Part shown: positions 1 through 64,000 of the stretch, piece after piece | Layout: the number at the start of each line of letters is the position of its first letter | Position numbering within the stretch: the stretch's first letter is position 1 | Source of the DNA: a bacterium | Lineage (GTDB): Bacteria > UBA8248 | Direction: 5' to 3' | Length of the DNA: 64,000 nt | Assembly: GCA_965207065.1 (NCBI GenBank) | Contig: OZ242260.1 | Location: 3,360,001 to 3,424,000, forward strand | Notes under the pieces: generated by a model | Seen by the model: the letters and a program-made list of their open reading frames with translations, nothing else | Databases searched by the model: none | What the model was told of the DNA's origin: nothing | Program-made: the position numbers and the translations under genes

Positions 1-1551
1 GTCCGGGACGCTGATTTCCGGCAAGGGGCCATCGGGGCTATCAATATGGCCGTGTGATAATCCATGCGCCAATTCCAGGGCATGATGGGTTTTTTCGATT
101 ATCGCATCCGGGCTGTCCGCTTGCGATACGCCATTAGCCGCTGAAGAGGAATCGACGCCCCTTCGTTTTTTTTCTCGCCAGCGCGTGCGGAAACTTTTTT
201 TTGCGATTCTTGGAAGTTCGCGTCCCTGCGCCCACGCTCCCAGAGGTCCCGGTAGCCTTGCGGCAACTTTGGCGTTCAGGAATCTTGAGAAAACCGAACC
301 CAACTTGAAACCCGTCTCCCAGACAAAGGGTTTGCGCATCACCATACCGAGCATGCGAAATGAAAATCTCTCCATTAGCGCGTTGTTTTTTTTGACCGTT
401 CTCGCTTCTCTCATTTCCAGCAACATGCGAGGGATGTCTACAAATACGGGGCAGGCATCCATGCAGGCGCCGCATAGACTCGATGCAGCGGGAAGTTCTC
501 CGGAAACGTCTAGACCGCGGAGCATCGGACTTAAGATCGACCCGATTGGTCCCCCGTATACGGAGTCGTATGTATGGCCTCCGACTGTTTGGAAAACCGG
601 GCAGGCATTTTGGCAGGCCCCGCATCGGATACAATGAAATGCTTCCTGAAAAGGAGTTCCTAGATGCCTGGAGCGTCCTCCGTCCAGGAGCAAGAGATGA
701 ACCTCATCGGGACCGTCAGCCTCGTTTTCTCTTCTTGGTCCGGTGAGCATGGTGAAATAACTGGTAAGTTTTTGACCCGTTGCGCTACGCGGGAGCACTG
801 ACAGGAGTGTAAGCGTATCTCGTAACGTGGGCACTACTTTTTCGAACCCCATAATCGCCACGTGGACTTTGGGTAAAGTGGTGACGAGTCGTCCGTTCCC
901 CTCGTTCGTAACGAGACAAAGGGTTCCGGATTCCGCTACGGCGAAATTCACGCCACTGATTCCCATGCCCGCCCGCAGAAATTCCGTTCTGAGTTTCTCA
1001 CGAGCGATTGACGTGAGTTCCTGGGGGTCAGAGCCGGCATTGGGGTCTACTTTTGCGCGGAAAAGGTCTTGCACCTGCTTCAACGTCTTATGTATGGCCG
1101 GCGCCACGAGGTGGCTCGGTGTCTCGTTGGCCAACTGGAGTATCCATTCGCCCAGGTCTGTTTCGTATGGGGTGATTCCCGCCGCCTCCAGCGCCTGATT
1201 CAGATGGATCTCCTCAGAAGCCATGGATTTGCTCTTGACGACCGTTTCGACATTGTGCTTGCGGGCGATTTCTAGGACGATTCGCTTTGCGGAATCCGCA
1301 TCGGGCGCAGAGTGAACATGCACGCCGAGATTCTGGAGGTTTGTGAATAAGGTTTCCAGATGCTTGTCGATCTCATCGAACGTTTTCCTGCGGATTTCCC
1401 TTGCTTTTGCCCTTAAGGCGAGCGGTGCCGCAGTCGATTCGAAGGCATGCGCGCGCTGGTTGGCGAATTTGCCTGTAGCCGCTTGAAGAGCATCCTGCAA
1501 AGGGATATTGACTAATGCGGAATTTGCGCGCTGATTGAAAGGTGAGCTCAA
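1..1551 (-). CDS. lutB: LutB/LldF-family L-lactate utilization Fe-S protein, 3'-partial (runs off window); possible LutC fusion
   Basis: Absent from the ORF track because it has no stop in the window. Manual translation from TTG at 1551: MSSPFNQRAN...VVKSKSMASEEIHLN...ETDLGEWILQL...PSHLVAPAIH...TNEGNGRL...LPRSATGQKLTSY...CIRCGACQNACPVF...SLCGACMDACPV. Starts 2 nt after the lutA stop. Confidence 0.92.
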   Translation of the reverse strand, partial: MSSPFNQRANSALVNIPLQDALQAATGKFANQRAHAFESTAAPLALRAKAREIRRKTFDEIDKHLETLFTNLQNLGVHVHSAPDADSAKRIVLEIARKHNVETVVKSKSMASEEIHLNQALEAAGITPYETDLGEWILQLANETPSHLVAPAIHKTLKQVQDLFRAKVDPNAGSDPQELTSIAREKLRTEFLRAGMGISGVNFAVAESGTLCLVTNEGNGRLVTTLPKVHVAIMGFEKVVPTLRDTLTLLSVLPRSATGQKLTSYFTMLTGPRRENEADGPDEVHLLLLDGGRSRHLGTPFQEAFHCIRCGACQNACPVFQTVGGHTYDSVYGGPIGSILSPMLRGLDVSGELPAASSLCGACMDACPVFVDIPRMLLEMREARTVKKNNALMERFSFRMLGMVMRKPFVWETGFKLGSVFSRFLNAKVAARLPGPLGAWAQGRELPRIAKKSFRTRWREKKRRGVDSSSAANGVSQADSPDAIIEKTHHALELAHGLSHGHIDSPDGPLPEISVPD

Positions 1552-1553
1552 AG

Positions 1554-2324
1554 TTAATACCCCTCGGGCCAGCCCGGATTGTGTGGTCCAGCCAGGGCTT
1601 GTGCAATGTGGAGGAGTTTGATTTTCGATTTTCGCCTTGATAATCCACCCGCGATATTCAACATGCAGCCGGCGTCTGCTGCTACGAGCCAAGTCGCGTC
1701 TACTTCCTCGGCGGATTTGATCTTATCTTCAAGCATTGCGCACGAAACTTCTGGGAATTTTACGCAAAACGATCCACCGAACCCACAACAGCGATCACTG
1801 TTGGGCAACTCTTCGCGGTTTTCCGCTACGTGGTCGAGGCACTGGCGGGGCGTTTGGTTTTCTCCCAACCCACGGAGCAGGTGACAAGAGTCATGATAGA
1901 CGGTTTTACCGGGAAGTGTGGAACCGAATTCCCTCATCTCAATTTGGCACAGGAATTGGGACAACTCGATCACCCGCCCGGCGATTTGTGCCGCTTTTTC
2001 ACGCGCCCACGGGTCGTCTTGGAACAAGGTGGGCAAAACGCATTTGAGCATCCAGCCGCATGAACCGGAGGGGGCGATAATCGGAATGTCGCCCTCCAGT
2101 AGATGTAATTGGGTGTCGAGAGTTTTTCTTGCCTCTCCCCTGAAACCATTGTTGAAATGAGGAAGTCCGCAACAGGTGAGCCCTTCCGGAAAAATTACCT
2201 CGATATCTGCTTTCTCAAGCAAATGAACTGTGGCCTCACCGACTTCGGGAAAAAACTGGTCCACCAGGCAAGTGGCGAAGAACAAGACGCGCTTGGGTCG
2301 ATTATCAGGAGATTCAATATCCAT
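1554..2324 (-). CDS. lutA: LutA/YkgE-family (Fe-S)-binding protein with two CCG domains
   Basis: FATCLVD, TCCGLPHFNNG, SGSC, YHDSCH, CCGFGGSF, DAGCMLNI motifs; upstream of lutB. Confidence 0.9.
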   Translation of the reverse strand: MDIESPDNRPKRVLFFATCLVDQFFPEVGEATVHLLEKADIEVIFPEGLTCCGLPHFNNGFRGEARKTLDTQLHLLEGDIPIIAPSGSCGWMLKCVLPTLFQDDPWAREKAAQIAGRVIELSQFLCQIEMREFGSTLPGKTVYHDSCHLLRGLGENQTPRQCLDHVAENREELPNSDRCCGFGGSFCVKFPEVSCAMLEDKIKSAEEVDATWLVAADAGCMLNIAGGLSRRKSKIKLLHIAQALAGPHNPGWPEGY

Positions 2325-2540
2325 GTCCGCTTTCCCGCTAAAGAGTACGTACAGCCTAACAAGAGCATATTATGCTGTTTTACAGCTTCAATTCAAATAA
2401 AGATTTAGGAGATTCCCGTTGAATGGACACTTCATAAATGTTAGCTTCCATACGGTGTCCGCAGAAAGCCAAGGGTAGCTTTCGCATCTTTATGGGAATT
2501 ATGGATATCCTTTTCATCGCCAAACCCCGGGGCAGGAAAG

Positions 2541-2882
2541 ATGTTTAGAGAAAAGCGCTACGTTTTGGTATGTACGAACGAGCGTGAGGCGGACCACCCC
2601 AAGGGAAGTTGCACCAACTGCGGTTCCTTGGAAGTCCGCGAGCGGATGAAATTACTTCTGGAAGAGAAAAATCTCAAAAGCCGTGCCCGCATACTGGCAA
2701 CGAGCTGCATGGATGTTTGCGAGAATGGAGCAGTTGTTTGTGTGATGCCTGACAACGTCTGGTACGGCGGCGTCAGGCCCGAGGATGCCGAAGAAATCGT
2801 GGAAAAACATTTGGAAAACGGAGAGCCCGTGCAACGGCTCCTGATACCCGAAGAGATGAGCGGGCTTTCGTTGTTCGGTTGA
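2541..2882 (+). CDS. Thioredoxin-like [2Fe-2S] ferredoxin
   Basis: VCTNER...KGSC...SCMDVC..G.VV...PDNVWY..V..ED..EIVEKHL pattern; AGGA upstream. Confidence 0.88.
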   Translation: MFREKRYVLVCTNEREADHPKGSCTNCGSLEVRERMKLLLEEKNLKSRARILATSCMDVCENGAVVCVMPDNVWYGGVRPEDAEEIVEKHLENGEPVQRLLIPEEMSGLSLFG

Positions 2883-2924
2883 TAATAGAAAGCTGGTATC
2901 GCTTGTAACTCCAGGAGCACTGAA

Positions 2925-4079
2925 ATGGATGTTCAGTTGAACGAGTTTCAGACCGCGCTGCAGAGCAGTGTCCGGCAATTCGTGAACCAGGAAGTCATAC
3001 CCGTCGCCAGCGAGTATGAGCATAAAGACGAATACCCGCATCCACTGGTCAATCGGATGAAGGAACTGGGGTATTTCGGTGCGCTCGTGCCGGAGTGCTA
3101 CGGCGGCAGCGATATGGATGCGATGAGCTTCACCGTTCTGACCGAAGAGTTGGCGCGGGGCTGGATGAGCCTGACGGGCGTGCTCGGCGGCCATTCGATG
3201 GTGGGATGGATGATCAACGAATTCGGCAACGACGAGCAGCGTCAGGAGTGGCTCCCGGAAGTGGCCGAGGGGAAAATGCGCTTCGGCATCGGCATCACCG
3301 AGGCGGATGGCGGCTCCGACGTCGCGGCTTTGAGAACGTCCGCCCGCCGGGAAGGGCAGGATTACATCGTCAACGGCGCCAAAATGTTCATTACCAACAG
3401 CGAGAACGCCACACATTTCGCAATCATGGCCCGCACGAACCCCAAAGCGGAAAAACCCACCCGGGGTATCAGCTGCATCCTCATGGACAGGAATCTGCCC
3501 GGTTTCAGCGCCAGCCGCCATCTGGACAAGATGGGCTATAAGGGCCTTCGGACGGGAGAACTGGTTTTTGATGATTGCCCGGTCCCGGCTTCGTACCTGA
3601 TCGGAGAGGAAAACAGGGGATTTCATCAGCTCATGGCGGCACTGGAATTGGGCCGTATTCAGGTGGCCGCCCGGGCGGTGGGGCTTCATGCCGCCTGTTT
3701 TGAGGATTCCATTAAATACGCCCAGCAGAGAAAGAGCATGGGCAAGCCCATCGCCGAGTATCAGGCCATCCAGATTAAACTCGCGGATATGGCCACATCC
3801 CTCGAAGCGGCCCGCCAGCTCACCTACCGCGCGGCGCGCATGAAAGACCAGGGCGTGCGGTGCGATCTCGAGGCCGGCATGGCGAAGCTCTTCGCCTCCG
3901 ACGCCTGCCAGCGGGCGTCCGAGGCGGCCATTCACATTCACGGGGGGTACGGCTACATCAAGGAGCTGCCGGTCGAGCGCTATTACCGCGACTCCATTCT
4001 CCTGCAGGTGGGGGAGGGCACGAATGACATCCAGCGCATCGTCATTGCGAAGCGCCTGGTGGAGAAATACCCCGCTTGA
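2925..4079 (+). CDS. Acyl-CoA dehydrogenase family protein
   Basis: ITEADGGSDVA, NGAKMFITN, GRIQVAA, IHGGYGY, ERYYRD, GEGTNDIQR; AGGAG RBS. Confidence 0.95.
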   Translation: MDVQLNEFQTALQSSVRQFVNQEVIPVASEYEHKDEYPHPLVNRMKELGYFGALVPECYGGSDMDAMSFTVLTEELARGWMSLTGVLGGHSMVGWMINEFGNDEQRQEWLPEVAEGKMRFGIGITEADGGSDVAALRTSARREGQDYIVNGAKMFITNSENATHFAIMARTNPKAEKPTRGISCILMDRNLPGFSASRHLDKMGYKGLRTGELVFDDCPVPASYLIGEENRGFHQLMAALELGRIQVAARAVGLHAACFEDSIKYAQQRKSMGKPIAEYQAIQIKLADMATSLEAARQLTYRAARMKDQGVRCDLEAGMAKLFASDACQRASEAAIHIHGGYGYIKELPVERYYRDSILLQVGEGTNDIQRIVIAKRLVEKYPA

Positions 4080-4161
4080 ATTTTACATAACCCTTGAACT
4101 TTTTTTACCCCGAATTGCCCTGGAAACGGGCGTCTGAAATCCGTAACCCGTTGAATATGCT

Positions 4162-4422
4162 TTAGTAAAAAGTCCCGAAATTTTCCGGTAATTTATCGAA
4201 AAACCCCGTGAATTTATCGATATTTATCGAATTGTTCAGGCCGGATGCGCGTGGGGAGCGAGCGTCTGCGGCAGGGCGGCGAGCGCGATTCGACAAGCGA
4301 TACGGGTGGCGCCGCCGGGTGAGAGAGCGCCGGCCAGGAAGTGGAGTTTGCGCCTCCCCGAAGAGGGGAAGTTCGCGCCGCCCGATCCGGATCGTCCGTT
4401 CCATTGATTCCTTTCCTGTCAT
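4162..4422 (-). CDS. Possible small hypothetical protein or remnant
   Basis: Only support is GGAGGAG 8 nt before the ATG; Arg-rich product with no recognisable domain. Confidence 0.2.
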   Translation of the reverse strand: MTGKESMERTIRIGRRELPLFGEAQTPLPGRRSLTRRRHPYRLSNRARRPAADARSPRASGLNNSINIDKFTGFFDKLPENFGTFY

Positions 4423-4675
4423 CGCCGTGCTCCTCCATTTTCCGCGCGGGGATTCTCGCGCATCTCACCCGAAACGCATTAGCGGCAATTGCGGGGAAAT
4501 GCGCGCCCTCTCGACCGGGGAGGCGGAGAGCGGGGTCGTCCTCCGGGCGTGCCCGGGTATTCGTTTGCGAGGGGCATTTTCGGCCGGACGCGAAGAATCG
4601 TGATTTTGAAGGATGATCTTCTTCCGTGCTGCATCCTTCCCGCATCGTTTATGGGCGACCGTATGGGGCGCATAT

Positions 4676-4690
4676 GGGGCTGTTGAAAAA
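4676..4690 (+). repeat. Isolated left-type terminal inverted repeat of the GGGGYTGTTGAAAAA family
   Basis: GGGGCTGTTGAAAAA, identical to 9369-9383. Confidence 0.65.
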
Positions 4691-4901
4691 ACCCTGATTC
4701 TGTGATTCGCTGATGGGTCTTTTGCGCTTGGGAGGAGGTCGCGAGATGTTGGGACGCAAGAACTGCGGCCAATCGGCAACACCGGGGCGAGCATCGATGC
4801 CGGGAGAGGCGGGCAGGGCGGCTTCCGAAGAGCTTCAGGCCACTTCCGGCAACTTCATTCCGGTCGGCGGAAGTACTGGTGATCGTCCAACGAGCGGACC
4901 G

Positions 4902-6728
4902 ATGATGGCAGGGCGGCGGATACTGCGCGAAACCTTCGGGTTCAACGAGTTCCGGCCCGGCCAGGAGGCTGTGATCGGGGCGCTTTTGGCGGGGCGCAAC
5001 GCGCTTGTCGTCATGCCGACGGGTTCGGGCAAATCGCTGTGTTTCCAGATACCGGGACTGGTCGTGGACGGACTGACGGTGGTCGTTTCACCGCTGGTGG
5101 CGCTGATGCAGGACCAGATAGCGGCGCTGAGGCTCATGGGCGTCGCGGCGGAGAGCATCAACTCCGGCAACAGCCGGACGGAGAATGTGGCCGCCTGGAA
5201 GCGCGTGGCGGAGGGCCGGACGCGCTTTCTCTACATGGCCCCGGAACGGCTGATGACCGAGCGCATGCTGGCGGCCCTGAAACGGCTGCCGGTGAGGCAA
5301 TTCGCCATAGACGAGGCTCACTGCATCTCGCAATGGGGCCCGGCTTTCCGCCCGGAATACGCCGACCTTTGCCGGTTGCGGGAGCTTTTCCCCGGGATAC
5401 CGCTCGTTGCGCTGACGGCGACCGCCGACGAGGTGACCCGCGACGACATCGTCGAGCGATTGTTCGACGGTCGGGTCGAGCAGTTCGTGCTCGGCTTCGA
5501 CCGGCCCAATATCACGCTCATGGTGGAGATGAAGCGCAACTGGAAGCGGCAACTCCGGAGCTTCGTCGCGCGCCATGAGGGCCGAAGCGGAATCGTCTAC
5601 TGCCTCTCGCGCAAGAAGACGGAGGAGGCCGCCGCCATGCTGGCGGCGGATGGCGTGCGCGCGCTGCCCTATCATGCAGGTATGGAGGCCGGTGAGCGTG
5701 AAGCCCACCAGAACGTCTTCATGACCGATCCCGGCGTCGTGATCGTGGCGACCATCGCTTTCGGCATGGGGATCGACAAGGCGGATGTCCGGTATGTCTT
5801 CCACACGGATCTTCCGGGCAGCATGGAGGCCTACTACCAGGAGATCGGTCGGGCCGGGCGAGACGGCGACCCCGCCGAAGCTCACATGCTCTATGGGCTG
5901 GATGACATTCGGATGCGCCGCCGGTTCATCGAGGAGGAGGACGCGGGTCCGGAGCGCAGGCGCCGGGAGCACAAGCGGCTCGACGCGCTTCTCGGCTATT
6001 GCGAGGTGCCGGCCTGCAGGCGAGTGGCGCTGCTGCATTATTTCGGGGAACGGATCGAGCCTTGCGGTAACTGCGATGTCTGTCTCTCTCCGCCCGAGCT
6101 CATCGACGGGACGGAGGAAGCGTTGATGATACTCTCGGCGGCCAGGCGGTCGGGGGAACGCTTCGGCGCGGCGCATCTGATCGACATCCTGCGTGGGACA
6201 GAGAGCGAAAAGGTCACGCGCTTCGGGCATCATCGTCTGCCGGCTTTTGGAGTGGGGACGAATCGGGGCAAGAACGAGTGGCGCTCCTTGATTCGCCAAA
6301 TGGTCGCTGCGGGGTTTCTGCGGCTTGACATCGGTGGCTTCGGCGGGCTCGGGGTCACCGACAAGGGAGGCGCGCTGCTGCGCGGCGACGGAGCGTTCAT
6401 CTATCGCGAGGACGCGGCGGTTACGCGCAGCCCCGCGAAGACGCGAGGGCGGAGCGACGGGCGGGCGGAGCGGCCCCTGACCGGCAGGGAAACGATGCTG
6501 CTGGATGTTCTCAAGGCGTTGCGGCTGGAACTGGCGAGGGAGCGCGGGGTGCCCGCCTTTGTCGTGTTTCACGACCGCACGTTGATCGACATGGCGCGTC
6601 GCTGGCCGCGCACCGAGGCGGAGTTCGCCGAGGTCAGCGGTGTCGGGGAAGCGAAACTGAAGCAGTTCGCCGGGCCGTTCCTGGCCGCGATCGACGCTGC
6701 TGTGTCCGATACGGACAAGAGTGTTTGA
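4902..6728 (+). CDS. recQ: ATP-dependent DNA helicase RecQ (start uncertain; ORF open from 4713)
   Basis: MPTGSGKSLCFQ, IDEAHCISQWG, ATIAFGMGIDK, YYQEIGRAGRDG, CRR...CGNCDVC Zn site, RQC and C-terminal HRDC (VPAFVVFHDRTL). Confidence 0.96.
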   Translation: MMAGRRILRETFGFNEFRPGQEAVIGALLAGRNALVVMPTGSGKSLCFQIPGLVVDGLTVVVSPLVALMQDQIAALRLMGVAAESINSGNSRTENVAAWKRVAEGRTRFLYMAPERLMTERMLAALKRLPVRQFAIDEAHCISQWGPAFRPEYADLCRLRELFPGIPLVALTATADEVTRDDIVERLFDGRVEQFVLGFDRPNITLMVEMKRNWKRQLRSFVARHEGRSGIVYCLSRKKTEEAAAMLAADGVRALPYHAGMEAGEREAHQNVFMTDPGVVIVATIAFGMGIDKADVRYVFHTDLPGSMEAYYQEIGRAGRDGDPAEAHMLYGLDDIRMRRRFIEEEDAGPERRRREHKRLDALLGYCEVPACRRVALLHYFGERIEPCGNCDVCLSPPELIDGTEEALMILSAARRSGERFGAAHLIDILRGTESEKVTRFGHHRLPAFGVGTNRGKNEWRSLIRQMVAAGFLRLDIGGFGGLGVTDKGGALLRGDGAFIYREDAAVTRSPAKTRGRSDGRAERPLTGRETMLLDVLKALRLELARERGVPAFVVFHDRTLIDMARRWPRTEAEFAEVSGVGEAKLKQFAGPFLAAIDAAVSDTDKSV

Positions 6729-6822
6729 ACTTCCGGGATCGAAATTTTCAAGTGTGCAACAGATATTTCCACACCTGTCATGGAATCAAAAAACACTGCC
6801 CAAAGCTGAATCGAAGCCGATG

Positions 6823-6997
6823 GGGGTTGTTGAAAAAGGCCTCGTTGGGGGTGTGATGGTTTTGTAGGGGCCGCATATTATGCGGCCCGTGTGCCCCTAA
6901 CGGGGAGGGTCGCATAATATGTCGGACATATATGTCCGACATACAACTTCACATCCGTCGAACCGAACCGCAGAGTCGGGACTTTTTCAACAACCCC
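6823..6997. mobile_element. MITE-like element with perfect 15-bp TIRs enclosing a GTAG-type REP doublet
   Basis: GGGGTTGTTGAAAAA (6823-6837) ... TTTTTCAACAACCCC (6983-6997); inside, GTAGGGGCCGCATATTATGCGGCCC (6864-6888) and an inverted palindromic partner at ~6907-6944. Confidence 0.75.
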
Positions 6998-7165
6998 GAG
7001 GAACGAGCGTTTGCATAAGCCATTGACGAGAAACGCATCGGCTCGCAAAACCTCCCTCTTCGGTCGGTTTTGACCCTGACAAGGGGGGGGGGTAGGGGGG
7101 GTTGGTTTTCCAGTTGGGAGGGGCGTTCCCTCTAGCCCCTGAAAAGAGGTCTTTTTCAACACCCC
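6978..7165 (+). repeat. ~130-bp direct repeat, copy 1 (6978-7109), followed by a right-type TIR (7152-7165)
   Basis: Nearly identical to 9620-9749; contains a poly-G tract; TTTTTCAACACCCC at 7152. Confidence 0.85.
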
Positions 7166-7338
7166 TCCTGATGGGACGGTCTGTGTTCGTTGCCAGTCGG
7201 AGCCGATTGGGTTCGCAGGTGCGCCGGAATGGCGGGTTGATTTCTACCCGTAGTGTCAGCACCTCCTCGGGACTATCACACAAACCCCCGCGCCCCTCCT
7301 CACGCGGGACGACCACGGGGGGGCTGCCAGGTTCGTTC

Positions 7339-9195
7339 TCAACCCCCGCCGTTGCTTGCCAGCGCTTCGGCCACGTCGTCGAGCTTGAGCCTCCCGAGCG
7401 TCGCCGCCGTCGGGAACCCGTTCTCATCCCAGCCTCTGATGCCATAAAACTCGTTTTTCATGCCCTCCAGTTCATCGGGCGGGCAGTGCATCCCCTTGTG
7501 GGGGCCGTCGGGAATCGGCTCGTGCATCACCTTGTACGGCAGCATGTCGTCCGCGCGGCTCACCCCTTCGCGCACGTGCAGGGCGCGCTCCAGGTTGCAG
7601 ATGCGCTCGCCGGTTTCTTCCAGCTCATCCGCCGTCGTATCCCACCCCGTCACGAGGTTGAGCATTTCCGCGTATTTCTCGTTTATCATCGCCCCGTAGC
7701 CACGCTCCGCCGTGAAGCGGCACTGGGTGATGGAGTCGCCGAGTGCGGTGAAGTTCTGCGTGCGCACGGCGAACTCGGGCTTGCCGTCGGTCGAGGTGTT
7801 GTCGTGGTCCGAGGCGTATTGCAGGGTGGGGCGGGTGTCGTGGTGGCTCCCGCCCCGCGTGCCCGTGGCGTAGCCGATGGACATGCCCTTGAGCGCGCGC
7901 GCGCTGTGCGCCGGAAGCTCGAGCCCGCGCGAGGCATACAGCAGATTCGGCGCGTCGCCGCCGATTTCCGCGGCCAGGCGCTTGCCGCCCTCCGCCAGCC
8001 TGTCGCCGAAGCCCTTGCGGTGGGTCATGTCCTCGAGGAGCCTGAGCATGGTGGCCGAATCGCCCCAGTTGAGCGGCTCGCCGACTTCCGCCTCGCTCAA
8101 TAGTCCTTTCTCCATGCTCTCGAAAGCGAGCGAGAGCGTGACGCCTGCGGATATCGTATCCAGCCCCAGTTCGTCACACAGCATGTTCGCCTGGAGCATC
8201 ACCCCCGGGTCGCCGATGCCCAGCATGGTCCCCAGCGCGAAGATGGTCTCGTACTCGGGGAGTTTCCAGACCAGGCCGTCGAACTCGCCGCCCTTCATCA
8301 GGTAATTCTTGCCGCACGCCACCGGGCATTTGAGGCAAGTGGTGTGCTTGTCGAGGAAATTGTCGTGCATGTATTCGCCGCTGATGGGTTCGCAGTTCTC
8401 GAAAATCTCGCTCATGAGGTTCCGCGTGCCGAGCGCGCCCATCTTGTTGATCATGTTGACGAGGATCGGCGTGCCGTATTTGTGGAGCGCCGCCGTGCCC
8501 GTCCGCACGTCCTCGGCCGTCTCGTTCACGTAGGTCCTGAGCGCCTTGGCGTCCGCCCAGGCGGTTTTCGCCTTGCCGCGGGCGGCGATGGCCTTGACGT
8601 TCTTGCTGCCCAGGACGGCCGCCATACCCCCACGTCCGCTGATGCCGTCGCGGCTCTTGCGCCAGGTGTGCGCCATGGCCGCGAAGCGCACCTGGTTCTC
8701 GCCGGCGGGGCCGATGGCCAGAACGTCGGTGCCGCCCTCGTCCTCGGTGATGGTGTCGCACGTCTCGCGGATCCATTTCCCCTTCAAATGGCTAGCGTCC
8801 TTGAACGCCACGCCGTCTTCCGTCAGCATCAGGTAGACGAGGGAATCCGCCTTTCCGTGCAGGACGACGGCGTCGACCCCTGTGCGCTTGAGCGTGATGG
8901 GCCAGGCTCCGCCGAACGTGGAGTCGAAGAAAAGCCCGGTGAGCGGGCTGATGGCGGCGGCGCACGCGCGGCTCGCGCTCGGCACGGCGGAATCCGTATA
9001 GGGACCCACGGCGAAGACGATGACGTTTTCAGGCGATAGCGCGTCGGTGCCGGGCTTCAGGTGGTCCCAGAGGATTTTGGCGCAGAAGCCGTTGCCGCCC
9101 AGGTACTTGCGGCCCATCTCCTCACCGAATTCCTCGGTGCGGGAGGTGCGGTTGCTGAGGTCGATGTGCAGTATTTTTCCTTGATATCCGAGCAT
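7339..9195 (-). CDS. Aldehyde:ferredoxin oxidoreductase family protein (W/Mo-bis-pterin)
   Basis: MLGYQGKILHIDLS start, YLGGNG, SPLTG, IGPAGEN, GRGGMAAVLGSKNVKAI, CLKCPVAC, PEYET, DELGLDTIS, C-terminal FY..RGWDENG.PT. Confidence 0.95.
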   Translation of the reverse strand: MLGYQGKILHIDLSNRTSRTEEFGEEMGRKYLGGNGFCAKILWDHLKPGTDALSPENVIVFAVGPYTDSAVPSASRACAAAISPLTGLFFDSTFGGAWPITLKRTGVDAVVLHGKADSLVYLMLTEDGVAFKDASHLKGKWIRETCDTITEDEGGTDVLAIGPAGENQVRFAAMAHTWRKSRDGISGRGGMAAVLGSKNVKAIAARGKAKTAWADAKALRTYVNETAEDVRTGTAALHKYGTPILVNMINKMGALGTRNLMSEIFENCEPISGEYMHDNFLDKHTTCLKCPVACGKNYLMKGGEFDGLVWKLPEYETIFALGTMLGIGDPGVMLQANMLCDELGLDTISAGVTLSLAFESMEKGLLSEAEVGEPLNWGDSATMLRLLEDMTHRKGFGDRLAEGGKRLAAEIGGDAPNLLYASRGLELPAHSARALKGMSIGYATGTRGGSHHDTRPTLQYASDHDNTSTDGKPEFAVRTQNFTALGDSITQCRFTAERGYGAMINEKYAEMLNLVTGWDTTADELEETGERICNLERALHVREGVSRADDMLPYKVMHEPIPDGPHKGMHCPPDELEGMKNEFYGIRGWDENGFPTAATLGRLKLDDVAEALASNGGG

Positions 9196-9434
9196 TTGCG
9201 GTCCCCACGCGAACGAATGAGCGAAATCTGATTCTGTTGGAAGCCCTAGTGTAAACATTTAGGCGTTTTGTGCAAGACCGGACCCGACGGAGGAGGGGTC
9301 GTTGAAAAACCGTTGCTAAACGAGTAACCCCCCAACCCCCCTTGTCAGGGGTCAAACGCGAGTGAGGAGGGGCTGTTGAAAAATCCCTTATGGATCGCGC
9401 CAAAACATTCTCCCCTTGTAGAACCCCCAACAAC

Positions 9435-9597
9435 CACTCCCCCCTTGAGGGGGAGTCGAAGAGGCCGAGCGGTTTATGCGAAGGCCGATTCGGTGGGGGG
9501 TGAATCGCGTTTTATCGCCACTCCGAGTTATACCCCCCACCAGTTCACTTTCGGGCTTACGCCCTCAGTTCACTGACTCCCCCTCAAGGGGGGAGTG
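9435..9597. repeat. 163-bp palindromic element with perfect 23-bp terminal inverted repeats, copy 1
   Basis: CACTCCCCCCTTGAGGGGGAGTC ... GACTCCCCCTCAAGGGGGGAGTG; same-length copy in opposite orientation at 52029-52191. Confidence 0.9.
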
Positions 9598-9619
9598 AAA
9601 TTCAGCGCGCTCCCTCTGT

Positions 9620-9749
9620 GGGACTTTTTCAACAGACCCGAGGAACGAGCGTTTGCATAAGCCATTGACGAAAAACGCATCGGCTCGCAAAACCTCCCTC
9701 TTCGGTTGGTTTTGACCCTGACAAGGGGGGGGTAGGGGGTGTTGGTTTT
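9620..9749 (+). repeat. ~130-bp direct repeat, copy 2
   Basis: Matches 6978-7109 with a few substitutions and a shorter poly-G (G8 versus G10). Confidence 0.88.
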
Positions 9750-10000
9750 GTAGGGACAGGCCCCCGCGCCTGTCCGAGGCCCCCGTGCCTGTCCGGCAAA
9801 GGGGGCGGGCACAGGGACCCGCCCCTACGGGTCTTTCCGTTTCTCCGTCGGGACAGGTCGTGACCTGTCCCTGCAAATGAAATGACAATCAAGACGGTTT
9901 GCCGTCATTCCGGCGAAAGCCGGGCTGGTATGGGCAGGGACGACCACGAGGAGGGTCTCGTACCCCTGCGCTTCATTTCCCACGGGTTGAACGTAGGCCC

Positions 10001-10711
10001 CTACCCCGGAACCTCCATGCGCCGGTAGGACTCGGCGCAATCGAGGCCGCCCTCCTCGCCGGAGCGCTTCGCCCAGTTGCGAAGATGGGGAACCAGTTCT
10101 TCAAAATCCTCGACTTGGCTCTTGTGGCATCTGAGCGCTTTAACTTTGAGGTCGAACGTATCGGTGATGTCCACCCAGGTATCCGCGCCGCGAATCGTCT
10201 TGAAATAGACTTCCTTGGGCGTGTGCGGCTCCAGTCCTTCCGCAAGCAGTTCCGGAAAATAGTTCTCGTTCCCCACGGCGGGATAGAGCGCATCGAAAAC
10301 CGCCCTGGCGATGGCGCGGTGATCGCGGTGGTAGCCGTAGAAACTGTCGAAGGCGTCGTTCGCCGGGTCGTCGGCGATCACCAGGTCCGGCTTGCATTCT
10401 CTCATCACGTGCACGAGGTCGCGCCCGAGTTCCGTGGTGTTGCGTACTTCCCCGTCCGCGTGGCGCAGGAAATAAATTTGCTCCACGCCCACGACGGCCG
10501 CCGCCGCGCGCTGTTCGCTCTCGCGAATCGCTCTTTTATCGTCAATGGTCAACCGGCGCGATTCGGGGCCGTTCACGCCCTTGTCCCCGCTCGTGGCGAG
10601 GCAATACTCGACCCGCCTGCCTTCGCGGGTCCACTTGGCGGCCGAGCCTGCACAGCGGAACTCGATATCGTCGGGGTGCGCGCAGATGATGAGGATTTTC
10701 TGATGTTCCAT
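10001..10711 (-). CDS. PIG-L/LmbE family deacetylase
   Basis: ICAHPDDIE, TSGDKG, DGE, HRDH, VDITDTFDLKVKALRCHKSQ; AAGGA upstream of MEHQK. Confidence 0.93.
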   Translation of the reverse strand: MEHQKILIICAHPDDIEFRCAGSAAKWTREGRRVEYCLATSGDKGVNGPESRRLTIDDKRAIRESEQRAAAAVVGVEQIYFLRHADGEVRNTTELGRDLVHVMRECKPDLVIADDPANDAFDSFYGYHRDHRAIARAVFDALYPAVGNENYFPELLAEGLEPHTPKEVYFKTIRGADTWVDITDTFDLKVKALRCHKSQVEDFEELVPHLRNWAKRSGEEGGLDCAESYRRMEVPG

Positions 10712-10800
10712 CGGGGATTCCTTATGTGGGCCGTGCGGCAAGGCGACTTATAGCAGGGGGCGAAGCGCATCGCAAAGAGGTAAGGAGTAACCCGCCGCTC

Positions 10801-10937
10801 CGCCTTACCCTGAGTAGCGGCGAAGCCGCGTATCGAAGGGTGAAACTCGCGCCCGCCGGGGTCAGTTCCGACCGTGTAGGGAGGAACTGCCTGCCATCCT
10901 TCGATACGGCGCTTACGCGCCTACCCAGGATGAGGCG
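10801..10937. repeat. REP-like inverted doublet (CCTGAGTAG...CGTATCGAAGG type)
   Basis: CGCCTTACCCTGAGTAGCGGCGAAGCCGCGTATCGAAGGGTG (10801-10842) pairs imperfectly with CATCCTTCGATACGGCGCTTACGCGCCTACCCAGGATGAGGCG (10895-10937). Confidence 0.75.
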
Positions 10938-11032
10938 TCAGGGTTCTGTTGGTCGCTACCCCGAAAATCTGCTAAATATAACGAAAAACACCTGTGCGAG
11001 ATTTGTTGCGAACCCTATATGAGGAGACAGAG

Positions 11033-11623
11033 ATGTCGAGAATCACGCCGGTGCCCGATGACGCCACGGGCGATCATGAACCGCTCTTTGAACAATCGAG
11101 GGAAAGATGGGGCACGGTGCCCAGCTTCTACCGCGCCCTGGCCCATTCGCCGGAAGCATTGCGCCACATCATGAGCCTGACGGTAGCCCTGAGAAGCCAG
11201 TGGCGGGCCGATCCGTCGAGAATGCGCCTGATGCAGCTTGCGATCCTGACGCCTTCTCTCATCAACGACTGCGAGATATGAACGAACCACAACGTCAAGC
11301 TTGGTCAAGCTGCCGGTCTGAATGATGAGCATGTAGCGTTGATAGTCGATGGATGGGAAAAGAGTGACCTGTTCGATGAGCGGGAAAAGGCGGTAATCCG
11401 CTGGGCGACCGCATTGACGAGAAACACGGCCGCCGCCGATGATGCCTGTTTCGCGCCGCTCAAGGAGTTTTTCAGCGAAAAGGACATCGTGGAACTCACG
11501 TTGTTCACCTGCCTGTTCAACGCCTGGAACCGTCTGCAGGACGGCCTCCACAACCCCGTGGAGCCGCCGGACGACATCATCGGCTGGAAGGAATGGGAGG
11601 AAGTCGTGCAGGTGTCGGGTTAG
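11033..11623 (+). CDS. AhpD/carboxymuconolactone-decarboxylase-family protein, probable selenoprotein (C80-x-x-U83), 196 aa
   Basis: ORFs 10994-11281 and 11339-11623 share a frame and are separated only by TGA 11279-11281. Readthrough gives INDCEI-U-TNHNVKLGQAAGLNDEHV...FDEREKAVIRWATALT...FSEKDIVELT...FNAWNRL. GAGGAG RBS before ATG 11033. Confidence 0.88.
11286..11317 (+). promoter_or_regulatory. Candidate bacterial SECIS hairpin for the AhpD-like gene
   Basis: AGCTT-GGTC-AAGCT (11298-11311); apical loop starts with G, 21 nt after the UGA; possible lower ACC/GGT pairing. Confidence 0.6.
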
Positions 11624-11661
11624 GTGGGGGTGAGGAGCAACGGTTTCGTATGAGCGCTCCT

Positions 11662-11869
11662 GTAGGGGCGACCCCCCGTGGTCGCCCATTGTCGGACAGG
11701 CACAGGGGCCTGTCCCTACCGGAGATAGGAAATTGCTGTTGTAGGGGCCGCATATATGCGGCCCGCGCAGACGAGAAAAATCCATGCGTGTCGACAATTC
11801 CCAGATTACTGTCCGTCCTGGTGCAAGCGGCGGGGATTCACCCGTGGGTCGCATATATGCGACCCCTAC
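11662..11869. repeat. Two tandem GTAG-type REP doublets (REPIN-like)
   Basis: GTAGGGGCGACCCCCCGTGGTCGCCC (11662) with GGACAGGCACAGGGGCCTGTCCCTAC (11694-11719); GTAGGGGCCGCATATATGCGGCCC (11741) with GGGTCGCATATATGCGACCCCTAC (11846-11869). Confidence 0.88.
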
Positions 11870-11893
11870 AAGTTTCTCCATGAGAGGAAAACC

Positions 11894-12688
11894 GTGGACT
11901 TAGGCATTAAAGGAAAATCGGCCCTCGTGACGGGCGGCAGCCGGGGCATCGGCCGCGAGACGGCGAGGCGCTTTCTCGAAGAGGGTGCGCGCGTGTTCAC
12001 CTGCGCGAGAAACGAAGTGGCTCTTGCCGAGACCTGCGCCGGGCTCGCCGCTGAGACGGGAGGTGAAATCCATTACGCCGTGGCGGATACCTCGAACGAG
12101 ACGGAACTCGCGCCCCTGGTCGAGCGCGCGCAGGAAAAACTCGGTTTCATCGACATTCTGGTGAACAATGCGGGCACCATGAGTTCGGGCAGGTTCGAGG
12201 CGCTCGATGACGCCGCTTTGCAGAAGCAGCTCGACACCAAGCTGTTCGGCTTCCTGCGCCTCATTCGCCTCGTGGAGCCGGGTATGCGCGCGAATGGATG
12301 GGGCCGCATCGTGAACATGATCGGCGGCGCCGGGAAGGAACCCGACCCCTACATGTTCGGCAGCGGCATGACGAACAGCGCGCTCCTGAACATGACGAAA
12401 TCGCTTTCCACCGAATTCGGAGAGGCCGGGATACATGTGAACGCGGTATGTCCCGGCTGGGTGGATACCGCGCTATGGCGGATGAACGCCCAGGGGCTTG
12501 CGGCGGAGCTCGATGCCGGTTCCGAAGATGAGGCCCGCCGCCGCGCGGCGCGAAAGAACGCGCTGGGCCGTTTCGGCAAGCCCGAGGAGTTGGCCGACGC
12601 CATCGTCTTTCTCTGCTCGGAACGTGCGAGCTACATCACCGGAATTTCCTTGAATCTTGACGGCGGCAGGCTCAAGTCGCTCTGGTAA
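11894..12688 (+). CDS. SDR family oxidoreductase (atypical catalytic motif)
   Basis: TGGSRGIG, DILVNNAG, NAVCPG, FLCSERASYITG..LNLDGG; SGMTN occupies the usual YxxxK position; GAGAGG before GTG. Confidence 0.9.
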   Translation: MDLGIKGKSALVTGGSRGIGRETARRFLEEGARVFTCARNEVALAETCAGLAAETGGEIHYAVADTSNETELAPLVERAQEKLGFIDILVNNAGTMSSGRFEALDDAALQKQLDTKLFGFLRLIRLVEPGMRANGWGRIVNMIGGAGKEPDPYMFGSGMTNSALLNMTKSLSTEFGEAGIHVNAVCPGWVDTALWRMNAQGLAAELDAGSEDEARRRAARKNALGRFGKPEELADAIVFLCSERASYITGISLNLDGGRLKSLW

Positions 12689-12736
12689 GTCAGTCGCGAC
12701 CGGAGTGGAAGCGATTGCTCCGCTTGGGATTTTGCC

Positions 12737-12757
12737 CGTCATTCCGGCGAATGCCGG
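12737..12757 (+). repeat. GTCATTCC-type REP, left member of a perfect 21-bp inverted pair
   Basis: CGTCATTCCGGCGAATGCCGG; exact reverse complement at 13699-13719. Confidence 0.85.
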
Positions 12758-13026
12758 ACTCCAGCGGCTTTGCCCTTGTTTTTTCAATACTGTCCAGGGT
12801 GTATCGGTTGTTCGGGGTTGACGTGTTTGCCGGCAGATGAGTCAACCCTTCCATGAGTCATTCTGCGTCGTCGCCTGGTTCATTCCCGGGGTCCTGATTT
12901 GAGATTTCAGAGGAGCAGATCGTGCGTCTGGAGCTTGAGAGCGTCCGGTTTCAGGAACGGATTTTGTAGTGGGAGTGTCGTCTTGGTCTGGACGGCGCCT
13001 GCCGCGGTCATCCGACGATAAAAATA

Positions 13027-13086
13027 TTGACTTAAGAAGAATAGGTGGTCTATATTTCCTCTTGTTCTGGTATATTCTGGTATAAT
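13027..13086 (+). promoter_or_regulatory. Putative sigma70-type promoter(s) for the Ig/cadherin-like gene
   Basis: TTGACT-N18-TATATT (13027-13056) and TGgTATAAT (13078-13086), the latter overlapping a tandem TTCTGGTATA x2. Confidence 0.55.
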
Positions 13087-13121
13087 TATCAGATATAGCC
13101 CGAATCGGGGAGGAGAACATC

Positions 13122-13517
13122 ATGAAGTTCATCGCCAGTGCCGCAATCATCGCGCTTACGATGTTCGCAGGCGCCGAACTGAGTTGGGCGGAGGAATCGA
13201 CGGACAATAAAGCACCGGTCGTTAACGGCCATATTCCCGGTTACTCTTTTAAGCTGGGGGGCATTTCGATGTCGGTTGACCTGGGGATCTACTTCAGCGA
13301 TCCGGACGATGATGACCTGAGCTATACGGTCACCTCGCTCGACACCAGCATAATTACGGCCAGCTTGTACGGAGACACCGTCGATCTCTCGCCGGTTGGA
13401 CTGGGCCCGACGAACGTGGAGGTGACTGCCGAGGACCCGGGTGGCCTGAGCGTGACAGATTACATCTCGATTCACGTGTCTCCCGGCGAGCCCACCGTCA
13501 TCGGCATCAGCCAATAA
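13122..13517 (+). CDS. Small secreted protein with a single cadherin-like/Ig-like beta-sandwich domain
   Basis: Signal-peptide-like N-terminus; APVVNG.I...VDLGIYFSDPDDDDLSYTVTS...G...VEVTAEDPGGLS pattern; GGAGGAG RBS. Confidence 0.75.
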   Translation: MKFIASAAIIALTMFAGAELSWAEESTDNKAPVVNGHIPGYSFKLGGISMSVDLGIYFSDPDDDDLSYTVTSLDTSIITASLYGDTVDLSPVGLGPTNVEVTAEDPGGLSVTDYISIHVSPGEPTVIGISQ

Positions 13518-13698
13518 GGGTCCGGGCCGCGGTCATGGCCCGGAGGCGATGGAGAGCGCACCTTACACCGCCGCATGATCGGCGTTCCGCACAACATCCT
13601 GGGCAGTTACGACTTTCTTTCTTTCCGTGTAATCGCTTTTCGAAGTCGCCCCACAGTGTTGTCATTTTCATCGGTTCTGGCCAACCTGTCGATTGTCA

Positions 13699-13861
13699 CC
13701 GGCATTCGCCGGAATGACGAACAAAACCGCGAGTACTGTAGGGACAGGCCTCCGTGCCTGTCCTATATAGGGGTGTATATGACCGAAGGGCGGCCACGGG
13801 GGGCCGCCCCTGCGCAAGACGCAATGGTTCTGTAGTGACAGGCCCTCCTCGGGGCTGTCAC
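13699..13861. repeat. GTCATTCC-type REP (right member) followed by a GTAG REP doublet and a degenerate REP
   Basis: CCGGCATTCGCCGGAATGACG (13699-13719); GTAGGGACAGGCCTCCGTGCCTGTCC (13738-13763) with GGGCGGCCACGGGGGGCCGCCCCTGC (13788-13813); GTAGTGACAG...CTGTCAC (13832-13861). Confidence 0.8.
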
Positions 13862-13885
13862 GATTCCCCGCTCAAATACCAGGAA

Positions 13886-14197
13886 TCACCCCATCGTCGA
13901 ATCGACGGCTTCCAGGAATTTCACGCCCACGGGCTCCGCGAGCAGGTCGGGCAGTTTCTCCCTGAAAACCTTGTAGTGCGGCTCTTCCCGGTGCGCGTCG
14001 AGTGCGGCCTGCGATTTCCAGCACTCGATGAAATGGAACGCGCCCGCCTCATCCGTCGACCGGTACAGGTTGTAGAAAATACAGCCTTCCTCGGCGCGCG
14101 ATGGGGCGCACATGCCGCCCAAGAGTTCGGCCATTTCGTCTTCTTTTCCGGGTTTCGGTTTGAGCCACGCAATCAGGAATACCCTCTCATCCGCCAT
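13886..14197 (-). CDS. Putative quinol monooxygenase (ABM domain)
   Basis: KPKPGKEDE...SRAEEGCIFYNLY...FIECWKSQAALDAHREEPH; AGGAGG RBS. Confidence 0.9.
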   Translation of the reverse strand: MADERVFLIAWLKPKPGKEDEMAELLGGMCAPSRAEEGCIFYNLYRSTDEAGAFHFIECWKSQAALDAHREEPHYKVFREKLPDLLAEPVGVKFLEAVDSTMG

Positions 14198-14287
14198 TTT
14201 CCGCCTCCTGTTCAAGGAATGAAAATTTGATTTTTCGGGCGTATTCTATCCGTTGAACCGGGCCGTGACCAGATGGTTCCCTACTCC

Positions 14288-14316
14288 TCGCCTCATGGGA
14301 ACTTGAGGTGTATAGT
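14288..14316 (+). promoter_or_regulatory. Putative leaderless promoter of EamA paralog 1
   Basis: TCGCCT-N17-TATAGT, 6 nt before the ATG; same arrangement at 18428-18456. Confidence 0.55.
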
Positions 14317-14322
14317 CCGCCC

Positions 14323-15162
14323 ATGGTCGAGTGGATATCATCATGGGGGAGTCCCGAGTTTCTCGCTTTGGCGACCTCGTTCAGCTATTCCATCACGCTC
14401 ATAACGGTGCGCCGGGCGATGACGACCGCCCTCGTGCTGGGCACCCTGGCCTCGACCAACGTGAGGGCGCTCGGCTGGTTCGCTCTTACGGGCGTGGCCG
14501 GCCACGGAACGGGGAGCCTCATCTTCTTTTCGGCCATCGAGCGCCTGGGCGTGAACCGGGCAACGGCGGTACACTCATCCGCTCCTTTGTGGGGCGTGGT
14601 ATTCGCGATCATCATCCTGGGCGAGCAGCCGGGCGTCTACGTGCTCATGGGGACGCTCGGGATCGTGGGCGGCGTTTTTCTGCTCTCCTGGCCGGAGAGA
14701 AAGCGCGCGGGAGGCGGGTCTCCGAACTGGAGCCGGAAGGATTACCTCCTGCCGCTTTTCTCTTCTTTGTGCTATGCGATGGTTCCGGTGTTCGCCAAGC
14801 TGGGTCTCGCCGAGCAGCAGGCGCCCTATCTGGGATTCGGCGTGGCGTTCGGCTCAGGCCTATTGCTCATGCTGGCGGCGAGGCGCATGACGCCCGGCGG
14901 CGGGGTGATAAGAGGCAACGCTCAGACGGTGAAAGCCCTCCTCGTCGGGCTTCCGTTCAACATCATCGCCGCTTTTCTGATGTGGACGGCGTTCGTGGCG
15001 GGCATGGTGTCGAGCGTATTGCCGCTGAGCCGGATGACGCCCCTGTGGGTGATCCTGTTCAGTTTTCTGTTTCTGGGGAAAATAGAGCGCGTGGCCGCGA
15101 GAACGGTCCTCGCAGCGTGCCTCGTCGTATCCGGCGGGGTGATGATCACCCTGTTCGGCTAG
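14323..15162 (+). CDS. DMT/EamA family transporter (paralog 1; apparent 21-aa internal deletion)
   Basis: Hydrophobic; AIERLGVNRA...P.W..FAIIILGE and PLSRMTPLWV...FLG..ER motifs shared with the other two paralogs. Confidence 0.85.
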   Translation: MVEWISSWGSPEFLALATSFSYSITLITVRRAMTTALVLGTLASTNVRALGWFALTGVAGHGTGSLIFFSAIERLGVNRATAVHSSAPLWGVVFAIIILGEQPGVYVLMGTLGIVGGVFLLSWPERKRAGGGSPNWSRKDYLLPLFSSLCYAMVPVFAKLGLAEQQAPYLGFGVAFGSGLLLMLAARRMTPGGGVIRGNAQTVKALLVGLPFNIIAAFLMWTAFVAGMVSSVLPLSRMTPLWVILFSFLFLGKIERVAARTVLAACLVVSGGVMITLFG

Positions 15163-15196
15163 CAGTCCCGATAGCGAGGCGCATCATCAAGGAGCA

Positions 15197-16108
15197 GTGA
15201 GTCATAAAATGTCGGGACTTTTCGCACAAGCAGGCTTGGGGGAATTACTCGCGGTAGGGGCGTCCTTGTCTTATTCGACGTCTCTCATCGCCATCCGCCA
15301 GGGGGTGCGCAGCGCGACGCCGATAGCGGGCGTGCTTATCTTGAGTGCGACGGTTTCCGTTCTGGGCCTCACCATCGCCGCCGCTCGCGGTACGCTCCAG
15401 GAATCCATGCTCACGCCGGTGTTGATATTCATGCTCGGCGGCTGCCTGGGGCAGGGCGTGGGACAGCTCACGAACGCCATCGGCATCGAGAAGATGGGCG
15501 TGAGCCGCTCGGTGCCGATTCAATCCTCCACCCCCATCTTCTCGGTCACCTTCGCGATGATATTCCTGGGCGAGCGGCCCGGCGTCGGCGTGGCGATGGG
15601 GACGGTTCTCATCGTGGCGGGCGTCTGCCTGCTCTCACTGGGCGAGCGGCGCAGCGGTCAGAGCTTCAAGAGCTTCTTTCAGGGCGGGCTCGTCTACCCG
15701 CTCACATCGTCGCTCTCCTATGCGCTGCTGCCCGTGCTGGCGAACGTCGCGTTCTCCTACCAGAAAACCCCCATCCTGGGCTTCGCATGCGCCTTCACGG
15801 CGGGAACCATCCTGCTCGCGGTAACGCGCCCCCTCCTGCCCGGCGGCGGCAAGCTCGAAGCCGACAGGAGGGCCGTCTACCTTTTTCTCGGCGCGGGGGT
15901 CACCACGACGCTGGCGGCCATCATGTTCTGGACGGCGATGAGCATCGCGCCCGTCTCGACGGTACTGCCGCTGAGCAGGCTCGTGCCCCTGTGGGTGGTG
16001 CTGTGGACATATCTGTTTTTAGGCGGGCTCGAGCGCATCACCTCGCGCATCGTCTTCGCGGCGGGGATGGTCGTGGCCGGCGGCGTGCTGATCACCGCTT
16101 TCAAGTAA
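15197..16108 (+). CDS. DMT/EamA family transporter (paralog 2)
   Basis: About 10 hydrophobic segments; GIEKMGVSRS.PI...FLGER; AAGGAG RBS before GTG. Confidence 0.9.
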   Translation: MSHKMSGLFAQAGLGELLAVGASLSYSTSLIAIRQGVRSATPIAGVLILSATVSVLGLTIAAARGTLQESMLTPVLIFMLGGCLGQGVGQLTNAIGIEKMGVSRSVPIQSSTPIFSVTFAMIFLGERPGVGVAMGTVLIVAGVCLLSLGERRSGQSFKSFFQGGLVYPLTSSLSYALLPVLANVAFSYQKTPILGFACAFTAGTILLAVTRPLLPGGGKLEADRRAVYLFLGAGVTTTLAAIMFWTAMSIAPVSTVLPLSRLVPLWVVLWTYLFLGGLERITSRIVFAAGMVVAGGVLITAFK

Positions 16109-16278
16109 AAACGCCTGTGTGTGGTTGAAAATAACTGGAAATGGACGGAAGCGGGTTAAACCGGTCAAATCCGCACAATAAATAGATCCCCTGGGAAAAC
16201 CTCTCGATTTTCCGGCCCTTTTCTGCATTGGGGAAATGCCGGGTTTCGGAGCATTCGCAATTTTTGGGTCGGCTGCAA

Positions 16279-17511
16279 TCAGCTCTCGTCCAGCGCGAGA
16301 CGGGGGACCGGCTTCTCGTCAATGGCCAGATGGAGGATGGCCGCGAACGCCGCGAAGAACACGGCGGCCCACCACATCAGGTCGTACGAGCCGGTGCGAT
16401 CGTAGATCACCCCGCCCATCCATACGCCGACGAAGCTTCCGATCTGATGGCCCAGCAACACGATGCCGGAGAGGGTCGCCATGTATTTCAACCCGAAGAG
16501 CTGCGCGACGATGCCGGTGGTCAGCGGGACCGTCGAGAGCCACAGCACCCCCATCGATGCCGCGAACAGGTAGATCGTCAGGTCACTCGCCGGGGCCATC
16601 AGGAGCGCGACGATGACCAGCCCCCGGCCCAGGTAGATGACGGAAAGACTCATCTTCTTGCTGAACCGTTGGCCGATGGCGCCCGACATGAACGCGCCGA
16701 AGATGTTGAGCAGCCCGACGATCGAGAGCGCATAGGCGCCGACATGCGGCGAGAGGCCGAGATCGGTGACGTAGGCGGGGAAGTGCACGACGATGAACGC
16801 GACGTGAAACCCGCACACGAAGAACCCGATGGTGAGGAGCACGTAGCCGCGATGGCTCATGGCCTCGCCGAGGGCTTCCCCGAGGGTCTGGCCCGACTCC
16901 GGCTCGCCGACCGCCTTTCCCGTGCCCCGGAGGGTGAACGCGAGCGGAATCATGACCAGCGTGATGAGAGAGATCAGCAAGAGCGAGTCGTACCATCCGT
17001 AGCTCGATATCAGGGCCTGGCTGAGCGGTGAGAAAATCACCTGGCCGAGCGAGCCGGCCGCGGTTCCGAAGCCGAGGGCGAGCGAGCGGCGTTCCGGCCC
17101 CACGACCCGCGCGATGGCGGCGAGCACGAGCGAGAACGAGGTGAACGCGACCCCGAGGCCGACGAGGAGGCCGCCGCTCAACAGGAGTGTGATTCCGCTG
17201 TCCGACACCGCCATGCCTGCAACGCCAATGGCGAAGACGACAGCGCCAAAGGCGATCACCAGCGCGGCTCCGTACCGGTCCGCGATGGCCCCGGCGATCG
17301 GGACGCCGATTCCCCACAATAGATTCTGGACCGCCATTGCGAACGCGAAGGTCTGGCGAGACCACCCGTTCGAAACCGTCATCGGATCGAGAAAGAGCCC
17401 GAAGCTCCCGCGGACCCCGAATCCGATGAGCGAGATCAGACAACCAGCCACGACCACCGCGAGCACGGCGCCACGACCCGGGTGGATGTCGGAGGTGACA
17501 ACGCGGCTCAT
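16279..17511 (-). CDS. MFS transporter
   Basis: GAIADRYG MFS motif A, GFFVCGFHVAFI..H.P.Y, HQIGSF.G.W.GG..YD..GSY; about 12 TM segments. Confidence 0.93.
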   Translation of the reverse strand: MSRVVTSDIHPGRGAVLAVVVAGCLISLIGFGVRGSFGLFLDPMTVSNGWSRQTFAFAMAVQNLLWGIGVPIAGAIADRYGAALVIAFGAVVFAIGVAGMAVSDSGITLLLSGGLLVGLGVAFTSFSLVLAAIARVVGPERRSLALGFGTAAGSLGQVIFSPLSQALISSYGWYDSLLLISLITLVMIPLAFTLRGTGKAVGEPESGQTLGEALGEAMSHRGYVLLTIGFFVCGFHVAFIVVHFPAYVTDLGLSPHVGAYALSIVGLLNIFGAFMSGAIGQRFSKKMSLSVIYLGRGLVIVALLMAPASDLTIYLFAASMGVLWLSTVPLTTGIVAQLFGLKYMATLSGIVLLGHQIGSFVGVWMGGVIYDRTGSYDLMWWAAVFFAAFAAILHLAIDEKPVPRLALDES

Positions 17512-17738
17512 GGGGATGCGGTCTCCATCTCGAGCAATGGTCGAGGCGCGGCGCGCCAGCCTGTCTGTCTCGGCGGCGCGTACACAAAGCGCGCAATGTA
17601 GCACGCCTGGAGTCGATATCGAATCCGGAACATCCGTCTCGCATGCCGTCGTCGTGGAGCGCGCTCTGATTGACGCTCTTTCCCGCCTGAAGGACAATGA
17701 CCCGCATCGGGTAAAACCATCGTGAGGCGGACGGAGCC

Positions 17739-18254
17739 ATGAAGACCCTTTTCCTGCTGCGGCACGCCAAGTCGAGCTGGTCGGAGCCGGGGCTGGCCGA
17801 TTTCGACCGCCCGCTGAACGAACGTGGCAGCTGCGCGGCGCCGCTTATCGCCCGGCATCTTGCGCGTGGCGGCCTGTTGCCCGACCTCATCCTGTGCTCG
17901 GCCGCCCTGCGCACCCGCGAGACCCTGGCCCTGATGCTGCCCGGACTGGCTCGCGACGCCGTCGTGCGCATCGAGAGCGGCCTCTACGGGGCGGACGCGG
18001 GAACCTTGCTGAGACGCCTCGAACGGGTCGAAGCCGCTGTTGATTGCGTCCTTCTCATCGCCCACAACCCGGGGCTCGAAGACCTCGCCGCCGGGATTTG
18101 CGGCGGCGGACCCGAGCCGATGCGACGGCGCATGGACGAAAAATTCCCGACCGCCGCCCTGGCCGCGTTCGCGCTCGACGCGGCGCGCTGGTCCTCGCTG
18201 CGCGAAGGGGCGGCGATTCTCACCGACTTCGTCCTGCCGAAAGAGCTCGCCTAG
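17739..18254 (+). CDS. sixA: SixA-type histidine phosphatase
   Basis: LLRHAKSSW, DRPLNERG, CSAALRTRET, IAHNPG, KFPT. Confidence 0.88.
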   Translation: MKTLFLLRHAKSSWSEPGLADFDRPLNERGSCAAPLIARHLARGGLLPDLILCSAALRTRETLALMLPGLARDAVVRIESGLYGADAGTLLRRLERVEAAVDCVLLIAHNPGLEDLAAGICGGGPEPMRRRMDEKFPTAALAAFALDAARWSSLREGAAILTDFVLPKELA

Positions 18255-18427
18255 GCCCGCCGGAAACCACGCCCGGCGCGGCGCCGCTTCCAGGCCGCGC
18301 CGTGTGCTTTATCGGTCAGGAACGCCCCTCGGAAAAGTGATTTTTTCAGGCGAAAACGGCCGGGAAATCGAGAGGATTCCCCGGGACATTCGCAATTGGT
18401 TTTGATTCACCACAACGCCCGCTCTTC

Positions 18428-18456
18428 TCGCCTAAATATCCCGGTGCGTGTATAGT
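18428..18456 (+). promoter_or_regulatory. Putative leaderless promoter of EamA paralog 3
   Basis: TCGCCT-N17-TATAGT, 7 nt before ATG 18464; no Shine-Dalgarno. Confidence 0.55.
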
Positions 18457-18463
18457 CGCGCCC

Positions 18464-19369
18464 ATGAACGCGCAAGTTCCCTTTTTCATGGCGGGCGAAG
18501 TCCTCGCTCTCTCATCTTCGTTCATCTACTCGGCGGCGCTCATCTCCTTCCGCCGGGGGCTGAGGAGCGCCTCCCCCATCACCGGGGTGCTCATCACCAA
18601 CGCCGTGGCGAGTATCCTCCTCTTGAGCATCGCCTTTTCCCTGGGCACGCTGCAGACCTCATCGCTCCGGCCCGTCCTGTGGTTCATGCTGGCGGGCTGT
18701 CTGGGGCAGGGGATGGGCCATCTGGCGTCCTACACCGCGATTCAGCGCATCGGCGCGAGCCGGACGAGCCCCGTCCAGGCTTCGGCCCCGATATGGGCGG
18801 TTTTTTTCGCCGCCTTCTTCCTGGGGGAAGAGCCGGGCGTGGCGGTGGTGCTCGGCACGCTCTCCATCGTCGGCGGCGTGGCGCTCATCTCGATGGGCGA
18901 GAGCAAGGACGTCGCCAAGGGCGGCATGGGGCCCGAATTCCGCCGCGCGCTGATGTTTCCCGTCTTCGCCTCGTTCATGTACGCCGCCATGCCGGTCATC
19001 GCGAAAATCGGCTACGCCGAGCAGCGAACGCCCTTCGCGGCGGTGGGCTTCGCCTTTCTGGCGGGTTTCCTCTTCCTGCTGGTGGCCAAGCCGTTCCTGG
19101 GCGCGAGCGGCAGAATCCACGTGGGCCGGCGAGACGTCTCCTGGATACTGTTGGGCTCGGTGTTCTCCGCCACGGCCACGGGGCTTTTGTGGTACACCCT
19201 CACGTTCTCGGACGTCACCGTCGTCCTCCCCCTGAGCCGCACCGCCCCGATATGGGTGGTGCTCCTGAGCCTCATCTTCATGGGCGACATGGAGCGCGTG
19301 AACGCGCGCCTTTTCGGCGCGGCGGGCCTCGTCGTGCTCGGCGGATTCCTGATCACGAGTTTCCGGTGA
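18464..19369 (+). CDS. DMT/EamA family transporter (paralog 3)
   Basis: Same motif set as paralogs 1 and 2 (GCLGQG.G.L, FLGEE, LPLSR..P.WV). Confidence 0.9.
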   Translation: MNAQVPFFMAGEVLALSSSFIYSAALISFRRGLRSASPITGVLITNAVASILLLSIAFSLGTLQTSSLRPVLWFMLAGCLGQGMGHLASYTAIQRIGASRTSPVQASAPIWAVFFAAFFLGEEPGVAVVLGTLSIVGGVALISMGESKDVAKGGMGPEFRRALMFPVFASFMYAAMPVIAKIGYAEQRTPFAAVGFAFLAGFLFLLVAKPFLGASGRIHVGRRDVSWILLGSVFSATATGLLWYTLTFSDVTVVLPLSRTAPIWVVLLSLIFMGDMERVNARLFGAAGLVVLGGFLITSFR

Positions 19370-19427
19370 AAACAATCAGATATTATTGAATAACGTCAAT
19401 AGAAGCAGAGTTTGATTCAGAAATGAT

Positions 19428-19451
19428 GTAGGGGCGGCTCGCGAGCCGCCC
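19428..19451 (+). repeat. Single GTAG-type REP between convergent genes
   Basis: GTAGGGGCGGCTCGCGAGCCGCCC. Confidence 0.75.
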
Positions 19452-19584
19452 TGTTGTTGTTTTTGGTGAAATTTTCTGCAAGAGGAATAGGCATTTCTTA
19501 GTGTCATTTAACTACAGATATTTACAGTCAATACATACAGCAATACTATAGCAGAAATCGCTTGAAATTCCTGACTGGGTTACC

Positions 19585-22344
19585 CTATCCCCGCCGTTTC
19601 CTCGTCTTCCTCACCCGCACGGCGCAGAACTTGAACTCCGGGATTTTCCCGTAGGGGTCTAGGTCGTCTACGGTGAGCAGGTTCGCGGCGGCTTCCACGT
19701 AGTGGAAGGGGATGAACACCTGCCCGGGCCGCACGCGCGAAGAAGACCGGGCGGGGAGGGCGATCTCCCCGCGCCTCGATTCCACGCGAACTTCCGAATC
19801 GTCTTTGATCTTCAGGCGTTTCAGGTCATCGGGCGCCATTTCCACGTAGGGGCCAGGTTCCGCGGCTTCCAGCGCCTGCGCCCTTCTGGTGATGGCCCCC
19901 GTATGCCAGTGGTAGATGTTGCGACCCGTGTTGAGCACGAAGGGGTAGTCCTCGTCCGGCATCTCCTTGGCGGGGGCGTACTGGACGGGGATGAGCTTTC
20001 CTCGGCCTGACGGGAACGATCTCGAGAACAGGATTTCCGTGCCCTGGCGATCGGGCCTGGTGCACGGCCAGACGAGTCCGTGCCCTCCCAGTCGGTCGTA
20101 CGACATGCCCGCCATGAAGGGAGTAAGCGATGCGATTTCCTCGAAAATCTCCGCTTCCGACTCATATTCCATCGGGTATCCGAGGCGTTCCGAGAGTTCG
20201 GCCACGATGCGCCAGTCCTCGCGCGCCTCGCCGGGCGGGTCGACCGCGCGCCTTCCGATCTGCACCCTCCTGTCCGTGTTCGTATAGGTGCCCGTTTTCT
20301 CCGGGAACGCCGTGGAGGGGAGCACCACGTCCGCGAAATAGGCGGTTTCCGTCAAAAATATGTCCTGGACGACGAGGAATTCGAGGTTTGCGAGCGCGCC
20401 CCGCGAATGATTGAGATTGGGATCGCTCATGGCCGGGTTCTCGCCCATGATGTACATTCCCTTTATCTCGCCCCGGTTGGCTGCGTCGGCGATTTCCATC
20501 ACGGTCAGGCCGGGTTCCGGGTCGAGCTTCCGGCCCCATGCCTCCTCGAATTTTTTCCGGATTTTCGGGGAAGATACGTCCTGATAGGCGGAATAGACCA
20601 TGGGGATGAGTCCCACGTCCGATGCGCCCTGCACGTTGTTCTGCCCCCGCAGGGGGTGTAAGCCCGTTCCCTCGCGGCCGATCTGGCCGCAAATCAGGCA
20701 AAGGGCGATGAGCGCGCGGCAGTTGTCCGTCCCGTGGGTGTGCTGGGAGAGTCCCATGCCCCAGAAGATGATGCTGCGCTCGGCCGTCGCATACCCTCTG
20801 GCCAATGCCCGGAGCGTGTCCGGGGCAACGCCTGTAAGTTTGGCGACGTTTTGGGGCGTATAGGGCTTTACGTTCTCAGCGAGTTCTTTGAACCCCTCGG
20901 TGCGCGCGGCTACGAAATCGGCGTTATAGAGTTTCTCTTCGATCACCACGTTCAGAAGCCCGTTGAACAGCGCCACGTCCGTACCGGGGCGGAACTGCAC
21001 GAAGGTGTCCGCATGGTCGACGAGGTCGATTCGCCTCGGGTCGATGACGGCGAGCGTGGCGCCCTCTTGCGAGGCCTGCTTGATGAAGGTGGCGGCTACG
21101 GGGTGGTTTTCGGTGGCGTTGGCGCCTGCGACTAAGATGAAATCCGCCTTGAGCGCGTCCGAGAAGGGGTTGCTTACGGCGCTCGACCCGATGGTCTGGA
21201 ACAAAGCGGCCACAGAGCTTGCGTGGCAAAGCCGCGTGCAGTGGTCCACGTTGTTCGTGCCGAATACGGCGCGGATGAGTTTCTGGAAGAGATAGTTGTC
21301 CTCGTTCGAGCATTTCGCCGAACCGAAGCCGGCCATGCTCGATGGGCCGTGGTCCTCATGGATTTTCTTGAGTGAACTTGCGGCGAGTTCCATGGCTTCA
21401 TCCCAACTCGCCTCGCGGAAGAGGGAGAGCGGGTTTCCCGGAAGTTCCTTCGTCTTTGGCGCGCCTTCCTTGCGGATGAGGGGGGTCGTGAGCCGGTCGG
21501 GGTGATGGGCGTAGTCGAACCCGTAGCGCCCCTTGACGCAGAGCCTTCCCCGGTTCACGGGACTGGTTTCATCCCCTCGGACGCTCAGGAGTGTGTTGCC
21601 CGCCACCTGGTAGGAGATGGAGCAGCCCACGCCGCAGTAGGGGCAGACGGAATCGACCTCTTTTACCTTGCCGGGGGCGATTTGCAGCGTGAGGGATTTG
21701 TCCGTGAGCGCGTCCGTGGGACAGGCGGCCATGCATTCCCCGCAGGAGACGCAGGTGGATTCTCCCATGGGCATATCGGTGTCGAACACGATTTTTGCGC
21801 TCGCGCCCTTGCCGCCGCGTCCGATGACGTTGTTGCCCTGGACGTCCGTGCAGGCGCGTATGCAGCGGTCGCACAGGATGCACGCGCTGTGATCCACGGC
21901 GATGACGGCGGATGAGAAATCCTGCGCTCGCCCCGTCTCCTTGGGGGGCAGGGCGCTTACGCCGTTTCGGGCTTTCATCTGCTCGGCGAGCGCGGTGAGT
22001 TCGCAGTTCTCAGGCTCGGACTGAACGCCGTGGTCGGCCATCAGCATGGCCACCAGCGTTTTCTGGGCGCGCAAGACGCGCTCGCTTCCCGTTTGGATCA
22101 CCATGCCGGGCTCAATCTTCCGGTGGCAGGAGGGAACCAGCGTTCGCGCGCCCTCGACCTCCACGGCGCACACGCGGCACACGCCCACGGGCTCCATGCC
22201 GGGTTGGTGGCAGAGCCTGGGGATCTCGACGCCCGTCGACTGCGCCACCTCCCAGATGGTCGCGTCTTCTCGGGCCTTGATTTCCCGGCCGTCGATGGTG
22301 ATGGAGATCATCTTGGCGTCGGACATTTCTCGTTTCGCCGTCAT
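19585..22344 (-). CDS. fdhF: Formate dehydrogenase alpha subunit (Cys-type) with N-terminal 2Fe-2S and 4Fe-4S domains
   Basis: CRVCAVE, CILCDRCIRAC, CVSCGECMAACPT, CPYCGVGC, LCVKGR, NNVDHCTRLCH, PLRGQNNVQG, KIPEFK. Confidence 0.95.
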   Translation of the reverse strand: MTAKREMSDAKMISITIDGREIKAREDATIWEVAQSTGVEIPRLCHQPGMEPVGVCRVCAVEVEGARTLVPSCHRKIEPGMVIQTGSERVLRAQKTLVAMLMADHGVQSEPENCELTALAEQMKARNGVSALPPKETGRAQDFSSAVIAVDHSACILCDRCIRACTDVQGNNVIGRGGKGASAKIVFDTDMPMGESTCVSCGECMAACPTDALTDKSLTLQIAPGKVKEVDSVCPYCGVGCSISYQVAGNTLLSVRGDETSPVNRGRLCVKGRYGFDYAHHPDRLTTPLIRKEGAPKTKELPGNPLSLFREASWDEAMELAASSLKKIHEDHGPSSMAGFGSAKCSNEDNYLFQKLIRAVFGTNNVDHCTRLCHASSVAALFQTIGSSAVSNPFSDALKADFILVAGANATENHPVAATFIKQASQEGATLAVIDPRRIDLVDHADTFVQFRPGTDVALFNGLLNVVIEEKLYNADFVAARTEGFKELAENVKPYTPQNVAKLTGVAPDTLRALARGYATAERSIIFWGMGLSQHTHGTDNCRALIALCLICGQIGREGTGLHPLRGQNNVQGASDVGLIPMVYSAYQDVSSPKIRKKFEEAWGRKLDPEPGLTVMEIADAANRGEIKGMYIMGENPAMSDPNLNHSRGALANLEFLVVQDIFLTETAYFADVVLPSTAFPEKTGTYTNTDRRVQIGRRAVDPPGEAREDWRIVAELSERLGYPMEYESEAEIFEEIASLTPFMAGMSYDRLGGHGLVWPCTRPDRQGTEILFSRSFPSGRGKLIPVQYAPAKEMPDEDYPFVLNTGRNIYHWHTGAITRRAQALEAAEPGPYVEMAPDDLKRLKIKDDSEVRVESRRGEIALPARSSSRVRPGQVFIPFHYVEAAANLLTVDDLDPYGKIPEFKFCAVRVRKTRKRRG

Positions 22345-23990
22345 TTGAGCCTCGATTCAATGTCCGGTTCGAAGTATTCGAAAAGCGAGAGATAGGGGAT
22401 CGGCGCGGCCTGGCCCAGGCCGCATATAGATGTGTCCTTCATCGTCTCGCATATCTCGCGCATGGCGGTCAGTTCCGACGCCCGTCCCTCTCCGCGCAAC
22501 ACCCGCTCCAGAAAAGCGGTGAGTTTTTCCGTTCCCAGGCGGCAGGGCACGCACTTGCCGCAGGATTCGTCCCTGAAAAAGCGCACTACGTTGTGGGCGA
22601 GCGCCACCATGTCCACCCCCTCGGGGATGACGACGAGCGCACCGCTTCCCAGCATGCTGCCCGCCTCCTGAAGGGGCGTGAAATCATAGGGAACATCAAC
22701 GAGGTTCGCGGGCAGAAACCCGCTGCTGGCGCCGCCCGGGGAAAACGCCTTCAGGTGCGCTCCAGCATGCAGCCCGCCCGCCGGTCCCTCGATGATCTCC
22801 CGGATGGGCGTCCCGAACTCCACCTCGTAGATCCCCGGTTTTCGCACCGCGCCGCTAACGCCCACCACCTTGAAGCCTTTTGTTCCGTTTCGCCCGAATG
22901 AGGTGAACCACGCGGCTCCTTTTTTGAGCACCGCCGGGATGAGCGCGAAGGTCTCGACGTTGTTGATGAGTGTGGGCTTGCCGAAAAGACCCGCCGTGCC
23001 GGGGAAGGGGGGTTTGTCGCGGGGTTGGGCGCGCTTGTCTTCCAGCACTTCCAGGAGCGCGGTCTCCTCGCCGCAGATGTAGCCGCCGGGGCTGGTGAAT
23101 ATCTCGAGCCTTGGGCTTTTCTTCGTTCCGATGAGGCGGGCCTTGCGAGCGCGCTCGATGGCCTGTTCCAGCTTTCTCGCCTGTGCGCCGTATTCGTGGC
23201 GGATGTAGATAATAGCGCGCTCAGCCCCCACGGCCCGGCAGGCGATGAGAATCCCCTCGACCACGAGTTCGGGGTGCGAGTCCATGATGGCGCGGTCCTT
23301 GAACGTGCCCGGCTCGCTCTCGTCGGCGTTGCAGATGACGAATTTTTCCGTCCCCGGCGCACCCAGGACGAAACTCCACTTGAGGCCGACCGGAAAACCC
23401 GCCCCGCCCATGCCGCGCAGGCCGCTCTCCTTCAAGACGTCGATGACGCTTTCTGGCTTTTCGCTCTTCATCAAAGCCCGCAGGACGCCGTAGGCTTCGT
23501 TTTTCCGGTAGGGATTGATGCGCGTTGCGTTTTTGAGTTTCTGCGATCTCGAAGCGGGGCTGGGCGCTCCATTTTTCCAGGAGGCGAGAACGTCTTGAAA
23601 CTTCTCATGCGTGAGAGCTGAGTAGATGCGGCCCTCAATCTCGGCGGCGGGTCCCTTGTCGCACCGGCCCAGGCACGCGCAGCTCTCGGGCTGCAGGTTT
23701 CTGACACCGGCGCGTCGGGCGAGGGTTTTCGCGTTGTCGAGCAGCGAATCGCCGCCTGCGAGCAGGCAGCTCATGTCCCGGCAGATATGGACTTTCGGTT
23801 TCGCGGGTTTTTCCAGATGGAAGTGCGGGAAAAAACTGGCGATGCCATATGAATCGTAGATGGGCACGCCCAGGTCTTTCGAAATCTCGGTGATCGCTTC
23901 TTTTGAGAGGTAGCCTTCTTCTTTTTGGCGGGAGAGCAGGGCCTCGATTTTGGCGGGAGACTTGTAGGCCGTGGAAGCGTTTTCTGTCAT
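22341..23990 (-). CDS. NuoE-NuoF-like fusion, NAD-binding diaphorase subunit of formate dehydrogenase
   Basis: N-terminal CRDMSC...CLGRC; GLRGMGGAGFPVG.KW, CNADESEPGTFKDR, YICGEETALL, ESCGKCVPCRLG, SICGLG; ATGA overlap with the alpha subunit. Confidence 0.93.
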   Translation of the reverse strand: MTENASTAYKSPAKIEALLSRQKEEGYLSKEAITEISKDLGVPIYDSYGIASFFPHFHLEKPAKPKVHICRDMSCLLAGGDSLLDNAKTLARRAGVRNLQPESCACLGRCDKGPAAEIEGRIYSALTHEKFQDVLASWKNGAPSPASRSQKLKNATRINPYRKNEAYGVLRALMKSEKPESVIDVLKESGLRGMGGAGFPVGLKWSFVLGAPGTEKFVICNADESEPGTFKDRAIMDSHPELVVEGILIACRAVGAERAIIYIRHEYGAQARKLEQAIERARKARLIGTKKSPRLEIFTSPGGYICGEETALLEVLEDKRAQPRDKPPFPGTAGLFGKPTLINNVETFALIPAVLKKGAAWFTSFGRNGTKGFKVVGVSGAVRKPGIYEVEFGTPIREIIEGPAGGLHAGAHLKAFSPGGASSGFLPANLVDVPYDFTPLQEAGSMLGSGALVVIPEGVDMVALAHNVVRFFRDESCGKCVPCRLGTEKLTAFLERVLRGEGRASELTAMREICETMKDTSICGLGQAAPIPYLSLFEYFEPDIESRLK

Positions 23991-24139
23991 GGCAATCTCC
24001 CCGTGAGCCGCGATGCCTCGTAAATCATTCTAAGTGTTCGCGCCGCGCGGTGTCCAGCAATGCTTTGGGGCGATGCGCCGCCTGCTCAGGGCGCCAAAAA
24101 ACAACCTTCCCATCCCTCCTTGCCGTGAACCCCCTTGTC

Positions 24140-24406
24140 GGGGTGTTGTTGAAAAAGCCCAGATTTTGTGTTTCGGCGTACGGAGCCGACCGTCTAGGGT
24201 ATAATTACCCACCCATGTTTTGAGACGTAGGGGCGGCCCCCCGTGGCCGCCCGTATCGAATATGTCTATCCCCGTTGTTGCGCTTCGCATGGACAGGCAC
24301 GGGGGCCTGTCCCTACAAACCCTCTTCTTGCAGTGGCCCTCAATACGGGGTTTTTCAACAACCCACAGGAGGGGGAACAACCCCATAAGGATTTTTCAGC
24401 AGCCCC
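24140..24406. mobile_element. MITE-like TIR shell enclosing a GTAG REP doublet, plus a second right TIR
   Basis: GGGGTGTTGTTGAAAAAGCCC (24140) ... GGGTTTTTCAACAACCC (24348-24364); REPs at 24227-24252 and 24291-24316; CCATAAGGATTTTTCAGCAGCCCC (24383-24406) is an inverted near-copy of the end at 9369. Confidence 0.75.
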
Positions 24407-24500
24407 ATTTTGAGCCGGTGGCTTGTGAGCCATGAGGCTAGTCGAGTAAATTGCAAGCTATTGCACGGGAGTATCCGATAACCAGGATGAGGAATCCGCC

Positions 24501-25040
24501 TTGACCGTCTTGATTCGCTCGTTACATTTCGCTCTTCTCGTATCGTGGCTGGCGCTTACGCTGGGCGTCTGGTGGGCTGCGACGAATTCCTTCGATACGT
24601 TCGACGCGCAGAAGAATCCGGTGGCGTCGAAGCTGTTCGAACCCGCCTCGACGACGAAGCTCAAGGGCCGCATGGCCGCGCGAGAGGTGAACGCCCGCAT
24701 ATTCGAGGCCTGGAACCGCTTGCAAATCGTTTTCTGTCTCTTGTTGTTTTATTTCATCTGGCGGGCAGGGCGGATGAGCGTTGCGTCGCTCGTGCTGGCC
24801 GGGTGTCTGCTTCTCATCGTGGGAGCGCACGTCTTTTGGTTCTCTCCGAAAATAGAAGCGCTCGGGAGAATTCTCACGAGTGCGGAGGCTTCGGCAGGCG
24901 CGCCCACCGTGCAGAGCGAATTCGGGCGCTACCACGGCGCCTATGTCATCTCGGACGTGCTCAAGGCGTGCCTCCTGGCCGCGGCGATATGGATTTCCCC
25001 CTGGCGCAGGACCGCTCGAAGCGAGCCGTCGCGTGGGTGA
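24501..25040 (+). CDS. Membrane protein, DUF4149/TMEM205-like
   Basis: Four hydrophobic segments; P.I..L...F..YHG.Y pattern; GAGGA RBS before TTG. Confidence 0.6.
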   Translation: MTVLIRSLHFALLVSWLALTLGVWWAATNSFDTFDAQKNPVASKLFEPASTTKLKGRMAAREVNARIFEAWNRLQIVFCLLLFYFIWRAGRMSVASLVLAGCLLLIVGAHVFWFSPKIEALGRILTSAEASAGAPTVQSEFGRYHGAYVISDVLKACLLAAAIWISPWRRTARSEPSRG

Positions 25041-25235
25041 AAAAGCCGCCACATCTGTTTTTTACCCTATAGCGGCGCGCGACTATCCACAGGGTGGACA
25101 AATGCGCTAGAATTTCCCATTCGCGCCGCCGCGCTGTCGCTTTCGTTGAGTAGCGATTTCGTTTTGGGGGACGACATATTGAACCCCGCCTATGAGAAGT
25201 GTCGCTCATTTCCGCGCCGGGAAGCCCGTTCTCCG

Positions 25236-26060
25236 GTGAGGAAAATTATCTCGCTGAATCTGTTCGTCTTCTTGGCGGTCATCTTTTCGTCAACGCTCGC
25301 GTGGGCGGTGGACGGCATCTGCAAGCCCGGAATCGTCCAGCGCGACGGACGCTTCATCCCCGTTTCGATGAGGGGGGGGTGGGAGAGCGTTCGGCAGGCG
25401 CGTGAGGTTCGGCTTAAATTTCTTGGACATTCGAGCTTTCTGATCGAAGCCCCGGGCGGCGGGCGGGCTGTGATGGACCCCTACGTCATACCTGTTCTGG
25501 ACCCGCCGCCGGATGCCGTCACCGTGAGCAATTTCCACGAAACCCACTCCATGACGGGGCCTTATGTCGGCAAATCGGAGATTTTCTTCAGCGTGACGCG
25601 GGAGGGAAAACCCAACGCCATCGACGAGAAATTCGGGAACCTGCGAATCGCCTCTTTTCCCCAGGTGGACGGGGACGAGAACCATCCCTTCGTGCTCAAC
25701 ACCATTCATGTCTTTCAGGCGGGCGGGATTTGCGTCGCGCATTTCGGGAACGCGCGCTTCGGGCCATCGCCCGGACAGATCCGCGCGCTGGGGAAAATCC
25801 ATGTGCTCCTGCTTCCGATCGATGGCTCTTTCACCGTGCCTCACGAAGTGGCGGCCAAGATCGTCAAGCGCATCGGTCCCAACATCGTGATACCGATGCA
25901 CTATTTCGGTCCCGAATTGACCGGGGAGTTCGAAAGGGCCCTGAAGGCGGAGGGAATCACGAGAGTCCTTCGCCCGAAGGGAACCGAGCTCGTGCTCACG
26001 CGAAAAAGACTGCCGCCGCCCACGACCTACGTGGTGTTGCCCGATGTCAATGTCCCATAA
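25236..26060 (+). CDS. Exported MBL-fold metallo-hydrolase-like protein with degenerate metal motif (start uncertain)
   Basis: Signal-peptide-like start, FLGHSSFLIE...MDPY, TVSNFHETH, AHFGN, LLPIDG, VIPMHY. Confidence 0.75.
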   Translation: MRKIISLNLFVFLAVIFSSTLAWAVDGICKPGIVQRDGRFIPVSMRGGWESVRQAREVRLKFLGHSSFLIEAPGGGRAVMDPYVIPVLDPPPDAVTVSNFHETHSMTGPYVGKSEIFFSVTREGKPNAIDEKFGNLRIASFPQVDGDENHPFVLNTIHVFQAGGICVAHFGNARFGPSPGQIRALGKIHVLLLPIDGSFTVPHEVAAKIVKRIGPNIVIPMHYFGPELTGEFERALKAEGITRVLRPKGTELVLTRKRLPPPTTYVVLPDVNVP

Positions 26061-26892
26061 ATCATTCTTGAGCCGCCGCGCGTTCATCGCGCGCACGGTA
26101 GTGGCTGCGGCCGCGCTGCTCGGCCTCCCCGGCGGAGTGAGAGCGCAATCCCCTTCACCCCTGAGCGAGTGGCAAAAGAATCTTTTCCCGCGCTCCTCCG
26201 AGGAGGAGAAGACGTTACTTCCCGATTTCACACCCGCGCAATTGCGCTACTCCGGTGGACGCTGGCGGGAATATTCCACGGCGATGGCTTCATTTCTCGA
26301 TGAGGTGAGGAAGCGCACGAGCATCGAAACCGCAGGGGATGCGCAGGCGGTGGACATCTCCTCGCCCGAGATTTTCGAATATCCTTTCCTGTATATGTCG
26401 GGGCGCTACGAGTTCGAGATGCCCGGCGCGAAAGCGATAGAAAATCTGAGGCGCCACCTCACCTACGGGGGGTTTTTGCTCATCGACGACGGGCTCGGGC
26501 TCGAAGGAGAAGCCTTCGGCGGCGCCGTCAAAGAACTCATGCGCCTGGTCTTTCCGAGAACTTCCTTCGAAGCGCTCCAGCGCGAGCACGCCGTATTCAA
26601 GAGTTACTATCTGATTCGCTCCATCGGCGGGCGACAGGCTGTCAGCCAGGACCTGCAGGGAATCCACGTGGGCATGTTCACCCCCGTCATCTTCTGCCGG
26701 AACGACCTGGGCGGCGCGTGGGCGAGGGGTCCCGGCGGCGGATGGCTCGAAGAATGCACGCCCGGCGGGGAAACGCAGCGACTTGCGGCTTTTCAACTTG
26801 CAGTCAACATCTCCCTCTACGCGATGACGGGCAACTACAAGCAAGACCTCATCCACCATCCCTTCATCCAGCGCAGGCTGAACCAGGGCTGA
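26050..26892 (+). CDS. DUF4159 domain protein with twin-arginine signal
   Basis: SRRAFI Tat motif; YPFLYMSG, LRRHL..GGFLLIDD, H.VFKSYY, NDLGGAW, NI.LYAMTGNYKQD. Confidence 0.85.
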   Translation: MSHKSFLSRRAFIARTVVAAAALLGLPGGVRAQSPSPLSEWQKNLFPRSSEEEKTLLPDFTPAQLRYSGGRWREYSTAMASFLDEVRKRTSIETAGDAQAVDISSPEIFEYPFLYMSGRYEFEMPGAKAIENLRRHLTYGGFLLIDDGLGLEGEAFGGAVKELMRLVFPRTSFEALQREHAVFKSYYLIRSIGGRQAVSQDLQGIHVGMFTPVIFCRNDLGGAWARGPGGGWLEECTPGGETQRLAAFQLAVNISLYAMTGNYKQDLIHHPFIQRRLNQG

Positions 26893-29238
26893 ATGATGGA
26901 CTGGTCCACACTCCACTGGCCCGGCGGCGCACCCTGGTGGGTGCTCGTCATCGTTGCGGCCGGGCTGGGCTGGGCGCTCGTGCGCAGGCATCGCGATTTG
27001 TCCGAAAAACTCCCGATGCGGCGCGTCTGGATACTTCAGGTACTGAGGGGTCTGCTGTATGCGGCGGTCGTCTTTTTCCTCTCGGGCCCCACGCTGATCG
27101 ATAAACGCGAGCGCTCCCTGCCGCCCAAGCTGCTCGTGCTCCTCGACAGTTCGGCGAGCATGAGCGTTCAGGACGTGAACAGCAAGAAAGCGCGCATCGA
27201 TTTGGCGAAGGATTTTCTGCTGGTCCCGAAAAAGCTCGGAAAACCACAAACCCCCGAAGAGGAGGACGGGGGAGATGCGCCCACGAGCCTCCTCGCAGAC
27301 CTCAGAAAACTCTACGACGTGCAGCTCGCCCACTACGATGCCCGCAGAACCCCTGTTGGAGTCCGGGAATTTGCAAACATTAATGCCCAGGGTGTGGGCA
27401 GCGATCCCCTGGGAGCTATCCGCAGCGCTCTGCACAGCGCCCGGGAGTCGCGCGCTCCGGCCGGGGAGGAAGAGCGAAAAAACCAGGACGGACCCCTCGG
27501 CATCCTGATGCTCACAGACGGCGGCGACACGACCGAGGCGGTTCTTCCGCCCGGGGACGTGAAATCCTTTCCGCCCCTCATCGGGGTGGGTTTCGGAACG
27601 CCGGATTCTTTTCGCGACATCGCCATTCAGGACATACAGGCTCCGCGCATCGCCTTTCAGGGCAAAGAGATGAGTCTGGAGGTTACGCTTTCGGTGAAGG
27701 GCTATTCAGGCCGCAAGCTGCCAATCGCCTTGACGCGCGAGGGCCGCATCATCAGAACCCAGTCGATAGACGTCAGGCGCAGTCCGTTGCGCCGTCTCGT
27801 GAAATTCCACTTCACGCCGAACGAAGTGGGGAGCCAGGTGCTCGGCGTGGTCACGCCCGTTCAGCGCGGTGAAATCGTGGAGTCGAACAACCGCGTCGAG
27901 ATCCCCCTGGAGGTGAGGCGGGACAAGATTCGGGTGTTGACGATTACGGGTTCCCCCAACTGGAACTACCGCTTCTTGCGCATGGCGCTCAAGCGGGATC
28001 CCGCCATCGACCTCGTGTCGTTCGTCTTTCTGAGAACGTCAGAAGATGACCCGGGCGTTCCGACCAGGCACCTGAGCCTCGTGCCCTTCCCGGTGGACAA
28101 GCTGTTCCTGGAGGAACTCAAGAATTTCGAAATCGTGATTTTCGATAATTTCTCCGCCCAGGAGTATTTCAGCAACTACTACCTCGAGCGCGTGGGGGAA
28201 TACGTTCGCAATGGAGGCGCCTTGCTCATGTTCGGCGGCAGGCAATCCTTCAGTGCGGGCGGATATTACCGCAGCCCCATCGAGGATCTTCTGCCCGTGC
28301 GATTGCAGCAGCAGAGTGACTATCAGGATCAAAGGCGCCTGCTCGTTCAGCTGACGTCCACGGGCGGCAGACATCCCATCACGCAGCTATCCTCGGATTT
28401 GGAGGAAAATAAAAAAATATGGGCCGCTTTCCCTGCTTTGAGGCGCGTCAATTCAACGACGCCGTTCGGGAAGGGGCAGATTCTCGTTTCGACGAAAGAG
28501 GGGAAAGTGCCTCTGCTCGGCACGAAGCGGATCGGCGAGGGCAGGGTGGTGAGCATCTTCTCCGATGATATCTGGCGATGGAATTTCGGGATGGTGGCGG
28601 CGGAGAAGACGAATCGCCTTTACATCCGCCTGGTGGCGCAGATGATTCGCTGGCTCTCGGGCGACCCCGGAAGCTCGCAGGTCCAGATTATTCCCGAGGC
28701 GGAACAGGCGAAGGACGGAACCTACGTCCTCAGGATGCAGGTGAGGGACGAATCCTATCAGCCCGCCCAGGCGGCGCAGGTGCAGGTGCAGCTCCGCGAC
28801 CCCTATGGCGTCACCAGCCGGTATCGCGCGGCATACCGTCCGGATTCCCGGGAATTCGAGGTACGCTTCCGCCCCCGGGGGAACGGGAGTTACCGGGCGA
28901 GAATGACGGCCGTCCAGGGCGGGCAAGTCATCGGCGAGGCGGTGCGCACGATCGGCATCGGTCGCGAGGCGGGCAAGGCGGAGTGGGCCGACGTCAGCCC
29001 GCACTGGGAGAATCTGCAAACGCTGGCGAAACATACGGGCGGGTTGTTTTTCCGGGCCGACGCGGTGGGACAGGAAGATTTGACCGCCCGCGTCCTGGAG
29101 GCTTTGAAGGGCAAGGTGCCGCACAGGGTGATGGAGGTGCGTGACGTGAGGCTCTGGAGCATTCCCTGGATCGGGATGATTCTCATTCTGTTGCCGGCTC
29201 TGGAGTGGACCGCCCGCAGGCTTTGGGGGTTGGCTTGA
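26893..29238 (+). CDS. Membrane-anchored vWA / Ig-like / GATase1-like protein
   Basis: N-terminal TMs, LLDSSASMS and TDGGD (MIDAS-like), NN.V...VL.I.G.P.W.YRFLR, GGALLMFGG, LLPV, WRW, C-terminal LEW..RR.WGL. Confidence 0.8.
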   Translation: MMDWSTLHWPGGAPWWVLVIVAAGLGWALVRRHRDLSEKLPMRRVWILQVLRGLLYAAVVFFLSGPTLIDKRERSLPPKLLVLLDSSASMSVQDVNSKKARIDLAKDFLLVPKKLGKPQTPEEEDGGDAPTSLLADLRKLYDVQLAHYDARRTPVGVREFANINAQGVGSDPLGAIRSALHSARESRAPAGEEERKNQDGPLGILMLTDGGDTTEAVLPPGDVKSFPPLIGVGFGTPDSFRDIAIQDIQAPRIAFQGKEMSLEVTLSVKGYSGRKLPIALTREGRIIRTQSIDVRRSPLRRLVKFHFTPNEVGSQVLGVVTPVQRGEIVESNNRVEIPLEVRRDKIRVLTITGSPNWNYRFLRMALKRDPAIDLVSFVFLRTSEDDPGVPTRHLSLVPFPVDKLFLEELKNFEIVIFDNFSAQEYFSNYYLERVGEYVRNGGALLMFGGRQSFSAGGYYRSPIEDLLPVRLQQQSDYQDQRRLLVQLTSTGGRHPITQLSSDLEENKKIWAAFPALRRVNSTTPFGKGQILVSTKEGKVPLLGTKRIGEGRVVSIFSDDIWRWNFGMVAAEKTNRLYIRLVAQMIRWLSGDPGSSQVQIIPEAEQAKDGTYVLRMQVRDESYQPAQAAQVQVQLRDPYGVTSRYRAAYRPDSREFEVRFRPRGNGSYRARMTAVQGGQVIGEAVRTIGIGREAGKAEWADVSPHWENLQTLAKHTGGLFFRADAVGQEDLTARVLEALKGKVPHRVMEVRDVRLWSIPWIGMILILLPALEWTARRLWGLA

Positions 29239-29349
29239 GAGCGCGCAAGTCGGAGCGCGATATTTTTTGCGAACGTGCGGTAATTTTGGTCATGTAATAC
29301 AATTCAAATTTCTGCTCCTCGCCGTTCACTCATATAAGGGAAACGGGAG

Positions 29350-32300
29350 ATGGCTGAGCGATCTTTCAGGAAGATAATCGAGTTTCTCGATTCCGTAATT
29401 CACGCGCGCCTCAAAGTGAGGCGTCTCGAGGCAGGGATGGTTCTGTTGCTGGGCGTCCTGGCCGTTTTGCTGCTCGCACCGGCGGCGGTCGTCTCCCAGT
29501 TACAATTTGGATATTCCGCCATCATCTACGCCGGGCTGACGGTTCTTCTGCTGAGCGCGGCGCTCATCCGATGCTGGTGGCTGACGACCCGCCGACCGAG
29601 GCGCGAGAGGGTCGCCCTCGACATCGAAGAGACCCACCCGGACCTGGGCAGCAACCTCATCAGTTCGCTCCAGCTATTCCCGCGTAAAGGGGAGCTCGGC
29701 GGCGACGATCCCACTTCGCCCGCGCTTATCGACGCACTGGTGAACGACACCAGCCGGGAGGTGGAATCGCTCGAACCGGAGTCTTACGTCTCGCAGGCTG
29801 GATTCCAGAGGCTCGGGCGGCTCGCCGGCGTTCTGGCCATCGTCGTGATGCTCATGGCGTTCATCTGGCCGGGTCTCTATCCGCGCGCGGGTTATCTTCT
29901 GGCGAACGCGGCCGACCTCATGCCCTCGCGCATCACCCATCTGGAGATTTGGGCGGAGCGCACGACACTGCTTCCCGGAATGCCTGCGACCTTGGAAGTG
30001 AGAACCAGGGGGCGTGAGGCGGGTTCCGTGGAGTTGGAGGTGCGCCAGGGAGCTGAATCCGTGGCGAGCATCGCCATGGAGAAAACGGCTCCTCACCAAT
30101 TTCGCGCCCGCTGGCTGGCCGCGGGAGCTGATACGCAAATCACCGCGCGCACGGGCAGGTTCCGCTCCCGTACGATCGAGGTTCGCGTGGTCGCCCCGCC
30201 GAGGGTGGAGTCCATCGAGGTGGTTCAGTATCCGCCCGAATATACGAAGCTCAAACCCGGAAAGGGGAAGAACGGAGGCCACATTCGCGCCTATATGGGG
30301 TCCGAGGTTCAACTGGCCGTGAAGACGAACAAGCCGGTTCAGGAGGCGCTCATCGCGTTGGCCGACGGGTGGCGATTGCCCCTCAATCCCGCCGAAAGCG
30401 GCGATTCGCTGGGCGGCAAGATGATCCTGGGCGGCGCGGGCTCCTACCAGGTTCGGCTGAAGGATACGCACGGATTTTCGAATCTGGCGCCCCAGCGCTA
30501 CCAGATCGACATCATTCCCGACGCCTATCCCGATGTGCTGGTGACGCATCCGGGCAAGGACCTCACTGTGGAGGCCGACGAGCGGGTGACCGTGAAGTAC
30601 CGGGCGTCCGACGATTTCGGAGTCAGGGGCGTGTACCTCGAAGTCAGGCTCGGCAGCGGACGCCCGAGGAGAATCAAGGTATGGAGCGGCGAGAAACCCC
30701 AGAAAGACGTGCTCGGCCGCTATGAGTTCGACCTCAGGTCCATGGGCATCAAACCGGGGGGAGTTCTCTCCTACCGTTTCATTGCGCCCGACGTGGACAC
30801 GGTGAGCGGCCCCAAGTTCGGGACAAGTAAAATCTATCGGGTCAGCATCCGTGACAGGGAAGCCGTGATGGCCGGGCTCGACAGGAATCTGGGCGAAATT
30901 TCAAACGAGCTTCTCGATTTGCTGGGCGATTATCTGGAGAAGGACCTTCCGCCGGAAGAGAGGGCGAAAGAGGCGAAAGAAACCGGCCGGCTTGCAGGGA
31001 AAAACGGTTCCATCGAGGCGAAGGCCACAAAAATTATGGAGCGCATCAAGCGGACGAGAGCGATGCTCCGGCCCAAGAATCCGCGCGAGACGCTCTCCGA
31101 CATGGATCTTTCCACAATGGAAATACAACTGCGGAATGCGATTTCGGATTACCTCAAACCCCTCACGCGCTTGTCGAAGCTGGATAAGAACGCGAAGGCG
31201 GAAAGGGCAAGGCTGAAACGCGAAATAGCCGCCCGGCAGGAAGAGGCGACGGAAACGCTGGAGCGCCTCGCTACGATGGGTGAGGAAATGCAGCGCAACG
31301 TCCGGATGGACAGGGCGGGCCGCACGACGGAATCGATGATTCAACGACAAAGGTCTATCGAGCAGGCGCTGGAAAAGATGCGCAGTATGGGCGCCGACGA
31401 AGAAGCGGTCCGGCGTGTGGAAAGGGAGTTGAGAAAACTCAGGGAACAGTTGGGTGAGCTGATGCAGCAGATGGCTTCGCTGGCGCAGCGCATGCCGGCG
31501 GAGTTCATGAATCAGCGCAGCATGCGCGAGATGCCCATGCAGGACATGATGCGCTCATTCGAGAAGATTCGCGAGATGATGCGCCAAAACAATTTCCAGG
31601 GGGCGCTGGAGCAGCTCCGGCGCCTGATGAGCCAGTTGCAGAGGATGCGAATGGCATTGCGCGGGATGCAGCGCCAGCAGATGATGAGCCAGCGCGGCGG
31701 CAGGCCTATCCGGCGCCAGCAAAGCGAACTGGCCAAAATCGTGGAGGAGCAGCAGGCTATACTCGGCGAGACGGTGGGTGTTCTGGAGAACGTGGTGGAT
31801 CGCCTCGAGAAGAAATGGCCCGAAGACGTCGCCGCCGTGACGCGATACACGCGTGCGTATTGGAAAAAAAGCAGCGAGTCGGCCGCAAAGCCGCTCCCGT
31901 CCGATTGTTTCGTGGATGCCGAACCCGGGAAGCAAGCCGAACAGGCGAAAAAAACCGACCCGGCAGAGCCTGAGATTTCGATGCTGGGCAAGCCCGAACC
32001 GGTGAAGAAACTCACCCCGCAGGCGCGTGCCGAGAAAATTCAGCGCGAGAAGATGCGGGCGCTCTCCGAATTCGACGCTATGCTCAAAAGAGGAGAGTGG
32101 GGGGTCGTCTTCCAGAGGCTGCCGGAATGGTCGGCGACGCTCGCGGAATCGCCGTGTATCACTCCCGCGCAACTAGCGAAGAAAGAAGAGGCCGGGGCGG
32201 TGAGTAAAAAGTCGGACGAGCGGAAAGCGCCTGGGGGTTTGAATGATGCTGACGCCGCACCACCGGAGGAGGAAGCTTCTAGTAACGCGGAAGATGCCAA

Positions 32301-32955
32301 AACCGCACCCTGGAAAAAATTGGTCAAGGGTCTCGATGTGCTTTTGGATAAATCTGAAAAAGACGCGGGCGGGACGGAAATCGCGAAACTCGACGGCCTG
32401 CGCAAAAGACAGGAAAACCTGCGCAAGCGGTTGGGCGTTTTCGAGGGGCACCTGCGCCGAATGATGCAGGTGTACCCTTTCATCAACCCGAGCATCCTGC
32501 GCAGAATCGCCGAGGCGGGAGAGGCGATGAAAGAGGCCACGGCTTCTTTGGCGAAGCGCAGGTCTTCCCGTGCGGTGCCCCCCGAGGAGGAGGCGATACG
32601 CAAGCTCGCCGAGGGGCAGAACTCCATGCAGCAGGCCATGCAGCAGATGGCCCAGCGCGGCAACGTGGGTCTGGGCACGCCCAGGGGGTTCGGCGCTTTG
32701 GGGCCGGGCAGGGGCGGACAGCGGCCCTGGTGGTCCAGAAATCCGAATTTCCCCCAGCCGCGCGGCTCCAATGATCGGGGAAGGGAGGAGGACGGCAATC
32801 TCGGCACGCAGTTCAGCGAGGTGCTCATACCTGATCGGGAGCAATACAAGGTGCCCGCCAAATACAGGGAAGAGATTATGGAAGCCATGAAAGACGGCCT
32901 CCCTAAGGGGATGCGCGGCGAGATAGAAGACTATTTTGACAGGTTGACGAAATAA
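29350..32955 (+). CDS. DUF4175-like membrane protein with long coiled-coil C-terminus
   Basis: N-terminal TMs, L.SSLQL, YPPEYT, PD.YP.V, ASDDFGV, D.DTVSGP.G.S; Met/Gln/Arg-rich helices; C-terminal YF..L. Confidence 0.75.
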   Translation: MAERSFRKIIEFLDSVIHARLKVRRLEAGMVLLLGVLAVLLLAPAAVVSQLQFGYSAIIYAGLTVLLLSAALIRCWWLTTRRPRRERVALDIEETHPDLGSNLISSLQLFPRKGELGGDDPTSPALIDALVNDTSREVESLEPESYVSQAGFQRLGRLAGVLAIVVMLMAFIWPGLYPRAGYLLANAADLMPSRITHLEIWAERTTLLPGMPATLEVRTRGREAGSVELEVRQGAESVASIAMEKTAPHQFRARWLAAGADTQITARTGRFRSRTIEVRVVAPPRVESIEVVQYPPEYTKLKPGKGKNGGHIRAYMGSEVQLAVKTNKPVQEALIALADGWRLPLNPAESGDSLGGKMILGGAGSYQVRLKDTHGFSNLAPQRYQIDIIPDAYPDVLVTHPGKDLTVEADERVTVKYRASDDFGVRGVYLEVRLGSGRPRRIKVWSGEKPQKDVLGRYEFDLRSMGIKPGGVLSYRFIAPDVDTVSGPKFGTSKIYRVSIRDREAVMAGLDRNLGEISNELLDLLGDYLEKDLPPEERAKEAKETGRLAGKNGSIEAKATKIMERIKRTRAMLRPKNPRETLSDMDLSTMEIQLRNAISDYLKPLTRLSKLDKNAKAERARLKREIAARQEEATETLERLATMGEEMQRNVRMDRAGRTTESMIQRQRSIEQALEKMRSMGADEEAVRRVERELRKLREQLGELMQQMASLAQRMPAEFMNQRSMREMPMQDMMRSFEKIREMMRQNNFQGALEQLRRLMSQLQRMRMALRGMQRQQMMSQRGGRPIRRQQSELAKIVEEQQAILGETVGVLENVVDRLEKKWPEDVAAVTRYTRAYWKKSSESAAKPLPSDCFVDAEPGKQAEQAKKTDPAEPEISMLGKPEPVKKLTPQARAEKIQREKMRALSEFDAMLKRGEWGVVFQRLPEWSATLAESPCITPAQLAKKEEAGAVSKKSDERKAPGGLNDADAAPPEEEASSNAEDAKTAPWKKLVKGLDVLLDKSEKDAGGTEIAKLDGLRKRQENLRKRLGVFEGHLRRMMQVYPFINPSILRRIAEAGEAMKEATASLAKRRSSRAVPPEEEAIRKLAEGQNSMQQAMQQMAQRGNVGLGTPRGFGALGPGRGGQRPWWSRNPNFPQPRGSNDRGREEDGNLGTQFSEVLIPDREQYKVPAKYREEIMEAMKDGLPKGMRGEIEDYFDRLTK

Positions 32956-34673
32956 TGCCGAAAAAACTCCTCGCAATCTTCATTTGCGCTTTCGGGGTCG
33001 CGGTCTTCACGCCACCCGCATGGGCGCATACCGTCAACCGCGCGGTGCCTCTCTCCCAGGCCGTGGCGCGGCCCGATGGTTACCGCGCGGTGGTGGACGA
33101 GCTGCGTGCGTGGAATCTCACAGCCGCCAGGGAAAAGATCAAAGCGCTCGAGACCAAGGCTCCCGACTTGGCGGAATGGCTGGCGCTCTCGGGGGCTGCG
33201 GATTACCTGGAGGGCAAATATGCCGAGTCGCTCGCCAATCTCAACGCGGCCCTCAAAAAACGCCCGGGGGACAGTGAATGGCTCGAACTGAGGCTTCACG
33301 TGCGCCAGACGCAATCGGCGCTGAAAGGCTTCAAGTCATATAAGACGAAGCATTTCGACATCTGGTACGAACCGGGAGAAGACGCCGTATTACTGCCTTA
33401 CCTGGGCGATGCGCTGGAGAAGGCCTATGTGCGCTATGGCGAGGTATTGGGCGTGCGGCCCGCGCAGCGAATTCGTGTGGAGCTTTTTTCCGACACGGTC
33501 CGCTTTCACCGCTCATCCACGCTTTCGAGGCGCGACATCGAAGAGAAAGGCGCGGTCGGGGTCTGCAAGTTCAACAAGGTGATGTTTCTATCCCCGGGCG
33601 CGCTCCTTCGGGGCTATCGCTGGCTCGATACCGCAGCGCACGAATACGTCCACTACATCATCGTGCTGGCGACGAAGAATCGCGCCCCCATCTGGCTGCA
33701 CGAAGGCATCGCCAAGTATCTGGAAAAAAAATGGCGGAGCCAGGAAGCCGGCTTCCTGCACCCGGGCGAAGAAGCCTTGCTGTACAATGCGAGAAAAGAT
33801 AATGACTACGTTCCGTTCAAGAAAATGGAGCCGAGTCTCATCTACCTCGACACGCCGCAGCAGATACACCTCGCCTACGCGGAAGCGGCTTCAGCCGTGG
33901 ATTTCATCAACCGGAAAATGGGTGAGGGTGCGCTCGTTCGCCTGCTGGCGGGCATACGGGATGCGCCGCCGGCGCAAAGGCCGCAAGGAGCGCCTGCGCT
34001 CGGTGAGGAGAACCCCGGGATGCGTCATCAAAGACGGGCGAGCCTTGTTGAACTCGAATCCACCGGTCCACCCCAGAGTGCTGAGCCCGGGCTTCGCCTC
34101 CTCGCCGGAGTCGACCTGGGCGGGTTCGAGAGGCTCTGGATAGAGGATCTGAAAAAACTCCCCCTTCGAGAGCACGCGGGATCTCAGGTATCCCTGCCGA
34201 AGCTGAAACCGAAAGGGCCGATGGGCGAGCGCTCGATTGACTTGGCCGCGCTCAAGAACGAGGTGGCCAGAAGGCGCATGCGATTGGGCGACAGGCTCTC
34301 GTTCCGCGGAAGGATGCGCGCGGCGCTCATCGAGTATCGCCGCGCCCTTCGTGATGAGCCGAATTCCCAGCCCCTGCTCAACCGCGCTGCCCAGATCGAG
34401 ATACAACTGGGCATGATTCCCCAGGCGGAGCGCCACATTAAAAAAGCGCTGGAGGTGGACCCGGACTATGCGATGACGCACGTGCATCAGGCGCTGGCGA
34501 GCGAGATGGGCGGAAGGCCCGAGCGCGCCCTCATGGCGTGGGAGGAAGTGTTGCAGATCAATCCATTTATTCGAGTGGTTCATGAGCGCCTGCTGGCGCA
34601 TTACGAAAGAACGGGCGAGGCGGAAAAAGCGAAGCGAGAGCGTGAAGCCATACGCCTCATGTCTACCCGTTGA
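32955..34673 (+). CDS. Exported TPR-containing zinc metallopeptidase (MA clan, gluzincin-like)
   Basis: Signal peptide; AAHEYVH (HEXXH) followed by PIWLHEGIAKY and LAYAEA; TPR-like helices at both ends. Confidence 0.85.
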   Translation: MPKKLLAIFICAFGVAVFTPPAWAHTVNRAVPLSQAVARPDGYRAVVDELRAWNLTAAREKIKALETKAPDLAEWLALSGAADYLEGKYAESLANLNAALKKRPGDSEWLELRLHVRQTQSALKGFKSYKTKHFDIWYEPGEDAVLLPYLGDALEKAYVRYGEVLGVRPAQRIRVELFSDTVRFHRSSTLSRRDIEEKGAVGVCKFNKVMFLSPGALLRGYRWLDTAAHEYVHYIIVLATKNRAPIWLHEGIAKYLEKKWRSQEAGFLHPGEEALLYNARKDNDYVPFKKMEPSLIYLDTPQQIHLAYAEAASAVDFINRKMGEGALVRLLAGIRDAPPAQRPQGAPALGEENPGMRHQRRASLVELESTGPPQSAEPGLRLLAGVDLGGFERLWIEDLKKLPLREHAGSQVSLPKLKPKGPMGERSIDLAALKNEVARRRMRLGDRLSFRGRMRAALIEYRRALRDEPNSQPLLNRAAQIEIQLGMIPQAERHIKKALEVDPDYAMTHVHQALASEMGGRPERALMAWEEVLQINPFIRVVHERLLAHYERTGEAEKAKREREAIRLMSTR

Positions 34674-34694
34674 TCCCATCGAGAGGCGATACGA

Positions 34695-35747
34695 ATGGAC
34701 GACGTAACAAGCAGTGTGGGAAACGAAGAGTCGAGCATGAACGAGGTGGATGTGGAAATAGCGCGCGAGATAGGCGTGAAGCGCGACGCCATTCTCGAAC
34801 AGGTGCACAAGATCATCGTCGGCCAGGCGGAGGTCATCGATCTGGTGCTGATAGCCCTGCTCTCGAAAGGCCACTGTCTGCTGGTCGGCGTGCCGGGTCT
34901 GGCGAAAACCCTGCTCATACGCACCCTGGCCCGCGTGTTGCAACTCGACTTCAACCGCATCCAGTTCACGCCCGATTTGATGCCGTCGGACATCACGGGC
35001 ACGGACATACTGGACGACACCATGGAGGGGAGGCGCTCGTTCCGCTTCATTCGCGGACCCATCTTCACGCAGATTCTGCTGGCGGATGAGATCAACCGCA
35101 CTTCACCCAAAACGCAGGCGGCTCTTCTGCAGGCCATGCAGGAGTTGCACGTGACGGCCGGTGGACAGGCGCACTATCTGAACCCGCCGTTTTTCGTCCT
35201 GGCGACCCAGAATCCCGTGGAGCAGGAGGGCACCTACCCGCTGCCCGAAGCGCAATTGGACAGGTTCATGTTCGAGATCGGGGTATCATACCCGAGTCTG
35301 GCGGAGGAGAAGGAAATCGTCGCGCAGACGACCTCGAACTACGACCCCAAGCTCGAAGAGATTATGGACAACGACCAGATACTGGCGTTCCAGGAACTGG
35401 TGCGCCGTGTGCCGGCGGCTCCCTACGTGGTGGAATACGCGGTGTCGCTCGCGCGCGCATCCCGCCCCGACGATGAGAGTGCTCCTGATTTCGTTCGCCA
35501 ATACGTGGAGTGGGGTGCGGGGCCGCGGGCGAGCCAATACCTGATACTGGGAGCGCGGGCGCGGGCGCTGCTCCGGGGACGCTACGCCGCCACCATCGAG
35601 GACGTGCGGGCGCTGTCCGAACCCGTTCTGCGGCACCGGATTCTGGTGAACTTCCGGGGCCAGGCGGAAGGCCACGACTCCGTGTCCCTGATACGGCAAA
35701 TACTCGAAACCATCGCGCCCCCGGCGGAGGCTACCGAAGCCGCGTAA
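34695..35747 (+). CDS. moxR: MoxR-family AAA+ ATPase
   Basis: [63 protein letters not shown]. Confidence 0.96.
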
Positions 35748-35770
35748 ACGGCTGCTCAAAGGGAATCGGC

Positions 35771-36664
35771 TTGAACACGGATCAGTATTTCGACCCCCTC
35801 GTCATCTCACGATTGTCCAATCTCCAGCTACGCGCCCGTCACGTGGTCGAAGGCCTGATGAGCGGCGTGCACAGAAGCCGCTCGCGGGGATTCAGCGTCG
35901 ATTTCGAGGAACACAGGGCGTACAGCCCGGGTGACGAGCTCCGTCACATCGACTGGAAGGCTTATGGAAAATTCGACCGCTACCTCGTGAAGCAATATGA
36001 GGACGAGACGAACCTCTACGCGCATCTCGTCGTCGACGCCAGCGCCTCGATGGATTTCGGCGACGGGCCCCTGAGCAAGTATGCGTATGCGGCCACGCTC
36101 TCCTCGGCGATGGCGCATTTGCTGCTGGGCCAGTCCGATTCGGTGGGTCTGGTGGTTTCCCATGAATTCGAAGACATGCAGGTTCCGCCCAAATCCATTA
36201 GAAAACACTTGCTGACCCTGTTGGCGGGCCTTCAGGCGGCAACGCCAAGCGGGGGAACCGGTATCGCCCGTTCGATGCTTGCCGTGGCGGAGCGCTTGAA
36301 GCGAAGGGGACTCGTCATCATCGTTTCCGATTTGCTCGATGATCCCGAAGCCGTGGAAAAAGCGCTCAAACTGCTTTGTCTCAAGGGAAACGACGTCATC
36401 GTCTTCCATATTCTCGACAGCGTGGAGCTCGAGTTTCCCTTCGAAGGACTCGCCAGGATGGACGATGTCGAGACTGACAGGAACATTACGGTGGAATGTG
36501 AGGTGGTAAAGAGGCCCTATCTCGGTCTGTTGGAAGAGTTTTTAGAGCAAACGCGCGAGCGGTGTGCGGACCTGGGCGTGGATTATCATCTCGTCTCGAC
36601 GGCCGAGCCGCTGGACAGGGGCCTCATCCGCTTTCTGGCGTGGCGCAGCCGCTCGAGGGTATAG
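35771..36664 (+). CDS. DUF58 domain protein
   Basis: G.HRS...GFSVDFEEHRAY.PGDELRHIDWK, DASASM, SDLLD. Confidence 0.93.
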   Translation: MNTDQYFDPLVISRLSNLQLRARHVVEGLMSGVHRSRSRGFSVDFEEHRAYSPGDELRHIDWKAYGKFDRYLVKQYEDETNLYAHLVVDASASMDFGDGPLSKYAYAATLSSAMAHLLLGQSDSVGLVVSHEFEDMQVPPKSIRKHLLTLLAGLQAATPSGGTGIARSMLAVAERLKRRGLVIIVSDLLDDPEAVEKALKLLCLKGNDVIVFHILDSVELEFPFEGLARMDDVETDRNITVECEVVKRPYLGLLEEFLEQTRERCADLGVDYHLVSTAEPLDRGLIRFLAWRSRSRV

Positions 36665-36688
36665 CGGGGCGTTTGAGGAGAAGGAATC

Positions 36689-38821
36689 TTGAGTTTCCAG
36701 TTTTTGCACGGCGCGCTTCTTTGGGGGATGGGCCTCGTTTTTCTGCCCATCCTGATTCACCTGCTGAGGAGGCGCCTCGTCCGCAGGCATCGGCTCCCCA
36801 CTTTCGAGTTCCTGCTCAGAACGCAGCGCCGCATCACGAATCGCAGCAGGCTCAGGAACTGGATACTCCTGTTTCTGCGCTTATGCGCCGTGGGGCTCAT
36901 CATCTTCCTGGCGTCGCGCCCTCTTCTGGAAACCGAAGGCGGCGTGGCGGGTGTCGGATGGTTTCCCGCCCATACCGTCGCCGTAATCGATAATTCGGCG
37001 AGCATGGCGTTTCAGACCGAGAAGGGCAGTCGTTTCGACGTAACCAAACGCGCCGTGAGGCGGATGATCGAGGACATGTCCGATGCGGATCGTATGAGCA
37101 TCACGACGACCGTCGGAGAATCGGCCGCCGCTCCACTCAAGGAATTGAAGCGCAAGGATGCTTTCGCGGCCCTGGAGCAGGTGCACCAGACCGACGGCAA
37201 GGGTGCGCCCGCCCGCGTCGTCCAGCATGCGCTCGAGAACGCATCGCCCAAGGCGGGACGGAGAAACATCGTTGTTTTCAGCGATTTCGCCCGTGGCGAT
37301 TGGGAGTCGTTTCAGATTCGCAACCTCAAGCAATGGAATCCGCACGTGCATCTGCAATTCGTGCGCGTGGCCCCCGAGGCGGGGGTGGAGGATTTAAGCT
37401 TCCGGGACGTCAAGATGAAGCCGTGGCCGCCCAAAGCGGGTTTTTCCTTCACCATCGGTGCGCGTGTCTTCAATCGGGGAGAAGAGAAGAAATCCAAAGT
37501 ACCCGTGAAGTTGTACGTGGGCGAAGAACTGCAGGAAACGATAGAAGTTGACCTCGATCCGAACGGGGCGAGCCCGGTGAGTTTCCGGGTGAACGCGCCT
37601 GAGAAGGGCGTGCTCTATGGGCGACTCGAGTTGCCTGAGGACAACCTCTCGACGACGAACCGGTTCTACTTCGCGGCAGGCATCGGAAAGCGCCTGCGCG
37701 CGCTGGTCATCGACGGGGACCCGAAACGCGGGATCCAGGACAGCGAGACCTTTTTCGTCGTCAACGCCCTGAGCGCGGCTCCTCTGGGCGGAGAATCCCC
37801 GGTACTCACGCACGTCGTGGCGTCTTATGAACTGAATAAAGTAGGTTGGGATGAATACGACTACGTCATCGCCTGCAACCTGGGTCGCTGGCCCGCGCAG
37901 GCAAAGCAACAGCTTAGGAGTTTCGTCGAAAAAGGCGGTGGGCTTTTCTGGGCCACTGGAGAGTTGTCGAGTGAAAAGTCCGCAGGACTCGGCTGGCTGC
38001 CGGGCACGACAAGAGGACCCGTAACGCTGCGCCCGTCCCGAAGCCTCAAGATTGCACAGGGGGAAGGAGCGCATCCGGTTTTTTCTTTCCTGGGGACGAG
38101 CGGCGGGCGGTTTTTCTCCGCTTTGCGCCTGGCCCGGATCACGCCGCTTGAGCCGGCGAGAGGCGGACGGACTTTACTGGAGCTTCCAGACGACACTCCA
38201 GTCCTGGTGGTTGGCTCGGTAGGAGCGGGGCGAGTGCTGGTGTGGGGATCAACCTGCGATCGGGACTGGACGGACCTCGCCGTGCGGCCCGTTTTCGTCC
38301 CCTTCATGAGGGGAGTCTCGGACTTTCTGGGAGGCAGTCGAAAGGGGGTGTCTTCATCCGCAGATGCAGGCGACGCGTTCGAAATCAGGGCGCCCATCCG
38401 GCGGGTCGGTGAGGCGATACAGATACGCGGGCCGGCTCAGGAAGAGCGCGCGATTCAATTTATGGAAAAAACACCGGGTCCCGAATCCGCCCGAGCCGAT
38501 GGGCTCAGGCTGGGCAAGTCGGGAGGCGGCGCCGCAGTCGCTTACTACCGGGGTGCCGACCGCGCAGGATTTTATCGCGTGCTCACGCCCGATGAAAAAC
38601 ATTTCGTGGCCGTGAACGCACCCGCTTCCGAGTCTAAAATCTCCCCCGTGGAGATGAGTACTTTCAAGGAAAAACTCGAGAAACTCGACGTGCGCGATTT
38701 GCCTGCGAACGACTCGGACCCGTTGCGTTCTATTTTAAGCCTCATTGACCTAGGAGTGCTTCTGTTTCTCGCGCTGGGAGGGATATTCGTCGCCGAGGCC
38801 TTCCTGGCGGACAGGACCTGA
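36689..38821 (+). CDS. BatA-domain / vWA membrane protein
   Basis: N-terminal PILIHLL.RR...L.LRL, IDNSASM, FSDF, GATase-like region, VN....ES, C-terminal TM ending E.FL. Confidence 0.88.
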   Translation: MSFQFLHGALLWGMGLVFLPILIHLLRRRLVRRHRLPTFEFLLRTQRRITNRSRLRNWILLFLRLCAVGLIIFLASRPLLETEGGVAGVGWFPAHTVAVIDNSASMAFQTEKGSRFDVTKRAVRRMIEDMSDADRMSITTTVGESAAAPLKELKRKDAFAALEQVHQTDGKGAPARVVQHALENASPKAGRRNIVVFSDFARGDWESFQIRNLKQWNPHVHLQFVRVAPEAGVEDLSFRDVKMKPWPPKAGFSFTIGARVFNRGEEKKSKVPVKLYVGEELQETIEVDLDPNGASPVSFRVNAPEKGVLYGRLELPEDNLSTTNRFYFAAGIGKRLRALVIDGDPKRGIQDSETFFVVNALSAAPLGGESPVLTHVVASYELNKVGWDEYDYVIACNLGRWPAQAKQQLRSFVEKGGGLFWATGELSSEKSAGLGWLPGTTRGPVTLRPSRSLKIAQGEGAHPVFSFLGTSGGRFFSALRLARITPLEPARGGRTLLELPDDTPVLVVGSVGAGRVLVWGSTCDRDWTDLAVRPVFVPFMRGVSDFLGGSRKGVSSSADAGDAFEIRAPIRRVGEAIQIRGPAQEERAIQFMEKTPGPESARADGLRLGKSGGGAAVAYYRGADRAGFYRVLTPDEKHFVAVNAPASESKISPVEMSTFKEKLEKLDVRDLPANDSDPLRSILSLIDLGVLLFLALGGIFVAEAFLADRT

Positions 38822-38868
38822 ATACGCGGAAATTTTAAGCGATTTAACTCAGCAGGATTGAATCGTTT

Positions 38869-38936
38869 CGTCCGTTGGACTTGCGTGGCCCCGTGCCGCT
38901 CCACCCCAATACGGGGCGGAGCGGCTCGGGCGGACG
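38869..38936. other. GC-rich stem-loop after the BatA gene (terminator- or REP-like)
   Basis: CCCG-T-GCCGCTCC-A-CCCC / GGGG-C-GGAGCGGC-T-CGGG with outer CGTCCG/CGGACG; no U tract. Confidence 0.5.
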
Positions 38937-39073
38937 GGACCACTGGAACTTATCCTTGGAACAACATGATTTTGAAGGCGATACACCGCCTGCCTCTCAA
39001 TACCCTATTTTCACATAAAGATGGGCATGGTATCAAGTGGAAAATGCTATGCGAGCGCAGTAGCCACTTTTTC

Positions 39074-39085
39074 ATAAGCGCTTAT
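39074..39085. promoter_or_regulatory. Candidate operator palindrome
   Basis: Perfect 12-bp palindrome ATAAGCGCTTAT in the AT-rich region upstream of 39155. Confidence 0.4.
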
Positions 39086-39154
39086 ATGCTGTTATATTGA
39101 GTAACCTCTCGAAAATGATGGTTAAATTATTGATATTTGGAGATTAACTTCGCT

Positions 39155-39991
39155 ATGAACCTATCCCGGGATGAAATCGTGACTCGTTTGCGTGCCGAGA
39201 GGGACGCTGGACGCTCCGTTTACGACGCGCTTTGCGGAAGCGGTATTACGGCGAAATTCGCGGCGCGCGGCGGAGCGGACCTCGTGACCACCTTCAATCT
39301 CGCCTACTACCGGATGCAGGGGTTAAGCTCGATGGCTGGTTATCTGCCCATCGGAGACGCGAACGCCATCACGCTCGAACTGGGTGAGCGCTCCATCTTG
39401 AGCGTGGTGCGGGATTGCCCCGTCATCGCGGGCCTTCTGGGCGCGGACCCAACGAGGAACATGTCCAGGTTCGTGGACAGAATCGAGGCGGCGGGCTTCC
39501 ACGGGGTGATGAACTGCCCCACCGTCGCCCTCATTGACGGGGATTTCAGAAAAGATTTAGAAGAAACCGGCATGGGTTTCTCAAAAGAAGTGGATGTGCT
39601 GGGATACGCGAGCCGCAAGGGCCTGTTCACCAAAGCCTTCACGACCACGCCGGAAGAAGCCCTCGCCATGGCGGAAGCGGGCGTGGACAACATTATCATC
39701 CACTTCGGGAACAGCTCGGGCGGCTCCATCGGTTCGAAGACGGTGATGCCGCTCGAACAAGCCGCTCAAAGGGCGGTGGCCATCTTCGACGCACTTTTGC
39801 CGAGATATGAAGAGAGAATCTTCACCTGTCATGGAGGCGCGATTGAGACACCTGCCGACTTCGAGAAACTGCTCGACATGGAGAGCCGCTTCGACGGCTA
39901 TGTCGGAGGCTCCTCGGCCGAGCGTTTTCCGGTGGAGGATGCGGTTCCGAAGGCGGCGCAGGGTTTCAAGTCGGTACGGCTTCGTAAATAG
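39155..39991 (+). CDS. Phosphoenolpyruvate-hydrolase-like TIM-barrel protein (Tm-1 C-terminal-domain homolog)
   Basis: GSGITAK...GGADL, RMQG.SSMAG.LP.GDAN, PTVALIDG.FR..LEETGMG, GGSIG, CHGG, G.SS.ER.PVE. Confidence 0.85.
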   Translation: MNLSRDEIVTRLRAERDAGRSVYDALCGSGITAKFAARGGADLVTTFNLAYYRMQGLSSMAGYLPIGDANAITLELGERSILSVVRDCPVIAGLLGADPTRNMSRFVDRIEAAGFHGVMNCPTVALIDGDFRKDLEETGMGFSKEVDVLGYASRKGLFTKAFTTTPEEALAMAEAGVDNIIIHFGNSSGGSIGSKTVMPLEQAAQRAVAIFDALLPRYEERIFTCHGGAIETPADFEKLLDMESRFDGYVGGSSAERFPVEDAVPKAAQGFKSVRLRK

Positions 39992-40050
39992 GCCGAAGCG
40001 CGTCTTGCCAGCGATATTTTTTGAAAACCAATTTGTCAGGTAAGGGGAAT

Positions 40051-41298
40051 ATGTCGATTCCGGGTGTAGCCATATTGGTGACGATGGACAGCAAGGGTGC
40101 GGAGGCGCGCTTTCTGGCGGACTCGCTCGCAGAATCAAATGTAGATTCCGTCCTGGTGGATCTGTCCTGCAGGCCGCACGAGGCGGGCGGCGCGGACGTC
40201 ACTGGAACGGAGGTGGCTGCCGCGGCGGGGCGGAGCTGGGAAGACTTGGCCGGAATGGAGCGAAACGCCGCCTCGGAAATCATGATGGAAGGCGGAAAGC
40301 GGGTTGTGGTCAATAAGTTTCGTGCTGGTGAGATAGGGGGCGCGGTCGGACTCGGCGGGGCGAACGGCACCTCGATGGCCTGCGCCATCATGCGCGCGCT
40401 GCCGCCCCTCGCGCCCAAGGTGATGGTGAGCGTTGTCGCCGCCACGGCGGCCGTGCAGTGGTATGTGGCCGAGAGCGACATCATCATGTTCCCCTCCATC
40501 GGCGATATATCCCTGAACCGCATCACGCGCGGGGTATTGAAAAACGCCGCTCTCGCCCTGGCAGGCATGGTGAAGCGAGAGGACGCATCGGGAGAAAGCG
40601 ATAGCAACGCACCACCCCTCATCGGGGTGTCGTCCTTCGGCGGTACGGCGGCGTGTATCGAGCGTGTAGAGAGAAGGCTTACCGAGGCGGGCTATGAAGT
40701 CATTTTCTTTCATGCTTCCGGCCCCGGCGGGCGCGCGCTGGAGTCCCTCGCCGGTCTGGGCGAGTTGGCCGGTGTGGTGGACGTCACCACGCACGAATTA
40801 ACGGACCTGCTTGTGGACGGCGTTTACAGCGCGGGTGCCGCGAGGCTCGAGGCGGCGGGTGCTGCGGGCATCCCACAGGTCGTAGTGCCGGGCGCGCTCG
40901 ATCACGCGAATTTCTGGACGGGACATGTGCCCGAGAAATATCAAAGCAGGGCGTTTTTCCAGTACAACGCCCAGAACCTCCTCATGCGCACCAACAAGGA
41001 GGAATTCGAGGCGCTCGGCGTCCTGATGGCGGAAAAGCTCAACCGCGCTAGGGGGCCTTTATCCGTACTGATACCCACGCGAGGTTACAGCGAGCATACG
41101 AAACGCAAGGCCCACGACCTGGAAGGACGCGAGGTGGGCGATTGGCGCCAGCCCGAGGTGGACGCCGCCTTTACGGTCTCGCTCCGGGAGCACCTGAAGA
41201 CGGGGGAGATCGTCGCGCTCGATCTGCACATCAACGACCCGTCCTTCGCCGATGCGTGCGCGGACAAGATGATCGAGATGCTTGCGCGGAGCGCATAA
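40051..41298 (+). CDS. UPF0261 / Tm-1-like ATP-binding domain protein
   Basis: TMDSKG.E, GLGGANGT...MRALP...PK.MVS, FHASG.GG..LE, D.TTHEL.D, R..AA...GIPQVV.PGALD..NF, LMRT..EE, HIND..FA. Confidence 0.9.
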   Translation: MSIPGVAILVTMDSKGAEARFLADSLAESNVDSVLVDLSCRPHEAGGADVTGTEVAAAAGRSWEDLAGMERNAASEIMMEGGKRVVVNKFRAGEIGGAVGLGGANGTSMACAIMRALPPLAPKVMVSVVAATAAVQWYVAESDIIMFPSIGDISLNRITRGVLKNAALALAGMVKREDASGESDSNAPPLIGVSSFGGTAACIERVERRLTEAGYEVIFFHASGPGGRALESLAGLGELAGVVDVTTHELTDLLVDGVYSAGAARLEAAGAAGIPQVVVPGALDHANFWTGHVPEKYQSRAFFQYNAQNLLMRTNKEEFEALGVLMAEKLNRARGPLSVLIPTRGYSEHTKRKAHDLEGREVGDWRQPEVDAAFTVSLREHLKTGEIVALDLHINDPSFADACADKMIEMLARSA

Positions 41299-41401
41299 GC
41301 CGGGGCGGTCTCTTGCGGGGAGTCTTTTGCTCTCAAATGTTTTAAGATGCGTCCGTAAATCTTGATTCTTTTCAAATGATAGGCTCGAAAGGACGATTCA
41401 G

Positions 41402-43126
41402 ATGGCGGGAAACATCACGGAAGAACGCCACGAGACCGACGTTTTGATCGTGGGCGGGGGTGCGGCGGGCACGATGGCCGCATTCGAATGCGCACAGGCG
41501 GGCGTGAGCGTTATCCAGGCCACCAAGGGCAGGGCAACCAGCGGCACGACGACCGTGGCGCGGGGCGGATTCGCCGCGGCGATGGCGCCGGGCGACAGCC
41601 CCGAGCTTCATCTGCAGGAAATCCTGAAATACGGCGGTGAACTCATCGACCCCGAACTGGCGAGAACCTGGGTGTACGACATCATCGATGTCGTGCATGA
41701 CCTGCGCGAGTGGGGAGCGGAGTTCATCACCGACGATAACGGCGACCTCGACCTCAAGATGTTCCCGAGCCACACCTATCCCCGCGCCCTGCATCACCAC
41801 GATACCACGGGCAACATGGTCACCAAGGTGCTCTCCAAAAGACTCCGGGGCGACGCCCGCATCGGCCAGCATCCCCATGTGGCCATCGTGGACCTCATCA
41901 CCGAGGAGGGCCGCGTCATCGGCGCTTGGGGGGTGGACTACTCGCGCGGCTGCCTCATGGTCTACGCCGCGCGCGAAGTGATTCTCGCCACTGGAGGCGG
42001 GAGCGGCCTTTTCTACGTGAACGACAACCCGCCGCAGGTGACGGGCGACGGCTACGTTCTTGGCTTTCGGGCGGGCGCTTCTCTCCTCGGCGTCGAGATG
42101 ATCGATTTTCAGGCCATGTGCTGCGCGCCCGAGGAGCTTTTCGGCTTCGCGCCCCATCCCACGGGCTTCATCAACGCGGGCGCCATTTTCCTGAACCAGG
42201 AAGGCGAGGCGTTCCTGAAGCGCTATTTCCCGGACACGGCGGAAAAGAGTACGCGCAGCGAGGTTATCCTCGCCATGGCGAAGGAGATACACGCAGGTAG
42301 AGCGGGCCTGACGGGCGGCATCTACATGGACGCCACCCGGGTACCCATGGAGACGATACAAAGACAAATACCTCATGTGTATAAAACGTGCCTCTCGCGC
42401 GGCATCGACATCACGAAAACGCCGCTCGAAGTGGCCCCGGGCAGCCACACCTGGCTCGGCGGTCTCGAGATCGACGTCGACGGCAGGACGCGCGTGCCGG
42501 GCCTTTGGGCCGCGGGCGAGACGGGGGGCGGCATCCATGGCGGCAACCGCATCGGCGGCTCAGCACTTTCGGCCTCGCTGGTCTACGGGAGGCGGGCCGG
42601 GCAGGCGGTCTCCGTACAGGTGAAAGAGAGCGGTCGGGATGCACAGGCTGTTTCCGGCGGCATTCCTGAAGCGGAGCGAACCTGGCTGCAAACGCTCATC
42701 GACCGGGATGAAGGGCCGCTCCAGAAGGACGTGCGCATGAGCTGCCGGATGCTCGCGCACGAGAAACTCGGCCCCATTCGAGACGCCGAGGGCTGCCGGA
42801 ACGCGCTGGATGAATATGCGCGCATCGAAAACGAGGATATCCCGAACATGCGCCTCGATGACGGCGCGCGCACGTCGGAGAAAACGAAAGGCCAGGAACT
42901 CGAAAGCGCGCTTTCTGTCCGGAACCTGGCGCTTCTGGGGAAACTCCTCGCCACAGCCGCCCTGAACAGAAAAGAGAGCCGGGGGGCGCATTTCAGGCTC
43001 GATTATCCCGAGACGAACGAGGCGGACTGCAGTTTCGTGACGCGCCTCACCCACGGAGCGGGCGGTGATATTTTGTTCGATACAGACCCGCTCAAGACAT
43101 ATACGCCCGCAGCGGCCCGGGAATAG
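41402..43126 (+). CDS. SdhA/FrdA/NadB-superfamily FAD-dependent oxidoreductase, non-canonical
   Basis: DVLIVGGGAAG, VILATGG, TGDG, GLWAAGE..GG.HG.NR.GG.AL, ESRGAHFRLDYP. Confidence 0.9.
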   Translation: MAGNITEERHETDVLIVGGGAAGTMAAFECAQAGVSVIQATKGRATSGTTTVARGGFAAAMAPGDSPELHLQEILKYGGELIDPELARTWVYDIIDVVHDLREWGAEFITDDNGDLDLKMFPSHTYPRALHHHDTTGNMVTKVLSKRLRGDARIGQHPHVAIVDLITEEGRVIGAWGVDYSRGCLMVYAAREVILATGGGSGLFYVNDNPPQVTGDGYVLGFRAGASLLGVEMIDFQAMCCAPEELFGFAPHPTGFINAGAIFLNQEGEAFLKRYFPDTAEKSTRSEVILAMAKEIHAGRAGLTGGIYMDATRVPMETIQRQIPHVYKTCLSRGIDITKTPLEVAPGSHTWLGGLEIDVDGRTRVPGLWAAGETGGGIHGGNRIGGSALSASLVYGRRAGQAVSVQVKESGRDAQAVSGGIPEAERTWLQTLIDRDEGPLQKDVRMSCRMLAHEKLGPIRDAEGCRNALDEYARIENEDIPNMRLDDGARTSEKTKGQELESALSVRNLALLGKLLATAALNRKESRGAHFRLDYPETNEADCSFVTRLTHGAGGDILFDTDPLKTYTPAAARE

Positions 43127-43153
43127 ACGCGGGTAGAGGAGAGGAACCAGGAT

Positions 43154-44044
43154 ATGGCGCAGGCGAAAGTAGGCGTAGTCGGTTTGGGGAACATGGGGCG
43201 CGGCGTCGCCGGCAATCTGCACAAGGCGAAAATCCCTTTAATGGTCTGGGACGTGGCGCCCGAGGCAAGGGAACCCTGGGAGAGAAAACGGGGTGTGGAG
43301 GTTCTCGAACCGGGCGAGATGGCGGGACAGGCGGGCATCATCTTCTTCGTAGTGCCGGGATCGCCTGAAATCGAAGCGGCGCTCAAGGGAAGGAATGGCG
43401 TTCTGGCGAACGCGAGAAAGAACCTGGTGATCTATGACTTCACGAGTTCGGACCCCGCTGTGAGCCGGAAGATCGCCCGGCGCGCAAAGGCGAAGGATGT
43501 TGACTATCTCGACGCCGGTATGAGCGGGGGTGCGACGGGCGCCGCCGCAGGCACGCTGACGCTCATGATAGGCGGTGATGAAAAAGCTTATCGCCGCACG
43601 AAACGCTTCCTGACTCCCATCGCCGATGACCTCTTCTATCTGGGCGAGAGCGGCGCGGGCCACGCCATGAAGCTCATCCACAACATGGTCTGCCACTCCA
43701 TTTTCATGGCGACTTGCGAGGGCGGAAAACTCGCCGAAAAAGTGGGCCTCAAGGTTGAGGACATGATCGACGTGTTCAATGTATCGAACGCGAGGAGCTA
43801 CGCGAGCCAGTTCCGCTTCCCGAACCACATATTGTCCGAGAAATGGGACGGGAAATCACGCGTCTACAACATGATCAAGGACGTCGGCATGGCCGTGCAG
43901 ATGGGCAAGAAGCACAGGGCGCATACCGAGCACGGAGAAGCCACGCTCTCGTTTCTGGAAAAAGCCGTCAAACGCGGGATGATCGAAAAAGATTTCACGT
44001 TGTTGTATCGTGATTACGAGAAAGTTGCGAAGACGCGCTTGTAG
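43154..44044 (+). CDS. 3-hydroxyisobutyrate-dehydrogenase-family NAD(P)-dependent oxidoreductase
   Basis: VGLGNMG, DAGMSGG..GA..GTLTLMIGG, G.GHAMKLIHN. Confidence 0.9.
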   Translation: MAQAKVGVVGLGNMGRGVAGNLHKAKIPLMVWDVAPEAREPWERKRGVEVLEPGEMAGQAGIIFFVVPGSPEIEAALKGRNGVLANARKNLVIYDFTSSDPAVSRKIARRAKAKDVDYLDAGMSGGATGAAAGTLTLMIGGDEKAYRRTKRFLTPIADDLFYLGESGAGHAMKLIHNMVCHSIFMATCEGGKLAEKVGLKVEDMIDVFNVSNARSYASQFRFPNHILSEKWDGKSRVYNMIKDVGMAVQMGKKHRAHTEHGEATLSFLEKAVKRGMIEKDFTLLYRDYEKVAKTRL

Positions 44045-44069
44045 GTTTGGTTGACACTGGAGCTTTCCC

Positions 44070-44684
44070 ATGAAACTGGTGGTGGGCGTAACGGGTGCTT
44101 CCGGCTCGATATACGGCGTGCGCCTCATGGAGGTGTTGCACGACGCGTATCCCGAAGTGGAGACCCATTTGGTTGTCTCCAAAGCGGGCATCCGCGTTCT
44201 GAGCTATGAAACGGATGTGGATATCGCAAAGCTCTCTTCATGGGCGAGTGTCGTTCATCCCGAAAGTGATATCGGGGCGCGGCCCGCGAGCGGGAGCGCG
44301 GGCTTCGACGCGATGGTAATCGCGCCTTGTTCCCTGAAAACACTGGGCCTGATAGCCACGGGCACGGGCGATAACCTCATCTGCCGCGCAGCGGACGTGA
44401 TGCTCAAGGAGCAGAAAAAACTCGTTCTCCTGCCGCGCGAGATGCCGCTTTCGGCGATTCATCTGGAAAACATGCACAAACTCGCGCTAATGGGCGTATT
44501 CATATTGCCGGCGTCGCCGGGTTTCTATTTCAAGCCCCAGACGATGGAGGATCTGATCGATCACGTGGTGGGCAAGACGCTCACCTGCCTGGGGCTGGAG
44601 CAAAACCTCTTCGAGCGTTGGCGAGGCCAGCACCCGGAGCGGAGGAGCACCGTGACGCGAAATGACGGGGAGATGAGCGGATGA
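44070..44684 (+). CDS. ubiX: Flavin prenyltransferase UbiX
   Basis: VGVTGASG..YG, ASGS, APCSLKTL, NLI.RAADV.LKE...LVL.PRE.PL..IHLENM, PGFY..P. Confidence 0.95.
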   Translation: MKLVVGVTGASGSIYGVRLMEVLHDAYPEVETHLVVSKAGIRVLSYETDVDIAKLSSWASVVHPESDIGARPASGSAGFDAMVIAPCSLKTLGLIATGTGDNLICRAADVMLKEQKKLVLLPREMPLSAIHLENMHKLALMGVFILPASPGFYFKPQTMEDLIDHVVGKTLTCLGLEQNLFERWRGQHPERRSTVTRNDGEMSG

Positions 44685-44866
44685 ATGAAAAAGCAGAAGT
44701 TGCCTCACAACTCGTGCGAATGGGGCGGGACGTCTTCGGCCTCGACGATGAAGAGCGAATTGCCGGATATGCCGATGAGGTGGCGGAGATGATGCAGACG
44801 CTATCGTCCGCCTCACTCGAGAAAACGCTGGAGCCTTTCGCTCCACCCGCCAAAGAATCGAAATAA
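44681..44866 (+). CDS. Small AtzG/HpxX(DUF4089)- or GatC-like amidase partner peptide
   Basis: 61 aa, ATGA-coupled to ubiX; FGL..EE......V......L....L....EP pattern; amidase in the same cluster. Confidence 0.55.
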   Translation: MNEKAEVASQLVRMGRDVFGLDDEERIAGYADEVAEMMQTLSSASLEKTLEPFAPPAKESK

Positions 44867-44867
44867 A

Positions 44868-46364
44868 TTGCCGCTTGCAAGCGCCGTACTGCCTTCTTTC
44901 TACCAGGATTCCGTAAATCTCATGCGTCTGGCGCGCGAGATCCGCAAAAAACCGGGCGTCTCCGAGATGGCGGCGCTCATGGGCACGCCTGCAAATCACG
45001 AGATTCTGTATCAGGCGGGATTGACCAAGGACAGTCTTGACGCAGGGCCGAACGATCTGGTGCTGGCCGTGGAGGCGGACACCCAGGAACTCGCGTATGA
45101 GGCGATTAAGGAGGCAAAAACCTTTCTCACGCAAGCGAGGGCCGCTGGTGGCGAGGCAAGCGATTTTACGCCTTCGAGCCTTGCGGGAGCGCTCGCCGCT
45201 GCGCCTGATTCCAACCTCGCGATGATCTCCGTGCCCGGCGCCTTTGCCGCGAAAGAAGCCATGGATGCCCTGCGGGGCGGGCTTCATGTGTTCCTGTTCA
45301 GCGACAATGTTTCCGTAGATGACGAGGTGGCGCTCAAGCGAGAGGCCATAGAGCGCGATCTGCTCCTGATGGGCCCCGATTGCGGAACGGCGTACATCGG
45401 GGGCGTGGGGCTCGGTTTCACCAACGTGGTGAAGCCGGGGCGCGTGGGTTGCATCGCCGCCTCGGGCACGGGCCTCCAGGCCGTGGCTTCGCAACTCGAT
45501 GCCCTGGGCGAGGGAATTTCCCACGGAATCGGCGTGGGCGGGCGCGATTTGTCCGCGGAAGTGGGTGGGCTGATGACGCTCCACTCGCTCGATTTCCTAG
45601 CCGATGATCCCGATACAGAAGTCGTAGTCCTCATATCCAAGCCGCCGGACGCTGAGGTGCTTCCTGAAATCGAATCAGCGCTTAAGAACTTTAAGAAGCC
45701 GCACGTCGTCTGTTTTCTGGGTGCGGCTAATCCCGATTGGGCGGAGACTCTGGAGGGTGCAGGCCACGCCGCGGCGGCGATCCTGAAAGGCGAGAGGTAC
45801 CAGCCTGAAAATTTCTTCGCCCAGGCGGGACTGAGGGAGAGAATCGCTTCCTTGAAGCCGGGTGACGCGCTTGATGGCGCGGGCGTGCTGGGGCTTTTCT
45901 CGGGCGGCACGCTCGCCCATGAGAGCCGCCTCATTCTGGAGGATTTGCTCGGCGAAATATCCTGGAACGAGGATGCGGGCTACAGCAGAATTCTCGACCT
46001 GGGCGATGATCGCTACACGGTCGGCAAGCCCCATCCCATGATCGACCCCGAGTCCCGCGCGGAGATGATTGCGGCAACTGCGGAGAATGACCGCGTTGGC
46101 GTCGTCCTGTTCGACCTGATGCTTGGCAGGGCAAGTTCACAGGACCCGGCGGGCCCTCTCGCGCGGGCGATAAAGGAGGCGAGAGGGAAGGGGAGGCGTC
46201 CTGTTTTCGTCGCCTCCGTCGTGGGTACGGCGGATGATCCGCAAGGGCTGGATGCGCAGGTGGGGATTCTCGAAGATGCAGGCGTGGTCGTGCTTCCATC
46301 CAACGCGCAGGCGGCGCGTTTCGCGGCAGCGCTGGTGAAGCCGGAACTGTTCGAGGCTGTGTGA
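44868..46364 (+). CDS. fdrA: FdrA-family acyl-CoA-synthetase-like protein (lacks the C-terminal domain)
   Basis: YQDSV.LM, MGTPAN, ISVPG..A, FSDNV, MGPDCGT, ASGTG.Q, IG.GGRDL, ISKPP, GGTL..E, DLGDD.YT.G.PHPMIDP. Confidence 0.92.
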   Translation: MPLASAVLPSFYQDSVNLMRLAREIRKKPGVSEMAALMGTPANHEILYQAGLTKDSLDAGPNDLVLAVEADTQELAYEAIKEAKTFLTQARAAGGEASDFTPSSLAGALAAAPDSNLAMISVPGAFAAKEAMDALRGGLHVFLFSDNVSVDDEVALKREAIERDLLLMGPDCGTAYIGGVGLGFTNVVKPGRVGCIAASGTGLQAVASQLDALGEGISHGIGVGGRDLSAEVGGLMTLHSLDFLADDPDTEVVVLISKPPDAEVLPEIESALKNFKKPHVVCFLGAANPDWAETLEGAGHAAAAILKGERYQPENFFAQAGLRERIASLKPGDALDGAGVLGLFSGGTLAHESRLILEDLLGEISWNEDAGYSRILDLGDDRYTVGKPHPMIDPESRAEMIAATAENDRVGVVLFDLMLGRASSQDPAGPLARAIKEARGKGRRPVFVASVVGTADDPQGLDAQVGILEDAGVVVLPSNAQAARFAAALVKPELFEAV

Positions 46365-46367
46365 GCC

Positions 46368-46541
46368 TTGAAAGATTTATGCCGGAAACCGCTTCGGGTC
46401 GTGAATGTCGGGCTTGAGATTTTCGCGGATGAACTGAAAAACCAGAGCGTGGCCGTGACGCATGTGCGTTGGCGGCCGCCGGCGGGTGGGAAGCCCCATC
46501 TGCTCGAATTACTGGAGAAACTCGAAGAACTCGATAAATAA
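46368..46541 (+). CDS. Stand-alone FdrA C-terminal-domain peptide (57 aa; not in the ORF track)
   Basis: Manual translation MKDLCRKPLRVVNVGLEIFADELKNQSVAVTHVRWRPPAGGKPHLLELLEKLEELDK matches the VxNxGL..F...L......V..V.W.PPAGG FdrA tail. Confidence 0.85.
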   Translation: MKDLCRKPLRVVNVGLEIFADELKNQSVAVTHVRWRPPAGGKPHLLELLEKLEELDK

Positions 46542-46575
46542 ACCATGCAGGTTACGCGGAACAAGGGAGTGAAAT

Positions 46576-47931
46576 ATGAGTGAACACTGGCGCCTGAGCC
46601 TCTCTGAAGGGCTGAGAAAAATTACCGAAGGCGGCTTGTCCGCATCTGAATGGACGCGCTCCTTGCTGGAGCGGATCGACGCGCTGGAAGAAAAACTCCT
46701 GGCGTGGGCGCACCTGGAGGGGGAGGGCGCGCTCGCATCCGCCAAGGCGGTTGATGAGCGACTCGCGAGCGGTGAGGGGAGTGGGCCGCTTGGGGGCGCC
46801 GCCATCGGCTATAAGGACATCGTGGACGTCGCCGGTCTGCCGCGCGAGGCGAACTCTCCTTTGCTGAAAGGCGAAATCCCGGATTCAGACGCCACCGTCA
46901 CGACGCGCCTGAAAGATGCGGGCGCAATCTGTCTCGGCAAGACGGTCACCACGCAGTTCGCCACGTCCGATCCCTCGCAAACTCGAAATCCATGGAATCT
47001 GAAGCACAGCCCCGGCGGTTCCAGCAGCGGTTCCGCAGCGGCTGTGGCCGCCGGTATGGTCCCGGCAGCGCTTGGAAGCCAGACGGGCGGCTCGACCTTG
47101 CGGCCTGCCGCGTTTTGCGGCGTGGTGGGGCTCAAGCCCAGCTATGGCCGGATACCGAGAAGCGGACTGATTTCGGTGTCGTGGATACTGGATCACGTTG
47201 GCGTCATCACCCGTTGCGCCGAGGATGCGGCGCGCGTGCTCACGGCCATCGCAGGTGCGGATGGCATAGACGCGCAGGCGCCCGACATCGCCGTGCCCGA
47301 TTACGCCGAAGCCTCTGCGCTGGTGAGGCCGAATCGGGCATGTTTCTGGAAGGAAGATCTCCTCCCGCACGCGAGCGAGGAGGTGGCCGGACGCATCGAG
47401 GAATGCGTGGCGAGCTTGAAGGCCAAAGGCGTGGACGTGGAGGAGGCAAGGCTGCCCGTGGATGTGGACGAGATGCACGCGGCGCACCGCATCATCATGC
47501 GCGTGGAGTCAGCCGCCTATCACGACAAGATGTTTCTGGAGAACCAGGACGCCTATGCTTCCCAGATCCGGAAAAACATCTCCACCGGCCTGATGACGCC
47601 AGCTGTTCACTACGTGAACGCCCTGCGCTTTCGCGCGCGCTTCATTCAAAGGATGGAGGATTTTTTCCAAAACTTCGACCTCGTCATTCTGCCTTCCCAT
47701 GTGGAGCGTCCCCCCATCGCCGAGGAATCCACCGGCAACGCCCTGTTCAACGAGCCCTTCACGCAAATCGGGTTCCCGGCCATCTCGCTTCCCGTCGGCC
47801 GGGGAGATGAGAATCTGCCCATCGGGATTCAACTGGGTGGACGCCGCTTTGGCGAGGCCGCGCTTCTCTCCGCCGCCCGCTGGTGCGAGGCGGAACTCGG
47901 CTGGATCGCAGAAATTCCAGAAATCGAATAG
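46576..47931 (+). CDS. Amidase-signature family amidase
   Basis: YKD, GKT.T..FA, TRNPWN...PGGSSSGSAAAVA, GSQTGGS..RPA..CG..GLKP (Ser-cisSer-Lys triad). Confidence 0.95.
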   Translation: MSEHWRLSLSEGLRKITEGGLSASEWTRSLLERIDALEEKLLAWAHLEGEGALASAKAVDERLASGEGSGPLGGAAIGYKDIVDVAGLPREANSPLLKGEIPDSDATVTTRLKDAGAICLGKTVTTQFATSDPSQTRNPWNLKHSPGGSSSGSAAAVAAGMVPAALGSQTGGSTLRPAAFCGVVGLKPSYGRIPRSGLISVSWILDHVGVITRCAEDAARVLTAIAGADGIDAQAPDIAVPDYAEASALVRPNRACFWKEDLLPHASEEVAGRIEECVASLKAKGVDVEEARLPVDVDEMHAAHRIIMRVESAAYHDKMFLENQDAYASQIRKNISTGLMTPAVHYVNALRFRARFIQRMEDFFQNFDLVILPSHVERPPIAEESTGNALFNEPFTQIGFPAISLPVGRGDENLPIGIQLGGRRFGEAALLSAARWCEAELGWIAEIPEIE

Positions 47932-48130
47932 GGGAGCTGAGCCGTTCTGGTCGCATTCGGGCCGATTTTTCCTTTCATGGCCGTGAGCTTTCTTGCATTT
48001 TGCTCTCCGGTATGGTTTAAGATTTTGTCTTACAGAAATTTTATTTCAAGGGGCGGTTGAGAGGACGAGAAGGCAGGACTATTCCATTTATTTTCCCTCC
48101 GACGCCTCTGCCGACTGTGAACCGGTTTTT

Positions 48131-48619
48131 ATGTTCAAAACGACGAAAATAGGGCACGTTGGATTCTGGACGAAAGATCTGGCCCGGATGGAGGATTTCT
48201 ACACCCGCGTGCTGGGCTTCAAGGTAACGAGCAGAAGCGGCCCGGGCGCGAAAGTACCGGGAGGGGCTTCTGTATTTTTGCGATGCGATGTCACCCATCA
48301 TGAGGTCGTCTTCTTCCAAGCCCCGGAGGAAGCCTCGGGGCTCTATCCCGAATCAGGCAATTCCATGGCGGAGGCCAAGCCGGGGTTTCAGCACCTGGCT
48401 TTCGAACTACCGGACCGGGGAGAGTGGCTCAAGGCGCTTCGGCACCTGAAAGAGTGCGGCGTGAAGATTGAATACGGCCCTCTGGTCCATGGCCCCGAGG
48501 GAGACGGGTTCGAGCAGGGCAGCGGCAACCGCGCCTTTTATTTCTGCGACCCGGATGGAAACTATATCGAGCTCTATTGCGATATCGACGTGTTTCGCGA
48601 AGAAGAGGAGAGTTCCTGA
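48131..48619 (+). CDS. VOC/glyoxalase-superfamily protein
   Basis: IGHV, FYTRVLGF, HHEV, FQHLAFE, YFCDPDGNYIELY. Confidence 0.88.
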   Translation: MFKTTKIGHVGFWTKDLARMEDFYTRVLGFKVTSRSGPGAKVPGGASVFLRCDVTHHEVVFFQAPEEASGLYPESGNSMAEAKPGFQHLAFELPDRGEWLKALRHLKECGVKIEYGPLVHGPEGDGFEQGSGNRAFYFCDPDGNYIELYCDIDVFREEEESS

Positions 48620-48696
48620 TTCTCGTTTTTGGGCAAGTATTCCGGGAATCTTTTTTATTTCGTTGCAACACACTATTCACCAAGGAGGAGAAACAG

Positions 48697-49677
48697 ATGA
48701 AGTACCTGAAAAACGCTGTGATTGCAGCAGTCGCGTTCTCGCTGGCTGTCGGCCTGTCGTTCTCAGGCGCCGAAGCCGCCCGCATCAAGACCTCGGTCGC
48801 CGGCGCTGCGCCGGGCGCCGCCGCCTACGTGATCTGGGGTGGTTTAGCTGCATTGGTGTCCAAGGAATCGAAGACCGTGGAGATGAGCAACCTCACCACG
48901 CGCGGCGCGGTGGAAGATATCCGGCTGGTCGAAAACGGCAAAGCCGAGTTTGCTCTGGGCGTGGCCACGCTCGTGGATTTGGCGCTTAAGGGCAAGAAGA
49001 TGTTCAAAAAGCCCTACAAAAATGTGTGTGGTTTTGGACCCGGCACGGTCTCTCAGTTCCACATCGCCGTTCGGAAGGACTCGGGCATCAAGACGGTCGC
49101 CGATCTGAACGGAAAGCGCATGAGTTTCGCGCGCCGGGGCAGCAGCACCCACTTCATGACGCGAACCATCGTGGCGCTCGCCGGCATCAAGGTGCGCGAG
49201 GAGAACCTGAACTGGAACGTGGCGGCCGACGCCATCAAGGACGGCCGTCTGGACGCCTTCACCATTCCGAACCCCGTGCCCTCGCCGGCCGTCCTGAAAC
49301 TGGCGACCTCGCTGCCCATCACCCTCGTTCCTGTGGACGGGAAGGTGGGCGACGGCCTGCTCAAGTCGAACGCGGCTTACTTCAAGACCACTATCGTTAA
49401 AAATGCCTACAACGGCGTCGACAAGCCGGTGCCCACCATCGGCTACGCCGCGTGGACCATCGTGGGCTGCAACGTGCCCGCCGATGTCGTCTATGAAGTC
49501 GCGCGCATCAACTTCTCGAAGAAGGGCCGCGAGTTCCTGCTGAAAGTGCACAAAGGCTGGGCTTCGGGCTTCGTAACGGCCCCGGATCTGAAAGGGATGG
49601 CCGCCATTAACCTGAAGGTGCATCCGGGCGCAGCGCGGTACTGGAAAGAAGTCGGCAACAAGCTGCCGATGAAATAG
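48697..49677 (+). CDS. TAXI-family TRAP transporter substrate-binding protein
   Basis: Signal peptide; T.GAVE.I, SGIK.V.DL.GKR.S....GS, HPGAARYW.E; AAGGAGG RBS. Confidence 0.9.
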   Translation: MKYLKNAVIAAVAFSLAVGLSFSGAEAARIKTSVAGAAPGAAAYVIWGGLAALVSKESKTVEMSNLTTRGAVEDIRLVENGKAEFALGVATLVDLALKGKKMFKKPYKNVCGFGPGTVSQFHIAVRKDSGIKTVADLNGKRMSFARRGSSTHFMTRTIVALAGIKVREENLNWNVAADAIKDGRLDAFTIPNPVPSPAVLKLATSLPITLVPVDGKVGDGLLKSNAAYFKTTIVKNAYNGVDKPVPTIGYAAWTIVGCNVPADVVYEVARINFSKKGREFLLKVHKGWASGFVTAPDLKGMAAINLKVHPGAARYWKEVGNKLPMK

Positions 49678-49691
49678 AAATCACGCATCTC

Positions 49692-49722
49692 ACCGGCCGG
49701 GGGAGGCAATCTCCCGGCCGGT
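49692..49722 (+). terminator. Stem-loop after the TAXI gene (partial terminator or mRNA stabiliser)
   Basis: ACCGGCCGG...GGAG-GCAA-TCTCC...CCGGCCGGT followed by ATTT. Confidence 0.55.
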
Positions 49723-49781
49723 ATTTCCAGCGAGGCATTTCTTCTCGTTGATGGAGCCTTGCCGGAAATGAGGCATCGTTC

Positions 49782-51920
49782 TTGGGGGGTCACGTATTGG
49801 GTTTTCGCGGCGTTTTGGACAAAATCGGCAGCCTCCTCGGGGCGGGTCTCTCCACGACGAGGACGCTGAGCGGTAATTCCCTCTGGGCGCTGCGCGTGCT
49901 GGGTTTCATCTTCGCCGTATATTTTCTCTTCGGCGCGGTGAACGGAAGTTTTACGGTCTTCGGCCCCAGAGCATTGAAACTGATGCAACTCGAATTTCCC
50001 TACATCCCGTATTACGGCGAACAGTTCTCTCTTCCCTTATTCATCTGCTTTACATCCGTTCTTACTTTTATGCTGTACCCCTGCAGGGCGAGTTCGCCTA
50101 AAGACAGGCCCTCTGGTTTCGACTTGCTCTGGTGCGTACTCAGCTTCGTCGTGATGTGCGAGTTCATGTATTACTACGACGATCGGGGCGCACGGGCGGG
50201 CATCGTGGAGTGGAACGACGTGGTGTTCGGCTTCGCCGCCGCATGCCTCGTCTGGGAGACATGCCGCCGTGTGCTCGGACTCGTTTTGCCGATAGTCGCC
50301 GTCGTGTTCCTGTTCTACGACTGGGCGGGGCCGATGTTTCCCGGTCTGCTCTCACACAAGGGTGCGGAGTTCGGCTACGTGATGGGCTACCTCTACAGCC
50401 AGTCGGGCATCTACGGGGTCATCACCCGCGTCTACGCGCAAGTTGTGTTCCTCTTCCTGATATTCGGCGCGCTGCTCCAGGCCACGAGGGTGGGGGACGT
50501 GTTCGTCGATCTCGCCTTCGCGCTCGTGGGCCGCTTCAAGGGCGGGGCGGCGAAGGCGTCCGTGGTGTCGAGCGGCCTCGTCGGCTCTATCGTGGGCAGC
50601 GGGGCGGCGAACATCGTCATCACCGGAACGTTTACTATCCCCCTCATGAAGCGCGCGGGATTCAAGGCCACCTACGCCGCGGCGACCGAGGCGGTGGCCA
50701 GCATCGGCGGCCACCTGATGCCGCCCATCATGGCGTCCGCCGCCTTCATCCTCGCCGCGATGACCGAGACGCCCTACTACAAGGTCGCGCTCGTGAGCCT
50801 CGTGCCCGCGCTGCTCTATTATCTCTCCGTATTCATGTCGGTCCACTACTACGCGAGCAAGAACAACTTGCAAGGCCTCACCAAGGATGAGTTGCCCGAT
50901 TTCTGGGGCGTGATGAAAAAAGACGGGATATTGCTCATCCCCATCGTGCTCCTCATCATGCTTCTCATCCTTCAGTTTTCGCCGTTTTTCGCGGGCTTCT
51001 GGGCCATCGTCGCCTCCGTCGTGGTGAGCACGTTCAAGCAGAAATGCTGGTATCTCCTGGGGCTGCAGGCGGCTGTATTCTTCGCCAGCATCATTTACGG
51101 CGGCGACGCGGTGTATTTCTACGTGATTATCGCCTGCTTCCTGTCGTGGCGGCATCAGGAGGCGCGGCGCATCATGTCGGAAATCGGCGATGCGTTCGTC
51201 ACGGGTTCGGTGAATTCGCTCGTCATCGGCGCGACGGCGGGCGTCATGGGCCTGGTGCTTACCGGCGTCACGCATCCCGATCTGGCCCAGAAGATGACGG
51301 CCATCATTCTTTCCTATTCGAACAACATGCTCTGGCTGGCGGTGGCTCTGGTGGCGCTCGCCAGCTACATCCTGGGCATGGGTATGACGATCACGGCAAG
51401 CTACATCCTCATCGCCATACTGGCCGGGCCCGCGCTGATGGACTTCGGCCTCTCGATGTTCGCCGCGCACATGATCATCCTCTGGCTGAGTCAGGACGCG
51501 GCCCTGACGCCGCCCTTCGCTCTCGGAGCCTTCGTGGCGGCGGGCGTAGCGCAGTGCGACCCCATGCGGACGGGCTTCATTTCGCTCAAGCTGGCGAAGC
51601 CGCTCTACGTCGTGCCGCTACTGATGGCCTACACACCGATCCTGATCAACGGGCCCTGGGATCAGGTTATTCTGGTCTGGGTGAGCGCTGCCCTTGGCTT
51701 CATATGCACCTCTGCGGCTCTGGAAGGCTATTTCCTGCGCATCCTGACGGTGTTCGACCGCCTTCTCATGGGAGCGGCCGGTATAGCCCTGTTCTGGAAC
51801 GGCATGTGGTACAAGACGACGGGGCTTGCGCTGCTGATCGTCTCGGTCGTCATGCAGCTCATGCGGCCAAAGGATTTCGTGACCCCCGTGCCATTTGAGG
51901 CGGAGTCGACCGAGGGTTAG
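49782..51920 (+). CDS. TRAP transporter fused permease (4TM/12TM; start uncertain)
   Basis: GG.AK..V..S...G...GS..AN...TG..TIPLMK..G, EA.AS.GG..MPP.M...AF, LGMG, AH, TPP. Confidence 0.93.
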   Translation: MGGHVLGFRGVLDKIGSLLGAGLSTTRTLSGNSLWALRVLGFIFAVYFLFGAVNGSFTVFGPRALKLMQLEFPYIPYYGEQFSLPLFICFTSVLTFMLYPCRASSPKDRPSGFDLLWCVLSFVVMCEFMYYYDDRGARAGIVEWNDVVFGFAAACLVWETCRRVLGLVLPIVAVVFLFYDWAGPMFPGLLSHKGAEFGYVMGYLYSQSGIYGVITRVYAQVVFLFLIFGALLQATRVGDVFVDLAFALVGRFKGGAAKASVVSSGLVGSIVGSGAANIVITGTFTIPLMKRAGFKATYAAATEAVASIGGHLMPPIMASAAFILAAMTETPYYKVALVSLVPALLYYLSVFMSVHYYASKNNLQGLTKDELPDFWGVMKKDGILLIPIVLLIMLLILQFSPFFAGFWAIVASVVVSTFKQKCWYLLGLQAAVFFASIIYGGDAVYFYVIIACFLSWRHQEARRIMSEIGDAFVTGSVNSLVIGATAGVMGLVLTGVTHPDLAQKMTAIILSYSNNMLWLAVALVALASYILGMGMTITASYILIAILAGPALMDFGLSMFAAHMIILWLSQDAALTPPFALGAFVAAGVAQCDPMRTGFISLKLAKPLYVVPLLMAYTPILINGPWDQVILVWVSAALGFICTSAALEGYFLRILTVFDRLLMGAAGIALFWNGMWYKTTGLALLIVSVVMQLMRPKDFVTPVPFEAESTEG

Positions 51921-51925
51921 CTCTT

Positions 51926-52250
51926 GGGGTTGTGGGAAAAGCTCCTTCTCGCTTGGAATTGACCACCGCTTCGTAGTGACAGGTCGAGACCTGACCTTAC
52001 GGCCCCCACCTTTCAGAACGCTAACCAACACTCCCCCCTTGAGGGGGAGTCGAAGAGCTGAGGGCGCAAGCTCGAAAGCGATTCGGTGGGGGGTATAATT
52101 CGGAATGGCGATAAAACGCGTTATACCCCCCACCGATTCAGCCTTCGCAAAAACTGCTCGACTTCATCGACTCCCCCTCAAGGGGGGAGTGAACTTCAAA
52201 AGCGTTCGCGTAACCCAAAAACGTTTCTCGGGATTTTTACACCAACCCCC
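51926..52250. mobile_element. Degenerate TIR shell enclosing a REP and the second 163-bp palindromic element (52029-52191)
   Basis: GGGGTTGTGGGAAAAG (51926) ... TTTTTACACCAACCCCC (52234-52250); inner 23-bp TIRs identical to those at 9435/9575. Confidence 0.75.
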
Positions 52251-52279
52251 AATATGTCGCCTGAGAAAATCTTTACCGG

Positions 52280-53029
52280 CTAAGCCAGGAAGAATCCCCC
52301 GTTCACGTCGATTGTGACGCCGGTGACGTGACGCGCATCCTCGGATGCGAGGAAGGCGACGACGCCCGCGATATCATCAGGGCTGCCGATGCGTCCCAGG
52401 GGCGTGGCGCCTTCGGTTCTTTGCCTTTGTGAGTCGCTCATTTGTTCGAGGATGCGATCGGTGCCGATGACGCCGGGCGCAATCGCGTTCACGTTGATGT
52501 TGTGGGGGCCGAACTCACGCGCCAGGTGGCGCGTCAGACCGATGACGGCTGCCTTGGCGCTCGAATAATGCGGTCCCTGGAGCACGCTGGCAGAGCGTCC
52601 CGCGACGGAGGAGAAATTGACGATTCTGCCGCTCCTTCTCTCCTGCATGTGGGGCAGCACCGCCCAGCAGGCGCGGTAGGTGGTCTTGACGTTCATGTCG
52701 AACATCTTGTCGAAGGCCTCTTCGTCGATCTCCAGTGCCGAGAGAGGCAGACCCGCTCCGACGCAGTTCACGAGGCCGTCGATGGATCCGTGCGTTGAAA
52801 TGGTCTCCTGGAAGACTCGTTTCACATCTTCTGAGTTCAATGCGTCATAGGCCACTGAACTCGCGTCGCCTCCGTCGTCCTCTTTGATGAGTTTGACGGT
52901 TTCCTCGCGAGATTCGGCGATGTCCATGCAGACGACGTGCGCACCCTCGCGCGCAAGCCTGAGCGCGCTCGCCCGTCCGATGCCTCCGCCCGCACCCGTG
53001 ATGATGATGGTCTTGTTCTCGAAACGCAT
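52280..53029 (-). CDS. SDR family oxidoreductase (FabG-like)
   Basis: TGAGGGIG, SSVAG, YSSAK, NAIAPG, TPLGRIG, DVNGG; GGAGG RBS. Confidence 0.93.
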   Translation of the reverse strand: MRFENKTIIITGAGGGIGRASALRLAREGAHVVCMDIAESREETVKLIKEDDGGDASSVAYDALNSEDVKRVFQETISTHGSIDGLVNCVGAGLPLSALEIDEEAFDKMFDMNVKTTYRACWAVLPHMQERRSGRIVNFSSVAGRSASVLQGPHYSSAKAAVIGLTRHLAREFGPHNINVNAIAPGVIGTDRILEQMSDSQRQRTEGATPLGRIGSPDDIAGVVAFLASEDARHVTGVTIDVNGGFFLA

Positions 53030-53221
53030 GAGTTTCCTCCTTTGGATAATGCCGCATCCTAGCCCAGGTCGGAAAAATTGTCGCCCAAGACTGGAGCGCT
53101 TCTCAGACCCTGAAGAAGATGCTAATTTGATGGTTCCGCTCAATAGACGAAATCGCCCGAGAGGGGAGGTGGACTGGTAATGTGCGCTCAAGTTCGGAAA
53201 GAAGATGAAGGATAGGGTGAA

Positions 53222-54259
53222 ATGAAATTCTCGATTTTTTACGTGATATGCCCCGAGGGGGACGAATCGGAAGCCGACGCCTACCAGAAGGTGATGGAGC
53301 AGTGCCAGGCGGCGGATGAACTCGGCTACCATTGCGCCTGGTTCGCAGAACACCATTTCTCAAAGGTGGGCATGTGCCCGGATCCCCTGCTCTGGTGTGC
53401 TGCGCTGGCGCAGAAGACGAAGAACATCCGCCTGGGAACGGCGATTTCCATCTTGCCCTTCCATAACCCGGTGCGCCTGGCCGAGCAGGCGGCGGTGGTC
53501 GATCTGCTGAGCGGCGGACGGCTCGAACTCGGCGTGGGCCGGGGTTCCCAGCCCAAGGAGTTCAAGACGTTCGGCGTAAAGCCGTCTGAGAGCAGAAAGC
53601 GGCTCGTCGAGGGAATGGAGATAATCTCGAGGCTACTGGCAGGCGAGCAGGTGACCTTCGAGGGCGAGTTCTATCAGTGTAAGAACGTTGAAATTTTCCC
53701 CAAACCCGTACAGAAGCCGAGGCCGCCGATCTGGCTGGCCGGCACGAGCCCCGAGACCTACACATACGCAGGGGAGAACGGCTTCAAGATCATGGCCTCG
53801 GCCGGCTTCAAGGGTCCCCAGGTCTACCGCGAGAAGATGAAGCTCTTTGAGGAAGCCGTGGCGGCGAGAGGGGGAGACCTCTCCGAGGTCGACTACACCA
53901 TGACGCATCGCTTCTACGTCTGTGAAGAAGGCGAGCAGACCGATTATCTCGAAAACTTCGAGCGGGGCCTTTCTTCTTATCTCGAATACCGCGCCAGGGT
54001 GAACGAGGTGGAGTTCACCGACGAGGAGGGCAGACACCTCCAGCGTAACTGGAGCTACAAGCTCGACGTTCGCGAATTCCTGAACGGCGGCGGCGTCATC
54101 GGTTCGGTGGAAGAAAACATTCAGGAGCTTTATCGTTTGAGGGATGATTTCGGTCTGAACCACGTGATTCTCGGCGTTTACGGCGACGGGATGAAGCACG
54201 AGGAGTCTCTCAAACTTCTGGAAAGATTCGCCAATGAGGTCGCGCCCGCGATGGCCTGA
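53222..54259 (+). CDS. LLM-class flavin-dependent oxidoreductase
   Basis: ADELGY...W.AEHHF, IRLGT....LP.HNPVRLAEQ....D.LS.GRL..G.GRG, PKPVQKP.PPIW, F..EV.P. Confidence 0.93.
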   Translation: MKFSIFYVICPEGDESEADAYQKVMEQCQAADELGYHCAWFAEHHFSKVGMCPDPLLWCAALAQKTKNIRLGTAISILPFHNPVRLAEQAAVVDLLSGGRLELGVGRGSQPKEFKTFGVKPSESRKRLVEGMEIISRLLAGEQVTFEGEFYQCKNVEIFPKPVQKPRPPIWLAGTSPETYTYAGENGFKIMASAGFKGPQVYREKMKLFEEAVAARGGDLSEVDYTMTHRFYVCEEGEQTDYLENFERGLSSYLEYRARVNEVEFTDEEGRHLQRNWSYKLDVREFLNGGGVIGSVEENIQELYRLRDDFGLNHVILGVYGDGMKHEESLKLLERFANEVAPAMA

Positions 54260-54318
54260 CGCGCCGCTCACCCGGCGCGGCCCACGCCTTCGCGCGCAAG
54301 GCTGGGGAGGGTATCCGC

Positions 54319-54744
54319 ATGTCATACGTGTTCGATTGGGACGACGGCGAAAAGATCGAGATGGAAGATATTGAATTGCCCCGGGGCTGGCGCATCCTCA
54401 TCGACCCCCGGAACACGAACTCCCGGATGCTCAGCATGGGGAATCAGGACATCCCCGTCGGCGGCGGAATCCCCGTCCATCTTCATGAAAAAGAAGAAGA
54501 AATCCTGTTCTTCCACGAAGGCGAGGCCGAAGTGGAGGTGGACGGCGAGGTCTACCAGGTCAAGGCGGGCATGACCGCTTTTCTGCCCGTGGGCGTGACG
54601 CATGGCTTGAAAAACACCGGCGACGTTCCCCTGAAACTCCTGTGGATGTTCTCACCGCCGGGGTATGAAGAGATTTTCCGCCACATGGCGGACATCGACA
54701 CGGACCACGGCAAGTACGAAGAACTGCATCCGAGGCAGGTGTAG
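54319..54744 (+). CDS. Cupin domain protein
   Basis: PVHLH...EEI.F..EG, G.....P.G..H...N.G. Confidence 0.88.
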   Translation: MSYVFDWDDGEKIEMEDIELPRGWRILIDPRNTNSRMLSMGNQDIPVGGGIPVHLHEKEEEILFFHEGEAEVEVDGEVYQVKAGMTAFLPVGVTHGLKNTGDVPLKLLWMFSPPGYEEIFRHMADIDTDHGKYEELHPRQV

Positions 54745-54801
54745 GCCGACTCAGACGTGACAGGAGTTTGATGCGTATGAGGTGTGCGCCTTGCTCTCCC
54801 G

Positions 54802-55167
54802 TTATTTCTTCAAATCAATCTTCTTGATCCAGTAATACTGCGAGAGCGTCCTCAGGCCCGAGGGCGTGACGGAGACGAGTTCGGCCGTGGAGCCTTTGAC
54901 GCCGCGCATGCTGCCCAGGTTCTGGTAGATGCGGATGTGGAACTCCTCGGGCGGGAATTTCGCCGTGACGAGCAGGGCGAGTCTTTCGGGACCCGTTGCC
55001 AGTTGCGCCTTGAGCGCGGGCGTGAGGCGCGAGGGGGCCGTCGCGTAGCCGTATCCGTAATAGAGGGCGAACAGAAGCGCCGCGGCCGCCAGGAAGCGCA
55101 CGGTGGGGTGCTGCGTCCAGCGGCGCTCGCTCAGATCGCTCCTGGGAGTGGTTGCGGAATCGTCCAT
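54802..55167 (-). CDS. Hypothetical membrane-anchored protein, last gene of the ABC operon
   Basis: One TM segment; starts 3 nt after the permease stop. Confidence 0.7.
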   Translation of the reverse strand: MDDSATTPRSDLSERRWTQHPTVRFLAAAALLFALYYGYGYATAPSRLTPALKAQLATGPERLALLVTAKFPPEEFHIRIYQNLGSMRGVKGSTAELVSVTPSGLRTLSQYYWIKKIDLKK

Positions 55168-55170
55168 CTT

Positions 55171-56031
55171 TTAGTCCGGCCTCCAGACCATGCCCCACCT
55201 CTGGATGGTCCATCTTTCGAGCGGGATGAGAAGCAGCCTGTCCGTGATCATCCACATGATGGCGATGACGAGCACGCCCAGGAACACTTCTTCAATCTTG
55301 TACTCGGCGGCGGAGACGAAGATCATGAAGCCCAGGCCGCTGTCGCCGCCTATCATCTCGGCTGCGATGAGTGCGCGCCAGCCGAAGCCCATGCTCATGC
55401 GCACCCCGGTGACGATGCTGGGCAGGGCGCCGGGAATATAAACCTGGGTGATGATGGCCCACCGCCCGCCGCCCATCGTCATGACGGAGTTCTCATACAC
55501 CCGAGGCACGCCCCGGACTCCCAGCAGCGTGTTGAAGAAGATGAGCCAGAACACGGTGTTCAGCAGGATGAAGAGCGTCGTGAGCCAGCCGGTTCCGAAC
55601 CAGACGATGGCGAGCGGCACCCAGGCGATGCCGGATATGGCGTTCGCGAACACGCCGATGGGCTCGAGCGCGTGGGCGAAGCGGCGGCTCATGCCCGCCA
55701 GCACGCCCAGGGCGATGCCCGATGGAATGCCGATGACGAGACTCAGGCCCACGCGGCCCAGACTCGAGAGAATGTGATTGGTGAACATGCACTCGTACTG
55801 CATCGAGAGCACCGCGCTCGCCCCTGCACAACCATCTGAAAGCGTGTAAATCGCCTCCCAGATGGTGCCGATGGGCGGGATGAAGACAGGCGGGAGCCAT
55901 TCCATCGAGGTGTTCATCTGCCAGAAGGCCAGCAGCACGACGAAGGGGATGCTCCCCAGCATGATTCTCCGCAGCCGCTGGCGGCCGAAGCGTTTTTGAA
56001 TGCCGATGGCGGCCGTCTGGAGTACACTCAT
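55171..56031 (-). CDS. ABC transporter permease (SsuC/TauC type)
   Basis: IAWVPLAIVWFG, PGALP.I.TG.R...G.GW..LIAAEMIG..SGLG; ATGA-coupled to the upstream permease. Confidence 0.9.
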   Translation of the reverse strand: MSVLQTAAIGIQKRFGRQRLRRIMLGSIPFVVLLAFWQMNTSMEWLPPVFIPPIGTIWEAIYTLSDGCAGASAVLSMQYECMFTNHILSSLGRVGLSLVIGIPSGIALGVLAGMSRRFAHALEPIGVFANAISGIAWVPLAIVWFGTGWLTTLFILLNTVFWLIFFNTLLGVRGVPRVYENSVMTMGGGRWAIITQVYIPGALPSIVTGVRMSMGFGWRALIAAEMIGGDSGLGFMIFVSAAEYKIEEVFLGVLVIAIMWMITDRLLLIPLERWTIQRWGMVWRPD

Positions 56032-56852
56032 CGTTGAACGAGCCCCCACCTTTGAATGGTGTCCGCCTCGATGGGACGCAGGGCGAAGCGGTCGATCATG
56101 ATCCAGATGACGCCGATCATCACCATGCCGAGGATGACCTGGGCGGTGAGGTCCGCATCCTGCGCGGTGAAGATCATCCACCCCAAGCCTCGCCTTCCGG
56201 CGAGCATCTCGCCCGCGATGACGGCCCGCCATGCGTAGCCGATGCCCAGCCGGGCACCTGTGGCGATGTGGGGCATGGCGCTTGGTATCAGTACGTCCTT
56301 TACGATTCTCAGGCGCGAAGCCCCGAGTGTTCTCAGGGCGTTCACCAGAATCATCGGGGTGCTGCGAACGCCCGTCAGGACGTTGAAGGCTATCGGGAAA
56401 AAGCAGGTGTATAGAATGACGACGAACACCGTCTTCTCGCTGTTGCCCCACCAGACGACGATGATGGGCAGGATGGCGATGCCCGATATGGACTGAAAGA
56501 AGTTCATGATGGGGTAGAACATGTCCGAGACGGTGCGGTTCAGCCCCAGGGCGATGCCGAACGGGATGCCGAGCAACAGGCCGATGGCGCTGCCGATGAC
56601 GAGCCGCCAGAGCGTCTGGCCGATGTAGTTGGGCAATAAACCCTTCCAGATGACGTCGGTAGAAGACAGGACGACCGAAAGGGGTGAGGGGAGGTAGCGG
56701 CTCGGGTTGGGGATGTTCTCGGAGATGACGCTCCACAAGACGAGAATCCCCGCGATGAGGAGCACGAGTTCAATGCCGCCTCCCTTGATGAAACTCATCC
56801 ATCGCCTCGAACGTGCTTTTCCTCTTGGAGCCGTCTCGCTACTCCTCGTCAT
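56028..56852 (-). CDS. ABC transporter permease (SsuC/TauC type)
   Basis: A.RTLGA, P.A.P.I.TG.RL..G..WR.VIA.EM.....GLG. Confidence 0.9.
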   Translation of the reverse strand: MTRSSETAPRGKARSRRWMSFIKGGGIELVLLIAGILVLWSVISENIPNPSRYLPSPLSVVLSSTDVIWKGLLPNYIGQTLWRLVIGSAIGLLLGIPFGIALGLNRTVSDMFYPIMNFFQSISGIAILPIIVVWWGNSEKTVFVVILYTCFFPIAFNVLTGVRSTPMILVNALRTLGASRLRIVKDVLIPSAMPHIATGARLGIGYAWRAVIAGEMLAGRRGLGWMIFTAQDADLTAQVILGMVMIGVIWIMIDRFALRPIEADTIQRWGLVQR

Positions 56853-57627
56853 CGAACACCTCCTCGCGCACGAGGCGTAGGATTTCATCGCGCGGGTCGG
56901 TGTAGGTTTTCTCGGAGAGCAGGTCCTTCCAGATGCGATTCTCGCGCGGAACGTTAATCTTGACGGTGGCCTTGAGCTTGCCCGGACGGCGGGAGAAGAT
57001 GAAGCACCTGTCACCCAGGAACGCGGCCTCATCCACGTTGTGCGTGATGAAGAGAATGGTCTTGCGCGTCGCGATGGCGATGCGGTTCAGCTCTTCCTGC
57101 AGGGTGATTCTCGTCTGCGCGTCCACGGCGGCGAAGGGCTCGTCCATCAGCATCACCACCGGGTTCGCGCACAGCGTCCGCGCGAGGGCGCAGCGTTGTT
57201 TCATGCCGCCCGAGAGCTCGTGCGGATAGCGATCCTCAAAGCCCGAGAGGCCGACCAGGTCGACGAACTCCTGCACCCTTTGCTCCCGCTCGCTCCTGGC
57301 GATGCCCTGAATCTCCAGGCCGTGGCCGATGTTTCTCGCCACGGTGCGCCAGGGGAGAATGGCGTGTTCCTGAAACACCACCCCCCTGTCCGGGCCCGGC
57401 CCCTGCACCTCCCTGCCGTCCACCTGTACGCTGCCCTCGGTGTGGGGGAGAAGCCCCGCGAGGATGTTCAAGAGCGTGGTCTTGCCGCAGCCGCTCGGGC
57501 CGACGACGGCGGAGAATTCGCCGTCCTCCACCGAGAGGCTCACCTGATCGAGCGCGTGAACGTCCTCTCCCGTGTATTCGTCCGGATAGTGGTGCGATAG
57601 TCTGTCGACGACCAGTTTCGCAGGCAT
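56839..57627 (-). CDS. ABC transporter ATP-binding protein (SsuB/TauB type)
   Basis: GPSGCGKTT, VFQ...LPW.TV, LSGGMKQR, MDEPFAA.DAQTR, ITH...EA. Confidence 0.95.
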   Translation of the reverse strand: MPAKLVVDRLSHHYPDEYTGEDVHALDQVSLSVEDGEFSAVVGPSGCGKTTLLNILAGLLPHTEGSVQVDGREVQGPGPDRGVVFQEHAILPWRTVARNIGHGLEIQGIARSEREQRVQEFVDLVGLSGFEDRYPHELSGGMKQRCALARTLCANPVVMLMDEPFAAVDAQTRITLQEELNRIAIATRKTILFITHNVDEAAFLGDRCFIFSRRPGKLKATVKINVPRENRIWKDLLSEKTYTDPRDEILRLVREEVFDDEE

Positions 57628-57652
57628 TCGTATCCTTTCCTCTCAGAGCGCA

Positions 57653-57686
57653 ATCCGCGCCCCGGCGGGTGGCGCGGGGCGCGGAT
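57653..57686 (-). other. Intergenic stem-loop after the SBP gene
   Basis: ATCCGCGCCCCG ... CGGGGCGCGGAT 12-bp inverted repeat. Confidence 0.55.
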
Positions 57687-57701
57687 GTCAGACGGCGTCG
57701 A

Positions 57702-58718
57702 CTATTTGAGGTCCTTGAACCACTCGGGATGTTCCTTCATGGTCCGGTTGATGAACTGGAAGTCGAAGTATTTCTTGGGGTCGTAGGGGCGCTTCATCTT
57801 CTTCTGGGCGATGAGCTGTTTCACCGAGAATTTGAAGGCCTTGAGCGTGTTCTCGCCCAGACGCGTGTCATACGTCCACCACTTGATGGTGCGCTTGATG
57901 AGGGCGGCGTCCATACCGCGCACGTAGCGCGCGCCGATTTTCGAAATCTCGTCGATGTTCTTGGGGTCGCGCACATAAGCGGCCGCCTCGGACATGCCGT
58001 TCACGAACGCCTGGGTCGCCTTCTTGTCCTTGTAGACGCGCTCGGGCACGCCGTGCATGCCCGCGCAGAAGCATACGTAGTCGCCGCCGCGCGACACGAT
58101 GGAGGAACCCTTCACCTTGTCGACCATGCGGGTGAGGTAGGGCTCCCAAGCCACCATGGCGTCCACGCCGCCCGAATCGAACAGCGAGACGAGGCTCGGC
58201 GGACGCACGTTGATTCGGCGCACGCCGCCCACGCCGATGCCGTTTCTCTCGAGCAGGGTGCGGAGATAGAGGTCGCCGGTGGAGCCGAAGGTCGCGCCGA
58301 TTTTCTTGCCTTTCAAGTCCTTGATGCTCTTGACGCCCGTTCCGGGGCGCACGGCGATGCCCACCATCTCATCCGTGGTGGATTTCTTGTAGGAGCCGCC
58401 GACGTAGCCCACGACGCCGCGCACCTTGATGCCGCGCTCCAGCGCCGCCGGCAGGTTGGTGAAAGCGGCGGGCGCGAAGTCGATCTGACCGGCCTTGAGC
58501 GATTTGGTGAGCTGGGCGCCCGTGTTGCGCACGACGACTTTCCCGTCGAGCCCGTTCTTGGCGAAGAAACCCTTGTCGACGCCGACGAAGACTATCATGC
58601 CGCCGGTGTTGCTGGCCGCGCCGAGCTTGAGCGTGGGCGCCGCCGAGGCGAGTCCCGCCGCCGAGAGCGCATAGACGAGCGCGACGGCCAGAATGATGCG
58701 AACAGAATAGCTTTTCAT
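57702..58718 (-). CDS. ABC transporter substrate-binding protein (SsuA/TauA/NMT1 type)
   Basis: Signal peptide; GFF.K.GL, L.AG.ID, IKDLKGKKI....GS, DA...WEPY; GGAGG RBS. Confidence 0.9.
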   Translation of the reverse strand: MKSYSVRIILAVALVYALSAAGLASAAPTLKLGAASNTGGMIVFVGVDKGFFAKNGLDGKVVVRNTGAQLTKSLKAGQIDFAPAAFTNLPAALERGIKVRGVVGYVGGSYKKSTTDEMVGIAVRPGTGVKSIKDLKGKKIGATFGSTGDLYLRTLLERNGIGVGGVRRINVRPPSLVSLFDSGGVDAMVAWEPYLTRMVDKVKGSSIVSRGGDYVCFCAGMHGVPERVYKDKKATQAFVNGMSEAAAYVRDPKNIDEISKIGARYVRGMDAALIKRTIKWWTYDTRLGENTLKAFKFSVKQLIAQKKMKRPYDPKKYFDFQFINRTMKEHPEWFKDLK

Positions 58719-58861
58719 GATAAGCCTCCAAGAGTCCATGATGATAGAAAATGGCCATCTAAAAGATGTCGTGGCCGTGATAGTTTTATGATGGTAACTT
58801 GAGTCGATCATTTTATTGTTTTGAGATGCAAGCGCCATGCGCGTATCCGCTTTCGTCTGCC

Positions 58862-59698
58862 CTATTGCGCCTGCACGATGGGTGTATCCTCCCGGTTCCC
58901 CCATTCCTTCCAGGAACTCATGTAGTTTTTCACCTTGGGATAATCCAGGAGCCTGAGAGCGAAGTAACCGTGCGCCGCACGGTAGCCCGTCTGTCAGTAG
59001 GCTGTAACTTCTTTCTCGGGCGTGACCCCGATGGCCTCGAATTGGGCGCGAAGCTCATCCGCGGGCTTCATCTCGCCATCGGGCGTCAGGTGCTGGAGCC
59101 ACTCCTGCCAGACCGCGCCAGGGATGATTCCGTCCCGTTTGGCCCTCTTGCCCCGTCCTTCCCACTCCTCAATCGAGCGGGTGTCGAGGAGCATGTGGTT
59201 GTCGTCCTCGATGGCCGCCAGTACGTCCTCACGCGTGGCGAGGCGGTGCGGCTCGAACGCCATCTGGAAAGAAGCGGCTTTGGGCACCTCGGCGTCGCGC
59301 GTCGTCTCGAAGCCCGCCCGCTCCCATGCGCCGTAGCCGCCGTCCAGCACGTGGACGTCCTTGTGGCCGAAAAGCTCCAGCATCCAGAAGCCGCGCACGC
59401 TCGTGTTGCCGACGAAATCGTCGTAGAAGACGATGGTGTTCTCGAACGATACCCCCCGGTTTCCCAGCAGGAACGCCCACATGGAGAAAAAATTCTTAAG
59501 CGGCGCCTCGCCCGAGTCGTCGCTGTTCACGCCGTAGACGTCGAAATGCCGCGCGCCGGGGATATGGCCCATCGTGTAGCGCTCGCCGGGGCGCGTGTCG
59601 ATGATTCTTAAATTCGGGTCGTCCATGCGCTCTTTTAGTTGTTGGGCCGACCAGAGCAGGTCGGGATTCGCATAGGCTTTCGGGTTATCGCTCGACAT
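58862..59698 (-). CDS. Tandem-domain rhodanese/sulfurtransferase, probable selenoprotein (U235 at the catalytic position), 278 aa
   Basis: ORF track stops at TGA 58994-58996 (...EVTAY*). Readthrough gives [45 protein letters not shown], stop TAG 58862-58864, completing the fold. Upstream motifs GHIPGA, LDGG..AW, G.IPGA. Confidence 0.92.
58967..58983 (-). promoter_or_regulatory. Candidate bacterial SECIS hairpin for the sulfurtransferase
   Basis: mRNA reads UGA + 10 nt + ACCGUGC-GGC-GCACGGU; apical loop starts with G, 17 nt after the UGA. Confidence 0.7.
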
Positions 59699-59714
59699 GG
59701 TGTTCTCCTTCGGA

Positions 59715-60461
59715 CTAATCCGTCCAGAAGCCGCCGTTCACGTCCACAGCTTCGCCGTTGATGTGGGCTGCTTCCTCGCTTGAGAGGAACAAGACGGTGT
59801 GCCAAACGTCTTCCGGCGTGGTGAGCCTGCCCATGGGATGGGCGTTCGCGGCGTTCACGAGCATCTCGGGCGGTGACTGGAAGTGAAGGCCCGTATCCGC
59901 GGGTCCCGGCTGTATGGTGTTTATCGTCACGCCCGTTTTGGCGAGTTCGCGCGCGAGGTTGAACGTCATGGCGAGCAGGCCCGCCTTGGCGGCGGAGTAG
60001 GTGAGGTTCGGGCCGATGCCACCCATCTTCCCAGCGATGGACGCGAAGCTGACGATGCGCCCCGTTCCCGAGGCCTTGAGCGCCTCGATGGTCTCCTGGA
60101 TGCAGAAATAGGGAGCCAGCAGGTTCACGTTCAGGACGACGTTCCAGTCCTCTTCTTCGAGTTCCAATGGCGGGCGAATCGGCATGTAGCCGGCCACGTT
60201 CGCCAGCACGTCGCAGCCGCCCAGCCATTCGAGAGCCGCGCGCATGGTGGTGCGGATGGCGTCCACGTCGGCCAGATCGCAGGGGAGCTTGAAGAGCTGA
60301 TCGGATGGGCCTTCGATCGCGTCGAAAGCCGCGCCTTCCCTGTCGGTGGCGAAAACCCTGGCGCCGGCCTCGATGTATCCCTGCAGAATACGGCTTCCCA
60401 TCGCGCCCGCCGCGCCCGTGAGGATGACCTTGCGGCCCTGAAAATCAAAACGAATGGGCAT
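59715..60461 (-). CDS. SDR family oxidoreductase
   Basis: TGAAGAMG, N.AG, ASIAG, YSAAK, HPMGR, DVNGG. Confidence 0.92.
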   Translation of the reverse strand: MPIRFDFQGRKVILTGAAGAMGSRILQGYIEAGARVFATDREGAAFDAIEGPSDQLFKLPCDLADVDAIRTTMRAALEWLGGCDVLANVAGYMPIRPPLELEEEDWNVVLNVNLLAPYFCIQETIEALKASGTGRIVSFASIAGKMGGIGPNLTYSAAKAGLLAMTFNLARELAKTGVTINTIQPGPADTGLHFQSPPEMLVNAANAHPMGRLTTPEDVWHTVLFLSSEEAAHINGEAVDVNGGFWTD

Positions 60462-60811
60462 ATTGCGTTACTCCAGTCCTGGTGTTTGGGGATGAACGGA
60501 ATGTCCGTCTTGAACTTCTCGTAACGGCGGATGATACACCACAAAACGGAGAGGAGAAAGTGGAAGGCCGCCATTTCCTGTAATGCCGAAAGGGGCGCTC
60601 ATGCACCGATTTTTTGGGGTTTTATTTTGCTCCTTGAGTTGTTATGATAGTTTCATCGAATGCAAGCGAAACACCATCGAATTCTATCGGGTCCCGAAGG
60701 GATTGCGATGTGCTCGAAGCAGCATACCTATCCAATTATCATGTAAAGGATTGAGAATATAAAAACGCCCTGCGGTATGCGTTTCGATGCCGCGAACGAG
60801 TGGAGGTTGTG

Positions 60812-63097
60812 ATGGCTGAACTCTCATACATCGGAAAAAGCGTGCCTCGCGTCGACGGGCCGGAAAAGGTGACGGGCCGGGCCATGTTCACCCTGGACCT
60901 TCAGTTGCCCAAGATGCTCCACGGGAGGCTGCTGGGGAGTCCCCTGCCGCACGCGCGAATCAAGAACATCGATACCAGCCGCGCCGAGAGACTTCCCGGC
61001 GTCAAACTCGTGATGACGGCCAAGGACATCCCGGAGGGGGTGGAGTGGGGCGTCGTACCCGTTTGCTACGATCAGCGTCCCCTCGCCTCGGACAAGGTGC
61101 GTCACGTGGGCGATTCGGTGGCGGCCGTCATCGCGATATCTGAAGATATCGCGAAAGAAGCGCTCGATTTGATCGACGTCGACTACGAGGATCTTCCCGC
61201 CGTCTTCGATCCGCGCGAGGCGATGCAAGAGGGCGCCCCTGTCATCCATGACAGGTACCCGGACAACATCGCTTTCACCAAGCACATGGAATTCGGCGAC
61301 GTGGACCGCATGTTCGACGAAGCGCACCATGTGAGCGAGTTGGCCACTTCCTCCTCACGCCAGATGCACGGCTCTTTGGAGGCGCACGTCTCCATCGCCG
61401 AGTGGTCGCAGAAGGGCGACGTAACCGTCTACAACTCCTCGCAATGCCCGAGTCTTTCGAGCCAGTATTTCTCGAAACTGCTGAAGATTCCGGAAGCCCA
61501 GATTCGTGTTGTCACAAATTACGTGGGCGGGGGTTTCGGCGGAAAGGCGACGAGCAAGTTCAACATCGATTTCCTCTCCATCATCGCGGCGAAAAAGCTG
61601 AACCTCCCCGTGAAATTCTACTACACGCGGGAAGAGGAGTTTCTCCTCGGCACCCACCGGACGAAGCAGTTCCACGTCTGGCGCATCGCCACCGACAAGG
61701 ACGGCATGCTGCTCGCGCGCGACACCCAGATGGTGGTGGAAAACGGCGGCTATTCGGATTACAGCCCGGCTGTCGGCGGCATCACGGCGCACATGGGCGG
61801 GAGCATCTACAACTACAAGGCCTATCGCCACCACGCCGACGTCGTCTGCACGAACGTGCCGCCCGGCGGCGCGATGCGCGGAATCGGCAACGCCGGCTAT
61901 GCGTTCGGTTCGGAACTCGCCATGGAGAAACACGCCGAAGAAATCGGCATGGACCCGGCGGAGTTTCGCATCAAGAATTTCGTGAGGAAGGGCGACACCA
62001 CCATCATCGGGGCCAAGATTACCAGTTGCGGCGTTTCCGAATGTGTGGAAGAGGCGGTCAAGCGCGTGCCCTGGCGCGAGAAACAGCCGAGCAGCAACGG
62101 GAAAAAGCGCGGCTTCGGGCTGGCGGCGGCGGTCCATTTCACCGGCGCGCGCGCGATGGGGCCGGAGACGGCGGGCGCGTTCATCAAGATGAACAAGGAC
62201 GGCACCGTGCAGTTGCTCTCGGGCACCATCGAGATGGGCAACGGCTCGGACACCACGCTCGCGCAGATTTGCGCCGAAGCAATTGGCATACGCGTGGAGG
62301 ACGTGCGGATCATCAACGGCGATACCGCGGTGAATCCCTACGGATGGGGCGTGCGCGGAAGCCGCACGACGACCATCGACGGCGAGGCCACGCGCCTGGC
62401 GTCGGTCCAGGCGAAGAACATGCTCTTCAAGGGCGCGGCGGAACTGCTCGAGTGCGACCCGAACGACCTCGACGCGCGCGATGGTAAAATTTACGTCTCC
62501 AGCTCGCCCGAGCGGCAGGTGACCCACAGCGAAGCCTACATGAAGTTATATGAAAAAGAGGGCAGTGAGGCCGTCTACACGGCGTCTTCTTACGACTCGC
62601 CGAGCGAGACGCCCGACCCCGTGACGGGTTACGGTAACTGGTCCGCGGCCTACGCCTATGGCGCCAAGGTGGCGGAGGTGGAAGTGGACACCGAAACCGG
62701 CGCGTTCGAGGTGTTGCGCGTCATCAGCACGAACGACTGCGGAACCATCGTGAACCCGGCCGGCGCGCAGGGCCAGTTGGACGGCGGCGCGGTCATGGGC
62801 GTGGGCTACGCCATGATGGAGGATTTCGAGTGCGAAGACGGCCAGCCGGTGAACGCGAACTGGCTCGACTATAAACTGCCTACGACACAGGATGTGCCCG
62901 AGCTCGAATCCGTGCTCATCGAGACGGAAAATCCCTCGGGGCCTTTTGGCGCGAAAGGGTTGGGCGAGATGGCGCAACTGGGCACCTCGGCAGCAATCGG
63001 CAACGCGATCTATGACGCTGTGGGCGTGCGGATCACGTCGCTGCCGATTACGCCGGAAAAGGTGCTGGCCGCGTTGAACGAGAAAAACGGCGAATAA
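60812..63097 (+). CDS. Xanthine-dehydrogenase-family molybdopterin-binding large subunit
   Basis: KVTGRA.F..D, SP.PHARI, GGGFGGK, AMRGIG, EMG.G..T...Q, GSR.T, GPFGAKGLGE; GGAGG RBS. Confidence 0.95.
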   Translation: MAELSYIGKSVPRVDGPEKVTGRAMFTLDLQLPKMLHGRLLGSPLPHARIKNIDTSRAERLPGVKLVMTAKDIPEGVEWGVVPVCYDQRPLASDKVRHVGDSVAAVIAISEDIAKEALDLIDVDYEDLPAVFDPREAMQEGAPVIHDRYPDNIAFTKHMEFGDVDRMFDEAHHVSELATSSSRQMHGSLEAHVSIAEWSQKGDVTVYNSSQCPSLSSQYFSKLLKIPEAQIRVVTNYVGGGFGGKATSKFNIDFLSIIAAKKLNLPVKFYYTREEEFLLGTHRTKQFHVWRIATDKDGMLLARDTQMVVENGGYSDYSPAVGGITAHMGGSIYNYKAYRHHADVVCTNVPPGGAMRGIGNAGYAFGSELAMEKHAEEIGMDPAEFRIKNFVRKGDTTIIGAKITSCGVSECVEEAVKRVPWREKQPSSNGKKRGFGLAAAVHFTGARAMGPETAGAFIKMNKDGTVQLLSGTIEMGNGSDTTLAQICAEAIGIRVEDVRIINGDTAVNPYGWGVRGSRTTTIDGEATRLASVQAKNMLFKGAAELLECDPNDLDARDGKIYVSSSPERQVTHSEAYMKLYEKEGSEAVYTASSYDSPSETPDPVTGYGNWSAAYAYGAKVAEVEVDTETGAFEVLRVISTNDCGTIVNPAGAQGQLDGGAVMGVGYAMMEDFECEDGQPVNANWLDYKLPTTQDVPELESVLIETENPSGPFGAKGLGEMAQLGTSAAIGNAIYDAVGVRITSLPITPEKVLAALNEKNGE

Positions 63098-63116
63098 CGA
63101 GGAGAGGGGAGAAAAA

Positions 63117-63983
63117 ATGGCTTTTCGGCATTTACCCGCGAACAGCGCGGAGGAAACGCTCGCCGCCATGAAGGAGCATGGCGACGACGGGAAAGTGTTC
63201 GCCGGCGGCGTCGCCCTCTCGATTCTCATGAAATCGGGCGTGTACGAACCAGACGTGTTGATCGACATCGCTGGAGCGAACGATCTGGATTTCATCGAAG
63301 AGGCTGAAAACGGCGGCGTCCGAATCGGGGCGAAGACGGTGCACCGCAAGATCGAGACTTCCCCCCTCGTAAAGGAGCGTTTCCCGCTGCTCGCGGAAAT
63401 TTTTCACAACGTGGCTACGATACGCATCCGGAACCAGGGGACCGTAGGCGGCAACCTGTGCTTTGCGGAACCGGCCTCGGATCCGCCTGGCGCCTTTCTG
63501 GCCCTCGAGGCTCGGATGAACACCAGGAAGGCAGACGGGACGGAACGCATGATTCCCGCAACGGAGTTCTGGACGGGATACTACGAATGCGCCCTGGATG
63601 AGGACGAGTTGCTGTGCTCCATCGAGGTCGAACCATTGCCCGATGGTTTCCGGACGGCGTGTACGCGCTTCACCACGCGCTCGAAAGAGGACAAGCCCTG
63701 CGTATCCGTTTCCACCGCGGTGCTTACCGGAGAAGACGGCAAGACGGCAAAAGAGGTGAGAATCGGTCTGGGCGGCGTGGAAGCCGTATTCAGACGCCTC
63801 ACAGCGGTGGAAGATGGCCTGCAGGGCAAGGAACTCAACCAGGAGAACATCGACGCCGTGCTCGCTGAGGCGCTCGATGACCTCGACCCTTTGACCGACA
63901 TCCGCGCGAGCGGCGACTACAGACGGCAGGTGACGCCCGTCCTGGTCCGCAGAACCATCCTGAAGGCGTTAGGCGCGTCCTGA
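63117..63983 (+). CDS. Xanthine-dehydrogenase-family FAD-binding medium subunit
   Basis: AGG..L, IGA, IRN.GT.GGNL....PASD, DIRAS.DYR. Confidence 0.93.
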   Translation: MAFRHLPANSAEETLAAMKEHGDDGKVFAGGVALSILMKSGVYEPDVLIDIAGANDLDFIEEAENGGVRIGAKTVHRKIETSPLVKERFPLLAEIFHNVATIRIRNQGTVGGNLCFAEPASDPPGAFLALEARMNTRKADGTERMIPATEFWTGYYECALDEDELLCSIEVEPLPDGFRTACTRFTTRSKEDKPCVSVSTAVLTGEDGKTAKEVRIGLGGVEAVFRRLTAVEDGLQGKELNQENIDAVLAEALDDLDPLTDIRASGDYRRQVTPVLVRRTILKALGAS

Positions 63984-64000
63984 CTTTCCGGCTTCGTTCT

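Follow-up and report, generated by a model that had tools for sequence, protein, structure and literature searches.

A gene on the minus strand of the window, by which we mean the whole 64,000-nucleotide stretch of bacterial DNA analysed here, very probably encodes a 278-residue tandem-domain rhodanese whose catalytic residue is a selenocysteine (Sec), predicted to be inserted at UGA codon 235 through an RNA hairpin that follows this codon; we put the probability of this reading at about 95%. A preliminary description of the same DNA had proposed such a Sec enzyme, and its proposal is supported by the Sec machinery of the genome, the pairing of Sec with Cys among orthologs, the selection acting on the protein tail, and the constraint on the hairpin. 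The recoding signals, the machinery, the Sec/Cys pairing and the purifying selection on the tail were all observed directly.

The gene (58862..59698, minus strand) comprises 278 codons and a TAG stop (58862..58864, minus strand, from the translation), and was delimited by translation with TGA read as U, by Pfam PF00581, and by comparison with solved relatives. A Shine-Dalgarno-like AAGGAG (59705..59710, minus strand), read from the sequence and putative in this role, lies 6 nt before the ATG. The sole in-frame stop before the natural end is, as had been noticed earlier, the TGA at 58994 (58994..58996, minus strand), codon 235 of 278, which alignments place at the catalytic-Cys position of the C-terminal rhodanese domain and which we read as Sec. 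Translation also bore out that read-through restores the active-site loop, Y-U-Q-T-G-Y-R-A, together with the C-terminal motif, with 43 codons remaining between UGA-235 and UAG; the U-Q-T-G at the Sec site fits the U-x-x-G pattern. Two rhodanese stretches were found by PF00581 in the read-through protein (E 1.1e-34), i.e. a tandem-domain architecture, with an N-terminal domain (residues 17-127; 59318..59650, minus strand) that corresponds to the best Pfam stretch and is presumed non-catalytic, and a C-terminal catalytic domain (about residues 155-272; 58883..59236, minus strand) whose approximate limits come from alignments with 1uar and 1e0c and from the second Pfam stretch. These two are also the best solved relatives over nearly the full length (1uar, 4e-42; 1e0c, 3e-41), and U235 falls on the catalytic Cys of both, which in 1e0c belongs to the loop C-Q-T-H-H-R-S. 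In the N-terminal domain, the site equivalent to the Sec of the C-terminal domain is occupied by Asp93, as judged by eye from the sequence.

An open reading frame call with translation table 11 ends this gene at 234 aa, and all public proteins of its orthologs have the same 234-aa length, i.e. are truncated, so that the truncation by gene callers expected in the preliminary description is what both the call and the public records contain. The orthologous proteins are publicly named 'sulfurtransferase' or 'rhodanese-like domain-containing protein' of Nitrospinota bacteria. The gene matters mainly for annotation, since these records describe an enzyme without its active site, which becomes complete again once the UGA is taken as Sec. 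The gene had been called a hidden selenoprotein, which holds for the public gene calls, since they truncate it, but not for the selenoprotein family, which has been catalogued since 2005. As regards a more specific name, the SseA model (NCBIfam NF008557, the 3-mercaptopyruvate sulfurtransferase equivalog) matches the protein over its full length at 143.6 bits against a cut-off of 250; identity with SseA was rejected on this score, the two being homologous only, and the rhodanese should therefore not be filed as SseA.

The genome, a single contig of 4.48 Mb, encodes what is needed to decode UGA as Sec. The genes selA (579 bits) and selB (386 bits) lie side by side and score above their curated cut-offs, as does selD (334 bits), which carries one in-frame TGA itself; a tRNA-Sec scores 75.9 bits, above the Rfam gathering score, and ARAGORN likewise calls a tRNA-SeC with anticodon TCA. 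The search for selA, selB, selC and selD that had been suggested earlier therefore ended with a complete Sec machinery. The selD gene, located at C1:543537-544499 (minus strand) of the same genome, is a selenoprotein gene in its own right, with a G-G-U-G-S-K motif. Elsewhere in the genome, TGA is the closing stop of 1673 of the 3471 open frames of at least 300 codons, and it has therefore not been reassigned.

Using the read-through protein, a six-frame search over 51 genomes of the same phylum gave a match at E <=1e-40 in 48, and each full-length ortholog of 73-95% identity carried exactly one TGA; one further match ends at a contig end before the UGA site. Of the 38 ortholog genes that were extracted, 32 are of the Sec type and six are more distant (49-70% identity). 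All 32 Sec-type orthologs, which span four genera and reach down to 73% identity, have U at the aligned site, followed by a conserved tail of 43-52 codons, and the six distant ones all have TGC or TGT there. Among the 148 rows of a broader alignment, every one of the 78 Cys-type rows has Cys in the UGA column, which, together with 1uar and 1e0c, upholds the earlier statement that tandem-domain sulfurtransferases have Cys at this position. The alignment of homologs that had been suggested for position 235 thus returned TGA in 32/32 and TGC/TGT in 6/6 orthologs, and the opposite pattern that had been envisaged, close relatives with TGC/TGT and no conserved hairpin, was not found, as 32/32 keep both the TGA and the hairpin.

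These observations bear on the possibility that the UGA is decoded other than as Sec, by reassignment or by near-cognate suppression, e.g. as Trp or Cys, or that termination dominates, with the full-length protein made in minor amounts only. Sec insertion is generally known to compete with termination at UGA, which lends this possibility some substance. On the other hand, TGA closes nearly half of the long frames counted above and also serves as the regular terminator of 11 of the 38 ortholog genes extracted, the UGA forms a classical Sec/Cys pair with the Cys of all 78 aligned Cys-type homologs, and a complete Sec system coexists with a conserved hairpin at a SelB-type distance. We consider decoding other than as Sec, or dominant termination, very improbable, and Sec insertion remains our preferred reading of this codon.

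In bacteria, the SECIS element read by SelB (the E. coli fdhF type, with its bSECISearch consensus) is a hairpin directly 3' of the UGA within the coding sequence, and the apical loop, about 20 nt away from the UGA, has G as its first base. In the rhodanese gene, codons 239-244 (Y-R-A-A-H-G) form a hairpin (58967..58983, minus strand), assigned from folds, synonymous constraint, pair counts and the geometry of the selD hairpin. Its stem consists of seven perfect pairs between 58983..58977 and 58973..58967 and encloses a GGC loop (58976..58974), and a 10-nt spacer separates it from the UGA, so the 7-bp hairpin with a G-initiated loop reported previously is present exactly as described. Two other selenoprotein hairpins can be set beside it, that of selD in the same genome, which has the same geometry (a stem from +10, 7 bp including G-U pairs, and a GGA loop), and that of an AhpD-like selenoprotein gene, with an 8-bp stem and a GGUC loop. 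No match to the region was returned by an Rfam scan with E up to 10, and the hairpin is therefore described by no curated RNA family.

Taken alone, the hairpin is weak evidence, because its single-sequence fold is unremarkable (z = -1.54, 13 of 200 shuffles folding as well) and because comparable hairpins, defined as at least seven perfect pairs with a loop of 3-8 nt starting with G at an offset of 8-14 nt, occur by chance at a frequency of about 0.17%, following 342 of 200,000 randomly chosen positions of the genome and 210 of 132,635 TGA triplets. Folding energy was consequently dropped as evidence, and the weight of the hairpin comes from its conservation. It is found at +10 in 32/32 Sec orthologs, within a zone of suppressed synonymous change that covers codons 233-244 around the UGA and the hairpin (58967..59002, minus strand, from 32 orthologs). 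Across the 32 orthologs, no other window of the gene has a mean synonymous entropy as low as that of codons 233-243, at 0.087 bits compared with 0.763 for the gene as a whole, and A233, Y234, Q236, G238, Y239, A241, A242 and H243 are each written with a single codon in 32/32, whereas the flanking codons outside the zone use two to six synonymous codons. In the Cys forms the stem is broken (6/6) and the synonymous sites there vary; the R-A-A-H-G of the Sec forms corresponds to R-S-A-H-A in their active-site loop. Within the phylum, no covariation of the hairpin was found, as it is near-invariant and the rare changes weaken the stem (C-A in two orthologs, A-C in three).

The same gene and hairpin recur in other phyla. 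A search pattern in which the UGA, the codons for Gln and Gly and the inner five pairs of the stem were fixed, and in which both outer pairs and the first base of the loop could vary, matched at least 122 stretches in one-genome-per-species contigs, and 79 of the 80 loci fetched encode the same Sec-rhodanese, with the same hairpin apex after the UGA. These 79 loci belong mostly to Dehalococcoidia/SAR202 and Binatia, with a few from other groups. The remaining locus (L110, on a Sphaerimonospora chromosome) was rejected as a chance pattern match in a GC-rich actinomycete frame without homology to the query. The Sec-rhodanese with this apex is accordingly very common in marine Dehalococcoidia/SAR202 and Binatia, and a full-text literature search for SAR202 together with selenoproteins found no paper joining the two. 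One Dehalococcoidia chromosome carries two tandem Sec-rhodanese genes about 940 nt apart (L066 and L067), each with its own UGA and hairpin.

Across 91 distinct sequences, 95.9% of the cells in the stem are paired, and since the inner five pairs were fixed by the pattern, information in this set comes solely from both outer pairs and from the base that opens the loop. The outer pair is U-A in 47, A-U in 18 and G-C in 2 sequences, and the second outer pair is C-G in 85, A-U in 2 and G-C in 2. None of 500 shuffles reached the covariation score observed for these two pairs, 0.101, against 0.081 for a control slid by +1, and the compensatory changes behind it trace to few lineages. All 87 distinct sequences have G as the first base of the loop, a synonymous site that the pattern left free.

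A hairpin built from active-site codons also invites the explanation that the stretch after the UGA is constrained as protein only, and not as RNA, with Sec insertion directed by some other signal. The stretch does encode the catalytic loop, which is conserved in the Cys forms too. The constraint, though, falls on synonymous third positions, with the Gly, Ala, Ala, His and Tyr codons fixed in 32/32 orthologs, and protein selection therefore does not explain it; Cys forms with an equivalent loop vary freely there and have no stem, and G is invariably the first loop base in the 87 sequences just mentioned. Moreover, synonymous variation among the 32 orthologs drops nowhere else in the gene, except at the ragged end of the alignment. 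A purely protein-level constraint is thus very improbable in our view, and the evidence strongly supports the hairpin with its G-containing apical loop 3' of the UGA as a putative conserved SECIS element, on the strength of comparative sequence data.

Selection was also estimated on the protein beyond the recoded codon. For codons 246-274, which lie past the hairpin, dN/dS was 0.02-0.37 in nine pairs of orthologs (dS 0.67-2.7), and for the part upstream of the UGA it was 0.09-0.19 (dS 0.4-2.7). The tail is therefore translated, which excludes a pseudogene or a sequencing error. It follows that a recent nonsense mutation or sequencing error, leaving a pseudogene or a truncated 234-residue protein, is barely conceivable as the origin of the TGA: gene callers and public records do give 234-aa products and the energy of the single-sequence hairpin is unremarkable, but the TGA is retained in 32/32 orthologs from four genera down to 73% identity, 29 codons past the hairpin evolve at dN/dS 0.02-0.37, and the truncated product would be without the whole active-site loop.

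With Sec at position 235 as the preferred reading, we infer the insertion of Sec, the Se-S chemistry and the substrates as follows. A ribosome arriving at UGA-235 would meet the hairpin 10 nt downstream, which would recruit SelB carrying Sec-tRNA(Sec); Sec would then be inserted at 235, and translation would continue for 43 codons to the UAG. In the folded enzyme, the selenolate within the six-residue loop U-Q-T-G-Y-R would take a sulfane sulfur from a donor and form an Se-S intermediate, presumably the counterpart of the persulfide of Cys-rhodaneses, and this sulfur would be passed on to an acceptor. Such a double displacement, as in Cys-rhodaneses, is the most likely course by analogy with them, and the N-terminal domain would take no catalytic part. 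Because the hairpin is built from the codons of the active-site loop (Y-R-A-A-H-G), RNA signal and catalytic loop each restrict the changes open to the other, and the gene, in which the same codons specify both, is well suited as a clear example for teaching.

How this lineage acquired its Sec was addressed with trees of Sec and Cys forms. The present Sec clade was nested among Cys forms, with two state changes, both in a FastTree analysis of the 148 rows, a set without L110, without loci whose frames are truncated or contain X, and without sequences sharing at least 88% identity with one that was retained, and in a quick IQ-TREE tree of 67 hand-picked rows from which the hairpin-coded columns had been removed. 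Both of these free trees placed it far from the Dehalococcoidia/Binatia Sec clade. In an AU test, however, a single Sec clade was not rejected (p-AU 0.653) and constraining the tree even raised its log-likelihood by 6.85; for this reason an independent, convergent origin of Sec in this lineage is not claimed, and one origin of Sec plus hairpin is the simpler reading. The nearest Cys form examined is about four bases away from the Sec form over the UGA and the stem. As the loop codons (R-[S/A]-A-H) are only a few base changes from a SelB hairpin, the family may favour a switch from Cys to Sec; that it is predisposed in this way, and that this lineage came to use the same hairpin separately from the Dehalococcoidia/Binatia Sec forms, is a speculative scenario that we regard as unlikely.

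The genes surrounding the Sec-rhodanese were compared with Pfam and NCBIfam models. A short-chain dehydrogenase (SDR) gene (59715..60461, minus strand; Pfam adh_short_C2, 7e-46) lies 16 nt upstream of the rhodanese start, and an SDR gene adjoins the rhodanese in 32/32 Sec loci, in two Cys loci, and in four further, near-identical loci from the pattern scan; the two genes probably belong to the same operon. Directly downstream is a gene for an SsuA/NMT1-like ABC substrate-binding protein (57702..58715, minus strand; Pfam NMT1_2, 3e-21), which scores 111.5 bits against the NCBIfam SsuA_fam cut-off of 163.5, and which adjoins the rhodanese in 25 loci. It is followed by genes for an ATPase and two permeases of the nitrate/sulfonate/taurine ABC type (55171..57627, minus strand), with scores below the curated cut-offs. 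The two permease reading frames overlap as listed, and the start of the 521-aa frame is therefore probably much later. Among the best matches of the ATPase and permeases are SaoA and SaoP, also below cut-off, and a luciferase-like monooxygenase gene (53222-54259, plus strand) lies near the transporter genes. On the other side, divergent from the SDR/Sec-rhodanese operon, are genes for a molybdenum subunit of the xanthine dehydrogenase family and an FAD-binding subunit (60800-63983, plus strand); the best NCBIfam match of the molybdenum subunit is the 4-hydroxybenzoyl-CoA reductase alpha subunit (618.7 bits against a cut-off of 994.55), and the start of its gene stands beside the operon in 22 related loci. 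As none of the neighbours of the rhodanese reached a curated NCBIfam cut-off, the context is a loose functional hint only, and it may point to organosulfur handling.

Several known systems allow the Sec-rhodanese to be placed. It is homologous over its full length to RhdA of Azotobacter vinelandii (1e0c) and to the Thermus thermophilus rhodanese (1uar), and the loop aligns residue for residue; with 1e0c it has the Q-T-x-x-R loop in common, carrying Sec in place of Cys and Q-T-G-Y-R-A in place of Q-T-H-H-R-S. Its hairpin has the layout of the bacterial SECIS element, but is very short, with 7 bp and a 3-nt loop, and has no bulged U. The single-domain 'rhodanese_LYCAU' family (NF041203), with its CxU motif, also consists of Sec rhodaneses, but architecture and Sec position differ, and the present protein is therefore not a member; the NF041203 model gave only a partial match, to the N-terminal domain, at 34.4 bits against a cut-off of 115, and membership was rejected.

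The closest counterpart is a family that has been documented repeatedly. The 2005 study of the Sargasso Sea selenoproteome (PMC1088965) lists a 'Rhodanese-related sulfurtransferase' with three sequences, assigned to COG2897, among the new families, and in two sequences of its supplement, both with the motif Y-U-Q-x-G-x-R-A-A-H, the TGA is immediately followed by the same hairpin apex. A 'Sulfurtransferase COG2897' with three Sec and four Cys members appears in the 2007 account of the Olavius symbionts (PMC1976440), and the rhodanese-related family recurs in the GOS table of a 2008 paper (PMC2398784) and in the table of a 2022 review (PMC9312934); a 2026 review (PMC13188914) lists the family as 'form 4', with the motif UxxG. 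According to the BSepDB paper (PMC13326102), the ten organisms richest in selenoproteins include metagenome-assembled genomes named Nitrospinota, and the part of its supplement that was examined has no rhodanese, sulfurtransferase, PF00581 or COG2897 entry.

Set against these records, the rhodanese described here is very probably a fresh member of a selenoprotein family known since 2005, and nothing new in kind. With the COG2897/SseA-type Sec family it has in common the Sec at the position of the catalytic Cys and the U-x-x-G motif, and with the two sequences in the PMC1088965 supplement both the motif and a five-pair apex with a GGC loop, a match judged by eye. Within the COG2897 Sec family, this lineage has its own loop variant, and in comparison with the Sec forms of Dehalococcoidia and Binatia, its rhodanese is closer to the Cys forms of its own phylum (65-70% identity).
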